The notes: generated by a model not told the origin, from the sequence alone. A DNA stretch of 63,666 nucleotides, filler included, from Octopus bimaculoides (GCF_001194135.2; 6 parts of 6 records of this genome joined end to end with filler, not necessarily neighbours in it); one strand, 5' to 3'; shown: positions 1 to 63,666, numbered from the whole stretch's first letter. Translations and numbers: made by a program.

Positions 1-159
1 GCTTTGTCTCTGACTATATAAAAATATTATTCTTACTTTAGTTGTTTTAGTTTTTGAGCTTAGATTCAGTTTTGTCACTGAAGCAATAAGTTAAGTCACT
101 CCTTACTAAAAGTATTCATAGCTCAACAGTATATTATTTAAGTTACATGGTTTTATTAA

Positions 160-379
160 CTCTTTAGTGCTTAAACCGGCCATATCTGGCCAAAATATTC
201 TACCTGTTTTATGTTTAAACTAGTCAGATATGGTCATTCATAGCTGCCTAATTGTGTCATTTTAAAAATAAACAATCACATAATTGAAATCTCAAAGCCA
301 TGAAATGATGCAAGATTAATTTTACATGGTGTGAATACATAAGCTTTACATTTGACAGAATAATATGAATGCTAAAGGG
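160..379. mobile_element. piggyBac-type MITE (about 220 bp) with TTAA target-site duplication
   Basis: TTAA at 156-159 and 380-383 flank imperfect terminal inverted repeats CTCTTTAGTGCTT ... AATGCTAAAGGG. TTAA TSD with CCC/GGG-like termini is the piggyBac signature. Confidence 0.75.
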
Positions 380-651
380 TTAAATATCATCTCCTAAATT
401 TTGATTGTATTCAATACTGATTGAAATCTGTGGACATCCTCTTCATTAGGGAATATGGATACAAATGAGTTAATGTGGGAGTTAGACATAAACAGATGGT
501 TGTAGATTGTCTTGTAATGGGCCCTCAATTGTTGTCTTCATATATGGTGTGTTTTGGGAATGTTGGTGCCAATTCCTCTCCAAGTCTGAATGAATACAGT
601 GGATGATTACTTAGAGAGAGAGAGAGAGAGAGAGAGAGAGTGTGTGTGTGT

Positions 652-770
652 GTGGAATTGACCCTCTGTACAGGACTTGTACTTTATTGACCTTGAGAGA
701 ATGAAAGGTAAAGCTGACCTCAATGGTATTTGAACTGAGAACACAGGACTGGCATGAATACTGCAAGGCA
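652..770 (-). mobile_element. Decayed tRNA-derived SINE, family B (core GAGGTCGACTTTGCCTTTCATCCTTTCGGGGTCGATAAAATAAGTACC)
   Basis: Reverse complement matches the core and B-box of the better-preserved copies at 33079-33250 and 54633-54765. Confidence 0.7.
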
Positions 771-2511
771 AATCAATTTGTTAGTTTGTTGTTTAGCTGC
801 AAGCTCAGCGCTTGAACTTTTATTTGATAAGTCTTAGATCTATAACCATCACATTTTATAGACAGTGTATCTAGGAATATGGTTTATTATTTTTTTTTAA
901 GTGGTTGTGTATGATTTGAGGGAAATTTTACTATTTCTGTAGCAGAATTATATAAAAGCTCTCTTACTAGTTTTCAAATATTTTCCTTGGTATATAGTTT
1001 CATATATTGTATGATTTTTTTTTCTCTGTATTTCTGTCATGTTTGTTTGCCATAAACTCACCGTTTATTAGTTTAGGACTTTCTTAAACTTTTCATTGTT
1101 GTTAATGCTGACCATTGTTTCTTTACTGAGTATTTTGAAGATTCTGGTTTATCATATTTGTCCTCTGTCAGCATGACCAGCATAGAATTGGTTAGATCTT
1201 GTTTATTGCTATTGGACCAGGCCTCTCTTTACAATTTATAAACTATAGTTTCTGTTGAAAGCCTTCACATACCTCTTTGCCCTCTTTCTTGTTTAGGTTT
1301 TCCCTTGTAGATATTCATTCAGGATAGGCACTAGTTGCATCAGTCTCTCTATTTTAGCTTTTAAAAAAACAAACAAACCCTCTCATAATCCTAAGGTAGA
1401 ATCTGTTAGGCAAACTGAGGTAAGTACAGTTACCTGCCTTACAAGACTTTGTTGTTGGATTCCGGTCCCTTGCTTTAAGATCAGTAATTAGTATTATCAT
1501 TATCACTGGATCATCGTGCCCTCCTATGTAAACATGTGCCTAGTGGCAAGCATGAGATTTTGAAAACCATGACCCATGGGTTCTTACTCATTCGACTTTT
1601 CCATTTCATCTCGGGCTCTGCAAAAAGTCATATGCTAGTCTTCCCTTCCGTATTTGGGTTTTCTATGGTGTAATTTTGAAGTGACTAGGTCACCTATTAC
1701 ATTACATCAGCTCTGTCTGAAATTATAAATTTTGTTTGTTTTTCAAATGTCAAGTTGGACAGCTGTGAGGTACATGTAGTTGCTGGTTGACTTTAAAAAC
1801 CTGTATTAAATTTAATCTTTATTAAAATAGCTTATAATTGAATCTTCTACTGTGGTAAGGTACCCAGTCATATGTGATACTTGTTACAAATATTTTGAAC
1901 TCCACTTGCAGTAGATATAGTATCAACTGGCTTTTGCATCAGCACTTAAAATGCTAAAATTGTTTCTCATGTTATTAAAACTTCCTGATGTATGAACTGA
2001 CCTTTGTATACATTTCCAAGTACAACATCAGCAATGGGGTGACACATTGCTGCTACTGAAGGCAGCAATATCTCACTTCATTGGATGAAGTTGGAGTATC
2101 ACCATAATAATTTTAGACAGCAAAAGAAAAAAAAAAACCTTTGGTATTTTTCATCTCTGCCAAATGATTTTTGATGATGGGTTTTTCATTGTAATTGTAG
2201 TGCAAATGGTTGAGAATTCCAGACATTTGTTCTTTTAATGTTCCTCAACATGATACTATATGTAATAAAGCTGACTGTTTGTGTGAGTGTGTGAGAGCTT
2301 TGATTTTATGCTCACTTTTTCATACTGGTCAGGTTAGGCCAAAACTTCTTGGAGTAGTAATCTGTGGTTGATATCTTTGCTGGTGCCGACCCTTGTTTTC
2401 ATCTAAGGTACTTTATTCTACTGATCTCTACACATTGAACAGGATGTTGTGTTTGGGAAGAGATGAAGAAATGTCACTGCTGCCCAAACAGCATACAGAA
2501 AAAACACACAT

Positions 2512-2552
<41 letters not shown>

Positions 2553-2574
2553 CTCACTCACTTACTCACACTTT

Positions 2575-2695
2575 GTCTATCAAATTTCACTCCCAGGGCA
2601 TTGGTCTATCTGAGGCTATAAAAGAAAATATTAGCCTAAGCTGCCACATGGTAGGGTTGAACCTGAAACCTGTTATATGATCTGAAGTGGTAGAA
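2575..2695 (-). mobile_element. Decayed 5' part of octopus tRNA-derived SINE, family A (OK/OR-like)
   Basis: Degenerate match to ...CTACCAAATCCACTCACAAGGCTTTGGTCGGCCCGAGGCTATAGTAGAAGACACTTGCCCAAGG seen intact at 43108-43527 and 50260-50658. Confidence 0.6.
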
Positions 2696-3670
2696 CTCCC
2701 TATAAATTGTATAGTTCTCTATAAATATTATTAAGTATTTTACAGGCACTTGTTCTGTTAACCTAACTCTTAGGCAGACTTCCTATAACAAAGGTATCCC
2801 AAAGAGTTAAAAAGGTAGTCCACCAGATGGACTTCTATAGTTTTCATTTACTCAATTTAACTCAGAAGCACTGATGAACCTTAGACTTTGGTGGAAGATA
2901 TTTGCTAAAGATGTTGCAAGATGTGGTCAGGATGCTTTTTATACTTTGGTCTACTGAATCAGAGCTGACCTATGGTTTAACAAGATACTGGGGCTAACTG
3001 TTATGCATAGGGAAATTAGTGATGGCAAATAGTACTATATGAACTATTTTACTTTATTGTCTTTTATATACCTTCTGTTAACTTTATTCTTGAATGAGGA
3101 GTCTGTTTGAAATGGTGGATATTCCCCTCTCCATGTACTCTTTCTGTGGCTTTTTCCAAATGATATGTTTTGCTGGCACAGACCTTCACCAATCTCCTTG
3201 GGTTCTGTTTTCTACATACATACATACATACATATATACATACATGTGTATGTGTGCATGTGCCCACACACAACTTCAGCTTTGGTTTTTTTTACCTTTC
3301 ATTTAACTTCAATTTTGTTTTTTCTATAATTTAACTTGGAAATTTCAATCCTTAAAAGAAAAAAAAATGCTTGGGGAAGTCTAATATTTTAGACTTTTTC
3401 ACTCATTCCTGTTGTTGGATAAAGGTGGTTCGGAAATAAATTTAACTCCAGGTTACCCTGTATTGAGCTCTGGCTCTCATATCTTTCATTTACCAAAAGC
3501 ATACATAGTATTATATTGTGTTCTACAAGCCAATGAAGGAGTCTTTTGTATGACCACATAACCTGCTTACAAATAGACAAAAAATCTCCCTCAAACCACA
3601 CTATCTCTTGAAAAAAAGGGGGGAAAAAATCATTTTGATTAGAAAGTCTTGTAGCATGGTAAATAAGGTT

Positions 3671-4180
3671 TCATCATCATTTAGTGTCCGTTGTCCATGC
3701 TGGCATGGGTTGGACAGTTTGACTGGGTTTGGTAAATGGGAAGGCTGCACCAGACTCCAACTCTGGTTTGACATGGTTTTCTACAGCTGGATGCCCTTCC
3801 AAATGCCAACCACTCCGTGAGTGTAATGGGTGCTTTTATGTACCTCTGGTGTGGGTGCCATTTGTCCGACACCAGTATCTGCCATGACTGCAATTTTGTT
3901 TGGCTTAATGGGTCTTCTTTGCATGCACAGCAATGCCAAAGGTCTCGGTCATTGCCTCTGTGAGGCCCAGCACCTGAAACGAATTCAGCCACTTTGCCTC
4001 AGGTAGGCCCAGTGCTCGAAAGGAACTCAACCAATTTACCTCCAGGAGGCCCAACACTTGAAAGTTGCTATTTACATACCGCCAGCATTGGCCATGACTG
4101 CAATTTCACTTGGCTTGATGGGTCTTCTCAAGCACAGCATATCGCCAAAGGTTTCGGTCACTAGTCAATGCCTCACAGAG

Positions 4181-4182
<2 letters not shown>
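3671..4182 (-). mobile_element. RTE-clade LINE 3' end (ORF C-terminus, 3' UTR and (ATG)n tail), with internal duplication
   Basis: (CAT)n tail at 3671 followed by the same UTR as 21253-21466. Two copies of the ORF end (DRDLW..AVL.K motif), homologous to the C-terminus of the RTE ORF at about 11400. Confidence 0.85.
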
Positions 4183-4236
<54 letters not shown>

Positions 4237-5609
4237 CTGTATTTGTAAAAGATAGTGCTAGATAGTAAACAGGTTTGGCACTGGTTTGCTGTTTTGCTGC
4301 TTGTAGAAATGCATGATGTGTGAATGAAAATTGTGTGCCTAAAACAGTCTCCTATTTCTCCAGATTGAATGAAATACCTGTAATATACTAGGAAGATCTA
4401 ATTTGGCAACATGCTCTTTTCACATGACAATAAAGGGTGTGATGGAGTATCTATCTCCTTATTGCAAGTTAGTTCTTCATAATATAATTTCTGAAAAGTT
4501 ATTGGGTAAAATGTTCATAAATGTATTGTACAGTAATATTACATTTATTGTAAACATAAACTGGAATAGTTCCCAAGAAAAATACCAAATTCAAGGTGTA
4601 CCTCTTTGGAATATTTTGAAAAGGATTTGTCAAAAATGTGTCATGAAAGTAAAAGGGTGGTGTGTGGCCATTTATCATATCAAGCAGGACTTACATACTG
4701 GTTTGGGTGTAAGTCGGAATGTACTGCATGGTAGTACAAGATGTGTTTTAGGTGGTAATATCTGCATATTCCACCTGTGACTTCATCTTTGCAGGAGTTC
4801 CAAGCACTACATTATCTAATATGTCCATTCTTTATTCAAGGCAATTTGAAGGTTACTTGGTTGTTATTTCTAGAGACCATGTAGAAAAGGTTCCTTGACG
4901 ACACACACACACACACACACACTAACGCGAGTTTAGAGGGATATGTTATCCAAGTAGACACTGTGGTAGCTCTCAGTTATGTTCCAGGTTATGGCTAACT
5001 GCATTGATTAGTATTTAACACCTATGACTTACTAGGAATTGTAACTCGTGCTGTAAATTTCTGTGCTCACTTCACTGGATGGTAATATTATCAGGAGTGT
5101 ATATTTCCCATAATTGTAGCAGAGAATATGGAGACTGATACATCCTCAAAATTTATTTCCTTTTATTTTACAATGTCATGCAGCATATTTTTATGGTTAT
5201 GACAAAAGAAAATAAAGTTTTGGGCATGTACCAGCCTCCATATTCTCTATTGTTATAATTATTGCGCACACACACACACACACACATACAGAGTCTGGTA
5301 TTGAATATAATCGTCTTTTAGAAGTTGGTTATTGTTGTCTTAGTACATATTTTGCTAAGAGTTTAACCTTTGCCATGTTTTTCTGTTTTTTTAAAAAATT
5401 TTTGGCTAAATTGTATTTGGGTTTGTAAATAGTATTTTCTTTACAATCCTCTCGAATCAAATTTGAAATAATTTTGGGAAAAAGAGTATCTTTAGTAAAT
5501 CCCCATTGTATAATAAAATATAGGAATGAATAGTTTTTTTAAAAAAGATTTATTTATATATAAAGGGTATGCTTATACTGTACTAATTTTCAAATTTTCT
5601 CTTTCTCAG

Positions 5610-5850
5610 GCTGGTTTGTGCCCACCTTTTCCTACTCAGTGTTGCGTCTAGCCTCCCAGGCAAAGCCGACCACTTTTGAAACCAGTTCTTCACACGGTTC
5701 TAATTACCCCTTCTCCCTTCATTGTCACAAGCCAGGCCAGTTTTACCCTTCCCTCTCACCACTGTAAACCAGACCATTCCTGGAAGGCCTGATGGCCAGA
5801 TTCCCCTTGTTGTTTGTAACTGCATTATCTGCGGCTCTCTTTCTACCACC
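5610..5850 (+). other. Candidate unproductive (poison) cassette or alternative exon of the RS-domain gene; 3' boundary uncertain
   Basis: Strong acceptor ttttctctttctcag|G at 5609/5610. Non-repetitive, C-rich and visibly higher in GC than the flanks. Stops in all three frames (TAG 5649, TGA 5677 in the phase-2 frame, TAA 5765). Lies 780-1000 nt upstream of an RS exon. No strong donor identified. Confidence 0.45.
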
Positions 5851-5876
5851 GTGTTCAAATCTTGTTTTTTTTTTTT

Positions 5877-6040
5877 TAACTCCAGGTTAGCCTCGACACA
5901 GCAGACCTATGACAAAAGGTGTTCCAGCTGCAATTATTCCATGTTTTGGTATATTAGGGGCTACATAATACATTGTATACATTATTTTTTTAAGACAAGA
6001 GCATGATATCAGAGATTTCACTGCTATTTCTAGCAAGTTG
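5877..6040 (+). repeat. Unclassified short dispersed repeat, family E (about 170-200 bp)
   Basis: Shares modules TAACYCCAGGTYAGCC...GCAGACCTATGA...TTCCAGC and GATTTGAGGGAGATTTGGCTGCTATTTCTAGCA with copies near 800-945, 4790-4885, 10445-10605, 20835-21000, 50045-50115 and 63555-63620. Confidence 0.65.
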
Positions 6041-6124
6041 ATTGATAAGTGTAGTATGGTGTTAGCAATAAAATAGGAGTTAATAGTTAAAGCTAGGATC
6101 CTGTCTTGTATGGATTAAGGCCAA

Positions 6125-6293
6125 GTCTTAGCCTCATATGTTCTGAGTTGAAATCCTGCTGAGGTAACCTTTGCCTTTCATCTTTTTTTGGTTCAGTAAA
6201 ATGAAGTACCAGTCAAGTACTGAGGGTTCAATGTAATTGACTTGTCCCTCCCATCCTGAAAAATTGCTGACCTTGTGGCATAATTAGAATTAT
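6125..6293 (+). mobile_element. Decayed SINE family B
   Basis: gttctgagttgaaatcctgctgaggtaacctttgcctttcatc...aaaatgaagtaccag...aattgctgaccttgtg matches copy 33079-33250. Confidence 0.75.
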
Positions 6294-6629
6294 TGTAAAA
6301 CACCTAACTTTACTGCTCTTCCTCTCCCTATTTAACTCCTAAAAAAGATGACAGTCCTACACATAAAACTGTCCTGTGTCATCCAATATGGACACACTAT
6401 AGGGCTTCAGTTCTAGCTGGGTTTTGAACTAGAGGAATTCTGACAGTATGTTTTGATACTTCTGAAGCTCTCATTAAAACTGTTTCAATTTTTATAAAAA
6501 AAACCCCAAAACTCCCCCATCTTCTTAATGCATGGTTAAATCACCATCGTATATTGTTGCTTCTTTGTCTTCCATCTCTCTTTTGGTGGTTTTTGCTCTA
6601 CTAATGGCACCCAAATTGTTGCTTTTCAG

Positions 6630-6689
6630 ACGTCGGAAGAGCCGAAGTTCTAGCCGCAGTCGGAGTACAAGTCCTGTAAAGCACCGAAG
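6630..6689 (+). CDS. Internal coding exon of an RS-domain (SR or SR-related) splicing factor: (R)RRKSRSSSRSRSTSPVKHR(R)
   Basis: Acceptor gttgcttttcag|A and donor AAG|gtaggt. 60 nt, symmetric phase 2-2, open, RS-dipeptide rich. It keeps several CpG codons (CGT, CGG, CGA, CGC) in an otherwise CpG-poor region. The exact paralog cannot be named from one exon. Confidence 0.85.
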
Positions 6690-7053
6690 GTAGGTGAATT
6701 TTGTCCTTTTCTTGGCTGGCTTTTTGTTGTCCGATTTTTGAGTGTGTGTGTGTCACCAGCAAGGTAACCAGATTCCCCCCATCTTTTTTTTTTTTTTGTC
6801 TTGTTTCATCAACCATGTACACTCTCCGTTTCTCTCTATTTCTACTTCTTTCTGAGAGAGGAGAGGAGATTGAGAGAAAAATCATGATGTGTGTGTGTGT
6901 GTACATGTGTTGATGTATTGTGTTTGTTTTCAAAATATTTGTATATTACTTAAATTGATGAGAGGACAAAAATGAAGAAAAGAAAAAAAAAGATTTCACT
7001 AATTGGTGAATGTTAAGACATTTTGTCTTGTTTGTTTCATTCTGTCCTTTCAG

Positions 7054-7093
7054 GTGTAATTCTAACATTTATTATTTTTTTGATACAATATGA
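7054..7093 (+). CDS. Candidate next or terminal exon of the RS gene (phase-2 reading RCNSNIYYFFDTI*), followed by 3' UTR-like sequence
   Basis: Very strong acceptor ttttgtcttgtttgtttcattctgtcctttcag|G. AU/UGUA-rich downstream sequence and ATTAAA at 7183-7188. The peptide is not RS-like, so the coding assignment is weak. Confidence 0.4.
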
Positions 7094-7517
7094 ATATCAT
7101 ATCGATGCTGTACTAGTATCTACATTGAATTGCTCTGTTTGGTGTATGCATGTATAAAACCATCACACCAAGTAATTCGAGCATTAAAAAATTTTTTTTA
7201 TCCACATTTATTATATGAAAGCTGTACCAGTGTCTGTATTGGATTGGTATGTGTGTGTATATGTGCATATTTATTATACATATTACCAACACACCTAGTA
7301 ATTGATATATATTTGTTTCATATATATATTTCTTCTGTGCATTATATTTCCTGTTTTCTTGTACTCTTGTAACGAAAGATTATCTAAATTTCTGTTTGAA
7401 GTGCTTGTTACTTTGCCAAGACCTGTTAACAGTTGTAATGATAGTGAGTAGGGAGTGTCTTGACATATGAAAATATGCATTCTCACAGCCAATAAGGTAG
7501 ATGGGCGTGCATTTGTA

Positions 7518-7549
<32 letters not shown>

Positions 7550-7792
7550 TTATATATATGTTGCTATCCACCTCCTTGCTAGTATCTTGAACTTAGAGAA
7601 TAACCTTCAAAGAAACTGGAAGACTTTGTGCTTTTCTTTATATGCTAGCTGGCTTCTTGTAAAATACTTTGTCGTTTGGTTATTTAAATACTTTTGTTTG
7701 TGTGTGTGTGTGTCTCTCTCTCTTTCTCTCTCTCTCTTACTCTCTCTCTCTTTCTCTCTCTCTCGGCTTGTGTGGGTATTTGTAGTTTATTG

Positions 7793-7975
7793 GTGCAGGC
7801 GTGGCTGTGTGATGAAGAAGCTTGCCTCTCAACCATGTAATTTCAGGTTCAGTTGCTTTGCATGATACTTTGGACAAGTGTCTTCTACCAATAGCCTTGA
7901 GCTGACCAGAGAGACTTGAAATGGATTTGGTAGACAAACACTGAAAGAAGCTGTATGTGTGTGTGTATTGTGTAT
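7793..7975 (+). mobile_element. SINE family A, 5' half (decayed)
   Basis: tRNA-like head ggtgcaggcgtggctgtgtg...ttcaggttcag followed by ...tggatttggtagacaaacactgaaagaagc and a microsatellite. Confidence 0.8.
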
Positions 7976-8089
7976 GTATATACAGTGTGTGTGTGTGTAT
8001 ATNNNNNNNNNNNNNNNNNNNNNNNNNNNNNNNNNNNNNNNNNNNNNNNNNNNNNNNNNNNNNNNNNNNNNNNNNNNNNNNNNNNNNNN

Positions 8090-8123
<34 letters not shown>

Positions 8124-8565
8124 CTTGTATTTATTTATGTATGTGTTTGTGTGTACCCTTATGAAAGTTGTAAATGACCATCAACATCATGAAGATGCTG
8201 TTGCTTGTTTTCAGTCTTCCATGGAAAACATTCGAGATATTTGGCATAAATACTGAATTTTCTTTTGGAGTAATTTTTTTTTTTGTTTCAATATTGTAAC
8301 TGCTCTCACCACAGAAATAGAGGCCATTGGGGTTAACAAACAGATTAATAAGTCTCCGCATCAATATGTAGGCTCTGTAAAGTCCAAATCTTGTAATTCC
8401 CCAATCTTCCTTCTTATTTAATGTTTGTGTTGGTAAATGTGTTCTGCCATTGCATGCTGAGGTCATACACAGAGGTTTCTGAAGAGGAATGGGAAGGTCA
8501 GGACAGTTAACGTAGATAGCTAACTGCAGCCCTATTGTTGCCTATGAAGGTCTTTTTTGTCCCTC

Positions 8566-8892
8566 GCCCACATGTAGCACCTTGGGCATGAGTCCTGTAC
8601 TATAACCTCAGTTGAACAAAGCCTTGCGAGTGGATTTGGTAGACAGAAACTGAAAGAAGCATGTTTGTGTTTTTTTTTTCCCCCCCCTTGTCTCGACATC
8701 ATGTGATAGTTGCACATGAGTGTTACTGTTATACATGCAGTATCTTTCATTTTCAATGTTCTGTGAAAACAAGTCTGGCCTTGGGGAAAGATCACCTTAC
8801 TTGGAAACAAGTGCGCGTTCGTTATTGGAAGGAAATTCGTCTAGAGAAAAATCTGTTTCGTTTTACTCCATCTGACCTATGCAAGCAAGGGT
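8566..8892 (+). mobile_element. SINE family D (family A head plus distinct body and RTE-like tail)
   Basis: Family A head, then ttgtctcgacatcatgtgatagttg...ggggaaagatcaccttacttggaaac...; homologous to 19665-20022. Confidence 0.7.
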
Positions 8893-9215
8893 ATAAGGGT
8901 AAAGATCCCCTCCAGTCATGGGGTTGCACCTAGAAAGTTCCCCTTCAGGGCACAAGTCTGGATGAGGTTGTTTATGGACCACCAGCAGTCACCCATGCAT
9001 ACCAGCCTCCTCTCCCCGCGCCATTGATGTTATCCAAGAGAGAAGCAAAGGCCGATACACTTTGGCACCAGTGACATCACAACTCGTTTTTACAGCCGAG
9101 TTAACTGCAGCAATGTGAAATAGTGTTGTGCTCAAGAACACAACACACAGCTTGGTCTGGGAATCGAACCCACCATCTCATGATTGTGAGCCCGATGCTC
9201 AAACCATTGAGTACA
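8893..9215 (-). mobile_element. SINE family C (tRNA head plus V-domain-like GTGTTCTTGAGCAAGACAC segment)
   Basis: Reverse strand shows A/B-box head ...ggtttgagcatcgggctcacaatcatgagatggtgggttcgattccc, then gtgttcttgagcacaacactatttcacattgctgcag. Confidence 0.75.
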
Positions 9216-9831
9216 GATGTTATAATGATGATGATGATGATGATGACATAGCACTTTACCACTTTGATTAAGGAAGGAAGCATTGGGTAATGTAGTTATA
9301 GATAGGTTGTCCAAAAAGGAGCACTCCACCCATGAAATTGCCAGGACTAGATCACCTTTTCACNNNNNNNNNNNNNNNNNNNNNNNNNNNNNNNNNNNNN
9401 NNNNNNNNNNNNNNNNNNNNNNNNNNNNNNNNNNNNNNNNNNNNNNNNNNNNNNNNNNNNNNNNNNNNNNNNNNNNNNNNNNNNNNNNNNNNNNNNNNNN
9501 NNNNNNNNNNNNNNNNNNNNNNNNNNNNNNNNNNNNNNNNNNNNNNNNNNNNNNNNNNNNNNNNNNNNNNNNNNNNNNNNNNNNNNNNNNNNNNNNNNNN
9601 NNNNNNNNNNNNNNNNNNNNNNNNNNNNNNNNNNNNNNNNNNNNNNNNNNNNNNNNNNNNNNNNNNNNNNNNNNNNNNNNNNNNNNNNNNNNNNNNNNNN
9701 NNNNNNNNNNNNNNNNNNNNNNNNNNNNNNNNNNNNNNNNNNNNNNNNNNNNNNNNNNNNNNNNNNNNNNNNNNNNNNNNNNNNNNNNNNNNNNNNNNNN
9801 NNNNNNNNNNNNNNNNNNNNNNNNNNNNNNN

Positions 9832-9937
9832 CAGTCCCACTGCGCGGCACCTTGGGCAAGTGTCTTCTACTATAGCCTCGGGCCGACCAAAGCCTTGTGA
9901 ATGGATTTGGTAGACAGAAACTGAAAGAAGCCCGTCG

Positions 9938-9968
<31 letters not shown>

Positions 9969-10157
9969 CTTTGTGTGTCTGTGTTTGTCCCCCCACCATC
10001 GCTTGACAACCGATGCTGGTGTGTTTACGTCCCCGTAACTTAGCGGTTCGGCAAAAGAGACTGGTAGAATAAGTCCTGGGGTCGATTTTCTCGATTAAAG
10101 GCGGTGCTCCAGCATGGCCGCAGTCAAATGACTGAAACAAGTAAGAGTGTAAAAGAG
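9832..10157 (+). mobile_element. SINE family A, well preserved (5' end lost in gap)
   Basis: Near-identical to the reverse complement of 50260-50658, including the 3' end GACTGAAACAAGTAA. Confidence 0.9.
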
Positions 10158-10444
10158 TATATATATATATATTGAAAACAAAACAAATTATTTATAAAAT
10201 ATTTAATTACACTCTTTCATTAACAAAGAATAATCATTAGTTATATTATATAATTTACATAATATAACTAATGATTATTCTTTGTTATAGAAAGACAGTG
10301 TAATTAAATATGTCTCCTTTGACCTACCCAAGTGTAGAATTTACTTAAGACACAGGGAATATACATGGAGTTCTAAATATTGGTTATTTGTCACACAATT
10401 TTGCTTTGTGTGTTTCATTTTAAAGATTATTTTGTCCGTAACTT

Positions 10445-10605
10445 CTGCTGTTACCTAGCACCAGATCAATCCTTGATCACATAATCTTAAAATTGGTTCC
10501 AGCCATGTACATCGTTTCCTGTTTCTGGTGTTTCTTTTCTTTTTAAGATTTGTAGTGTGTGTAGGGATTATCATTTGAAGGTGATATAAGTGCTATTTTA
10601 GTCTA
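10445..10605 (+). repeat. Family E dispersed repeat copy
   Basis: Both diagnostic modules are present in degenerate form. Confidence 0.5.
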
Positions 10606-10974
10606 TTGCATTAACTACCCTTATTGGCTCATACTTCTGCTGTTATATTTTGTTTATTTTTGTACTAATGATCACGGAATGTACTGAGAGGGGTGGCTGG
10701 GATCATTTGTAACTGGAGCTCTTTCATGATCACTATTATTATTATGGGGAGCATACCTTGGGTACTTGCTTTTCTGGGTATTTTACTTGGGTCATGTTTG
10801 TGGTTTCACAAATTTATACAGCCGAAGGTCATGTAAAAGTCTTTCAGCTATAGAAAGAATTCTTGTTCAGCATGGCAGGTGCAGTCGGTATTCTCTAGGG
10901 TCTGAGATGAGAAGCCCATTGCTACTCTCAAAATTAACTTCAATTTTGTTGTGTTTTCAATAATAACTTTTTCA

Positions 10975-12183
10975 AATAAGAGTAGCCTGGGCAAAGTTTA
11001 GAGAGCTCTTACCTCTGCTGGTGACAAAGGGCCTCTCACTCAGAGTAAAAGGCAGACTGTATGACGCATGTGTACGAACAGCCATGCTACATGGCAGTGA
11101 AACATGGGCCGTGACTGCTGAGGACATGCGTAAGCTCGCAAGAAACGAAGCCAGTATGCTCCGCTGGATGTGTAATGTCAGTGTGCATACCCGTCAGAGT
11201 GTAAGTATCTTGAGAGAAAAGCTGAACATTAGAAGCATCAGTTGTGGTGTGCAAGAGAGACGATTGCGCTGGTATGGACATGTGGTGAGAATGGATGAGG
11301 ATAGCTGCGTGAAAAAGTGCCACACCCTAGCAATTGAGGGAACCTGTGGAACAGGTAGACCCAGGAAGACCTGGGATGAGGTGGTGAAGCACGACCTTCG
11401 AATTTTAGGCCTCACTGAGGCAATGACCAGNNNNNNNNNNNNNNNNNNNNNNNNNNNNNNNNNNNNNNNNNNNNNNNNNNNNNNNNNNNNNNNNNNNNNN
11501 NNNNNNNNNNNNNNNNNNNNNNNNNNNNNNNNNNNNNNNNNNNNNNNNNNNNNNNNNNNNNNNNNNNNNNNNNNNNNNNNNNNNNNNNNNNNNNNNNNNN
11601 NNNNNNNNNNNNNNNNNNNAAAAACTCTGCTTGCAAAGACCTGTTGAGGCAAGTGAATTTGAAATCTTAAATCGAAATCGAACCGAATCCGACGTCTAGC
11701 ACCCATGCCAACCTCTCCTTCATTGGACAATAAACTCTGCTTGCGAAGGCCTGTTGGGGCAAGTGAAATCGAAATCGTAATTGAACCATACTCGATGACT
11801 GGCACCTGCGCCAGTGGAGCTCTTACAGCACTGTTCGAGCGTGTTCATTGCCAGAGCAGCTGCCTGGATTCCGTAGCACCATTTGAGCGTAATCGTTACC
11901 AGCGTTGCCTTCTAGCACTTGTGTTGGTGGCATGTTAGAAAATCATTCAAGCGAGGTCATTGCCAGTNNNNNNNNNNCACTTGTGTTGGTGGCATGTTAG
12001 AAAATCATTCAAGCGAGGTCATTGCCAGTGCCGCTAGACTGGCTCCCGTGCAGGTGGCACGTAAAAAACACCAGTTTGAGTGTGGCTGCTGCCAGTACAA
12101 TGTGACTGGCCCTCGTGCCGGTGGCATGTAAAAGCACCCACTACACTCTTGGAGTGCTTGGTGTCAGGAAGGGCAGCCAGCTG

Positions 12184-12185
<2 letters not shown>
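10975..12185 (+). mobile_element. 5'-truncated RTE-clade LINE (RT C-terminal region plus modular 3' UTR; N gaps inside)
   Basis: 10975-11430 translates to ..KGRLYDACVRTAMLHGSETW..EASMLRWMCNVS..RRLRWYGHVVRM..GRPRKTWDEVVKHDL, the typical RTE/BovB ORF end. The 3' UTR matches the reverse complement of 21253-21466. Confidence 0.92.
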
Positions 12186-12218
<33 letters not shown>

Positions 12219-12287
12219 ATATAGATATAGATGTATATATATATGTGTGTATATAGATATAGATGTATATATAGATGTATATATATA

Positions 12288-12323
<36 letters not shown>

Positions 12324-12650
12324 TGTATATATAGATTTATGTATATATATGTATGGATATATATGTATATAGATCTATAAATATATAGATGTATATATAT
12401 AGATGTATGTATGTGTGGCCTGTTTGTTTGTTGTACCTTGTTTATCGTTTTGTCCATGTTCTTTTGCAACGTCATGTACTCAGATATGTATCTATATATA
12501 CATGTAGATGAAGGTATGTACATACNNNNNNNNNNATCTATATATACATGTAGATGAAGGTATGTACATACATGTACATATATATGCATATACTCATATA
12601 TTGTTTATATATATATATATATATATATAGATATATATATATATATACAT
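12185..12650. repeat. (TA)n / (TAGATG/TATA)n compound microsatellite
   Basis: Direct inspection. Confidence 0.95.
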
Positions 12651-13033
12651 ATGTAACGGTTATAGAATTGCACGATGAAGATCAATTTTTATAAGAAAAT
12701 ATTTATTTATGCCGTTACATTCTAGGTTGCCATACCACGACGGGTAGGCCAGTGTAATAGTATATAAAACATACAAGGTTGAGAATGTAGGCCTGTATCT
12801 GTATGTTCCTTTTATAGCAGTAATTGTATAGAGGGAGAGATGGTAGGGTTATAATGTTNNNNNNNNNNNNNNNNNNNNNNNNNNNNNNNNNNNNNNNNNN
12901 NNNNNNNNNNNNNNNNNNNNNNNNNNNNNNNNNNNNNNNNNNNNNNNNNNNNNNNNNNTGTATATATATATATATGAGTGTGTATATATATATGTATATA
13001 TATATATAGATGTATATATATATACATATATAT

Positions 13034-13239
13034 GAGCGTGGCCGCTGCCAGTACCGCCTGACTGGCTTTCATAGGATTTTTGAGTGAGATCATTGCCAGT
13101 GCCCCTGGACTGGCTCTTGTGCGGGTGGCACATAAAAGACACCATTTTGAGTTTGGCCGTTGCCAGTACCGCCTGACTGGCCTCCGTGCGGGTGACACAT
13201 AAAAGCACCCACTACACTCTCTGAGTGGTTGGCGTTGAA
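13034..13239 (+). mobile_element. RTE LINE 3' UTR fragment
   Basis: gccagtaccgcctgactggc repeat units and aaaagcacccactacactctctgagtggttggcgtt, as at 12030-12185. Confidence 0.85.
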
Positions 13240-13644
13240 AAGTATTAAAATGCATATATACATTCTCTGATGATAATAATAAGAAAATGTTAAAAACGGT
13301 TTAAGTATTAAAATACATATATATATTCTTTGATAATAATAGAAAATGTTTAAAAAGGAAGCCTCGAAGTCTTTTTGAGTTTGGGCAAGTTTAATAACAT
13401 GATAGAAAAGAAGACTGTGTTGCATTGTCTATTTACAGTGTTATATGTTCTAGATTTTGACTGCACACACATCAAATTGTTCTGGGTTTAATCCCACTGA
13501 ATGGGATTTGGGGTTAATGACTGAGACCAACTGGAAATGGATGGAGAATATCTTTTATGTGTGTATGTGTGCATGCATGTACATGCAAATAATATGCAGC
13601 TTACCTGCGTCCAGCTACAAAAATTCTTGTGCCTATCAAAACAA

Positions 13645-13863
13645 TATGAGGGAGTGCTGAAAAGTTCATGACTTTAAGTGTATCGTGAAAGTCTTGGTTG
13701 GAGGTCTAACCTTCCAAGTTCTTTTTCAGGCTTTAGAAAAATTGAATGACTGCTACAATGTGTGTGGATCTGAGAGAGGAGTATGTGGAATAAAATCATA
13801 ATTAATTGATCCTCTTGTATTTTCTTTTACCCAGAGCCAGTAACTTTTCAGCACCTCCTCATA
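13645..13863. mobile_element. mariner-derived MITE
   Basis: TIRs TATGAGGGAGTGCTGAAAAGTT / AACTTTTCAGCACCTCCTCATA with terminal TA. The interior resembles a mariner transposase C-terminus (EKLND..N..V.LRGEYVE*). Second copy at 31088-31309. Confidence 0.85.
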
Positions 13864-14693
13864 TTTAGTTCATTCCTTGGAGAACATAGGTAGATTTATG
13901 CATAAATGTTGGGTTATAGTGGGAGGAAGATGTTAAGAAATAAATNNNNNNNNNNNNNNNNNNNNNNNNNNNNNNNNNNNNNNNNNNNNNNNNNNNNNNN
14001 NNNNNNNNNNNNNNNNNNNNNNNNNNNNNNNNNNNNNNNNNNNNNNNNNNNNNNNNNNNNNNNNNNNNNNNNNNNNNNNNNNNNNNNNNNNNNNNNNNNN
14101 NNNNNNNNNNNNNNNNNNNNNNNNNNNNNNNNNNNNNNNNNNNNNNNNNNNNNNNNNNNNNNNNNNNNNNNNNNNNNNNNNNNNNNNNNNNNNNNNNNNN
14201 NNNNNNNNNNNNNNNNNNNNNNNNNNNNNNNNNNNNNNNNNNNNNNNNNNNNNNNNNNNNNNNNNNNNNNNNNNNNNNNNNNNNNNNNNNNNNNNNNNNN
14301 NNNNNNNNNNNNNNNNNNNNNNNNNNNNNNNNNNNNNNNNNNNNNNNNNNNNNNNNNNNNNNNNNNNNNNNNNNNNNNNNNNNNNNNNNNNNNNNNNNNN
14401 NNNNNNNNNNNNNNNNNNNNNNNNNNNNNNNNNNNNNNNNNNNNNNNNNNNNNNNNNNNNNNNNNNNNNNNNNNNNNNNNNNNNNNNNNNNNNNNNNNNN
14501 NNNNNNNNNNNNNNNNNNNNNNNNNNNNNNNNNNNNNNNNNNNNNNNNNNNNNNNNNNNNNNNNNNNNNNNNNNNNNNNNNNNNNNNNNNNNNNNNNNNN
14601 TCTATCTGGAGTGAAAGTTATCCAGCTTAACTCTTCCACTTCCAAATTTTCAGTCAAAGCAATTCAACTTACTTGTCCCCTCTATCTCCTTAG

Positions 14694-14840
14694 AAAACTG
14701 GTCTTGTGCCTAATCAATAGAAATTGTTGAAGATATTGATAATCATTGAGGTGGGGGGGGGAAACAAAACAAAGCCCCATGTGAAGTCAGCAATACCAGA
14801 ACAGCTGTGGTACCTCCTGAAGACATTGTCTTGTCTCTTT
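14694..14840 (+). other. Candidate cassette exon (stops in all frames from the strong acceptor; an internal acceptor at 14721 gives an open 120-nt phase-0 exon)
   Basis: Acceptor cttgtcccctctatctccttag| and donor TTT|gtaagt; unique sequence. No homology recognised. Confidence 0.3.
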
Positions 14841-16286
14841 GTAAGTTTGTTGTATGAGAGTGTGGGGAGCAATAGAATATTGAATTAGGTGTGGGGTGCA
14901 TATTCTTGCTGAACTACTGTTGGCTATGTACAATAATTGATAGCTACAATAATTATTTAATAATTACTGACTATATTATTCTAGCTGTTGTTGTGTTTGA
15001 AATAATCTGTTGGAGGGATTAGCTGTTAATCCCCTAATGTGCTGAGCAAGGCTTAGTATCTCAATTTTACACACACACGCACACACTCATACACACACTT
15101 TTGCCCTTGAGCAAGTTCTCTGTTTGTAAATATTTGCCACAAGGTTGTTTTGTTTGTTTTCTGTTTCTTTTTTTTAAATTTTTTTTTAAAACTATTCCAG
15201 TGACTACTTTAAGCATTCAATTAGATGTCTTAATGAAATGACATTAATTAAGAATGTGTTGTTGTTGTTGTTCAGTTGACAAGGCTGGTCTGGGCTTGTA
15301 ATTAAGTCATTGTATTATTGATGGACTGCTCAATGTATTGCATGTGTATTTGAGATGTTGAAGGTGGTTTGGTGAGTCGGGTTGGTGAGGTTATTTCTCA
15401 TTGGTTTTCAACAGATGAGAATATAACTGGCAGTTGCTGACATGTTAAATTAATTACTATGCATACATCATCAAAATGTAACCTAAGTGATCAAGGAGTG
15501 GGTTGGGAAATATGCAATCCTTTTTTTTTTCTTTTCTCTTTTCTCTTTTCTAATTCTGTTATGTAATATGCGATGAAACACTCATAAATACTAGACTAAC
15601 AACTGCATGCTTACCTAATAACAATTGCAGAAACATCAGTCCATTGCTATAGTACATAAACTGCTAAATGACACTTTGGCAACATGTTGCAGTAACACAA
15701 ATTTTATATATTTTAAGATCATAGTTATTCTTTTTATTGTTCATCTCATTTCTAACAACGAAACTATTTTTTAAAAAGTTTATTTTTGTTTTCTGCACAA
15801 TGTTTACATTTATACTTCATTTTGATTGACCTTTATCAAATCAGTATAAACATAGTGTTAGTGGAAATTGTCTCCAAAATCTGATAAATAATTAACTTGA
15901 CTAAAAGCAACTTATCTCAAGCATTATGATACCTTAAGTAGGTTTTAATAATGAATTGAAGGTGTGAGAGCTTTCAAGCCTATCTGTTTCAAGTTTAACA
16001 AAGTTACTTTTTGGGATGATATTTCTTATGAAACACACTGCCCCTCTGTTAAAATTGATTTTAAAAATAATAAAAATTTGAAGGAATTTAGTAAAATAAC
16101 CAACATTAGAATATAATGGAAAAACCTTTTAACTGAAATATGAATACTTTAAAATGCATGGTTTTGTAAGAGTTGAAGACACTGTGGCGGGTTATAAGAA
16201 TGTGAGAAACTTGGGGGCTGTTATTGGTAAAAAGTAGATAATGTGAGGAGGTAATGAGGTAGGGCACTTCAGAAAATGAGAACCAA

Positions 16287-16445
16287 GACATGGCAGTGCA
16301 GTTAAAAAGTTAGTTGTGCTGCAATGTTATTTTAGGTTCAACCCTGCTGTGTGACATTTTGGGCAGGTGCCCTTCCTCACCCATTGCCTTGGGTTGATGA
16401 AAGCTTTGTGAGTGACATTTTGAAGACACAGGCTGTGTGAAAATG
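16287..16445 (+). mobile_element. Decayed SINE family A head
   Basis: catggcagtgcagttaaaaagttag...ttaggttcaaccctgctgtgtgacattttgggcag...aaagctttgtgagtg. Confidence 0.6.
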
Positions 16446-16704
16446 TATTGGAGGGATGTGAAGCATAGCACCACCANNNNNNNNNNTTCTCTCTCTCTCT
16501 CTCCACAACAGTATTGAAGCTAGGTATATACTTTTATAATCTTTAAGTGAACAACACTCATCAATTGTTTCATGTCTATTTTCTCAGCTAATCCAGAGGT
16601 TAGCTTTGCTGGCTCCCCGTGTCAATCTTTACTTTCCCTTGTTCTTTACATTCCCCCCCCCCCAACCTTTCCCTTTTCTTTATCTCCTCCTCCATCACTT
16701 TTAG

Positions 16705-16815
16705 CATTATCTTGTTCAAGAAAGACATAACTTAAGGTGATGAAGGAGTGCAGAGGCTATGGCAAAGTATAGAAGACTGTCTTACAGATATCTAAAAATC
16801 TTCCTAATTGTTCTG
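16705..16815 (+). other. Candidate non-coding or poison exon
   Basis: Very long polypyrimidine tract (about 16620-16700) ending tttag|, donor CTG|gtaaga; stops in all frames. Confidence 0.25.
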
Positions 16816-17310
16816 GTAAGAGATAAAATAGATTTGTTATGAAGGAGTTCTTTGTGGTGGTGCTTTTTCAGGTTTTGCCAATTTGGATCTGAAGTCCACC
16901 ACATCACTGTATGTTGCAGCTATGCAAAATATAAAAGTGTATATCACATGCTATTGTGAACTGTAGCATCGTTTGTTGTAGGTTTTCAATCAGCCATTTG
17001 CTGGTTGTTGATTGCATTTCTGATAAGAGTGTCAAGGGAGTGTTTGTGCAACTTGGACAAAACAAATAGCACAAAGTATTTTTGTTTGAACATGACGGTT
17101 GAGTTTCTCAATCACCGGTGATATACACACTTCTAAGCAGTTTTCATTTAATACGTTCCACTTTGAGGTGTTGGTAAATTGGATGATGGCAGAAGATTTT
17201 AGATTTGTAGACTGAACATGGAATTTAGTTGTGAGGCAAATTTCTTAAGTACAACTACATGGTCATGTCTGGAGACTGGGTTCAGAGACAATGTCTCTTC
17301 TTGAGCAGTT

Positions 17311-17600
17311 ATCATCATCATCATTTAGCATCTGCTTTCCATGCTGGCATGGGTTAGCTGGTTTGACTGAAACTCGTAAGCTGGAGAGCTGCACCAAGTT
17401 CTAGTCTGATTTGGCATAGTTTCTACAGCTGGATGCCTTTCCTAACACCAATTACTCCAAGAGTGTAATGGGTGCCTTTTATGTGCCAGTCACGTGACAC
17501 CAATATTGGCCACAATGACAATTTCAATTGACTTGATGAGTTTTCTAAAGCTTGGCATGTGTGAGTTAAAATCCAAGCATGTTATCGCACTGGAGCAACA
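17311..17600 (-). mobile_element. RTE LINE 3' end (decayed)
   Basis: (CAT)n tail plus UTR matching 21253-21466. Confidence 0.8.
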
Positions 17601-17715
17601 GCAATATATTGATGTCTTGCATTGACAAAACCTCCAATCATAGCTTACCATATAAAAAAAGACAAACAAGACAAAACAAAAAACATTAGCTACAGTAGCA
17701 GTTTTAGATACACTT

Positions 17716-18015
17716 ATCATCATTGTTTAACATCCGCCTTTCATGCTAGCATGGGTGGAATGGTTGCGCAAGAGCCGGCCAGGCAGAAGTCTGTACCAGA
17801 CTTCTATAACTGTTTTGGCAGGATTCTTACAGCTGGTTGCCCTTCCTAACACCAACCACTCAGCAGAGTGGGCTTAGTGCTTTTTACGTGGTACAAATAC
17901 AGGCGAGGTTAGTTTTTGCAAGGTTTTTACAGCTGGATGCCCTTCTGAACACGAACCACTTTACAGTGTGGACTAGAGGCTTTCAAGCGTCACCTGCACT
18001 GACAGGGCTACCAAG
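17716..18015 (-). mobile_element. RTE-related 3' tail with duplicated ctacagctggatgcccttc module
   Basis: tcatcattgtttaacatccgcctttcatgctagcatggg... and two tacagctgg(t/a)tgcccttc units. Confidence 0.7.
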
Positions 18016-18135
18016 TACTTGCAAGACAAAAAAAAGAAAAAAAATTTCAAGACATTAGAAGAGGTAATCTTGTGTTGGGCAATGAAAGGTTATAGTGAGA
18101 TAGAAACAGGTATCTTGCTGTACAAGGTTACCCAG

Positions 18136-18180
<45 letters not shown>

Positions 18181-18519
18181 TCAGGAACAAGAATAGAAAG
18201 AGGTTCACTACCATAAAGGAAATATATGGTTACCCAACAAGAGGGAAGTGCAGGAGGTGAGAGAGAGAGAGAGTGGGAGTGGGAGACAGCAGGATAGAGA
18301 TGGTGGCAAAATGCCAGGCGTACCCACAAGGAAAGGAGATCAGAATATAAATGGGATGGCTGAGCAAAGGAAGAGAGAGAGATATAGATGGTTGCAAGTG
18401 CCAGGTTCGAATGCCATAATATGTGGCAGGATATTTCGAAGAGCGCAAGTAAGTGGAAAAAAACCTGGGTATATATATATGGAGTTGGGGTGGGGTAGGG
18501 GCTACCAGATAGCAACGAT

Positions 18520-18640
18520 AAAGAACTTCATATTGCCAGACATCTTGGTCGATTGTCATTTCCTTCACGAGGCCCAGCTTCCTGAGATCGGCCCTTACCA
18601 TTTTTATCCCATGTCTTCCTGGGCGAATGAAAATTCTTGA
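18520..18640 (-). mobile_element. RTE LINE ORF C-terminal fragment
   Basis: Translates to RPGRHGIKMVRADLRKLGLVKEMTIDQDVWQYEVL, homologous to GRPRKTWDEVVKHDLRILGLTEAMT.DRDLW. Confidence 0.65.
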
Positions 18641-18789
18641 CAATTTTGTTTGGAATACATGTGATCTGGCAGGTCTGCTGGATCACGACTGTTCTGGGCT
18701 GAACAAACCACTACCACAACATCAGGGAAAGTTTCATTCGCTGCAACTTGGTTAATTTATTTCATGGATTTACAGTCAGTATGTGATGT

Positions 18790-19095
18790 AGCTTTAGACA
18801 TTGCTTCTCAACGACATGGTTTGGAGTTCAGTCCCACTGCATGGCACATTGGGCAAGTGTCTTCTACTATAGCCACAGGCTGACTAAAGTCTTGTGAGTG
18901 GATTTGGTAGAAAGAAGCCTAGTGCTGGTGTGTTTACGTCTTCACAACTTAGCTGTTTGGCAAAAGAGACCAGTAGAATAAGTACCAGGATTTTAAAAAA
19001 TAAGTGCTAGAGTTGATGCATTTGACTAAAAATTCTTCAAGGTGGCGCCCCAGCTTGGCCACAGTCTATTGACTGAAACAAGTAGATGAAAGATA
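18790..19095 (+). mobile_element. SINE family A with internal deletion
   Basis: Head, body and 3' end gactgaaacaagtagatgaaaga are present; the central microsatellite segment is missing. Confidence 0.85.
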
Positions 19096-19664
19096 CATTT
19101 AGACCCCCTCAAATATGCATAAATATTTAGTATGTGGTCTCTCACAGATGCTACATATAGTTTTTTTTTTATTTATTATCCTTAATATTAAAGTAAGATT
19201 TATTGATTGTTATCAATATTTCATGTGACTGTCTTTGTATTCTTTCTCAATTTTCTACAATGAAAGTTATCAACATTTGCAGTTTAGACCAAGATAAATT
19301 GTTATTGAAACTGAACTGTGGTCAAATGTGTTCTAACCATGACCATCTCATGATGGTAACATAGGATACAAATAATATTTTGGGTGCTATTTCTAGCATC
19401 TTTAGCTCATTGACAAGATTTCATATACTTACTCTGTCAAAGTGCATGACTCGACATTGTAGATGCAGTGTAGCAGGGTCTGTGTTTTGTTAGTTGTTAA
19501 TGACTGGGGGGTGATGTGAGTGCCTTGTTCAAGGAAGAGATGCAATGATGCATGCAATGATGCAAATTTTGAAACTTGCAATTGTTCTTCTTCTTGGTGA
19601 AATAAGAGAATCAAATATGTGGTGAGTACAATAACTTTAATGAACTGAGACCATCTGTGTCTAT

Positions 19665-20022
19665 GAGAAGTGAGCAGCTTTGAGTCCTACTGCATGCACC
19701 TTGGTCACACATCAGCTTATAGCCTGAGACTGACCAAGTACTATGAGTGAAATTAGTTAGAAACTGAAGAAAAATTCCATCATGTGTGTCATTGTCTTGA
19801 CATTGTGCAATAGTTGTAAACGAGTGCCACTGTCATTAAAGCAGTGTTGTTTGTTCCCAATCTTTCATGAAAACACATCATCCAGCCATGGGGGAAATAT
19901 TGGATTACCTTGTTTGGAAATAGGTAAGGATTAGTAATAGGAAGTGTATTTCTCTATAGAAAGTCTGCTTCAACAAATTTCATGTAAGCTTGGAAAATTG
20001 GATGTTAGAACAATGATGATTA
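19665..20022 (+). mobile_element. SINE family D ending in an RTE-like tail
   Basis: Family A head, body as in 8566-8892, and tail aggaagtgtatttctctatagaaa...catgtaagcttggaaaattggatgttagaacaatgatgat resembling the RTE 3' end. Confidence 0.7.
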
Positions 20023-20111
20023 TAAACAACTGCAATATGGTGCCTGCCACTATTCATAAATAATATGTATGTCTTAGATGATTGTCATGGCTCTTCCATG
20101 ATGCAAATATG

Positions 20112-20147
<36 letters not shown>

Positions 20148-21252
20148 ATGTTATCCAGTATAGCATAAGAACAGTCGGAATGTGGCACTTCTTAGTTATG
20201 GTTAAAGTATGTCGACAGGTTGCTCAGTTTGTTTTAGCTTGTCTTTGGGCTCCTTGGTTTTGATAAAGTCATTGCAGTGTTGTGCAAGCTGTTTGCAGTA
20301 GAAAGTTCACATTGGACATTCCTGACAAATAAATTTTCTAATTGTTGGTGATGATCATATTTGCTCAGCAAGTTGACAGCTATTATATTTTGCCTTGTGT
20401 CAAGATTATGACCATATTCGAGACAAATGGCAAATAAATAATGGTAGTGTAGTGGTAGTTGTGGTAATCATTGTTGTAACAGATGCCAAGTTATGCGAAT
20501 GTCCTTTGTCATTAAAAAAAAAAAAAGATTGTAGTTAAACTCAGAAAATCTTTTGTTGTTAGCAGTTTATTGAGGGTTGATTTTGTTGCAACTTCAACCT
20601 TGGACTTCACTTTATTATTACCTCTTAAGTTTGATGAAATTGGAATCGACAGTAGATTTATAGCTATGTCAATTGAGCTGGTAAAAACAGCATCTAGATT
20701 TTCCATAAATGATCTGTTGTCTTAAAAAAAGAAAGGGACTTTTTGGGTAATGTGGTTCCATACATATATTAAAACAAAAGAGAGGCTCACTGTTAGTGTT
20801 TAATGAAGATTCCTGGGTCTATGCAGCAAAAATGTTGATTAGGCTCAGGTGATTCCCAATTGAATTCAATCTATTGCTAGATAGTCCAGTTATGGCCATC
20901 CCATTATATTTTCTTTTTTATTTTCTTGGAATGGTGTACCACAGACTACACTGTCCAACTTAATAAAGCAGTAGAGTGTGATATGAAGGCGATATGGTTG
21001 GAACTTCAACCTGGTTGAGCAGTCTTATATAGGTCCCCACATTGGCTGATGCTGCCTGGGGTTTTAGTTTTTAATCCCCAAGTGCAGCATAATCTCTGTA
21101 ACCGATCAGTGAATGTTAGAAGCCCAAATGTATTTAGTCATAAGCAATGATGTAAGTTTTAAAATAATGGTGAGAAGCAGTGTCTCATCTCATGTCCCTT
21201 TAAATCCTACTTTTAGGCCACCTCCTTTCTTTTTAGATCCATATATACATAT

Positions 21253-21289
<37 letters not shown>

Positions 21290-21466
21290 CTGTTTAACGT
21301 CCGCTTTCCATGCTAGCATGGGTTGGACGATTTGACTGAGGACTGGTGAAACCGGATGGCTACACCAGGCTCCAATCTGATTTGGCAGAGTTTCTACAGC
21401 TGGATGCTCTTCCTAACGCCAACCACTCCGAGAGTGTAGTGGGTGCTTTTACGTGTCACCGGCACG
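21253..21466 (-). mobile_element. Young RTE LINE 3' end with (GAT)n tail
   Basis: (CAT)n then GTTTAACGTCCGCTTTCCATGCTAGCATGGG...GTGTAGTGGGTGCTTTTACGTG. CpGs intact; reverse complement of the 12130-12185 UTR. Confidence 0.9.
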
Positions 21467-21903
21467 AAGAATATCCTATAACATACAAGGATTCTAAAAA
21501 GTAAAATAGCAACTTCCATTTAAAGAAATAAGAAAAATAAGAAAAACCATTAAAAAAAATAAGAAATATATATATAATCATGCTAGAATGGGACACGGAC
21601 ATTAAATGGTGATAGTATATATATGTATTTACTTTAAAGGGTTGTTCATTTTCTTTTAAAATATATTATGCAGCAGGGAAGGAAGGGTAGGTGTGTGTGC
21701 ATACACCCACACACATGTATATATGTATAGAACAAGCCATCATCTAATCCTATTTAGACACATTGTAAGAAATCTAAATCTAGATATATTGAAACATTTT
21801 TTCCATTCTGTTATGTTTAGAAAAAAAAAAAAATCCCAGAACAAAAAAAACCCACATCTAAATATGATAACTTGATATAAGCAATTTGTTTTTTTCATTG
21901 CAG

Positions 21904-21954
21904 AGTTTCATCTGTGACTTGCTTAGCTCATGCCAGCAAAAACATATAGCAAAG
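21904..21954 (+). other. Candidate 51-nt exon (phase 0 open: SFICDLLSSCQQKHIAK)
   Basis: Acceptor ttgtttttttcattgcag| and donor AAG|gtacga; unique sequence; no recognised homology. Confidence 0.3.
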
Positions 21955-22157
21955 GTACGACTCTAAATACCGCTCACCCTGGCTGACTGGAACATATTTT
22001 TTGTGTTGTTTTTTTTTTTCTTTTCATTTTTCATTTTCATTTTTTTCCCCTCTGTCCACCATCTCATTTTATTTGTAGCGATCACCATTGTTGTCAACTG
22101 AATCGAACACCATACTCATAAGACATGTACATGAGTGTAGGGATGTGTGTGTATGCC

Positions 22158-22199
<42 letters not shown>

Positions 22200-22200
<1 letters not shown>

Positions 22201-23061
22201 CAATAAGTATCCGGATTGTTGCCATAGTAGCAAAGCTAGAATATGCCGAGTTAAGCTGTGTGGCATAGATTGACTTTGAACTCTGCTGTGTCTGTGCATT
22301 AAGTTTTAATGTTGTAGTTCACTTCTGCTGTTTACAGCAGTGCTTGGAAGTAACGTGTGTAATGTGTAATCGTTGCATTGATCTTGATAGAGAAAGCTGA
22401 GCAGAGAATTTGCATCAAAGTTTGCCAAAAGCTTGATGATTGCTGCTCAGAGGCCTATGCAAAGTTTTCATCATAATTGACAGAATGAAGATCTTGTACA
22501 ACTGAAATCCGAGTGTCTTTTTGGTCAGCTGAAAGTAGTTTTGGCATAAATTTGGCAGACACGCTTCTCCTACTCTGATCTTCAGTGATAATGGACTCAA
22601 CTGAACAATAACTAATCAACGCACCCTCTGATAACTCACAGATGGTGATTTGACGACTTACCCCCACAGCTACATGCATGTCTGATAAGTTTTCTTCGGT
22701 TCTGCTGGTTGTGGGCCTCCCAGAACGTTCGTCACTGTGGACCTTTTTTCGGCCATTTTGGAAACGTCTGACCCACTCCTATGCTTGTGTGTGACCCATA
22801 CACTCCTCTCCATACACTTTCTGCAACTTTGCGTAGGCCTCTGAGCAGGCATCACCACGACAACTGTTTCTGTTGTGGTCAATCCGACGATCATGCGTTA
22901 ATTCCAAGCACTGCTGTAAACGAGAAGTGAGCGAAGAACGTTAAAACTTGCTGTGCTTGCACAGCAGAAGTCAAGATCAATCTCTGCCAAGTGGCTTTTC
23001 TCTGCATGCTTTAGCTTTGTTACTATGGCAACAGCCTGGGTATTTATTGATTACACCTCGT
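22200..23061. mobile_element. Rearranged mariner with two 5' ends in inverted orientation (fold-back derivative)
   Basis: The minus strand encodes the transposase N-terminus (AEAYAKLQKVYGEECMGHTQA*EWVRRFQNGRKK..SGRPTTSRTEEN..SAKFMPKLL..DENF). The plus strand at 22200-22468 repeats the 5' UTR and EKAEQRICIKVCQKL. The arms are about 250-bp inverted repeats. Confidence 0.85.
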
Positions 23062-23234
23062 GTGTGTGTGGACACACACGTGTTCTTTTTATATATTGTG
23101 TATATATATATTCATACACATACAGTCACTCACTCTTGTAATATGTCACAAAAATTTATTGTCTTTTTCCCCCCCCCAGTAAATATTTCTTACATGGGTA
23201 TAAAGTCAGAAATTGGTGGGAGGTGGGGCGTTAG

Positions 23235-23370
23235 TCACTTACTTTAACCTCCCTGAAAGGATGAAAGGTAGAGTTGACCTCGGTTTGATTTGAACTCCAA
23301 ATGTAAAGTGCCAGGACAAATACTGGGAGGTATTTTATTCAGCTCTGTTATGATTCTGCCAATGCGCAGC
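23235..23370 (-). mobile_element. SINE family B fragment
   Basis: gaaaggatgaaaggtagagttgacctcggtttgatttgaactc is the reverse-complement core and B box. Confidence 0.75.
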
Positions 23371-23670
23371 AACAGTCTTCTCCCTCTTAATTTATAGATG
23401 TAGTCTCAGATATTGAGGTGATTTATAACAAGATGGTGGTGTTGGTGGTGGTGTGTGTGCATGTATACACATGACTAGTTTAAAAAAATTGCTATGAATC
23501 GTGTGGTTTGGAGATCAATCTCACTCATTACAACCATGAGCCAGTGTTGTCCACCACTATAGCTTCATGTTGACTGAGGCCTTGTTAATGAAACTAATTA
23601 GTAGTTAGCAAGGAACTATATGGAAGCTTGTTGGAAGATTTACATAAAGATGATGCAAAAGTCTCTAGAA

Positions 23671-24021
23671 CGTAGGTTCTCAACTGGGGGTCCGGCCCTT
23701 GAGGGTTCATATAAAATTTTTAGGGGTCCACCCAACACAATAGTAAATTGGATATCCACAATAGTATTTTAAGAGCTCCTGAAAAATTTCTGCTTTAGAT
23801 GTATGTATTGGTGTGTATTGCAAGAAATATCTAAGTTTCTCTCTCTAGCATTTTACATAATTTAACCTACACAAGTTAATGTGTGAAAAGCAAAATAGGA
23901 GTTTTGAAAAAAGTTTCTGTAAAACTAGTTTTTAAACATTGAATTACCTATTCAACGGGGGTCCACCAGAATGAAATAATAATCAAAAGGGTCCATTGAT
24001 AAAAATGGTTGAGAACCTTTT
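23671..24021 (+). mobile_element. hAT (Charlie/Buster-type) MITE, 351 bp
   Basis: TIRs ..AGGTTCTCAAC / GTTGAGAACCT.. and an 8-bp TSD CTCTAGAA (23663-23670) / CTCTAGAG (24022-24029) matching the NTCTAGAN Charlie target. Confidence 0.85.
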
Positions 24022-24170
24022 CTCTAGAGTCTGTAGGATGATTGACATGTCCCTTTACCATTTAAATTATTTGTAAAATTTGAATTTTTTTTTTTTTTTT
24101 TTCCATTTTGTTAAAATTTTGGTTTCCTATATTTTTAATACCATCTGTATTATTTGTTTGGAACATCTTG

Positions 24171-24400
24171 CAGGCATGGCCGTGTGTTTAAGAAGCTTGC
24201 TTTGCAACCATGCGGTTTTGCGTTCAGTCCCACTGAACCAAGGTCAACTTTGCCTCTTATCCTTTGGTAGGGTGGTTGGAGGTCAATAGAAAAAAAAAAA
24301 AGTACCAACCCAGGTCTGTAGATTTGCAAAACTGTAAGATGTTCTGTGATTTTTGTTTTGGCGCTTTGCATTCTGAGTTCAAATCCTGTCATGGCCAAAT
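24171..24400 (+). mobile_element. SINE fragments (family A head joined to family B core, plus a second B head)
   Basis: gcaggcatggccgtgtgtttaagaagcttgc...cgttcagtcccactg then aggtcaactttgcctcttatcctttgg. Confidence 0.6.
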
Positions 24401-24559
24401 AGCTGCCTGGTGTAACGTCATCACCTAGTACATTGGGTGCCCTTTGCATATTCCTTTGTTGCAAACATTCGAGCCAAGTCTCTGGTGTGAGGATATTTTC
24501 CTCCTTCCTCCCAGACTCAGAGGCCTTGTAAAGAGTTATGATGACCTACAGGTTCTTGG

Positions 24560-24730
24560 TAAAGGGGCATCAGGTTCATGTAGCTGGAATATATCTCGGT
24601 TTCCATGATGTATAAGTGACTGGGAGTATGATATTCTCTATTGAGCAGGGCACTAGTCTGTTCAGTTACTCCCAGTACTTGGTTAGTACTCATTTTCTGC
24701 TGAGTGGTCTGGGAGCAACTTGAAATTTTG
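24560..24730 (-). mobile_element. V-domain-like SINE (family C) body, decayed
   Basis: gtactcattttctgctgagtggtctgggagcaacttgaaat and cactagtctgttcag match the reverse of 34696-34930. Confidence 0.55.
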
Positions 24731-25431
24731 AAGAACAACTTGCCACTTAGTGGTTAGAGTGTTGGGTTCACGTTCATAAAGTTGTGGTTTCAGTTTTCAG
24801 ACTGTTGTGTGTCCTTACATATATGCAAGGTAGATACGATAAAACAACAGCAAAAACAAAAAAAGTATGTGTGTGTGTGGGGGGGGGGTCAGTAACAGGG
24901 GGAAATAATCCACAGGTGCTTGCTCTAGAGTGCAGGAGTGGGGTGACTTCACTAAAGACTCGGGGGCTAGTAGTGGTTTCAAATTGGGCAATGGGTGTAC
25001 CACTCAAAATATCATCATTGCATTCCACTACTGACTTCTCCAAACAGGGCTGTTAAACGTTTCTGGCCACGTGACCCACCAATCTAAATCTCTCAGTTGA
25101 TAGCAGATGCCCTGCAGTAATTTGTAGGTTTATCTTTCTAGAACTTTGTTGCTCTGTGATCTGCCACTTGATTTTGAAGATGAACTGCAGGCTTCCTTGG
25201 TTGTATTAGATGTGGCAATAGCAAAAGACCCAGTTGGGTTGGTGTTATACCCAAAACATTGATAAATTTGTAGGAAGTGGATTGCTGAGACATAGCAAAA
25301 GTTTATCTTTAACAAAGACTGGGGCTGCATTCCAAGCTGGAATATGTCATTCTGCAACAATTATTCCTCTATGGGCCTGAAATGAGGCTTTACAGACTTT
25401 CATAGGTTTGTTGGTTTTGTTCAGATGAAAT

Positions 25432-25579
25432 TAGCTTCATGTTGACTGAGGCCTTGTTAATGAAACTAATTAGTAGTTAGCAAGGAACTGTATGGAAGTT
25501 TGTTCGGAGATTTACATAAAGATGATGCAAAAGTCTCTAGAACATAGGTTCTCAACTGGGGGTCCATGTGGCCCTTGAG
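25432..25579 (+). repeat. Recent local direct duplication of 23560-23703
   Basis: Near-identical about 145 bp containing a decayed SINE segment and the left junction of the hAT MITE. Confidence 0.9.
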
Positions 25580-25919
25580 TGTTTGTTAAGAATGTGTTCT
25601 TTGGTAGCATGTGAGCTGATGTAGTGAAGGTCGACAAAGTGAGGCTGTCAGTCCAAGGTGACTTGGGTAAGTTTTCATTTTGTTTTGTGAAAGGACTTTA
25701 AACCCCCCACCCCACCCCACCCCGAAAATGCTTCTGAGTGTGATTGGTAGCTGTGTCATGTTTTCATGAATTATTAAAAAAATTAATTATGTAGTGACAA
25801 GCAGATGTAAGACACAATCTCAGCCACCCAAGACTTAGCACAACATATAAGATGTGGCAAATAACATTGGGCTGGTACTCATTTTGAACAGGATCAATTG
25901 AAGCAATGTGAAGGATTAG

Positions 25920-26010
25920 TTGAAGCAGTGCTCAGGCATAATGCTACCAGGTCAGGAATTGATCCCACAACCTTATAATCATGAATCTGACACCTTAACC
26001 TCTTGGCCAC
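25920..26010 (-). mobile_element. SINE family C head fragment
   Basis: tgctcaggcataatg...ggaattgatcccacaaccttataatcatgaatctgacaccttaacc is a decayed reverse tRNA head. Confidence 0.55.
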
Positions 26011-26544
26011 GAATGTAATATTTAAGTTAGCTTTATCATCAATCCTGTGGTTCAGATATTGATTATAACTGTGGCACATCTGGGACTGATGCTTTCTGTC
26101 AGAGAGTTGTGTTATGATAGATTTGTGAGGGAAATTCAAAAGGTGCTATGTGAAAGCCTGACAATCAGAATGTGTGTGGGTCTCGGTGTGTAAATTTGGT
26201 TGAGCATCATGTTAATTAGACAAACGAATGAAGTTGATGTAATCAAGTAAAACTGTTGTGGATGCTGGTTCAGCATTGCTGGAGTCTCATTGCTGAGATT
26301 TGTGAAAGAATGTGAAAAAAGGAATGTGTGAGTATGTGTATGTATAGCCAATGTATGTGATAATACAGAAATGTATAGTGTGTATGTGTGTATATATATA
26401 TATTTAATATGTATGGAAACAGATCTACACATAGTTAATATACATGAAAAAATATATATGTATAGTGAACATTTATGATAATGTGTGTATATATAACATG
26501 TCTTAACATATTTATATATGTGTATTACTATATATATTATATTA

Positions 26545-26660
26545 TAGGACTGTGTGGATTAAGTTCGCTTCCCGACCATGTAGTTTCAGGTTCAGTCTGT
26601 GTGACACCATGAGCAAAGGTTTTCTATTGTAGCCTTGGGCTGACCAAAATCTTTTGCGCA
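26545..26660 (+). mobile_element. SINE family A head, decayed
   Basis: tgtgtggattaagttcgcttcccgaccatgtagtttcaggttcag...tattgtagccttgggctgaccaaaatc. Confidence 0.6.
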
Positions 26661-26902
26661 AATATGGTAGGCATAAACGGAAATAAGCTTGTGTTTGTAA
26701 GTTACTGAGGGAAAGGTGGCGAAGTCAAAGGTATTGATGGTAGTGGCATCTGAAGTCTGAATAGTGTATATGGCAGATGTGGTAGTGATGGTGATGGTAC
26801 TGTTGTTTATCATGCAGCTTTGCAATAAGTTCCAAGTCGACAAATTATATCGTTGTTTCGATGAAAATTGTTCATTGCTTGATAGGGCAGTTTTTAAGTT
26901 AG

Positions 26903-26933
<31 letters not shown>

Positions 26934-26939
26934 TATAAA

Positions 26940-27089
26940 TCAACAATTAATAATTTTTACCAAGCCCTTCGGTATGTAAGCACCATTATCGGTGGAGAAC
27001 TTATTTAAAAGTTCCCATACATTTATAAACATAATTAAGGGATCAGCAAGCATTTGCTTCACCATATACCGAAGTTCAGAAATAGCAGC
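26940..27089. mobile_element. Probable Penelope-like terminal-repeat fragment
   Basis: 27030-27089 is the reverse complement of about 53730-53790. It contains a decayed hammerhead-like motif at 26963-26992 (minus). Confidence 0.45.
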
Positions 27090-27189
27090 NNNNNNNNNNN
27101 NNNNNNNNNNNNNNNNNNNNNNNNNNNNNNNNNTTAATTAATTAANNNNNNNNNNNNNNNNNNNNNNNNNNNNNNNNNNNNNNNNNNNN
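27090..27189. other. Artificial scaffold join (44 N + TTAATTAATTAA + 44 N); same marker at 43529-43628, 48369-48468, 59920-60019 and 62103-62202
   Basis: Identical 100-bp architecture five times; the 12-mer places stops in all six frames. Confidence 0.95.
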
Positions 27190-27220
<31 letters not shown>

Positions 27221-28770
27221 ATTATAATAAATATTATATATATATATATATATTTATTCATTATAATAAATATTATATATATATATATTGATTATAATTA
27301 ATATTATAATCAGTAACTCTTATACGAGAAAAACATAAAGGCAGAGGTGGGGTGGGGAAGTACATATAGTAGTAATAGAATATATTGAGTGGCAGCACAA
27401 TATATGACGAAAGGAAAAGGAATACACCTAAAGGTAAAAATACCAGACTGTTACATCATAGCCTAAATAAATCAGCAGCAGGCACGTAGGAGTCCTGAAT
27501 CCTGTCCATACAAATAAATATACGTATAATGGACACGATAAAGTAATGTTTAAAATTTCTATTATATCCCCGGTGCTGAGGATATAATAGAAATGATAAA
27601 TGAAGGATAATATGATAAAATATTAAACGGACATTACTGAGAAAATATAATACCTATAAATCGGGTATCTATACTATAAATTAGATATACATACGATGCG
27701 AGCCCATCCTATCTATTAACATTAATAATTAAAATAACATTATACTAGCAACAATCGTAAATATAATTAACAAATATATAATTAACTGCTAAGTTATNNN
27801 NNNNNNNNNNNNNNNNNNNNNNNNNNNNNNNNNNNNNNNNNNNNNNNNNNNNNNNNNNNNNNNNNNNNNNNNNNNNNNNNNNNNNNNNNNNNNNNNNNNN
27901 NNNNNNNNNNNNNNNNNNNNNNNNNNNNNNNNNNNNNNNNNNNNNNNNNNNNNNNNNNNNNNNNNNNNNNNNNNNNNNNNNNNNNNNNNNNNNNNNNNNN
28001 NNNNNNNNNNNNNNNNNNNNNNNNNNNNNNNNNNNNNNNNNNNNNNNNNNNNNNNNNNNNNNNNNNNNNNNNNNNNNNNNNNNNNNNNNNNNNNNNNNNN
28101 NNNNNNNNNNNNNNNNNNNNNNNNNNNNNNNNNNNNNNNNNNNNNNNNNNNNNNNNNNNNNNNNNNNNNNNNNNNNNNNNNNNNNNNNNNNNNNNNNNNN
28201 NNNNNNNNNNNNNNNNNNNNNNNNNNNNNNNNNNNNNNNNNNNNNNNNATATATATATATATATATATAATCCAAGAAAGTTAGGGGTTGTGAATCCAAC
28301 CCACTAAGGAATAATATCTGTCCAATATACTGCCGGAAGGATACCCAATTACTATTACTGTAGTGTTTTTACTGATACGACATAATATGTCATGTGTTTG
28401 TATATTGTTTTTATTGTCCTCTTGGTTGAAAAATAAACAGGTAAATTGACATAATACAATGTCTGCAAGTTGAAGAGTACCACATATTCCCCTCCATTTT
28501 CTTATTGCTATATATATATTTATTTGGTAAACACTTTAATCGTTGTTTTCCCTATGGCGGTCAAGGTCTTCAATTTTGCCGCTACTAAGCCTATTCTATT
28601 CAACGTGTCTATCCCCTACTGTGTTCCTATGCGTCCTTATCATTCATATTTTTATTTTTTAATATATTAATTTTGGTATGTGCCTATATTTGTCTTATGC
28701 TGTTGCTTTTTATATATCTACACTGTTATTTATCATTTGTTATTTTTGTTATTTATCATTAAAGACACTG

Positions 28771-29278
28771 TGAAGGCGCATGGCTCAGTGGCTAGGGTAT
28801 TCGGCTGACGATCGTAAAGTCGTGAGTTCAATTCTCGGTGACGCTTTGTATCCTTATTTCACGCTGCTCCAGTTCACTTAGCTAGCAACAATGAGTAGTA
28901 TCTGTATTTCAAATGGCCAGCTTTGAATGTCGGGTGGGGGAACACTTCGGAAAGTATTTTTTGTCATGACTTAGCTTATGATATTATTTAACTGGCGTTG
29001 TTTGTCGAAAATAAGGTGAAGACGATTGGTTACGCAGTTACTTAATTTTGACTATTTTTAACACTTATGAAATCACGAAATTGGATTGAAAGCCGTTCAA
29101 AGAACAAGATTCTTATCAATGGTGATGATAATGGTGTTCCACTGAATCTCGCCAAGAACCACGTTAAGGCTACGCGTGTCTGTGGAGTGCTCAGCCACTT
29201 GCACGTTAATTTCACGAGCAGGCTGTTCCGTTGATCGGATCAACTGGAACCCTCGTCGTCATAACTGTCGGAATGCCA
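28771..29278 (+). mobile_element. SINE family C, split by an insertion of about 210 bp (about 28930-29140)
   Basis: tRNA head ggcgcatggctcagtggctagggtattcgg...gtgagttcaattc, then body. Tail ...gttgatcggatcaactggaaccctcgtcgtcataactgtcgg matches the reverse of 60620-60660 and 61358-61485. Confidence 0.8.
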
Positions 29279-29602
29279 GTTAAATAAGGAAACTACCAAG
29301 TCCGTATGTAACGGTGCCTAAGGCGCCATTAACTACTAGGAATGCTTTTGCATAAATCCTCCACAGTCTTTGCATTTCCTTTGCTTAGTCTTGGTATTAT
29401 ATCCTGTTCTTTAACCGCTACATTCATATCAGCAGACACACAGCTCCTCCATGATGACTGTGCACTCCTTTGACACAACGAATCTTGACGGCGTCAGCAT
29501 TTCAGAAACGGAAAGGAAATAACATGCTGCATGTTTGGACGTCTTAAAACGAGTCCTGTGAGTAGAGGTAATAGTATTAGTTGTGGTGGTAGTGATAATT
29601 GC

Positions 29603-29638
<36 letters not shown>

Positions 29639-29899
29639 TAAAATGCTCACGAGCTAAGGCAATGCAGTATTAGCTTATTTAATCCCCGAGAGCGTACAGT
29701 CACTGACTTTATGTGGCATAAATGGAGGATTAGCCATTAAATATGTCAGATAAAGAAATTAAGGAATTTTTACAACAGGGGCATAAAAAAGGGGGGAAAA
29801 AAATAAAGTTAGGTAGCTTAATAATGTTTCATTTTTGTGAGTGTTTCTTACCTTATGCACACTTCCCATATACCCGAACACACATATATATCTACACAG

Positions 29900-29935
29900 A
29901 AACGCACACACATACATACATATATATATATATGT

Positions 29936-29981
<46 letters not shown>

Positions 29982-30523
29982 NNNNNNNNNNNNNNNNNNN
30001 NNNNNNNNNNNNNNNNNNNNNNNNNNNNNNNNNNNNNNNNNNNNNNNNNNNNNNNNNNNNNNNNNNNNNNNNNNNNNNNNNNNNNNNNNNNNNNNNNNNN
30101 NNNNNNNNNNNNNNNNNNNNNNNNNNNNNNNNNNNNNNNNNNNNNNNNNNNNNNNNNNNNNNNNNNNNNNNNNNNNNNNNNNNNNNNNNNNNNNNNNNNN
30201 NNNNNNNNNNNNNNNNNNNNNNNNNNNNNNNNNNNNNNNNNNNNNNNNNNACATACACATATAATTACACACACACATATATATGTGTGTGGGTCTGTAT
30301 ATATACTGACGCCAGATACACCCACACATATGCGCTAATATACACTTACACGTGCACAAACTTACACATACACACACAATACATGCATAGATACATACGT
30401 ACATACATACACACATACATACACACACATAATACATACATATATACACACACACATAATACATACATACATACATATACATACATACATACATACATAC
30501 ATATACATACATACATACATACA

Positions 30524-30559
<36 letters not shown>

Positions 30560-30570
30560 TATATATATTA
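29900..30570. repeat. (TA)n / (TACA)n microsatellite block with gap
   Basis: Direct inspection. Confidence 0.95.
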
Positions 30571-30807
30571 GTTATGAATCATGTGATGCAAGCGATTCGG
30601 ATTCTGATACGTTTCTGTTGGAAACAGATATAAAATAACAGAATTTCATTTTCTCTGCTTGACCTGTAATCGTTATGCATTATATTGGTTTAAAGGTTGT
30701 TTAAGTGGGATACACAATTACACTGATAAGATATGGTAACATTTGGTGTGTATACATACTTACATTATATATACATGCATACGCACACACACAAACGCAT
30801 ATATATG

Positions 30808-30864
<57 letters not shown>

Positions 30865-31087
30865 TATGATTTTGCTTTGGTATAGCGATACTAATAACCG
30901 ATGGCTGGAACTACTACATACTCATGTTTTAGACTAAAGTGTTAGACGAGTACAGAGCGTGTTATCAATTAATGAATGACAAGGGAATAGAAATCATGTT
31001 ATCAATATCATTAGCTCACAGCTGTTTCTGTCATAAGAAGCAGTGCACTGAGTTCTGACTGCTTGCACAACATATTATACACATACA

Positions 31088-31309
31088 TACGAAGGGTGTG
31101 CTGAAAAATTCCTGGCTTTAAGAGTATCGCGAAAGACCTGGTTGGAGGCCCAGCCTTCAGAATTCTTTTATAGTACTTAGAAAAAGCGAAGAACCGCTGC
31201 AATAAGTGTGTGAATTTAAGAGAGGAAAATGCTGAATAAAATCATAATTAATTGATCCTCCTGCATTTTCTTTTACCTAAATTCAGGGAGTTTTCAGCAC
31301 CCCCTTGTA
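31088..31309. mobile_element. mariner-derived MITE (second copy)
   Basis: TACGAAGGGTGTGCTGAAAA ... TTTTCAGCACCCCCTTGTA; interior homologous to 13645-13863. Confidence 0.85.
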
Positions 31310-32299
31310 TGTGTATATGAACATATGAGGAATAGCTTTATTTTAAAACATATTAAAAACACAATTATGTCCTAATTTAATCTTTTTTTATTAACGTTTT
31401 CTCGTGTCTGTCTATCAGATCCTTATGGATCGTTTGGGACAATGAAGTTCCCGAATTCATTGTTATCAATGTTTCTGGACTCTCTCAGTCTCATAATCAG
31501 GATGTGAAATGCTTGTAGCTGCTGTGCTACTGTTTATTTATTTTTTTTCTGGATGGTTAACGTTTATACAGATTTTCCCGCAAGGATTTGACAACCGTCA
31601 TCACCAACATCACCATTACTACCATTACTACCATCACCATCATCACCATCACCACGATCACCATCACCATGACCACCACCATCTTCACCGTTACCGTCAC
31701 CGCCATCAGCATTGACACCACTACCACCACCACCACCACGACGACGACGACGACGACGANNNNNNNNNNTTATTGCATTTAAAAAAAATTTCTTACAATG
31801 TCGAAGTATATTAAACGTTAAAAAAATATTTTATAATGTTCATAAACTTCAATTAGCGCCTTCATATGTTCGTAGTAATCATCAAATTTCAAAATGTATT
31901 GACTGACCGTTGAGTTGAGTGCTTGACGACTGTAGTAAAATGACTGACTTTTTCTCCTTTTTATGCCTTTTAGAAGGCTCCGACAAAATAACATGCAGCT
32001 TAAAGGTCACGGTTTGCCAGGCGCACCGATATTACTGGCATAGATCACGCCTTTATTTTAACCAATTAGCTTGCGGTTTACATGTAATGGTTTTATGAGT
32101 GAGCAAACTTAGTTGGTTTCGATCACTTTTATTTCAATCGGTGGGAGTCTTCTGTAATTTGTTTATATTCGTATATTAAAGATATTTTAAAATCCACATC
32201 ATTAACTGGTTGTTATATTATTGTTGCTATTTCCGGTCAGAAGAGGCTTGAACATTTTAATGAAACGTTTTACTTTCATCTTTCTTCTAACCTCACTTG

Positions 32300-33010
32300 T
32301 GTTATGTAGTCTGTGGAAAGGAAAAATTGCAAACATTTTCTGACTACATGTTTCTAAATGTTCGCTCAATGAAATTTGGCGAACATTTGTGTACCGGAAC
32401 CTGTTGTCTGTGAACTTGTGAGCGTTCCGATAATGTATTCCCTGTCTCGCGAATGTATAGTTCCTCGCAATTAGGGTATTTAATGCAGACGATCAAATTT
32501 CTGCTTTTGCAGTTCATATCTGCATTTATGAAAATCTGTCCATTTTCTGTTCTAATGGATCTGCCAGTATGCATATATTGACACGTTCCACATCTGTTAT
32601 CATCACACTTGGATACTGTGAATGTTTTATCCTGTTTGTTCATGTTGAATTTTGCCTTTGTTGGTAATTTCTTTAGGTTATGTGGTTGCGTTTCGATTAA
32701 GATAAGCGTTTGTTTTTTTTATTTTTCACTTTGTTTCATTATTGGTTAATTTGTTTTGATGATAAAAATGTTTTGGTGATGTGGATTGTGTGTTACTAGA
32801 AATGGTATTGTGTTCCGTTGATGGGTTTGTCTTTCTCGTGTTGACCTAAGTTATTCTATAGATGTCTCTTTTGATCGTTGTATGCTATTTTCTATTAGTA
32901 GGAGAAGGTATTTTTGCTTGAGCAGAAATCCATTACGTTCTATAAGTCGTATGTTCCTAGTATTTGGATCATTCACTATAGTACAAATTTGCAGTATATT
33001 TGTACTCACA
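32300..33010 (-). mobile_element. Penelope-like element 3' coding fragment (RT thumb/linker plus GIY-YIG endonuclease), degenerate
   Basis: Translates to ICTIVNDP.., FLLKQKY..LIENSIQR, IPFLVTHNP, QPHNLKKL..AKF and C..RCGTC..MNCKSRNLIVCI..PNCEELYIRETG..L..R..HRQQ, the PLE Zn-linker/GIY-YIG pattern. Confidence 0.85.
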
Positions 33011-33078
33011 GATTCACAGACAACAAATCCGGAACACTAATGTTCGCCAAAGTGAACATATAGCAACCTATAGTCAGA

Positions 33079-33250
33079 AAATGCTAAGCGGCATTTCATC
33101 CGTCCTTACGTTCTGAGTTCAAATTCCGTAAAGGTCGACTTTAACTTTCATTCTTCGGAGTCGATAAAATAAGTACCAGTTGAACACTTGAGTCGATGTA
33201 ATCGACTTACATCCTCTCCTGAACTTGCTGCTGTTGTGCCAAATTTACAT
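33079..33250 (+). mobile_element. SINE family B
   Basis: gttctgagttcaaattccgtaaaggtcgactttaactttcattcttcggagtcgataaaataagtaccag... Confidence 0.85.
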
Positions 33251-33309
33251 CTACAGCAGGAGTCCTCAACCATTTTCTTTTTTTCTATAGACCTCTTTGA
33301 TTATTGTTT

Positions 33310-33605
33310 TATTCTAGTGGACCACCATAGCTATTTGATGTATAAAAAAAGTTTTATAGATACTTTTTTAAGATTCCTATTTTGTTTTCCACACATTAAC
33401 TTGTGTAGGGTTAACTATGTAAAATGTTAGAAAGAAACCCAGCTGTTTCTTGCAATACATACCAATACATACTTCTGAAGCGAAATTTTTTCAGGGGCTC
33501 TTAAAATACTATTGTGCATCCCCAGTTAACTATTTTGTTGCGTGGGCCCTCCAAAATCTTATATGAGCACTCAGGGTCCATATGGACCCTGGTTGTGTGT
33601 CACTG
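33310..33605 (-). mobile_element. hAT MITE, second copy (partial)
   Basis: Reverse complement of about 23671-23965; ends in a TIR-like gttgtgtgtcactg. Confidence 0.75.
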
Positions 33606-34376
33606 TTCTACAGCAAAAGTATATTGAGTTCTAACAACTGATTTTAAGTTTCGCTATGCCAAAGCGAAATCATAATACACACATGCACATAGATGTATAC
33701 GCACACATGCAAATGCACACATATGAGACGATAAGCTGCTAATGGAGATAACTCAGTGGCCAATAGCCTGTATTTGGACAACATAGATGAATAAATATAT
33801 ATTATGTACAAGAAAAATTCTTGAGTTATTGAAATTATTCTCGCTTTCAGAAAAAAATACGATTAACGCCTGGTGGCGATCGGGACCAACTCCAAATGAA
33901 AATGGAAGATAATGTCAAGTAACAAGACTGACATGCTATTACAGAAAAGACAGACTGACTGTTTGAAGAGATGAGAACAGCTGTGGACATGTGCTTTTGT
34001 CTAAAGTAGGCTTCGTCAGTACAGCTGTTCTTCTTCCTTATCTTTCCCAGAATAAGACGATTTGACAGATTCAAAGAAAGAAAGAAAGAGAACACATTTA
34101 TGGCCTAAGTAATTTGCATAAAAGAAACGAATATGTAACAAAGGGAAATAATTCAAAGTGGCCAGTGACAAATACAAATAAAGATATATTAAATAACATA
34201 CAAGCTAAATTCTTGATTCATTGAGATATCTCATGTGTGTGTGTTTGTGTGTGTATTTGGATGTGTATCTGTGTGTGTTTGTGTGTGTGTCTGTATATGT
34301 TTGTGAGTGTGTGTTTCTGAGAGTGTGTTTGCTGGTGTGTGTGTGTCTGTTTGTGTATATGTGTGTGTATGTTTGT

Positions 34377-34434
<58 letters not shown>

Positions 34435-34695
34435 TTGTAGAGAAGGATGGGCTGGACTAGTTTCAAGCCAGTGTTCGGATTTCATCAACAACAGCATATC
34501 CTTATTGACTTTCCTACAAAGGGCTTAAATAAACCGGATGGACCAATATATAAAGTATTCTTATGGGTTTTTTTAAGATTAAAATGTCTATCCTCGTTTA
34601 TCACGAGCGTTTGATTAAAAACGCACACACTGTGTTATAAGAATCAGTGATATCTGAATCAGTGAACGTATTAGGAAAAATAGGTTTCATTACGT

Positions 34696-34930
34696 GTGGA
34701 GGCGTATAGCTTAGTGGTTAGAGTGTTGGACTCATGACCGTAAGACTGTGGTTTCGACTCTTGGACCGGATGATGCGCTGTGTTCTTGAGCGAAATACTT
34801 CATTTCACGTTATTCCAGCAGGTAAACATGAGTAATCCTGCGACGGACCAGCGTCCCATCCAGATGGGGAATATACAGTATACAATACAGTATACAGGTT
34901 AGAGAAACCGGCAAAACGGTCCCATGCTCT
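34696..34930 (+). mobile_element. V-domain-like tRNA SINE (family C variant)
   Basis: Head ggcgtatagcttagtggttagagtgttgg...gtggtttcgactc, then gtgttcttgagcgaaatac and aatcctgcgacggaccagcgtcccatccag. Confidence 0.8.
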
Positions 34931-37162
34931 TTGCGGAATGATGTGGACTGACCCCTAAAAGACCACTTTGTTTGAACGAAAATACGAATTGGTCATGGAT
35001 GAAAGACTTTTAATCATAGGTCTTCTCAATCAAAACTGACCAAGAACAACAACAACAGCAACAATCAGAGATGCAGTTTATGAACGGCGGAACAATGATA
35101 GGTAAAGGTCAGTTATATAGGATTAGAACTCAGGACATAAACGATAATACAACATCAACAACAATAACAATATGAACGCCAACAACAACAACCACGGAAG
35201 ATTTCCCCAGATAACAGGACAACAAATCATATTACTTAAAAAACAAATCCAAAACACCCCAAAAAACCCCAAAAAGTTTCCAATTAACGCAGTAGTCTTC
35301 TTTTTCTATGTTTACACAAAGCTGTCTGGTATATGTGTTTGTGAGCGTATTTCAGTGTGTGTATGCGTGAGTGTGTATAAATATCCATTTATATATATAT
35401 GTGTGTGTGTGTGAATGTCTGTATTTATATGTATGTATCTGTGTGTGTAAACGTCTAAATGTGTGTGAGTGTATGTGTGCATGTATGTGTATGTATGTGA
35501 GCGTGTGTCTACGTCTATTTCCAATTATACGAGGTTTACTTTAACGTGATAAGATTAGTAATGATTAGAAGTCTTCCCAGACCCACCTCTCTTTCCCTGC
35601 CCCATCCATCGTCCCCCGTCTCGGACTGTTATCTTTCGTAGGTGGAAAGGGATTGGAATAGGGTCCATCACAACAATTTGTTCCACGAAAAACAAAAAAA
35701 AAAAGAACAAAAAAAAGAAAAAAAGAAAAGAAAAGAAATAGAAANNNNNNNNNNNNNNNNNNNNNNNNNNNNNNNNNNNNNNNNNNNNNNNNNNNNNNNN
35801 NNNNNNNNNNNNNNNNNNNNNNNNNNNNNNNNNNNNNNNNNNNNNNNNNNNNNNNNNNNNNNNNNNNNNNNNNNNNNNNNNNNNNNNNNNNNNNNNNNNN
35901 NNNNNNNNNNNNNNNNNNNNNNNNNNNNNNNNNNNNNNNNNNNNNNNNNNNNNNNNNNNNNNNNNNNNNNNNNNNNNNNNNNNNNNNNNNNNNNNNNNNN
36001 NNNNNNNNNNNNNNNNNNNNNNNNNNNNNNNNNNNNNNNNNNNNNNNNNNNNNNNNNNNNNNNNNNNNNNNNNNNNNNNNNNNNNNNNNNNNNNNNNNNN
36101 NNNNNNNNNNNNNNNNNNNNNNNNNNNNNNNNNNNNNNNNNNNNNNNNNNNNNNNNNNNNNNNNNNNNNNNNNNNNNNNNNNNNNNNNNNNNNNNNNNNN
36201 NNNNNNNNNNNNNNNNNNNNNNNNNNNNNNNNNNNNNNNNNNNNNNNNNNNNNNNNNNNNNNNNNNNNNNNNNNNNNNNNNNNNNNNNNNNNNNNNNNNN
36301 NNNNNNNNNNNNNNNTCTCTCTCTCTCTCTCTCTCTCTCTTGCTCTCTCCCCCTCTGTTTCTCATACACACACGCATTTTGCACTTGATAATATCAATTA
36401 AAAAGACACCACACACATTCTCTCTTTCACTCTCTCTTTCCCTCCCACTCTCTCCACATTTCTTTCTCTTTCTCTCTTCCTCTCACTCTTCCTCACTCGC
36501 ACACTCTTCTCTTCTCTCTCTTTCTTTCTAACTATCTATCTTTCTGTCCCCGTTAATAAATACATATAAACTCGCAAATGCCTTCAAATATCTCACGTAA
36601 GCACACGCACGCGCGCGCACACGCATACACACACACATAGAGCAATAGCACGTGCACGTACAAATATTCACACAAGGACACACATAAATGCACCCACAAG
36701 CATTCACACACCCACACAACTCCCGCACAAATACCACACACACACACACACACATGCACACACTCACACAGACACACACAAGCAAATATATAAACAAAAA
36801 AACAGAACAACCACTCATACATACAAACATACAAAAAGTACCTTTACCACACATAGATATATACATATATAGACATACACACAATCAAAAGAACCACTAC
36901 CATACANNNNNNNNNNNNNNNNNNNNNNNNNNNNNNNNNNNNNNNNNNNNNNNNNNNNNNNNNNNNNNNNNNNNNNNNNNNNNNNNNNNNNNNNNNNNNN
37001 NNNNNNCCAGGCAATAATAAATATTGAGCAAAATCATTCTGCCATATTGACTTAATGTGTGATAGGGTGTATTTATGCCTTTTTCCTGAATACCTTGTTA
37101 GCCTGACATACATTGGAGTGCAACTAAGTTAATTGCCAGGATTATTTAAGTCCGCATTACTC

Positions 37163-37219
<57 letters not shown>

Positions 37220-37222
<3 letters not shown>

Positions 37223-37789
37223 GCCCTGATGCAGTATCAAGCAGTGGCTCTCATGGCTTCTGATCTTAATTGATTGGAAGTGTTATCACGTACATTGTTT
37301 TTTCTTCGTATAAAAGATGGGTTACAGCAAATATTCTGCTGAATACCACAGATTTGTTTGTCAGTTGCTTGACCTTAACCAGTTGAGCATTTCCCTTAGT
37401 GGCTGACGATATATGCATCTCTGATCATGAGCAGAAGTAGTGGGGGAGCATTATAGCCATGTGTTGAGAGAAATTGTTTGGGGTTTGGATAATTCCCCTT
37501 TGGAAACATCGGTATTTCGTTCAATATCCTTAAACAACCTTTATTCAGGGACCTTTTAAGCGGGATAGGTTACTCGACCTGAAGGAAATTCTGACTGGGC
37601 CCCACCTGCAAGGTCATGCGCTGTCATGCAAGGTCATATCTTGATATGAGGTCACCATGTCGCACAAATATGGTAATGATGCATGTGCCTGGTGTACTCT
37701 TATCAGATGGATAGTCATGATGGGTATTCTGGGCTTCGATAATTTTACCCCTCAGTGTCACTTTGATGGCATGCACTGCTCTCTCTTAA
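37220..37789. mobile_element. Interspersed element of about 570 bp embedded in (AAT)n, unclassified
   Basis: Complex sequence bounded on both sides by long (AAT)n tracts (37165-37219, 37790-37877). No TIR and no long ORF. The mobile-element call is inferred from this architecture. Confidence 0.55.
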
Positions 37790-37806
37790 TAGTAATAATA
37801 ATAATA

Positions 37807-37879
<73 letters not shown>

Positions 37880-38396
37880 ACGAAATATACACGTAAATGT
37901 CGAACGGTGAAAATGAGTGCTCAACACTTCATTGGTGGATCTAATTTCTTTATTTGTGGATTAAGGCTTACCATTGGTTTCATGTTAAGAAAAGTAGGAA
38001 AATATCCAAGTGTCTTAATTTTTCTAGCCGATCACATGGAGAAAGGTGTTCATCTCTATTTTGGAAAACGCTTTTTCTCACAAACATTTCCAGAAAAACT
38101 CTTACCGAATTGCAACATGATTATCCTAGTGGCGATGTTTTGGTTCTTAGGGGCTTAACTCTGAAATTAATCCCCTACTCGTTTTGTTTCATTATCTTTT
38201 TCACAGCAACCGCAAGCCGGATGTGTCTATTTACCTCCAACAGTCGCCATATTTCATTCCATATCGGGTACCTCTGACGAGAGCAGGGTTAAATAATCGG
38301 ATTGTTGCCTCACACTCCGTTGAATTTTCAGCGCAAAACCGATTGGTAAGATCGGCTGTAATGGATATGTAATACTGTACACTTCGGATAATACAT

Positions 38397-38438
<42 letters not shown>

Positions 38439-39059
38439 AGAATGATTCTCCCCAGACACAATATATACATACATACATATTTATATATATATATACACAT
38501 ACATACACACCCATACGCATATGTAGACACATATAAACATATATGAATTAATGTTCGTACATGTCCCCCATATATGTTACGTTCTATTTCTCGTTGGTAA
38601 ACAACAAAGACTTGTATTCTTTTGCGATAAGGTTTTAAGTCTAACCAGGCATTATTCTTGTCGGCGAATGAAAACGAGTCATTTTACGGAAACGGGCTTA
38701 ATATGTCGGCGATTGTAAACGTGTGTCAGCTGAGAGAACGAAGATCGAAACTCTTTGAGTCGCGATTGTGCACTACGAAACTCTCAAGGTGTACTATGCT
38801 CCCTCTGCCTCCTCGTCACCATCGTCGTCAATGTCCCCTTCTCCCTCCTCTCGTCACGTTTATTACTGCCTCTGCTAGGTTATGCGCCAACTTTCCCCGA
38901 TCGCTGAAATAACCCTGTTTGCCGTCCGTCAGTCTAATTTTTGCAAATTATTTCTCCCAGAGGATTTAAGCTGACTTTAACACACAGCTTGTCTGGTATA
39001 GGAGCGAAAAGAACAGAACAACCCAAACATCAAGTAAAAAAAAAAGCAAAAAAGCAAAA

Positions 39060-39084
39060 AGAATAAACACACACATATGTGTGA

Positions 39085-39123
<39 letters not shown>

Positions 39124-39149
39124 TATACAGTTGTGTATATGTATGTATG

Positions 39150-39186
<37 letters not shown>

Positions 39187-39436
39187 NNNNNNNNNNNNNN
39201 NNNNNNNNNNNNNNNNNNNNNNNNNNNNNNNNNNNNNNNNNNNNNNNNNNNNNNNNNNNNNNNNNNNNNNNNNNNNNNNNNNNNNNNNNNNNNNNNNNNN
39301 NNNNNNNNNNNNNNNNNNNNNNNNNNNNNNNNNNNNNNNNNNNNNNNNNNNNNNNNNNNNNNNNNNNNNNNNNNNNNNNNNNNNNNNNNNNNNNNNNNNN
39401 NNNNATATACATATATATATATATACATATATATAT

Positions 39437-39467
<31 letters not shown>

Positions 39468-39918
39468 CATATATATATATAACATATATATATGTATATG
39501 CGTACATATGTATATGTATACGTATGTATATATGTGTGTGTATGTGCGTGTGTATGTGTTCATGTGTGTGTGTGTGTAACGGAGACTAGAGAAAAAGAAA
39601 AGAACATTAAAAAAGCATAAAATAAAATGAAGTAAAAAACAAACAAAACTCAGCAAACAAACAAACGAGCAAACGAACAAAACAAATTGTAAAAGCGAAG
39701 AACAACAACAACAGCAACAAAAAAACAAACAAACAAACAAACACACAAACAAGCAATAAAGGAATGAAATACAGAAGGAAAACTGAAATACATAGCACCA
39801 AAACGGTTATTAAACATTTCTTGCTTTCCGAATCGTTCCCCTGTGGCCGTACTTACTTATTCCGAACATTCGCATATGTATGTATGTATGTGAATGTTTG
39901 CCTGCCTGCCTGCTTGCC

Positions 39919-39957
<39 letters not shown>

Positions 39958-40168
39958 GTAATTGTATGTGTGAGTGTGTGCGAGAGAGAGAATGTATGTA
40001 TGTATCGTGTACGTATATACGCACATTTATATGTATGTGTATATGTATGTATGTGTGTATGTATATATGTATGTATGTGTATGCGCGTATGTATGTATAT
40101 ATGTATGTATGCGTGTATGCTTGTATGTGTGTATGCTTGTATGTATGTTTTCAAGCATGTATGTTTAC

Positions 40169-40201
<33 letters not shown>

Positions 40202-40933
40202 TGTATGTATGCATGTATACGTGTATGTATGTATGTATGTATGTATGTATGTGTGTATGTGTGTGTAGGTGTATACATGTGTGTATGCACATTTGTATGT
40301 ATGTTTGTATACTTATGTGCACGTAGACATGTATGTATGCTTGTATGTGTATGTTTATATATATANNNNNNNNNNNNNNNNNNNNNNNNNNNNNNNNNNN
40401 NNNNNNNNNNNNNNNNNNNNNNNNNNNNNNNNNNNNNNNNNNNNNNNNNNNNNNNNNNNNNNNNNNNNNNNNNNNNNNNNNNNNNNNNNNNNNNNNATAA
40501 ATGTGTTTGTATATATATATGTGCGTATGTATGTGGATGTAAGTATATATATGTATATGTGTATGTATGCATTTATGTATGTATAAGTGTGTTTGTATGT
40601 ATGTATATATCTATGTGTACGTCTATATATGTATGTGAATAGGATGTGTATATCAATCTTTGGGTACGTGTATATATTGTTATACGGTGTACATAGTGTT
40701 ATATACATATATGTACATGATTGTATATATGTGTATATATGTATATGTACATATGTATACGTTTATATGCATATTCTTAAATATATATATATATATATAT
40801 ATGTATGTGCGTATGCAAGTGTATATGAGTGTATGTGTGCGTATATGTTTGTATGCATATGTATATGTGTGCTTTTGGGTTCATTTATTTATAGCTTCAC
40901 ACACGCACACACGCACACGTGTGTATGTGTGCA

Positions 40934-40997
<64 letters not shown>

Positions 40998-41000
40998 TGT
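39060..41000. repeat. Large compound microsatellite region (TA, TATG, CCTG/TCTG, TG, AAC)
   Basis: Direct inspection; source of many spurious ORFs. Confidence 0.95.
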
Positions 41001-41185
41001 GTGAGTGTTTGTTTGTGTAGGAACACTTGTAAAATGTCTGCCGCGCGGGTTCATATTTCATTACATCATTATCTTCTTTTAAACGTTAACAATTATATGT
41101 GTTAGACTTGTTTGTCTCGACTTGTAACAAAATCCATTTAATTTCGATTTCAACTGGAAAACAAAACATCAAAATCAACAACACC

Positions 41186-41217
<32 letters not shown>

Positions 41218-41968
41218 ACAAACAAAGACGACGACAACAACAACACAACAACAACAGCAGCAGCAGCACTAGCAGCGCAATTACAACGGCAAGATAAGGT
41301 TTATTCAAATCAGGACTAATATACAAGATTGCGAAGCATTTGTTTTCATAGTTTAAACTCTCCTTCAGCAGAAGAAACACCAGCAGCACTAGCAAAGCGC
41401 TCAATATTTCTGTCACCCAAACAGGCTGAAGGTCCAGTCAGCCATGTCAAATAATCAGCGTCCAAACAACTGCGCCCGATCATCTCATGTTCTGTTTGCG
41501 TCCTGAACAGAAAAGCATAACAAAAATAAACGGGCTGGTCATTACTGAATCCCTTCGACCGTCGTTAGGTTTGATTAGGGTTGACCTGGTGTTAAACATT
41601 ACACTCACAGAACATGTTTATTACAATGACCTAATAGGACATAATTCGAGTCAAAGCTCCATATACTATTCACGTTTGAAAATCTAATATGAAACCCGTA
41701 AAGTGTATTCCTATATTTTTAAGTCTAATGAAATTCTAATTAATTCTTATATATTCTCTGTGCATTTTTACTTTCCTTTCTTCCATACTTCCACTTATCT
41801 GGAGTAACAACAATTTCTCTCTCTATCTCTCTTTATATGTGTGTGTGTGTGTGTGTGTGTGTGAGTGTATATATGTATGTATGTACGTATGTATGTAAGT
41901 ATATGTATAAACATATACATACAGACATCCATACATGCATGCATACATACATATATATATGTTTATGC

Positions 41969-42009
<41 letters not shown>

Positions 42010-42021
42010 CATACATACATA

Positions 42022-42221
42022 TCGTTGCTATTATGCAAAAGTGTCATTAGTCCAAAACGTTGCTTTCTCAGAAAACGAAAAAATAGTTTCACCATTCCAT
42101 AGCAAAACCGTTGTGCTATACTTTGACAATTTTTGGTATCTTGACATCTGAAGCAGCTGGGCATACGATAGTTTGACCAAAAGAACCGGCTATTGCAAGC
42201 AATAATAAATATTGAAAAAAA
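42022..42221 (+). mobile_element. 5' part of the TCGTTGCTATTATG MITE (internally deleted; runs into a gap)
   Basis: Collinear with 47091-47457. Confidence 0.75.
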
Positions 42222-42435
42222 NNNNNNNNNNNNNNNNNNNNNNNNNNNNNNNNNNNNNNNNNNNNNNNNNNNNNNNNNNNNNNNNNNNNNNNNNNNNNNN
42301 NNNNNNNNNNNNNNNNNNNNNNNNNNNNNNNNNNNNNNNNNNNNNNNNNNNNNNNNCCTTTAACTAAAATTTGTCAAGGCGAAAATAAGTTTCGCTTAAG
42401 ACACGAAACAAAGAATAGACAAAGAGGGAAAAATA

Positions 42436-42691
42436 GACGGGCTTCCATACAGTTGTTTCTGTCTACCAAACGCATTGGTCAACCCGGAGCTACAGTTAAC
42501 ATACTTGCATAACGTACCGCGCAGTTGTCAGAAACAACGTGGTTTCCATTATGTGAGATTTTTCATTGAAATTGATAAAGGTAGCGAGGATGAAAATATT
42601 TTGGGCCTTGGCACATCATCAGACAATATTTTCTGCCTCGAAACCATGTGGTTGCAAAGCGAGTTTCTTAACCACACAGCCATGCCTGCGC
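42436..42691 (-). mobile_element. SINE family A head, interrupted by about 105 bp of foreign sequence
   Basis: gacgggcttc...taccgcgcagt | insert | gaaaccatgtggttgcaaagcgagtttcttaaccacacagccatgcctgcgc. Confidence 0.7.
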
Positions 42692-43107
42692 TTATGGTGG
42701 TTAGAATTTGGTGGAGATATTGATGGTTGGGTTGTCCAGTTCTAATGGCAGCGGCGGCGTGACTGTAGGTTTATTGGCGTGGTTGTTGTTGTCATTGCTA
42801 CTGCTGCTACTGCAGTTGTTGTTGTTTTTGTTGTTGATGTTGTCGTTTAGCGTCAGGTTAGCTCTGATTGAGTAAGTCTATGATTAGCTACTTCAGCCGT
42901 AATCACACCGTCCTTCCCCTAAATGCATGGTAAGGGTGTAAATTGGGGGGTGATTTGGCTACTATTTCTACCTATAGACCCCTTCGTTTCCCATTCTATT
43001 CTACTGGACCCCCATAACTATTCAATGTTTAACAACTACAATCATATTTTTATAATTAAATATTATTTGGAATTGTATAAAAGAATATTAAAATATTTAA
43101 TTTTTAC

Positions 43108-43322
43108 TTGTTTTAGTCATTAGGTTGCGACCATACTGGGGTACTATCCTGAAGGACTTTTAGTTGAATGAATCGAACCCAGTCCTTATATTTTTGTTAA
43201 ATCTGGCACTTATTCCATCAGTTTCTTTTGCTGAACCGCTAAGTTACAGGAAGGTAAATACACCGACACCGGTTGTCAAGACAAACACAGACACAAAGAT
43301 TCACACACACACACACAAACAC

Positions 43323-43367
<45 letters not shown>

Positions 43368-43527
43368 TAGGCTTCTTTCAGTTTCCGTCTACCAAATCCA
43401 CTCACACAGCTTTGGTCAGCCCGAGGCTATAGTAGAAGACACTTGCCCAAGGTGCCACGCAGTGGGACTGAACCCAGAACCATGTGGTTGGTAAGCAAGC
43501 TTCTTACTACACAGCCACTCCTGCGCC
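43108..43527 (-). mobile_element. Near full-length SINE family A
   Basis: Intact tRNA-like head (reverse of GGCGCAGGAGTGGCTGTGTAGTAAG...GGTTCAGTCCC), internal (CA)n, and 3' body. Confidence 0.92.
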
Positions 43528-43644
43528 ANNNNNNNNNNNNNNNNNNNNNNNNNNNNNNNNNNNNNNNNNNNNTTAATTAATTAANNNNNNNNNNNNNNNN
43601 NNNNNNNNNNNNNNNNNNNNNNNNNNNNATATATACATGTGTGC

Positions 43645-43691
<47 letters not shown>

Positions 43692-43710
43692 TTATAAATA
43701 AAAGAATATC

Positions 43711-43891
43711 TGATTGGGGTGCCTGGACGGGACGCTAGTCCGTTGCAGGATTAACTTCCCAGTTACTGCTACGGCTCATTTACAGCTGAGTGAACTGGAG
43801 CGACATGATATTAAGTGTCCAATTCGGGAATTGAAACCACGATCGTAAGAGAAGCACTCTAGCACCTGACCACTAAGTGACGCGCCTTCAC
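43711..43891 (-). mobile_element. V-domain-like SINE (family C variant)
   Basis: ggacgggacgctagtccgttgcagg...cagctgagtgaactggagcgac...cactaagtgacgcgccttcac. Confidence 0.75.
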
Positions 43892-44299
43892 AATAAAATA
43901 GGTAACAGAATATTAAAAAATACTGCAACTGATGTAATACACCCTAAAATGTTGGTGCTGTATCATGGCTATACTTCAATGTGTTAAATGGCACAAGAAC
44001 AACAACAACAAAAAAATGTAATAAAGGAACAATGTCACACTATAAAAATGAGGTCCTTGATCATTTAGTGGAACGAACATAAATATTCGTGCATGACTGG
44101 TATTTAAACCTTTGGACATCCCGTGAGATTTCAACTTGACGCTAACGGTAAATGGACGTCAGCAAATAGTATGTTACTTATTCTGCAATTATATCACTTT
44201 CGTAACGATCATAATAATTTAAACTCTTAATTCGAATCATGTAACAAAATACAGAAGTATCTCTATCAGATCTATCATTCTATTACGAGCGGATGATAA

Positions 44300-44341
<42 letters not shown>

Positions 44342-44346
44342 TCTTC

Positions 44347-44400
44347 ATCACAACTGTCCGATGAACGAAAACGTGAAACTCTGAGTAACAGTTCTGTGAT
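44347..44400 (+). ncRNA. Minimal type I hammerhead ribozyme motif with a U4C core (CCGAUGA...GAAA, GUA cleavage triplet)
   Basis: Helix I AACTGT (44352-57) / ACAGTT (44388-93), extended by ATCAC/GTGAT. Core CCGATGA 44358-64. Helix II ACG-AAAA-CGT. GAAA 44375-78. Helix III ACTC-T-GAGT. Predicted cleavage after A44387. Homolog at 63209-63250. Confidence 0.7.
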
Positions 44401-44480
44401 AATTTTGCAGCTTTAATAAAAAAATTTTTAGTCTACCTTTGGTATTCGAAAACTATTTTTTCCACCTTGTTTTGCACCTG
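44347..44480 (+). mobile_element. Penelope-like element 3' tail (hammerhead-bearing), between TA/TG microsatellites
   Basis: Homologous to the reverse complement of 63122-63260 (…ttttgcagct…aataaa…ctacctt(t/c)ggtattcga…tattttttccaccttgttttgca). The PLE assignment is inferred from the hammerhead. Confidence 0.6.
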
Positions 44481-44864
44481 TGCTCACATATACATGTGTG
44501 TGTGTGTGTGTGTGTGTGTAAATAATTAGTCAGGTCTCATTCATGAAGGCTCTTATTAGTGGCAGTTACACACCAAATTTTGTCTAGTGTACGTGCCCCT
44601 CTGCCTCTGATGACTTGACCACCATACCCATGGCAAGGGCAAATAAGAGGATTACTACCTTTTCTGCAAGAAGGAGGTCCCTTTCTACCTGGTTGGCTTT
44701 TATTAAAAAAAAGATATTTTTTGCTTAAATTTTAATGAAATATTTTCAAAAAGAGATCGTAATTTTTACTGTTGACAAGGTGTGATACTGAAGAAGCTTG
44801 ATTACACTTGATTAATTGTTGACGTATGAAATAATCAATGAGCAATATTTTGAGATTAAAGAAA

Positions 44865-45900
44865 GACGGTAGAGTTACAGTTGCTGTTTAAAGAACGCAA
44901 GTGGTATTTCAAATTTGTGACTGTTGTTGAAGTTCAACGACAATGGAGGCGTGAGTTTGGAACAGAACCTCCAGTATGCTTGACAATTTTGTGGATTCAT
45001 GAGAAGTTCGAAACATAGAACTGTGTGTGATATGCAGAAAAGAAAATCCGGCAGACCTCGAAGAATAACTAGCGCTGCTTCTGTTATGTTCTTGGGTCAT
45101 TTCACACACTCGCCACAGAAGTCTACCAATGTGCACGAGAGACAGGAATAAGCAGTACAAACATACGGCGTATTCTGGTAAGAATTAAAGGGCAAGTTTA
45201 CATCTAGATTATAACATATAATAAACAATCACGATGCTGATCGAAGAATCGACTTTTGTAAGTGGTTCCAACACATGATAGGCAAGGATGACAAGTTTGT
45301 GAAGACGATTGTGTGGTCTAATGACGCTTAATTTAAGCTAAATGAAACAGTGAACCAACATAATTGTGTTACTGGGCACCAGAAGATCCTTGCTTGCATG
45401 TGGACAAATCAGTTAATATATCGAGGTTCAATGTCTGGTGTTGGGTACTATCAAGAGGTATAACTGGATCATTTTTCTATGAATGTATTGTTACTGGTCA
45501 AGCGTGCCTATACATGCTTAGCAAGTCCAGTTCATCTGCCATGGAAATAAAGAATTATTCTTTCAGCAAGATGGAACTCCCAACACTACTACCGAGACGT
45601 GCGAGCTTAGCTGGATGAGAATTTACAAGGATACTGGGTAGGACGAAGTGATGCAGTTCAGTTCTCCTCTCATTCTTCCTATTTAACACCTGCTTACTTT
45701 TAATTACGGGGCGCCATAAAGGGGTGTATCGCAGATTACCCGCTACATTGAAGTTCCCTTCGAGGAGAAATTGAAACGGCATGTGTAGCAATGTCACTGG
45801 ACATTTTGCTCAACGTTTCTCCAAGCAGCAGTTCGCCTTACGAATAAGTGCCAGGAAAGTACTGGCCATCACTTAGACCTACTCTTGCAATTGTATGAGT
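44865..45900 (+). mobile_element. Degenerate Tc1/mariner-superfamily transposase (DUF4817-like HTH plus DDE/DDD domain)
   Basis: Frameshifted motifs VEVQRQWRREFGTEPP, KSGRPR, RRIDFCKW, IVWSNDA*FKLN.TVN.HNC.YWA, FNVWC..GITGSFF, FQQDG, Y.WGAIK..VYR. Confidence 0.85.
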
Positions 45901-46004
45901 TAAAGGTAGGTAACTTGTATTTATCCAGTGATGCCTGAATAAATTTAGCATTAGAACTTTTCTACGCTTTTCTTTTCTTGAAGTATTCATTTTGATCATT
46001 GGAT

Positions 46005-46071
<67 letters not shown>

Positions 46072-46274
46072 TCTCTCCCTCTCTTTTTCTCTCTTTGTCT
46101 CTCTTTCTGTCTGTCTGTCTCTCTCTGTCTCTCTCTCTCTCTCTCCACACACACACACGTATATATACAAACACACACGTGTATGTGCGTGTGAGTATGC
46201 ATGCCTGTGTATGAGTGTGAGTATGGATGTGTGTGTGTGTGCGTGTGTGAGTGTGCGTGTGTGTAGGCATGTAT

Positions 46275-46445
46275 GTGCCTGTATTTGTACTACCATTTGT
46301 TTACGTCCCCGCAACTTAACGGTTCAGCCAAAGTGACCGATAGATTAAGTAGCAGAAGCAATTTCTTCGATTAAAAACTTCAAGGCGATGCCCAAGCATG
46401 ACCACAATTCAATGACAGCAACGAGTAAAAGATAAAATATAAAAG
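46275..46445 (+). mobile_element. SINE family A 3' half
   Basis: tttacgtccccgcaacttaacggttcagcc...cttcaaggcgatgcccaagcatg...gtaaaagata. Confidence 0.75.
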
Positions 46446-47036
46446 TCAAGAAATCCATTTTTGCTAGAATTGACAGCCAAATTCTTTTTAATCACATCCT
46501 ATCATCTGAAATAAAGAATATTTGGGAAAATGTAAACTTAAAAACAATGAAATAAAATAGAATAAAAATTTGGTATCTCGGCAGCTAGAATTCCTCTCAT
46601 CATGTTACTAATGATGCACTTAGTGGGTCATTAGTAACATTATAATGATGTACATCCATAAATTAGAAAATAAAAAATAGAACATATATATATACGTGTT
46701 ACGTAAATAAATTTTGCGTTAATGGCGATACCGGTCTACGATTAATTCTTTATTCTGTATATTTTCATTTGTCTTGCCCGTTCATGTTCTGGTGTGTGCT
46801 GAATTTCCCTAGAGAACATTCTTTTCTTTTGTGGTTTGACCGTTAGATGGTCTATTTCTAGCATAATGGATGTCCACTTAGTGGTCATCCCTTCTCATAT
46901 GTATGCAATATAATTTTTCTGAATTTTCAGAATTTTCTTTATGCTAGGCCACTGGTTTTAAATTGGTGTTAATTAAATTAAAATTTCAATTTATCACCCT
47001 TATTATTTTAATTTTATATATATGTGTGTGTGTGTG

Positions 47037-47090
<54 letters not shown>

Positions 47091-47091
<1 letters not shown>

Positions 47092-47457
47092 CGTTGCTAT
47101 TATGCAAAAGTGTCGCAAGTCCAAAAACGAAAGAAAAGTTTCACCATTCCATTTCATTTTACGTTAGCAACAGTTTCAGCTTAACTATAATACTTTGTTG
47201 GATTCATAAAATCGTAACTCCATGCATGTATGATATTTTCAGTCAGAAATATTTTTGCAAAACAGTCGTACATAGGACTTACTACGCTTTTGAAAAATGC
47301 TAAACCGTTGAACTTATACTTTGACAATTTTCATCTGAAGCAGCTGGAGATACGATACTTTGACCAAAAGAACCAGATATTGCAAGCAAAATTAAATATT
47401 GATAAAAACGTATTTAGCCAAATTTAGGCATACGACAATTCAACATAATAGCATCGA
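47091..47457. mobile_element. 367-bp MITE with 14-bp TIRs, inserted in a TA-rich microsatellite
   Basis: TCGTTGCTATTATG ... CATAATAGCATCGA (1 mismatch), flanked by TA on both sides. Further copies at 42022 and about 47799. Confidence 0.8.
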
Positions 47458-47463
47458 TATATA

Positions 47464-47502
<39 letters not shown>

Positions 47503-47523
47503 TATGTAAATGTGCATTGATTG

Positions 47524-47559
<36 letters not shown>

Positions 47560-47673
47560 GTGTGTATACATATATGTACAAATATATGTATACGTATATA
47601 TATAAATATGTATATATACATATATATATGTATATGTGTATATATATATATGTATATATGTGTATGTGTGTGC

Positions 47674-47721
<48 letters not shown>

Positions 47722-47879
47722 GCACACACATACACATATATACATATATATACATATATATATGCATGTATATATGTATGTATGTATATGTGTGTGTATC
47801 GTTGATATGCAAAAGTGTCGCAAATTTATATGGAATTTATTATATATATATATATAGTTTAAAAAAACAATAACAAAAA

Positions 47880-48368
47880 GACAACAAAGTGAGGACGTGA
47901 TACGGATAGTGCTATTGGACGCTCCGGGAAAGGAAAGAGAGAGTGTATGACGTTTCGGGCGTAGCCCTTCGTCGGAGGATGGAAAGTTCGGAGAATGGAA
48001 AAACGGAGAAAGAGGAAAATGGTACCGATGCCCACGAGGTTACATTCGCCCGCAACCTACGCGATCTACTGGTCCTTAGTACCTTCTCCTCTTCCTCCCC
48101 ACCCCACCCGGCTCCTTCCCGTTCTCCAGATCCCGCTGTCACACCTGCCCCTTCATCACCAACACTACCTCTGTCACAGGGTTGAACCTACACACTCTTC
48201 ACATTCCACAGTTTCACCTGCACCTCCTCCAACCTAATTTACTGCATCAAATGCAACCTATGCAACCTACTCTACGTGGGGCAGACGGGCCGCCGGCTGG
48301 CCGACCGTTTCACCGAACACCTAAGGGACGTTCGGCTAGGTTCGGACTCCCCCGTCTCCCGTCACTTC
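47880..48368 (+). mobile_element. Penelope-like element fragment: inverted terminal segment plus GIY-YIG endonuclease region
   Basis: RNLRDLLV, PGSFP.SRSRCHTCPF and SFTCTSSNLIYCIKCNLCNLLYVGQTGRRLADRFTEHLRDVRLGSDSPVSRHF on +. The inverted segment at 47880-47990 carries a hammerhead-like motif on the minus strand. Confidence 0.9.
47948..47975 (-). ncRNA. Hammerhead-like core CCGACGA-A-GGGC-UAC-GCCC-GAAAC-GUC
   Basis: Core, helix II and palindromic ACGT helix III are present; no good helix I is visible. Confidence 0.5.
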
Positions 48369-48468
48369 NNNNNNNNNNNNNNNNNNNNNNNNNNNNNNNN
48401 NNNNNNNNNNNNTTAATTAATTAANNNNNNNNNNNNNNNNNNNNNNNNNNNNNNNNNNNNNNNNNNNN

Positions 48469-48521
<53 letters not shown>

Positions 48522-48564
48522 CACACATACACACACACGCACACAAATATATCTATATCTTTAT

Positions 48565-48780
48565 GTCTATGTTTGTCCCCCACAACCGTTTGACAACCGG
48601 TGTGGGTGTGTTTGTCTCACCGTAAATTAGCCGTTCGGCATAAAAAGCCTGATGGAATAAGTAGCAGACTTTAAAAATACTAAGTACCGGGATCGATTCG
48701 TTCGAATAAAAATTTTCCAAGGCGGTTTCCCCTGCATAGCCGCAGTGTAATGGCTGAGACAAAGAAAAACATAAGATATA
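48565..48780 (+). mobile_element. SINE family A 3' half
   Basis: tgtttgtcccccacaaccgtttgacaaccgg...ccaaggcggtttcccctgcatagccgcag... Confidence 0.8.
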
Positions 48781-49165
48781 CTTATGTGTGTGTGTATAGG
48801 CGTGTGAATGTGTATATATTTGCACTTCGTTCTCTAAATTTCCATCACACAATATGATCTGCTAAACTTTGGCATGTTTGGCTGAAATCCGTTCATTTCA
48901 GAGCCAATTGTCTAAAACAAGCAAAATAAAAGCAAAAGCAAAAACAATAAAGCTTACTCTGTAATGACGAGAAATGCACTCAATGCATTATTAGTTCGTT
49001 TCCGTAAACAATGTTTATTTCTCTCTATCATAAATATTTATCTTGCTTATACCATACGAGACAACTCACACCACAACCCACAAAATATTTAAGTAGTTGT
49101 TCCCTAAAAGAATTAGCTTTCAACTTCGCCTGTTGAGTTTAATGAGCAACAGTATATACATATAC

Positions 49166-49227
<62 letters not shown>

Positions 49228-50259
49228 GTACATGCATGTATGGATGGACGGATGGACGGATTTATGTATGTATGTATGTATGTATGTATGTATATGCGTG
49301 TATATGTATATATACGTATTTATGTGTTCTGTTTCTTTACGCAGGCGCAAAATTTAGAATACAAGAGAAGATAATAAAGAAAAAAATGTAAAGTAAATTT
49401 CTGCCCAATCTGATTTTCAAACGTTAATCAAATTTAGGTGGTATTCATCATGCAAATTATGAAGACTCTATTGGCATGAACGAAAAAAGAAGAAACAAAC
49501 AAAATTCTGATTTGATTATGCAAATTGTAAATATCTAAGGACACTGAATTGTAGAGATATTTTAGTTGGTAATGAAAGCGCTAAAAATTTAAAGAATCTG
49601 GTTATGTTACCTGAATAATTGTTTGTCCAATTACTTATTAAAAATGGATGCCATCCATTAGGTTGTTTTTACCAGATTTTTCTCTATTGTTTATAAACAA
49701 TCTTGTTATCTTAAATATTTCATTATGTTTCCATTGTTTTTCTTTTTATTGTTCAAAATTTTACTTTGTTTGTTGTTATTGCTTTCATGTTGCCCTGTGT
49801 GCACGCGTGTGTTTGCGTGCGCATGTGTGTGTGCATACATGTGGGTGCGTGCGTGTGTATATGTAAATGAGTGTGTATGTATCCACATGAATTTTGCTTT
49901 GTATATGTATGTTCTTTGGCAGAATTCTGGTTTAAGGCACCCTGTATAACCCCTCATAACTTTTTTATATTTAAAATTTTTAGAAAATTTTAGCGAATTT
50001 GTATTCTACATATGAGAATTCATATGATTATGAAAATCAACTTTGTGTGAGTGTGTTCTAAGGGTGATTTAGCTGTTATTTTTAGTACATCTCACGACCA
50101 CTTGACACCTTCCTCGTTTCTTAGCCTCTCTGATATATACTGATGTTTTCTAATATGTTTCTACCTATAGACATATCTAATGGGATGATGATGTACCAAA
50201 GAGTAGACCATTGCTGGGAATTCAGGTTTAGGGTAATTTCTCGTTTTCCTTTCTCTTTT

Positions 50260-50456
50260 CTCTTTTACTTGTTTCAGTCATTTGACTGTGGCCATGCTGG
50301 AGCACCGCCTTTAGTCGAGCAAATCGACCCGGGGACTTATTCTTTGGAAGCCTAGTACTTATTCTATCGGTCTCTTTTGCTGAACCGCTAAGTTACGAGG
50401 ACATAAACACACCAGCATCGGTTGTCAAGCGATGTTGGGGGGACAAACACAGACAT

Positions 50457-50487
<31 letters not shown>

Positions 50488-50658
50488 CATATATACGACG
50501 GGCTTCTTTCAGTTTCCGTCTACCAAATCCACTCCCAAGGCTTTAGTCGGCCCGAGTCTATAGTAGAAGACACTTGCCGAAGATGCCACGCAGTGGGACT
50601 GAACCCGGGACCATGTGGTTGGTAAGCAAGCTACTTACCACACAGCCACTCCTACGCC
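50260..50658 (-). mobile_element. Full-length young SINE family A (about 400 bp)
   Basis: Complete head (A and B box), body, internal microsatellite and 3' end GACTGAAACAAGTAAAAGA; CpGs retained. Confidence 0.95.
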
Positions 50659-51194
50659 TTTGTGGATAAATTTTCGGTAAAAGTTTGCGAATTTGTGTTC
50701 TACACACAGAAATTCATACGATTATGAAATAAGATTTTTTTCCTAATTTTTAACCCCCACCCCCTCTTTCCCATAAAGTTTTAGATTTTTTTTAAAAATC
50801 AGAGTTTAAAATACGGTGAGTCCGAATTGTTTATTATGAAGAGAAAAATAATGAAAAACATCAGAGTGAAAAAGAAACGACAACGATAACAGGTGGTCAT
50901 GGAAAGTGCTAAAAACAACAGTTAAATCGCCCTTAAATCACACACCTTCTCCACCTGCACCACCATCACATAGCCACCAGTACTAGCACCACAACCACCA
51001 CCACCTCCACCACCACTACCACCACCGCCGCAACCATCATCTCCACCACCTTCACCACCATCTTTACCACCTCCACCACCACTACCACGACTACCATCTC
51101 TACCACCGCTATCCACTGCTACTATCAACTCCACCACCACTGCCACAGCCACCATCTCTACCACCACTTTCCACCGCTACTACCACCACTAGTA

Positions 51195-51696
51195 GATCTC
51201 TCTGAAGTTCCAATGCGGTTCTAAGCGGAATTATCAGAATTGTAACATGGTGAAGCAGTGATTATTTTGTTCAAAATGAAAGACACCAAGATATAGTTAT
51301 GTGATGAAGTCGAAAAGAAATAACCAAACACTGCCATTTCAGCAAAGGAACTTTTCATTCATTTCCCCACGTCTTATTTCGTTGAGTGTGGCTTTAGTGT
51401 TGTTAAAGATTTGCTTCAAGCCAAGAGCAGCAAACTTGAAATTACAAAACGTTTTGATTTACGGTTGAAGCAAACAAAATTGTCTCCTTGCATTTACAGT
51501 CATGAGTCTATATTAAAAATTATTACAGAACTCTTTTTTTTACTCACTACTTAAAGAGTCACTGGTAGATATTTTGTATTAAATAATTGTGATAAAATAT
51601 TAAAAATAAACTTGTTTTTATCCACCCACCGATGGGGCATACAATTTTCGAGAAAGTTATAGCGGCCCTGGGGGAAAATAGGTTGGGAAATATTGC
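51195..51696 (+). mobile_element. hAT (Buster/Charlie-type) transposase C-terminal fragment and 3' terminus
   Basis: KK*PNTAISAKELFIHFPTSYFVECGFSVVKDLLQAKSSKLEITKRFDLRLKQTKLSP matches the hAT dimerisation domain; TIR-like aggttgggaaatattg near 51680-51696. Confidence 0.85.
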
Positions 51697-52769
51697 TATT
51701 GTGTATGATTGTACCCTTCCTTTCAACTATGGAGGCACTTTTTTTATAAGTGCTAAAAAAAGAAAATTAGAGCTATCAATAATAGTTTTTGTAGGATGAA
51801 AAATGAACAAATAATTATTTTTACACGTTACACGAGAGTCAATGTAAACTGCGCATACGAACGTTTCTATATGCCAAAGCTTAAAGATTACGGAATAACT
51901 AAAGGCCCTCTGTATTTAGGAAATCTAGTAGTTTTAAAAGGATATGTACGCGAACAGTCGTCTATCTTCGAAAAAGATGAGTGAAAATGTGAAAATCCTG
52001 GAGTAATAGAGGGAAATTATGAATTGTGTGAAACTAATTCAAAAGACAGTTAAACATGTGTTGAAGGTGAGTTTGTTAAAGTGTAATGTTTTGCTGATTG
52101 AACTTTTAATTGTATATATAAAAAAAGACCCCGCTTCATATTGTCTGAGAATAGTAATTTATCACTGATGATAGTTCTGACCAAATAAAAAAAAAAACGT
52201 AGCTAACAAAATCCATGTATCTTTGATATAAGCAGAATTTGTATTTTACTCGTAGTTCGAGATGCGACAACAGATGTCGCAAATACAGCGTTATTGGTCA
52301 TATTTGTATGAGGGACAACGGCACATTTTACGATGTGAGAAAATTTATGTTTTAAAAACTGATTTATTTGCATTAATATCGAAATCACTTATTGCTGATG
52401 CCAAATCTCTGATCAGCGAGTTCAATTAAGTCCTTGAAAACGTAGAGGCGTAGTAAGTATATGTGCGCCAGAAATGGTAGAGTTTCAAAACTTTCTTCAA
52501 CTAATGTTGTAGTTGTTTGTATCCCAACAGAAAAAAAACACTTTGTAGAGTATTTTCATTGTCTGTTGTACCTTAATTCGATGGATGAGGATATTTCTAA
52601 CTCAATGGAATATCAACCTCCTCGTTAAGATGCAAAGGAACGATTTTAATTAAACATTTTCTGTGAAATCTTCGGCGTGGCAAGAAGCTTACTTCTCAAC
52701 CACACGGTTCCAGGTTGGGTAAATATCTTCAACAATAGCTTCGGGCCGATCAACGACCGGCACCCACCC

Positions 52770-53080
52770 TCATCCCTACCATATCACCGACTCTTTTACC
52801 TGCTCTCTCTGTCCTTCCCTTTACGTTGGTTAAACGGGACACCGCTTGGCCGACCGGTTCACTGAACACCTCTGAAACATCAGATTCGACAATGACGTCC
52901 TAGTTTCGCACCAGTTCCGCTCCGCCGGTCATTCGTTACATCGGTCTGTGTTCGGACTGACTCTGCACAGGGGCCACCCGGACTCCCGCCTTCATTGTGA
53001 ACAGGATTAATCTTCTCCCTTCGTTTCTTTGCTCCTTATGATCTCAAATCACCAATTCTCCTCATCTAACACCAACCCAC
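52770..53080 (+). mobile_element. Penelope-like GIY-YIG 3' fragment (same family as 48030-48368), degenerate
   Basis: LYVG*TGHRLADRFTEHL*NIRFDNDVLVSHQFRSAGHS...RLHCEQ. Confidence 0.85.
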
Positions 53081-54030
53081 ACAGATTCCCAAACACCTCC
53101 CACCTTCGACTGCCTCACCCCTCTACTCCCCACATTTGCACACCGCTTAACTCAGTACCCTCACCATACACACCACTATACAAACTCCCATACACACTGT
53201 TCAGCTTAATACAAACATCACACAGCGTTACGCACACATCTGCCCACGCCATACATACTAACACCCAGCATCTCCCAGTACCCACACTCCACACCACTAT
53301 GCACCCCCACACACACTCTCCAATGTCCTCACCACTATACGAACAACCCTACACATTGTTTGTATCATTATTTAAGTAACTTCAAATCTGGTTACTCCTA
53401 AAAAATTAGTAAATTTGATTTTCATTGTAGATGCCAGACCAGCAAGGGGAAGCGACTGACCTCCCTGTTCGAAGGTTATAATGGACACAGGTTCGCGTGT
53501 CACATAGATAGCTAGAGTCGATGGCCTGTGGAGCTAATCAACGGCAGCATTCGTCCTATTTTTTTGGACTGACATGTTGGCTTGGCGATATCTATTAATA
53601 TATGCATGTATATATATATATATATGTATTTGATCATAGCCGGGTGGATTCGTTATTTTTTCTCTTTGCCTGCGTGAGTTGGAATTATTGCTGTCTGGGA
53701 GATATATTATGGTAGTTGAATAGTATTTAACTGCTATTTCTAAATTTCGGTATGTGGTGAAGCAATTTTGCTGGACCCTAATTATAATTATGTTTATAAT
53801 TATAAAATTTACATATATATATATATATATATACATATCGGAGTAAATGCGTTAAGAAGTGTTTACGTATAATCGCAATTTAGGTTAGCTGAAATATGTT
53901 TGTCACATATTCCAACTGCTTAAGGCAAATTCACTGCAGTTACCGTGGAGAAAAAAATCTCTCTTTATGGTAAGAAGGTCTGAAAACATCCCATCGTTCA
54001 GTGTCGCCCTCTCTGAGACATCGATGTTTC

Positions 54031-54101
<71 letters not shown>

Positions 54102-54105
54102 GGAT

Positions 54106-54189
<84 letters not shown>

Positions 54190-54204
54190 GAGTGTATGAT
54201 TTTT

Positions 54205-54410
54205 TTCTGTGTTTGTCTCCCACAACCGTTCTGACAACAGGTGTTGGTTTGTTTACCTCCCCGTAATTTAGTAGTTCGGTAAAAAGAAACCGATGGAATA
54301 TGTACCAGTTTTAAAATATCTATTGGAGTCGATTCATTCGACTAAAAAGTTCTTCAAGGCTGTGTTCTAGCATAGCTGCAGTCTAGCAAATGAAACACAT
54401 GAAAGATAAA
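54205..54410 (+). mobile_element. SINE family A 3' half
   Basis: Follows (TAGA)n; collinear with 48565-48780. Confidence 0.75.
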
Positions 54411-54542
54411 TTATTTTAACTGTTTTCATAATTAAAAATATTATATTATCGTTTGCATAAGAATTTGTAAAAATTAAGAATAATTTTCCCTGCACAAGAG
54501 TGATAGTGCCACTACGCAGCCTGATGATGCTGGTACGTTTGT

Positions 54543-54765
54543 CTCAAGATCGATGTAATTGACTTACGCCCTCACCCGAAATTGCTGGCCTTGTGCCAAA
54601 ATTTGACACGAATGTATTATAGCAGCAAAAAAGGCGGCGAGCTGGCAGAATCGTTAGCACGCCGGGCAAAATGTATAAAAGCATTTCGTCCCTCTTTAAG
54701 TTCAAATTCGTCCGAGGTCTATATAACTTTTCATCCTTTCAGGGTGGATAAAATATTAGAATTCG
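54543..54765 (+). mobile_element. SINE family B: 3' tail segment followed by a 5' head and core
   Basis: gatcgatgtaattgacttac...gaaattgctggccttgtgccaaaatttg then ggcggcgagctggcagaatcgttagcacgccgggcaaaatg...ttttcatcctttcagggtggataaaata. Confidence 0.8.
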
Positions 54766-55353
54766 ATGTTTCATCTAGAACAGAGAAACCGAAAGACAAT
54801 ACCTCACCTCCTCAAAACTCACAAAAGAAAGCTATGAACTAAAACAGTCACGTAGAAACTTTTGGAACTTGCGAATTCTGGAATCGAAAAATGTTAAGCA
54901 CACAGCTGTGTCTGCCTGTATATCTTGTTTTGTTGACTGCCCATGAAAGGAAACTAATGGAAAAACTAAAATGTATGATAAATTCTAAGAAAAAGCTTGC
55001 ACTTAAAATCTATGTGACTTGAAGTAAAAATAGTCAATTGTTTTATTATTCTGTAGGTTGTTATCTGGTTAAAGGTAAGAATAAAGAAATGTATTTAAAA
55101 AGGAAGCTGTTATACTATATGTAGCATCGGGTTTCAAAGAAATATCATTGTTCTTGCAGTTGTGTTTAAACTAGGGCAAAAGTGTCGTGCGTAAACAAGG
55201 ACTTTTGTCTTCGTACGTCACAGCAGAACATGAATTGGTTTATGAGTGTATGTTGCGTGTATGTGCTTATGTGTATGTGTGTGTGTCTATGTGTGTGCAT
55301 GTGTGTGTTGTATGTATGTGTGCATATATGTAGATACATATATGTAGATACAC

Positions 55354-55416
<63 letters not shown>

Positions 55417-56039
55417 NNNNNNNNNNTACGTACATATATATTGGCGATAATAAAGTTTCCGATGATGATGGTGGTAGTGGTGTTGAACAGGGCTAGTCTA
55501 AGCCAATTGAACAGATTTGTTCAAATTGAAACCCGCACCGAATGAGGGCTCTGCGCGCAAAATCGAACGGAGGACGCTGTTATGAATTAAACATTTCCTT
55601 ATATTTTCATTGCTTTGAGGATTTACTTAACAATACCCGTAACAGATGCATCAGGTAAAAAAAAAAAGTTTTCCAAACCTAAAACTTATTAAATCATACC
55701 GACGGTCAGCAATTTCACAAGAGAGACTAAATAATTTACCGATGCTATCTATAGAAAATGACATTACTAAAGCTATTGACTTTCAAATGGTTTTCAAAGT
55801 CTTCTCAGATAAATAAGTCTGTTTTTAGAAGACCTCTACACAAAAGTGTTAGTCAGTGATTATCTTGACTTGTAATAAAACATTAAAACTTTCATATGAG
55901 CTTTCAGTTTTTAGTATATCATTGTGGCTAATGGTGGAGTCTGAAACGCTCAAACCTTTTTGACCGGGACTGGCGTACGATACGAAGCATAAAACATCAA
56001 TCTTCAGCTTTTGTAGAGTAGAGAGCCCCACTAATTGGG

Positions 56040-56705
56040 AATCGCACTACCATACACCACACCAATACTACTATACACCACACCAACACTACCATGCACC
56101 TCACCAACAGTACCATACACCACCAATATCATACACCACAACAAACTACTATACACAACGATACACCACGCCAACCCTACCAAACATCACAACAAACTAC
56201 CACACACCACACCAACACTACCACATACCACAACACTAATATACACAACACCGATACTACCATACACAACACCGATACTACCATACACAACACTGATACT
56301 ACCATACACAACACAAACTCTACCATGCACCACAAAAACATTGGTATACATCACACCAACACTACTATACACCACACCAAGACAACAATACACCACACCA
56401 ACACTACCATACTCCACATAAAGACTAACATACGAACACTATTATACACAACACCAACACTACCATACAACACAACAAACTACCATACTCCACATCAACA
56501 CTACCATACACCAAACCAACACTACCATACCCAACACCAACACTACCATAGTCCGCACCAACACTACCATAGTCCGCACCAACATCACCATACACCACGC
56601 CAGCACCACCATACATCACATCAACACTGTCATACGTCACACCAGCACTACCATACATAACACTTACATTATCATACACCAGACCAGTATTATCATACAC
56701 CATGC
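56040..56705 (+). repeat. Degenerate 21-bp minisatellite (TACACCACACCAACACTACCA)n
   Basis: The 21-nt period appears as YTTPTLP heptads in translation. Confidence 0.9.
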
Positions 56706-57436
56706 TGAATTATGCACTGCATTCAACTTGTGGGAAGAAATCATTTGAAAGTTCACGTCACTCTAAGTCAGTTATTACTGGGCTAATCGACCGTAGTTTT
56801 GGTTTTGGTGAAGAAGGCATTAAAGAATAAATTGTTTTTTCATTCCATCTTTCATTGATGTGATAGGAATTCCGGTAACATTGTATGTGGAATGATATTT
56901 TTAAAGAACCGGGGCTCCTATTTCTAGTTCTAGCGACACGCCTTCACCCTGTCTTTTAGAACGTAGCATGTTACATGGTTTAAATTCTGAGAGGGTGTCA
57001 ATCGATCAGACTGACATTTTATAAAACTTTCAAGAAATATCTACGTAATAATAGGACTCGCATTTCAAATATTTATTAGTTATTTTTTCGAGATATATTT
57101 ACAAATTATTATTGCGTTTATATGCGATTACTGCGACACGTGACGCCTGGCACACCGTGCACCTGTTCAAGCAACGTCGATTTGATGGAGACAGAGAGCT
57201 AATGTACGGCACATGCATCACTATAAACAGATCATTTGTGTAGGTCTTTCGCCAGAAGCTGAGCTCTCATACTCGTCTTCGACGGGAGAGTCCACCGTCG
57301 TCGTCGATATTTCGTCGTTGTCGTTTCGTCGTCATCGTCGTCATCATCATCATCATCATCATCATCATTATTATTCTATTGTCCCTCTCCCCACAAATTT
57401 CAAGCGTTGCACTTATTATTATTAATATTATTATTG

Positions 57437-57643
57437 TTCAGTAGTTTTATTTTTATAACGTGCTTTCACTTCACTACCGAGCGCAGCTCTGTGCGCCTTG
57501 GGTATGTGCTGTGGTTTGCTGTGGTGCTCTTATGTTTACTGTATTGAAAGTGTTTTGCGTAGAATGTGTGCAGTGCCCAGTAGTGCAATTTTCTGTATGT
57601 TATATATATTTGTAAGTCCTGGTGTTTTTGTTATGTATTTGTC

Positions 57644-57644
<1 letters not shown>
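57437..57644 (-). mobile_element. R4/Dong-clade non-LTR retrotransposon 3' end inside (AAT)n
   Basis: 57644-57536 translates to DKYITKTPGLTNIYNIQKIALLGTAHILRKTLSIQ* (the QK..LLGTAHILRK C-terminus of RLE-type R4/Dong elements); flanked on both sides by AAT/ATT repeats. Confidence 0.75.
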
Positions 57645-57710
<66 letters not shown>

Positions 57711-57745
57711 TACTACTACTACTATTACTACTACTACTACTACCT

Positions 57746-57779
<34 letters not shown>

Positions 57780-58419
57780 CAGCAGCAGTAGTAGCAGCAG
57801 TAGCAGCAGCAGTAGTAGTAGTTGAAGTAGTAATAGTAGTAGTAGCAGCAGTAGTAGTAGTAATAATAGGAGGAGGGTTAATAGTAATATTAGGATTTGG
57901 AGTAACGGTAGTAGTAGTAGCATTACTAATGTTAGCTATTATTATTTGTAGTAATATTACTGTTGCTATTATTATTAGCATTAAGATATAAGCTGATGCA
58001 TTACATGGCAAAATCCTTGAAGTTTTAAAGTATTATAATACAACATTTGCTGCAGAGAAAATCTAGTTGTTGTATATAGAAGACAATATGTAGGATTATA
58101 CAAGGTTTTCTGTCGTTCTGTCGGATTGCAACGTCAACTATGTTACTTCAGCAGGTGAGTAACACGTGTAACATTCCTGTGGCCTTTGGATTTAAACTGC
58201 ACCACATTGTTGCATGGTTTTCCTTGATCTCTGTTGCAAACGCAAACATTATATGTACGTGCATGCACACAAACGTATACGAACACAGGTGTACGCACAC
58301 ACGAATACACACACTTTCACAGATGCCTGACTACATGCGCCAATAGCAGACAACATTTTCACATACATACACAGACACGGGCAAAAGCATTGACATAAAT
58401 TTATTTACTTATATGTTGT

Positions 58420-59125
58420 TGTGGCGTATGGTAGTGTTGGTGTGCTGTAAGGCAGTGTTGGTGTAGTGTATGCTAGAGTTCGTGTAGTGTATGGTAGTGT
58501 TGGTGTGGTGTATTGTAGTGTTCNNNNNNNNNNGTGTATGGTAGTGTTGGTGTGGTGTATTGTAGTGTTCGTGTGGTGTATTGTAGTGTTGGTGTGCTGT
58601 ATGGCAACGTTAGTTTTGTGTATGAATGTGTTGGTGCTGTTTATGGTAGTGTTAGTGTTGTGTACGGAAGTCTTGGTGTGGTGTATGTTAGTTTTTGTTG
58701 GATTATTTTAGTGATGGTGCGGTGTAGTGTATAGTAGTTTGATGTGGCCTATGGCAGTTTGTTGTATTGTGTGTTGTATTATAATGTTGTGGTGTAAGTT
58801 AGTGTTGGTGTGCTTTATGGTAATATTGTTGTGGCATTTCTTACTTTTATTTTAGTGGATGGTAGTGTTGCTGTGGTATATGGTAGTTTTGGTGTGGTTT
58901 ATAGTAGTGTTGATGTAGTGTATCGTAGTGCTGATGTGGGTGTATTGTAATGTTAGTGTGGTATATAGTAATTTTGGCGTGGTGTGTGCTAGTGTTTGTG
59001 GGCTGTATCGGTGTGTGCTGTGTCGGTGTGTGCTGTGTCGATGTGTGCTGTGTCGGTGTTGCGTATATAATTTTGGTGTGGTGCATGGTAGTGTGTTAGC
59101 GTGTATTATAGTGTTGGTGTAGTGA
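58420..59125 (-). repeat. Same 21-bp minisatellite in inverted orientation
   Basis: tatggtagtgttggtgtggtg units are the reverse complement of the 56040-56705 unit. Confidence 0.9.
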
Positions 59126-59384
59126 TAGTGTTAGGTCTGAGGGTGTTTGTAATTCTCCATTGCCTTGTGTTTTAAGTTTAAGGACTCTACTAGCTAGTTG
59201 ACACTCGTCAGTATCACAATGACCTCTTTGAATACCGTACAACGGCCCAGAAAATGAAATGGGATGGTGTTAACGTATAAAGATAACCAGTAATACTGCT
59301 AAGTCAATGATACAAATACACTACCAAGACTTGAGTAGTTTAAACCTAATCCGAGAACTCGTTTATGTTTGCTTATATCATAAA

Positions 59385-59500
59385 AACAATGGCTTCGAAT
59401 TTTGGCAAAGGCCAGCAATTTCGGGGGATCCGTTAAGTCAATTACACCGACCGAAGAGATCAACTGGCATGCCAGGCAAAATGTTTTACGGAAGATCAAT
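59385..59500 (-). mobile_element. SINE family B fragments
   Basis: cgaattttggcaaaggccagcaatttcggggg...aagtcaattacaccgacc. Confidence 0.6.
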
Positions 59501-59868
59501 AGAATACGTACCAATTAAACACTAGATCGATGTCATCAAAATATCAATTCCACTGAACTTGCTGATCTATGAGATGAATATACTTATTTCACCAGACTGT
59601 ATCCATTGCATGACGGCCTTTTGGCTGCCAGCATGATGCAAAACCAATTCATTTTAGCGTATAATAAACTATTTTACATGTCTGAACTCGTGTGTTTGCT
59701 TTTGCTATAAACGCCGTGTCCCCTGAAGAACTTTATTGTGATTACCACTGGATTATATAAATCCATATAGTAAAAGGCGAAAGATTTATCCGCGGGGGAC
59801 ATTACCATACACCACACCAACACTACCATACTTCAAACCAGCACTGCTATACATCCATATATTGTACA

Positions 59869-59919
<51 letters not shown>

Positions 59920-60019
59920 NNNNNNNNNNNNNNNNNNNNNNNNNNNNNNNNNNNNNNNNNNNNTTAATTAATTAANNNNNNNNNNNNNNNNNNNNNNNNN
60001 NNNNNNNNNNNNNNNNNNN

Positions 60020-60055
<36 letters not shown>

Positions 60056-60402
60056 CTAGATAGATAGAAATACGCATATATATATGCACGCTCGCGTATA
60101 TACACATATGTATGTATATTTATACATACATGCATACATTTAGACAGGTATAAATATGTATATATAGATAACGGTCCTCATTAATGTATACAGTGATATG
60201 TATACGCGTCTGTTTATATATATTAGCAGTTTGGATGATAAATTTTCAGTCCAGACAAATAGAAGTATATAACTCTAGACAAACAGACATGGTTGTAGTT
60301 TGGGTAAAGTCTGCCTTAAGTAAATCTGTCATGATAAGCGTGATTTTTGAAAGATAACATAGAAAAATTATTCATACATATACATGCCTTCTGATATGTC
60401 TG

Positions 60403-60491
<89 letters not shown>

Positions 60492-60550
60492 ATATATATA
60501 TATATATATATATAATACTTTTATTTATATTAAATATGTCTATATATATA

Positions 60551-60552
<2 letters not shown>

Positions 60553-60593
<41 letters not shown>

Positions 60594-61485
60594 GCTACTA
60601 CTACTACTACTACTACTACGGCTCTCCGTCGGTTACGACGACAAGGGTTCCAGTTGATCCNNNNNNNNNNNNNNNNNNNNNNNNNNNNNNNNNNNNNNNN
60701 NNNNNNNNNNNNNNNNNNNNNNNNNNNNNNNNNNNNNNNNNNNNNNNNNNNNNNNNNNNNNNNNNNNNNNNNNNNNNNNNNNNNNNNNNNNNNNNNNNNN
60801 NNNNNNNNNNNNNNNNNNNNNNNNNNNNNNNNNNNNNNNNNNNNNNNNNNNNNNNNNNNNNNNNNNNNNNNNNNNNNNNNNNNNNNNNNNNNNNNNNNNN
60901 NNNNNNNNNNNNNNNNNNNNNNNNNNNNNNNNNNNNNNNNNNNNNNNNNNNNNNNNNNNNNNNNNNNNNNNNNNNNNNNNNNNNNNNNNNNNNNNNNNNN
61001 NNNNNNNNNNNNNNNNNNNNNNNNNNNNNNNNNNNNNNNNNNNNNNNNNNNNNNNNNNNNNNNNNNNNNNNNNNNNNNNNNNNNNNNNNNNNNNNNNNNN
61101 NNNNNNNNNNNNNNNNNNNNNNNNNNNNNNNNNNNNNNNNNNNNNNNNNNNNNNNNNNNNNNNNNNNNNNNNNNNNNNNNNACGTCAGTGATTGGTTGAA
61201 ATTACAGAAATACGATAACTTTAACATGGAATAACTTAGGGATTTCTTTCTTTTTAAAGAAGACTAAGAGAAAAAGATGTTTTATATGACACATTCTACC
61301 AGTGTTCCAAGTTTCAAAGTGTTTCGTTAATGAAAAATGTGGCCCCCGTTTTAAAAAAGATCCGAACAGCCTGCTCATGAAATCAACGTGCAAGTGATTG
61401 AGCCCTCCACAGACACGTGTACCCTTAACGTAGTTCTCGGGGAGTTCAGCATGACACAGTGTGTGACAAGGCTGGCCCCTTTGAA
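60553..61485 (-). mobile_element. SINE family C 3' part with (GTA)n tail, interrupted by a gap and foreign sequence (60661-61357)
   Basis: 60620-60660 and 61358-61485 are the reverse complement of 29145-29278 and 28905-28925; the (TAC)n block abuts the 3' end. Confidence 0.75.
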
Positions 61486-61489
61486 ATAT

Positions 61490-61920
61490 TTTAACATGCG
61501 AGATGCTTTGCCCCATGCAGAAACTGCGGGGGCTTCTCAGGTGTACTGTAGGCCATTCTGTTCATTCAACCGGTATCCTAGGTTCACAAGCGTTTCGCCC
61601 ACTTACGCAAGCTTAACTGCTCGACTTACGCTGTTGGAGAGTTGCGGTTCGTATCATTAGATTCGTATTTGTGACGAGTGAATGTTGTATGTTTAATTGT
61701 CGTCTTGAATTCCGATACGAGTATTGCTTTCATAAACGATCACCTATATCTGTGGAGGAATTTTCTATGAATGTTTTATCTGTTTGTATATTTTTATCTG
61801 GCTTTGTTTTACGATTTGTGGTGTGTAGTGAGTTTCAATTGCTCCTTGTAAATGCATAGTAAACCTGCAAGTGAGTGTTGTACTTGTCTGGTCAATGTAA
61901 CAGTTAAAATGCGTAGAATA
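61490..61920 (-). mobile_element. Degenerate Penelope-like GIY-YIG C-terminal fragment
   Basis: CYIDQTSTTLTCRFTMHLQGAIETH (61842-61903) and FMKAILVSEFKTTIK (61692-61739) resemble the YIGQT..TL..R..MH and EA.LI....P.IN motifs. Confidence 0.55.
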
Positions 61921-63084
61921 GAAACCAGCATCACTCCACATCCCGAAGATGAACCTGAGATAGTCGGGAAACGTTGCTGAAGTTGAATTCCAAACGAGTC
62001 AGATGCGCAGATACGATAGATAAAGCTCTAAAATGAACATTGTTGTGTATTTCATAAAACGTGTCAACAAAGAAAGCCGTTTCACACACACACACACACA
62101 CANNNNNNNNNNNNNNNNNNNNNNNNNNNNNNNNNNNNNNNNNNNNTTAATTAATTAANNNNNNNNNNNNNNNNNNNNNNNNNNNNNNNNNNNNNNNNNN
62201 NNACAAATTTTATTCAACAAAAACAATAACAACATGTAACAAAAATATCTTTAAATGATTATTCCGGAGCATATTCACCATCTACTTCAATTACTGCTTT
62301 CCATTTGCTTGGCAGACCGTTATTTAACGATGTTTTTGTTAAATATTGTTATTGTCTTTGTTGAATAACATTTGTTGGAAAAAAAAAAAAAAGCCGCAAT
62401 AATTATGCACCAACCCAATATCATTCCTTGAACACTCGGGTTTTTTTTTTTCTTTTTTTTACATTTGAGATTTGGCACATAAAAGTTCCTGCGCGCTCTC
62501 TCTCTCTCTCTCAAGTTCAATCTTTGCTTCCTTTAATGCCAACTTTAGTATCAATGTGTCTATGTGTGTGTGTATTTGTGCGCGCGCGCATGTGAGTGTA
62601 CGTGTGTGTAAACCAGGTTGTGTCAGCTTAGGGCTGTGGGCAAGTACACACTTGGTCCATTGTTAGGCCAAGCTTGAGTAGCAAGTGGCGGTGGTGGTGT
62701 ATTCATTACCGGGAGTTGGGGAGAGGCTAGGGGCAGTGAAGGGGGTGATTAGCAGTTGATAAATTCCAACAACAACAACAAGACCAATGTTTCGTTGTCT
62801 GGATGTCGTCACGCCCACATTTAATAGATAGGGAGGAGACAGACGAACGCACACACACGGACAGACATATATACGGGCACCTTGGACCGGCGTATAGACA
62901 CACAGACAGATAGATAAGATAGGACAGAGAGTGCGTGTTTAAAAAAAAAAGACTAGACATTCTATGCATACTCCCACTTGCGTTTGTGTGTGTATATGTA
63001 GTTCAACATACAAATACATATACACACACATACATGTGTGTATATCTAAACATTACCTTATGCATGCAAACACACACATATAGA

Positions 63085-63121
<37 letters not shown>

Positions 63122-63123
<2 letters not shown>

Positions 63124-63272
63124 CACATAAATGCAAAACAAGGTGGAAAAAATAGTACTCGAATACCGAAGGTAGGGTAATATGCTTTATTAATTAAGCT
63201 GCAAAAACATCACAAAAACTGTTACTCAGTTTCACGTTCCCGTTCATCGGGCGGGTTTTGCAGCTTTAATAA
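63122..63272 (-). mobile_element. Penelope-like tail with hammerhead core (CCGAUGA-ACG-GGAA-CGU-GAAAC-UGA-GUA) and inverted 5' segment
   Basis: Homolog of 44347-44480; inverted repeat ttattaattaagctgcaaaaac / gttttgcagctttaataa brackets the core. Confidence 0.7.
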
Positions 63273-63289
63273 CAAAACAAAAAAAGTAT

Positions 63290-63348
63290 TCTTTTGCTTG
63301 TTTCAGTCATTTGACTGTTGCCATGCTGGAGCACCACCTTTAGTCGAA
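63290..63348 (-). mobile_element. SINE family A 3' end
   Basis: ttgtttcagtcatttgactgttgccatgctggagcaccacctttagtcga. Confidence 0.85.
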
Positions 63349-63554
63349 CATGCTTTTGTGTTAGTAAATATGTTTTCCTTACTCACAAGCGCGCGCGCGC
63401 GGATTAGATGCGGAGTGAGGGTTAAAAATTTAGATTACAATTTTTTTTTGTTGTTGTTGCTCAGATTCCATCTACATCATCATTCCATATATTAAGTTTA
63501 TGTAGAGAAAATTATTGAAAAAAATCAATACATGTCGGAGTGACAAAGAAACGA

Positions 63555-63620
63555 GAGAAGTACCAAGTGGTCGTGGGATGTGCTGGAAACAACAGTTAAA
63601 TCTCCTTTAAATCACACACC
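63555..63620 (-). repeat. Family E repeat 3' module
   Basis: Near reverse complement of 50045-50115; also matches 50905-50948. Confidence 0.65.
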
Positions 63621-63666
63621 TTTTATTATTTTGAAGTGGGGCGGTGTTAATGAAAAAAATTAAATA

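What the first reader, a model, noticed from the sequence alone, without database searches (positions are those of the whole stretch)
5610..5850. Candidate autoregulatory poison exon in a cephalopod SR-protein gene
Seen: strong acceptor; a unique, C-rich island with CUUC/UCUUCAC/CUCUC motifs; stops in all frames (phase-2 frame ends LVCAHLFLLSVASSLPGKADHF*); located just upstream of a small symmetric phase-2 RS exon. Established: vertebrate SR genes such as SRSF3 and SRSF7 autoregulate through conserved PTC-containing exons next to small phase-2 RS exons, and Drosophila Rbp1 uses alternative 3' splice sites for the same purpose. Inference: this is the equivalent AS-NMD element in Octopus. The donor site is not obvious.
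Basis: partly seen in the sequence, partly recalled or inferred. Interest (0 to 1): 0.7.

Follow-up and report, generated by a model that had tools for sequence, protein, structure and literature searches.

The report
Octopus RBM39 intron: unverified poison-exon candidate
The flagged C-rich stretch lies in an intron of the octopus RBM39 splicing-factor gene and looks like an exon, but nothing shows that it is used, and the poison exon of this gene that does have transcript and conservation support is a different 51-base exon 16 kb downstream.

Summary
Position 5610 follows a strong 3' splice site. 5610-5850 is the most C-rich 241-nt stretch in the 95-kb locus (34% C against 17%), is single-copy, and has stops in all frames. 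It lies 780 nt upstream of a real 60-nt RS coding exon (6630-6689).

The host is not an SRSF gene. It is Octopus bimaculoides LOC106879945, the 5' part of the RBM39/CAPER ortholog, an RS-domain splicing factor known to autoregulate through a poison exon in human.

The flagged island sits in a 34-kb intron. Nothing shows that it is spliced:
- Gene models skip it.
- It has no homology to the vertebrate RBM39 poison exon, nor to the stop-carrying insertions that two other lophotrochozoan RBM39 transcripts carry at this junction.
- Splice-site pairs of this strength are as common on the antisense strand.

A transcript from a distant cephalopod (Logan SRR5253657) does reveal a poison exon in the window, at 21904-21954. 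It is 51 nt, has an in-frame TAG, and is 94% identical between the two species, against 75-83% for the coding exons and 50% at third codon positions.

Verdict: the type of gene and the type of mechanism are right, but the flagged element is unverified, with about 0.25-0.3 probability of being a lineage-specific poison exon. RNA-seq junction reads would decide.

The parts
5610..5885 (+). Flagged C-rich island, read as a candidate 276-nt cassette exon with an in-frame TGA at 5676-5678. Unverified: it is either a pseudo-exon or a lineage-specific poison exon.
   Evidence: Acceptor rank 16/3051 and donor CAG|GUUAGC rank 50/3065. C content 34% against 17%. Single-copy in 95 kb. In-silico inclusion gives ...KERRLVCAHLFLLSVASSLPGKADHF*. 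No transcript, gene-model or cross-species support.
5581..5587 (+). UACUAAU branch-point consensus match 24 nt upstream of the 5610 exon start.
   Evidence: Read directly from the sequence.
5612..5618 (+). UGGUUUG, a match to the human RBM39 RRM2 consensus N(G/U)NUUUG, 2 nt inside the candidate exon.
   Evidence: The base rate is 7.5% of all AG sites in the window, so the evidence is weak. In human the functional site lies upstream of the AG (PMC10477243).
5886..5918 (+). Candidate 33-nt in-frame micro-exon (adds LASTQQTYDK, no stop) behind a U13 tract. Alternatively it is the 3' end of a 309-nt exon 5610-5918. Unverified.
   Evidence: Acceptor rank 9/10,648 in the locus and donor rank 1034/10,757. 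Translation. The peptide is absent from the protein database and from the cephalopod mRNA.
6630..6689 (+). Constitutive 60-nt RS-domain coding exon of the RBM39 ortholog (RRKSRSSSRSRSTSPVKHR, phase 2-2).
   Evidence: Exact match to P0001 / A0A0L8G0I0 and to XP_052834102-105. Orthologous exon in L001 252-311 with identical amino acids and 78% nucleotide identity.
21904..21954 (+). 51-nt cassette exon with an in-frame TAG (RVSSVTCLAHASKNI*). This is the conserved poison exon of this gene.
   Evidence: Included as a 50-nt frameshifting exon in the cephalopod transcript L001 312-361. 48 of 51 positions are identical, against 75-83% in coding exons and 50% at third codon positions; P about 1e-11 under the neutral rate. 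Acceptor rank 101 and donor rank 114 in the locus. Single-copy.
1297..1419 (+). Rival candidate 123-nt cassette in the same intron, with stronger splice sites than the flagged one and an in-frame stop (FSLVDIHSG*). Unverified.
   Evidence: Acceptor rank 19/10,648 and donor GAG|GUAAGU rank 8/10,757. Single-copy with no similarity to the L001 or L002 insertions. Translation.

Best explanation
The window is part of Octopus bimaculoides LOC106879945, the 5' portion of the RBM39/CAPER-alpha ortholog. RBM39 is a U2AF65-related splicing factor with an N-terminal RS domain.

The coding exons are:
- exon A (MADDFDVEAMLEAPYRKE), upstream of the window;
- exon B (DDVVKTDGRADKER-), upstream of the window;
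- the 60-nt RS exon at window 6630-6689;
- the rest of the gene, beyond the window.

The flagged island lies in the last 1 kb of the 34-kb intron between exon B and the RS exon.

The gene very probably is controlled by alternative splicing coupled to nonsense-mediated decay, as human RBM39 is. The exon that has evidence for this role is the 51-nt cassette at 21904-21954. Including it places a TAG 15 codons after the RS exon, far upstream of many later exon junctions. Its sequence is held almost invariant between octopus and a cephalopod so distant that third codon positions are 50% diverged.

The flagged island is most likely not this gene's conserved AS-NMD element. It is a single-copy, compositionally odd piece of intron that happens to carry good splice-like signals (a pseudo-exon, possibly an old insertion). 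At best it is a second, octopus-lineage-specific stop-containing cassette.

Shown: host gene identity, exon map, reality of the RS exon, inclusion of the 51-nt exon in a related species, its nucleotide-level constraint, and the composition and uniqueness of the island.

Inferred: NMD sensitivity, autoregulation by RBM39 protein, and non-use of the island.
For: Host identity:
- A profile search returned A0A0L8G0I0_OCTBM, MADDFDVEAMLEAPYRKEDDVVKTDGRADKERRRRKSRSSSRSRSTSPVKHRR.
- The same N-terminus occurs in proteins named 'RNA binding motif protein 39b'.
- The Logan contig L001 encodes a 590-aa protein with two RRM_1 domains and RBM39linker once two insertions are removed.

Locus map: the window equals L004 51754-78842 (CM046630.1). 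Exon A is at L004 10001-10054, exon B at 24408-24451 and the RS exon at 58383-58442.

The 51-nt exon:
- L001 312-361 aligns to window 21904-21954.
- 94% identity, against 75-83% for coding exons and 50% at third positions; binomial P about 1e-11.
- In-frame TAG.
- Unique in the locus.

Against use of the island:
- Both gene models skip it.
- It has no similarity above shuffled controls to L001's 77-nt insertion, L002's 124-nt insertion or the fish RBM39 poison exon.
- Acceptor-donor pairs at least this strong and 50-400 nt apart number 4 on the sense strand (5 with the flagged pair, which sits exactly on the rounded cut-offs) and 4 on the antisense strand of the 95-kb locus.
- A better-scoring stop-containing candidate exists 4 kb upstream in the same intron.
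- At 276 nt it is far longer than the 50-124-nt unproductive exons seen in this gene family.

Known biology: human RBM39 exon 2b autoregulation (PMC10477243).
Against: - The island is the single most extreme C-rich stretch in 95 kb, and its boundary coincides to the base with a top-ranked acceptor that has a consensus branch point. That is not what a random pseudo-exon looks like.
- It is single-copy with no transposon hallmarks.
- The stop-carrying insertions at this junction are not conserved between L001 and L002 either. Fast turnover at this position is therefore plausible, and lack of homology is weak evidence against use.
- The vertebrate RBM39 poison exon is also C/U-rich in its 5' half.
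- UGGUUUG fits the RBM39 RRM2 consensus right at the 3' splice site.
- No octopus RNA-seq could be examined, and gene models routinely omit NMD isoforms.
- The conservation argument for the 51-nt exon rests on one transcript contig from a species I could not name.
Confidence: 0.55

Rival explanations
1. The reader is essentially right about the element. 5610-5885 (or 5610-5918) is a genuine, octopus-lineage-specific poison cassette of RBM39. When RBM39 protein is abundant it binds at the 3' splice site (UGGUUUG at +3, CUCUUUC upstream), helps recruit U2 snRNP and includes the exon. The TGA at 5676 then triggers NMD. This would work alongside the conserved 51-nt exon.
For: - Strong acceptor, branch point and usable donor.
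- Extreme C-rich composition starting exactly at the AG.
- Single-copy.
- The stop codon lies 207 nt upstream of the exon's 3' junction.
- The same junction carries stop-containing insertions in L001 and in L002/L003, and their sequences are not conserved with each other, so lineage-specific exons here are precedented.
- RRM2-consensus heptamer at the splice site (PMC10477243).
- The fish RBM39 poison exon is also C/U-rich.
Against: - No transcript or model evidence.
- No homology to any known insertion.
- Comparable splice-site pairs are as frequent on the antisense strand.
- The heptamer has a 7.5% base rate and lies on the wrong side of the AG compared with human.
- The exon would be 2-5 times longer than the family's known unproductive exons.
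Confidence: 0.27
2. The island is not an exon but an intronic C/U-rich regulatory platform, for example for PTB- or PCBP-type proteins. It would tune use of the weak acceptor of the RS exon 780 nt downstream, or of the U13-preceded 33-nt candidate micro-exon at 5886-5918.
For: - C/U-rich composition with UCUU and CUCUCU motifs.
- The RS exon acceptor is only rank 408 of 10,648.
- A very strong acceptor at 5886 follows the island directly, and the 33-nt segment is open in the correct phase.
Against: - Motif counts are what the base composition predicts.
- The LASTQQTYDK peptide is absent from every protein found and from the cephalopod mRNA.
- The 5918 donor is weak.
- No conservation data are available.
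Confidence: 0.1
3. 5610 and 5886 are alternative 3' splice sites of one exon ending at 5918. The distal site would give a productive 33-nt insertion and the proximal site a 309-nt stop-containing form, similar to the alternative-3'-splice-site mechanism the reader cited for Drosophila Rbp1.
For: Two top-ranked acceptors lie 276 nt apart, a multiple of three. Both share one possible donor, and only the long form carries stops.
Against: - The donor at 5918 is weak.
- U-tract acceptors arise easily in this T-rich genome.
- No protein or transcript has the 11-residue insertion.
Confidence: 0.08

Closest known systems
Human/vertebrate RBM39 poison exon 2b (also called exon 3), autoregulated by RBM39 itself (Campagne et al. 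2023, PMC10477243; Pervouchine et al. 2019, PMC6547761)
   Same: Orthologous gene. A short cassette in the N-terminal RS-coding region makes the mRNA unproductive when included. The 51-nt octopus exon shows the same hallmark of nucleotide conservation above that of neighbouring coding exons. The flagged island shares only C/U-rich composition and one RRM2-consensus heptamer.
   Different: - The vertebrate exon lies in the intron directly after the MADD...APYRK exon (fish contig L005 1432-1507). The flagged island is one intron further downstream and the 51-nt exon two introns further.
- No sequence similarity to either octopus element, or anywhere in the 95-kb locus.
- The human RRM2 site lies immediately upstream of the AG. 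The 51-nt exon has no N(G/U)NUUUG heptamer within 60 nt of its acceptor, and the island has one inside the exon.
SRSF3 exon 4 and SRSF7 poison exons
   Same: Stop-containing cassette within or next to RS-domain-coding exons of an RS-domain splicing regulator. C/U-rich motifs.
   Different: The host is not an SRSF family member, so SRSF3-type CNUC/CUUC binding logic has no particular claim here.
Turnover of unproductive splicing events among SR paralogs and orthologs (Lareau and Brenner 2015, PMC4379411)
   Same: The same gene family keeps AS-NMD regulation while the actual exon and intron used differ between lineages. That is what vertebrate exon 2b, the cephalopod 51-nt exon and the L001/L002 insertions suggest for RBM39.
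   Different: That study covered SRSF4/5/6, not RBM39 and not molluscs. Here the NMD sensitivity is inferred, not measured.
Drosophila caper (RBM39 ortholog) isoforms containing premature stop codons (PMC10332324)
   Same: Invertebrate RBM39 ortholog with annotated poison-exon isoforms. The protein binds its own mRNA.
   Different: Homology of the exons to the octopus ones was not examined. The regulation in fly is a proposal, not a demonstration.

Membership tests
SRSF3/SRSF7-type SR-gene poison exon | Host gene is a canonical SR protein (N-terminal SRSF-type RRM, C-terminal RS domain) | tested here: not met
   tblastn with SRSF1/2/3/7 (sequences written from memory) finds only the RS exon. 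The host N-terminus is MADDFDVEAMLEAPY followed directly by the RS domain. The cephalopod ortholog has RRM_1 twice plus RBM39linker.
RBM39 autoregulatory poison exon (vertebrate exon 2b type) | Host gene is an RBM39 ortholog | tested here: met
   (hits named RNA binding motif protein 39b).
RBM39 autoregulatory poison exon (vertebrate exon 2b type) | Located in the intron homologous to vertebrate intron 2 (right after the MADD...APY(K/R)K exon) | tested here: not met
   The fish exon follows ...APYRK| by 175 nt. The flagged island lies between exon B and the RS exon, and the 51-nt exon lies after the RS exon.
RBM39 autoregulatory poison exon (vertebrate exon 2b type) | Sequence homology to the ultraconserved vertebrate exon | tested here: not met
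   Smith-Waterman alignment of the 76-nt fish exon against the island scores 18, with a shuffled mean of 18.0. The best hit in the 95-kb locus scores 33, with a null mean of 30.7 and maximum of 38.
RBM39 autoregulatory poison exon (vertebrate exon 2b type) | RRM2 site N(G/U)NUUUG immediately upstream of the AG of the 3' splice site | tested here: not met
   Island: CUCUUUC upstream (final G replaced by C), and UGGUUUG at +3 to +9 inside the exon. 51-nt exon: none within 60 nt. The base rate of a heptamer near any AG is 7.5%.
Poison (AS-NMD) cassette exon in general | Inclusion introduces a premature stop more than 50-55 nt upstream of a later exon junction | tested here: met
   In-silico splicing. 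The island has a TGA at 5676-5678, 207 nt before its 3' end. The 51-nt exon has a TAG 6 nt before its end, but many downstream junctions follow (L001 coding sequence continues for 1.6 kb).
Poison (AS-NMD) cassette exon in general | Exon is actually included in some mature transcripts | tested here: inconclusive
   Flagged island: no database protein ends in its peptide. A simulation shows such a protein would have been reported. However, the database evidently holds no octopus RNA-seq-derived products for this gene, and RNA-seq reads cannot be searched here. 51-nt exon: included in Logan contig L001 of a related species.
Poison (AS-NMD) cassette exon in general | Nucleotide conservation across species above neutral or intron background | tested here: inconclusive
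   Flagged island: no second cephalopod genome is reachable with these tools, and there is no counterpart in the L001 mRNA. 51-nt exon: met, at 94% against 50% at third positions.
Poison (AS-NMD) cassette exon in general | Isoform stabilised when NMD is blocked; inclusion responds to the level of the host protein | not testable with these tools
   Requires experiments or NMD-inhibition RNA-seq.
Transposable-element fragment | Multiple copies, terminal repeats or target-site duplication, or transposon protein similarity | tested here: not met
   Single copy in the window and in 95 kb, while 20% of the window is intra-locus repeat. No significant flanking repeats. No Pfam hit for its reading frames. 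Genome-wide copy number was not testable.

The most novel reading that the evidence does not exclude
Cephalopod RBM39 is controlled by at least two poison exons, neither homologous to the vertebrate exon 2b. One is an ancient, near-invariant 51-nt exon after the first RS exon. The other is a young, octopus-specific 276-nt C-rich exon at 5610-5885 in the preceding intron, which has converged on the C/U-rich composition and RRM2-type heptamer of the vertebrate exon. This would make RBM39 a clear case of repeated, independent invention of autoregulatory poison exons in different introns of one gene across bilaterians.
Probability: 0.22. Interest if true: 0.5.

Novelty: new member of a known kind. 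Interest (0 to 1): 0.3.

Why it matters
Poison-exon autoregulation of splicing factors is well established in vertebrates, and for RBM39 it is a drug-relevant mechanism in human. How old these circuits are, and whether the exons themselves are inherited or repeatedly reinvented, is known for only a few SR genes.

This locus shows that the octopus RBM39 ortholog carries a strongly constrained stop-containing exon in a different intron from the vertebrate one. That fits the 'same regulation, different exon' turnover model and extends it to molluscs.

The flagged island would add a second, lineage-specific example if RNA-seq confirms it. If not, it is a useful warning that sequence-only nomination of poison exons picks pseudo-exons: a better-scoring rival sits 4 kb away in the same intron.

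The work also shows that RefSeq LOC106879945 ('uncharacterized protein') is a truncated RBM39 model.

Tried and rejected
- tblastn of human SRSF1/2/3/7 (sequences from memory) found no RRM in the window, so the SRSF identity was rejected.
- Scans for further RS-rich or phase-compatible exons in the window found none convincing downstream of the RS exon other than the 51-nt exon.
- Exact look-ups of window ORFs 6532-6693 and 5722-6006 found nothing on record.
- A composite three-frame query of the island found no protein at E<=10. A local HMMER simulation showed this search could not have seen the RS exon but would have seen a product ending in the island's peptide.
This was solved with a profile built from 8 identical 53-aa sequences.
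- Rfam gave only microsatellite-driven mir-297 noise and nothing at the island. ARAGORN found no tRNA.
- RNA folding of the island and of the 51-nt exon is not different from shuffles, with z = -0.47 and +0.53.
- Similarity between L002's 124-nt insertion and the cephalopod 51-nt exon looked suggestive by eye but is not significant (p = 0.04-0.28), so homology was not claimed.
- Two metagenome scans for exact 22-23-mers of the 51-nt exon and of the island gave 0 hits.
- I tried to name the species of SRR5253657 from the literature, with no hit.
- My initial impression that 6080-6290 is a SINE was not supported by intra-locus repeat mapping and was dropped.
- A 9-nt direct repeat at 5504 and 5971 is within chance expectation, so it was not taken as a target-site duplication.

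Full report
**What is in the sequence**

Position 5610 follows uuuucucuuucucag, with a UACUAAU branch-point match at 5581-5587. On a simple position-weight-matrix (PWM) splice-site score, scored against the window's own base composition, this acceptor ranks 16th of 3051 AG sites on both strands of the window. It ranks 39th of 10,648 in the 95-kb locus.

From exactly that base the composition jumps. 5610-5850 is 34% C and 50.6% G+C, while the preceding 300 nt are 10% C and the locus mean is 16.9% C (sd 4.7). Only 0.02% of 241-nt windows in the locus are as C-rich.

The CUUC, UCUUCAC and CUCUC motifs are present, at frequencies that this composition explains. All three frames carry stops, and the phase-2 frame reads LVCAHLFLLSVASSLPGKADHF*. 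Stops in all frames are expected for any intron stretch of this length.

The segment has no second copy in the window or in 95 kb around it, although 20% of the window is made of intra-locus repeats. It has no flanking repeats beyond chance, no Rfam or tRNA match, no Pfam match in its open frames and no unusual RNA fold.

The best is CAG|GUUAGC at 5885/5886 (rank 50 of 3065), which gives a 276-nt exon. A weaker AAG|GUGUUC follows at 5918/5919.

**Identifying the host gene**

The window contains no SRSF-type RRM and only one RS-rich stretch, the 60-nt segment at 6630-6689. A 20-residue RS peptide is too short and too biased for the protein search. Local HMMER tests showed that an exact match would score E about 14-120 and go unreported.

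A profile built from eight identical copies of a 53-residue string raises the information per position enough. The string joined the island peptide, the micro-exon peptide and the RS peptide. That search returned a single protein, UniProt A0A0L8G0I0 of Octopus bimaculoides: MADDFDVEAMLEAPYRKEDDVVKTDGRADKERRRRKSRSSSRSRSTSPVKHRR.

The N-terminus is that of RBM39/CAPER-alpha. From memory, human RBM39 begins MADDIDIEAMLEAPYKK. Searching with this protein found fish proteins named 'RNA binding motif protein 39b' with the same first 17 residues. Its cluster also holds RefSeq XP_052834102-105, 'uncharacterized protein LOC106879945', 125 aa.

Through that protein I obtained 95,270 nt of chromosome CM046630.1 as locus L004. 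The window is L004 51754-78842 at 100% identity.

**Exon map**

| Element | L004 coordinates | Notes |
|---|---|---|
| Exon A | coding part 10001-10054 | MADD...RKE |
| Exon B | 24408-24451 | DDVVKTDGRADKER- |
| RS exon | 58383-58442 | window 6630-6689 |
| RefSeq terminal coding exon | 85049-85270 | no resemblance to RBM39 |

The intron holding the flagged island is 33,931 nt long, of which 1,827 nt are assembly gaps. The host is thus an RS-domain splicing factor, but not an SR-family (SRSF) gene.

**Transcript evidence from relatives**

The same search returned a 49-aa product (P0002) from Logan contig SRR5253657_3559 (L001, 2330 nt). L001 is a polyadenylated RBM39 mRNA. Its layout is:
- exon A;
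- exon B;
- a 77-nt insertion with an in-frame TGA (175-251);
- the RS exon (252-311), with amino acids identical to octopus and 78% nucleotide identity;
- a 50-nt insertion (312-361);
- the rest of the RS domain, two RRMs, the RBM39 linker and the C-terminal domain.

Removing the two insertions restores one 590-aa RBM39 reading frame (Pfam).

Third codon positions of exon A and the RS exon differ at 19 of 38 sites between L001 and octopus. The source is therefore a deeply diverged cephalopod. I could not name the species.

Two further Logan contigs (L002 and L003, from two independent runs of another lophotrochozoan) carry a 124-nt insertion with an immediate TAG at the equivalent junction. 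Unproductive splicing around the first RS-coding exons of RBM39 is therefore recurrent outside vertebrates.

**The poison exon that has support**

L001's 50-nt insertion aligns to window 21904-21954. In octopus this is a 51-nt segment with an acceptor uuuuuuucauugcag|A (rank 101 of 10,648) and a donor AAG|GUACGA (rank 114 of 10,757). It is unique in the locus.

Spliced after the RS exon, it reads RVSSVTCLAHASKNI followed by TAG. In L001 the 50-nt version shifts the frame, which closes at 796-798 inside the RRM1-coding region.

It is identical at 48 of 51 aligned positions. The coding exons are 83%, 75% and 78% identical, and third positions are 50% identical. The chance of three or fewer differences in 51 nt at the third-position rate is about 1e-11.

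Nucleotide-level constraint stronger than in the adjoining coding exons, together with an in-frame stop and observed inclusion, is the signature of a regulated poison exon. NMD sensitivity and control by RBM39 itself are inferred from the human precedent, not shown.

**Is the flagged island such an exon?**

Arguments for:
- The acceptor, branch point and donor are good.
- The composition boundary falls exactly at the AG.
- It is single-copy.
- The TGA lies 207 nt before the putative 3' junction.
- UGGUUUG at 5612-5618 fits the human RBM39 RRM2 consensus N(G/U)NUUUG (PMC10477243).
- The fish RBM39 poison exon is also C/U-rich.
- Relatives show stop-carrying insertions at this same junction.

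Arguments against:
- Neither gene model includes it.
- No database product ends in its peptide. Such a product would have been detectable, but the database evidently lacks octopus RNA-seq products for this gene, so this counts for little.
- It has no similarity above shuffled controls to L001's 77-nt insertion, L002's 124-nt insertion or the fish exon.
- Acceptor-donor pairs at least this strong and 50-400 nt apart number 4 on the sense strand (5 with the flagged pair, which sits exactly on the rounded cut-offs) and 4 on the antisense strand of the locus. The splice-site argument is therefore at background level.
- The RRM2 heptamer occurs near 7.5% of all AG sites, and here it is on the exon side, unlike in human.
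- At 276 nt it is 2-5 times longer than the unproductive exons documented for this family.
- A rival stop-containing candidate at 1297-1419 in the same intron has clearly better sites, with acceptor rank 19 and donor GAG|GUAAGU rank 8.

L001's 77-nt exon has no counterpart in the sequenced parts of the octopus locus between exon A and the RS exon (L004 9001-58400), about 5% of the exon B-RS intron being assembly gap. Exons at this junction are therefore either lineage-specific or noise. This cuts both ways.

I put the probability that 5610-5885 (or 5610-5918) is a real lineage-specific poison exon at about 0.25-0.3.

Two minor alternatives remain open. The island could be an intronic C/U-rich regulatory platform. 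Or it could be the proximal member of a pair of alternative 3' splice sites, with the very strong U13-preceded acceptor at 5886 opening a 33-nt in-frame micro-exon (LASTQQTYDK).

**Comparison with what is known**

Human RBM39 includes poison exon 2b in response to its own protein. RRM2 binds CUCUUUG just upstream of the AG, and a stem-loop masks the 5' splice site (PMC10477243). That exon is 98.6% identical between human and Xenopus (PMC6547761). Drosophila caper has annotated isoforms with premature stops, and the protein binds its own mRNA (PMC10332324).

From a fish genomic contig (L005) I read the vertebrate exon at 1432-1507. It is 76 nt long and lies 175 nt after the ...APYRK exon. It is preceded by cucucuuuauag and contains AUCUUUG. 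Its translation matches product P0042, which carries the exon.

It lies in the intron equivalent to octopus intron A-B, so neither octopus element is positionally homologous to it. It also has no sequence match anywhere in the 95-kb octopus locus.

The picture fits the turnover model that Lareau and Brenner described for SRSF4/5/6 (PMC4379411). The regulation is kept while the exon used changes. The cephalopod 51-nt exon is a new member of a known kind. The flagged island would be another member if it is confirmed.

**Verdict**

- Observation: confirmed.
- Interpretation: partly supported. It is right that this is an RS-domain splicing-factor gene with AS-NMD next to the small RS exon. It is wrong about the gene family and unproven for the flagged element, which is probably not the conserved regulatory exon.
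- Interest: modest. The mechanism is established, the flagged element lacks evidence, and the solid by-product (a deeply conserved, non-homologous RBM39 poison exon in cephalopods, plus a mis-annotated RefSeq gene) is incremental.

Noticed in passing
window 21904-21954 (+): A 51-nt exon with an in-frame TAG, 94% identical to a 50-nt frameshifting exon included in a distant cephalopod's RBM39 mRNA. It is far more conserved than the neighbouring coding exons, and is the best-supported poison exon of this gene.
   Followed up: yes
window 1297-1419 (+): A 123-nt single-copy segment with near-top splice sites (acceptor rank 19 of 10,648, donor GAG|GUAAGU rank 8 of 10,757) and an in-frame stop in the RBM39 phase. 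As a candidate cassette it is at least as good as the flagged one.
   Followed up: partly
window 5886-5918 (+): A 33-nt segment behind a U13 tract and the 9th-best acceptor in the locus. It is open in the correct phase (LASTQQTYDK), so it could be a micro-exon or the tail of a 309-nt exon. No protein or transcript carries it.
   Followed up: partly
L001 175-251; L002 238-361 and the same in L003: RBM39 transcripts of a distant cephalopod and of another lophotrochozoan carry 77-nt and 124-nt stop-containing insertions between the exon-B equivalent and the RS domain. Both insertions begin with GU, so they could be extensions from alternative 5' splice sites rather than cassettes. They are not similar to each other or to anything in the octopus locus.
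   Followed up: partly
L004 10001-85270 (CM046630.1 2,452,060-2,527,329): RefSeq LOC106879945 'uncharacterized protein' (125 aa, four identical products) is the truncated 5' end of RBM39 joined to a terminal exon (L004 85049-85270) with no RBM39 similarity. The rest of the RS domain and the RRMs are not within the 95 kb, which points to an annotation or assembly problem, or to very long introns. UniProt A0A0L8G0I0 ends by reading through the RS-exon donor into the intron.
   Followed up: partly
L005 1432-1507: The fish rbm39 poison exon was read from a genomic Logan contig. It is 76 nt long and lies 175 nt after the first coding exon. Its 3' splice site is cucucuuuauag and it has an internal AUCUUUG, matching the two cis elements described for human. 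Product P0042 is a transcript that includes it.
   Followed up: partly
window 22143-23061, with a copy at L004 44428-44920: A repeated element (77% identical copy in the upstream intron) whose minus strand has a 107-aa open frame that looked transposase-like to me. Pfam gave no hit.
   Followed up: no
L004 10302: A strong GU donor lies 248 nt downstream of exon A's normal donor, so it could be an alternative 5' splice site in the intron that is positionally equivalent to the vertebrate poison-exon intron.
   Followed up: no
window 12150-13050 and 22135-22205: The Rfam mir-297/mir-1277 matches all fall on TA/TG microsatellites and are far below the gathering score, so they are artefacts of low complexity.
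   Followed up: no
protein collection, cluster of L001:750-1976: The 409-aa RBM39 product is clustered with unrelated 53-aa fragments named CDC20. This looks like a database clustering artefact.
   Followed up: no
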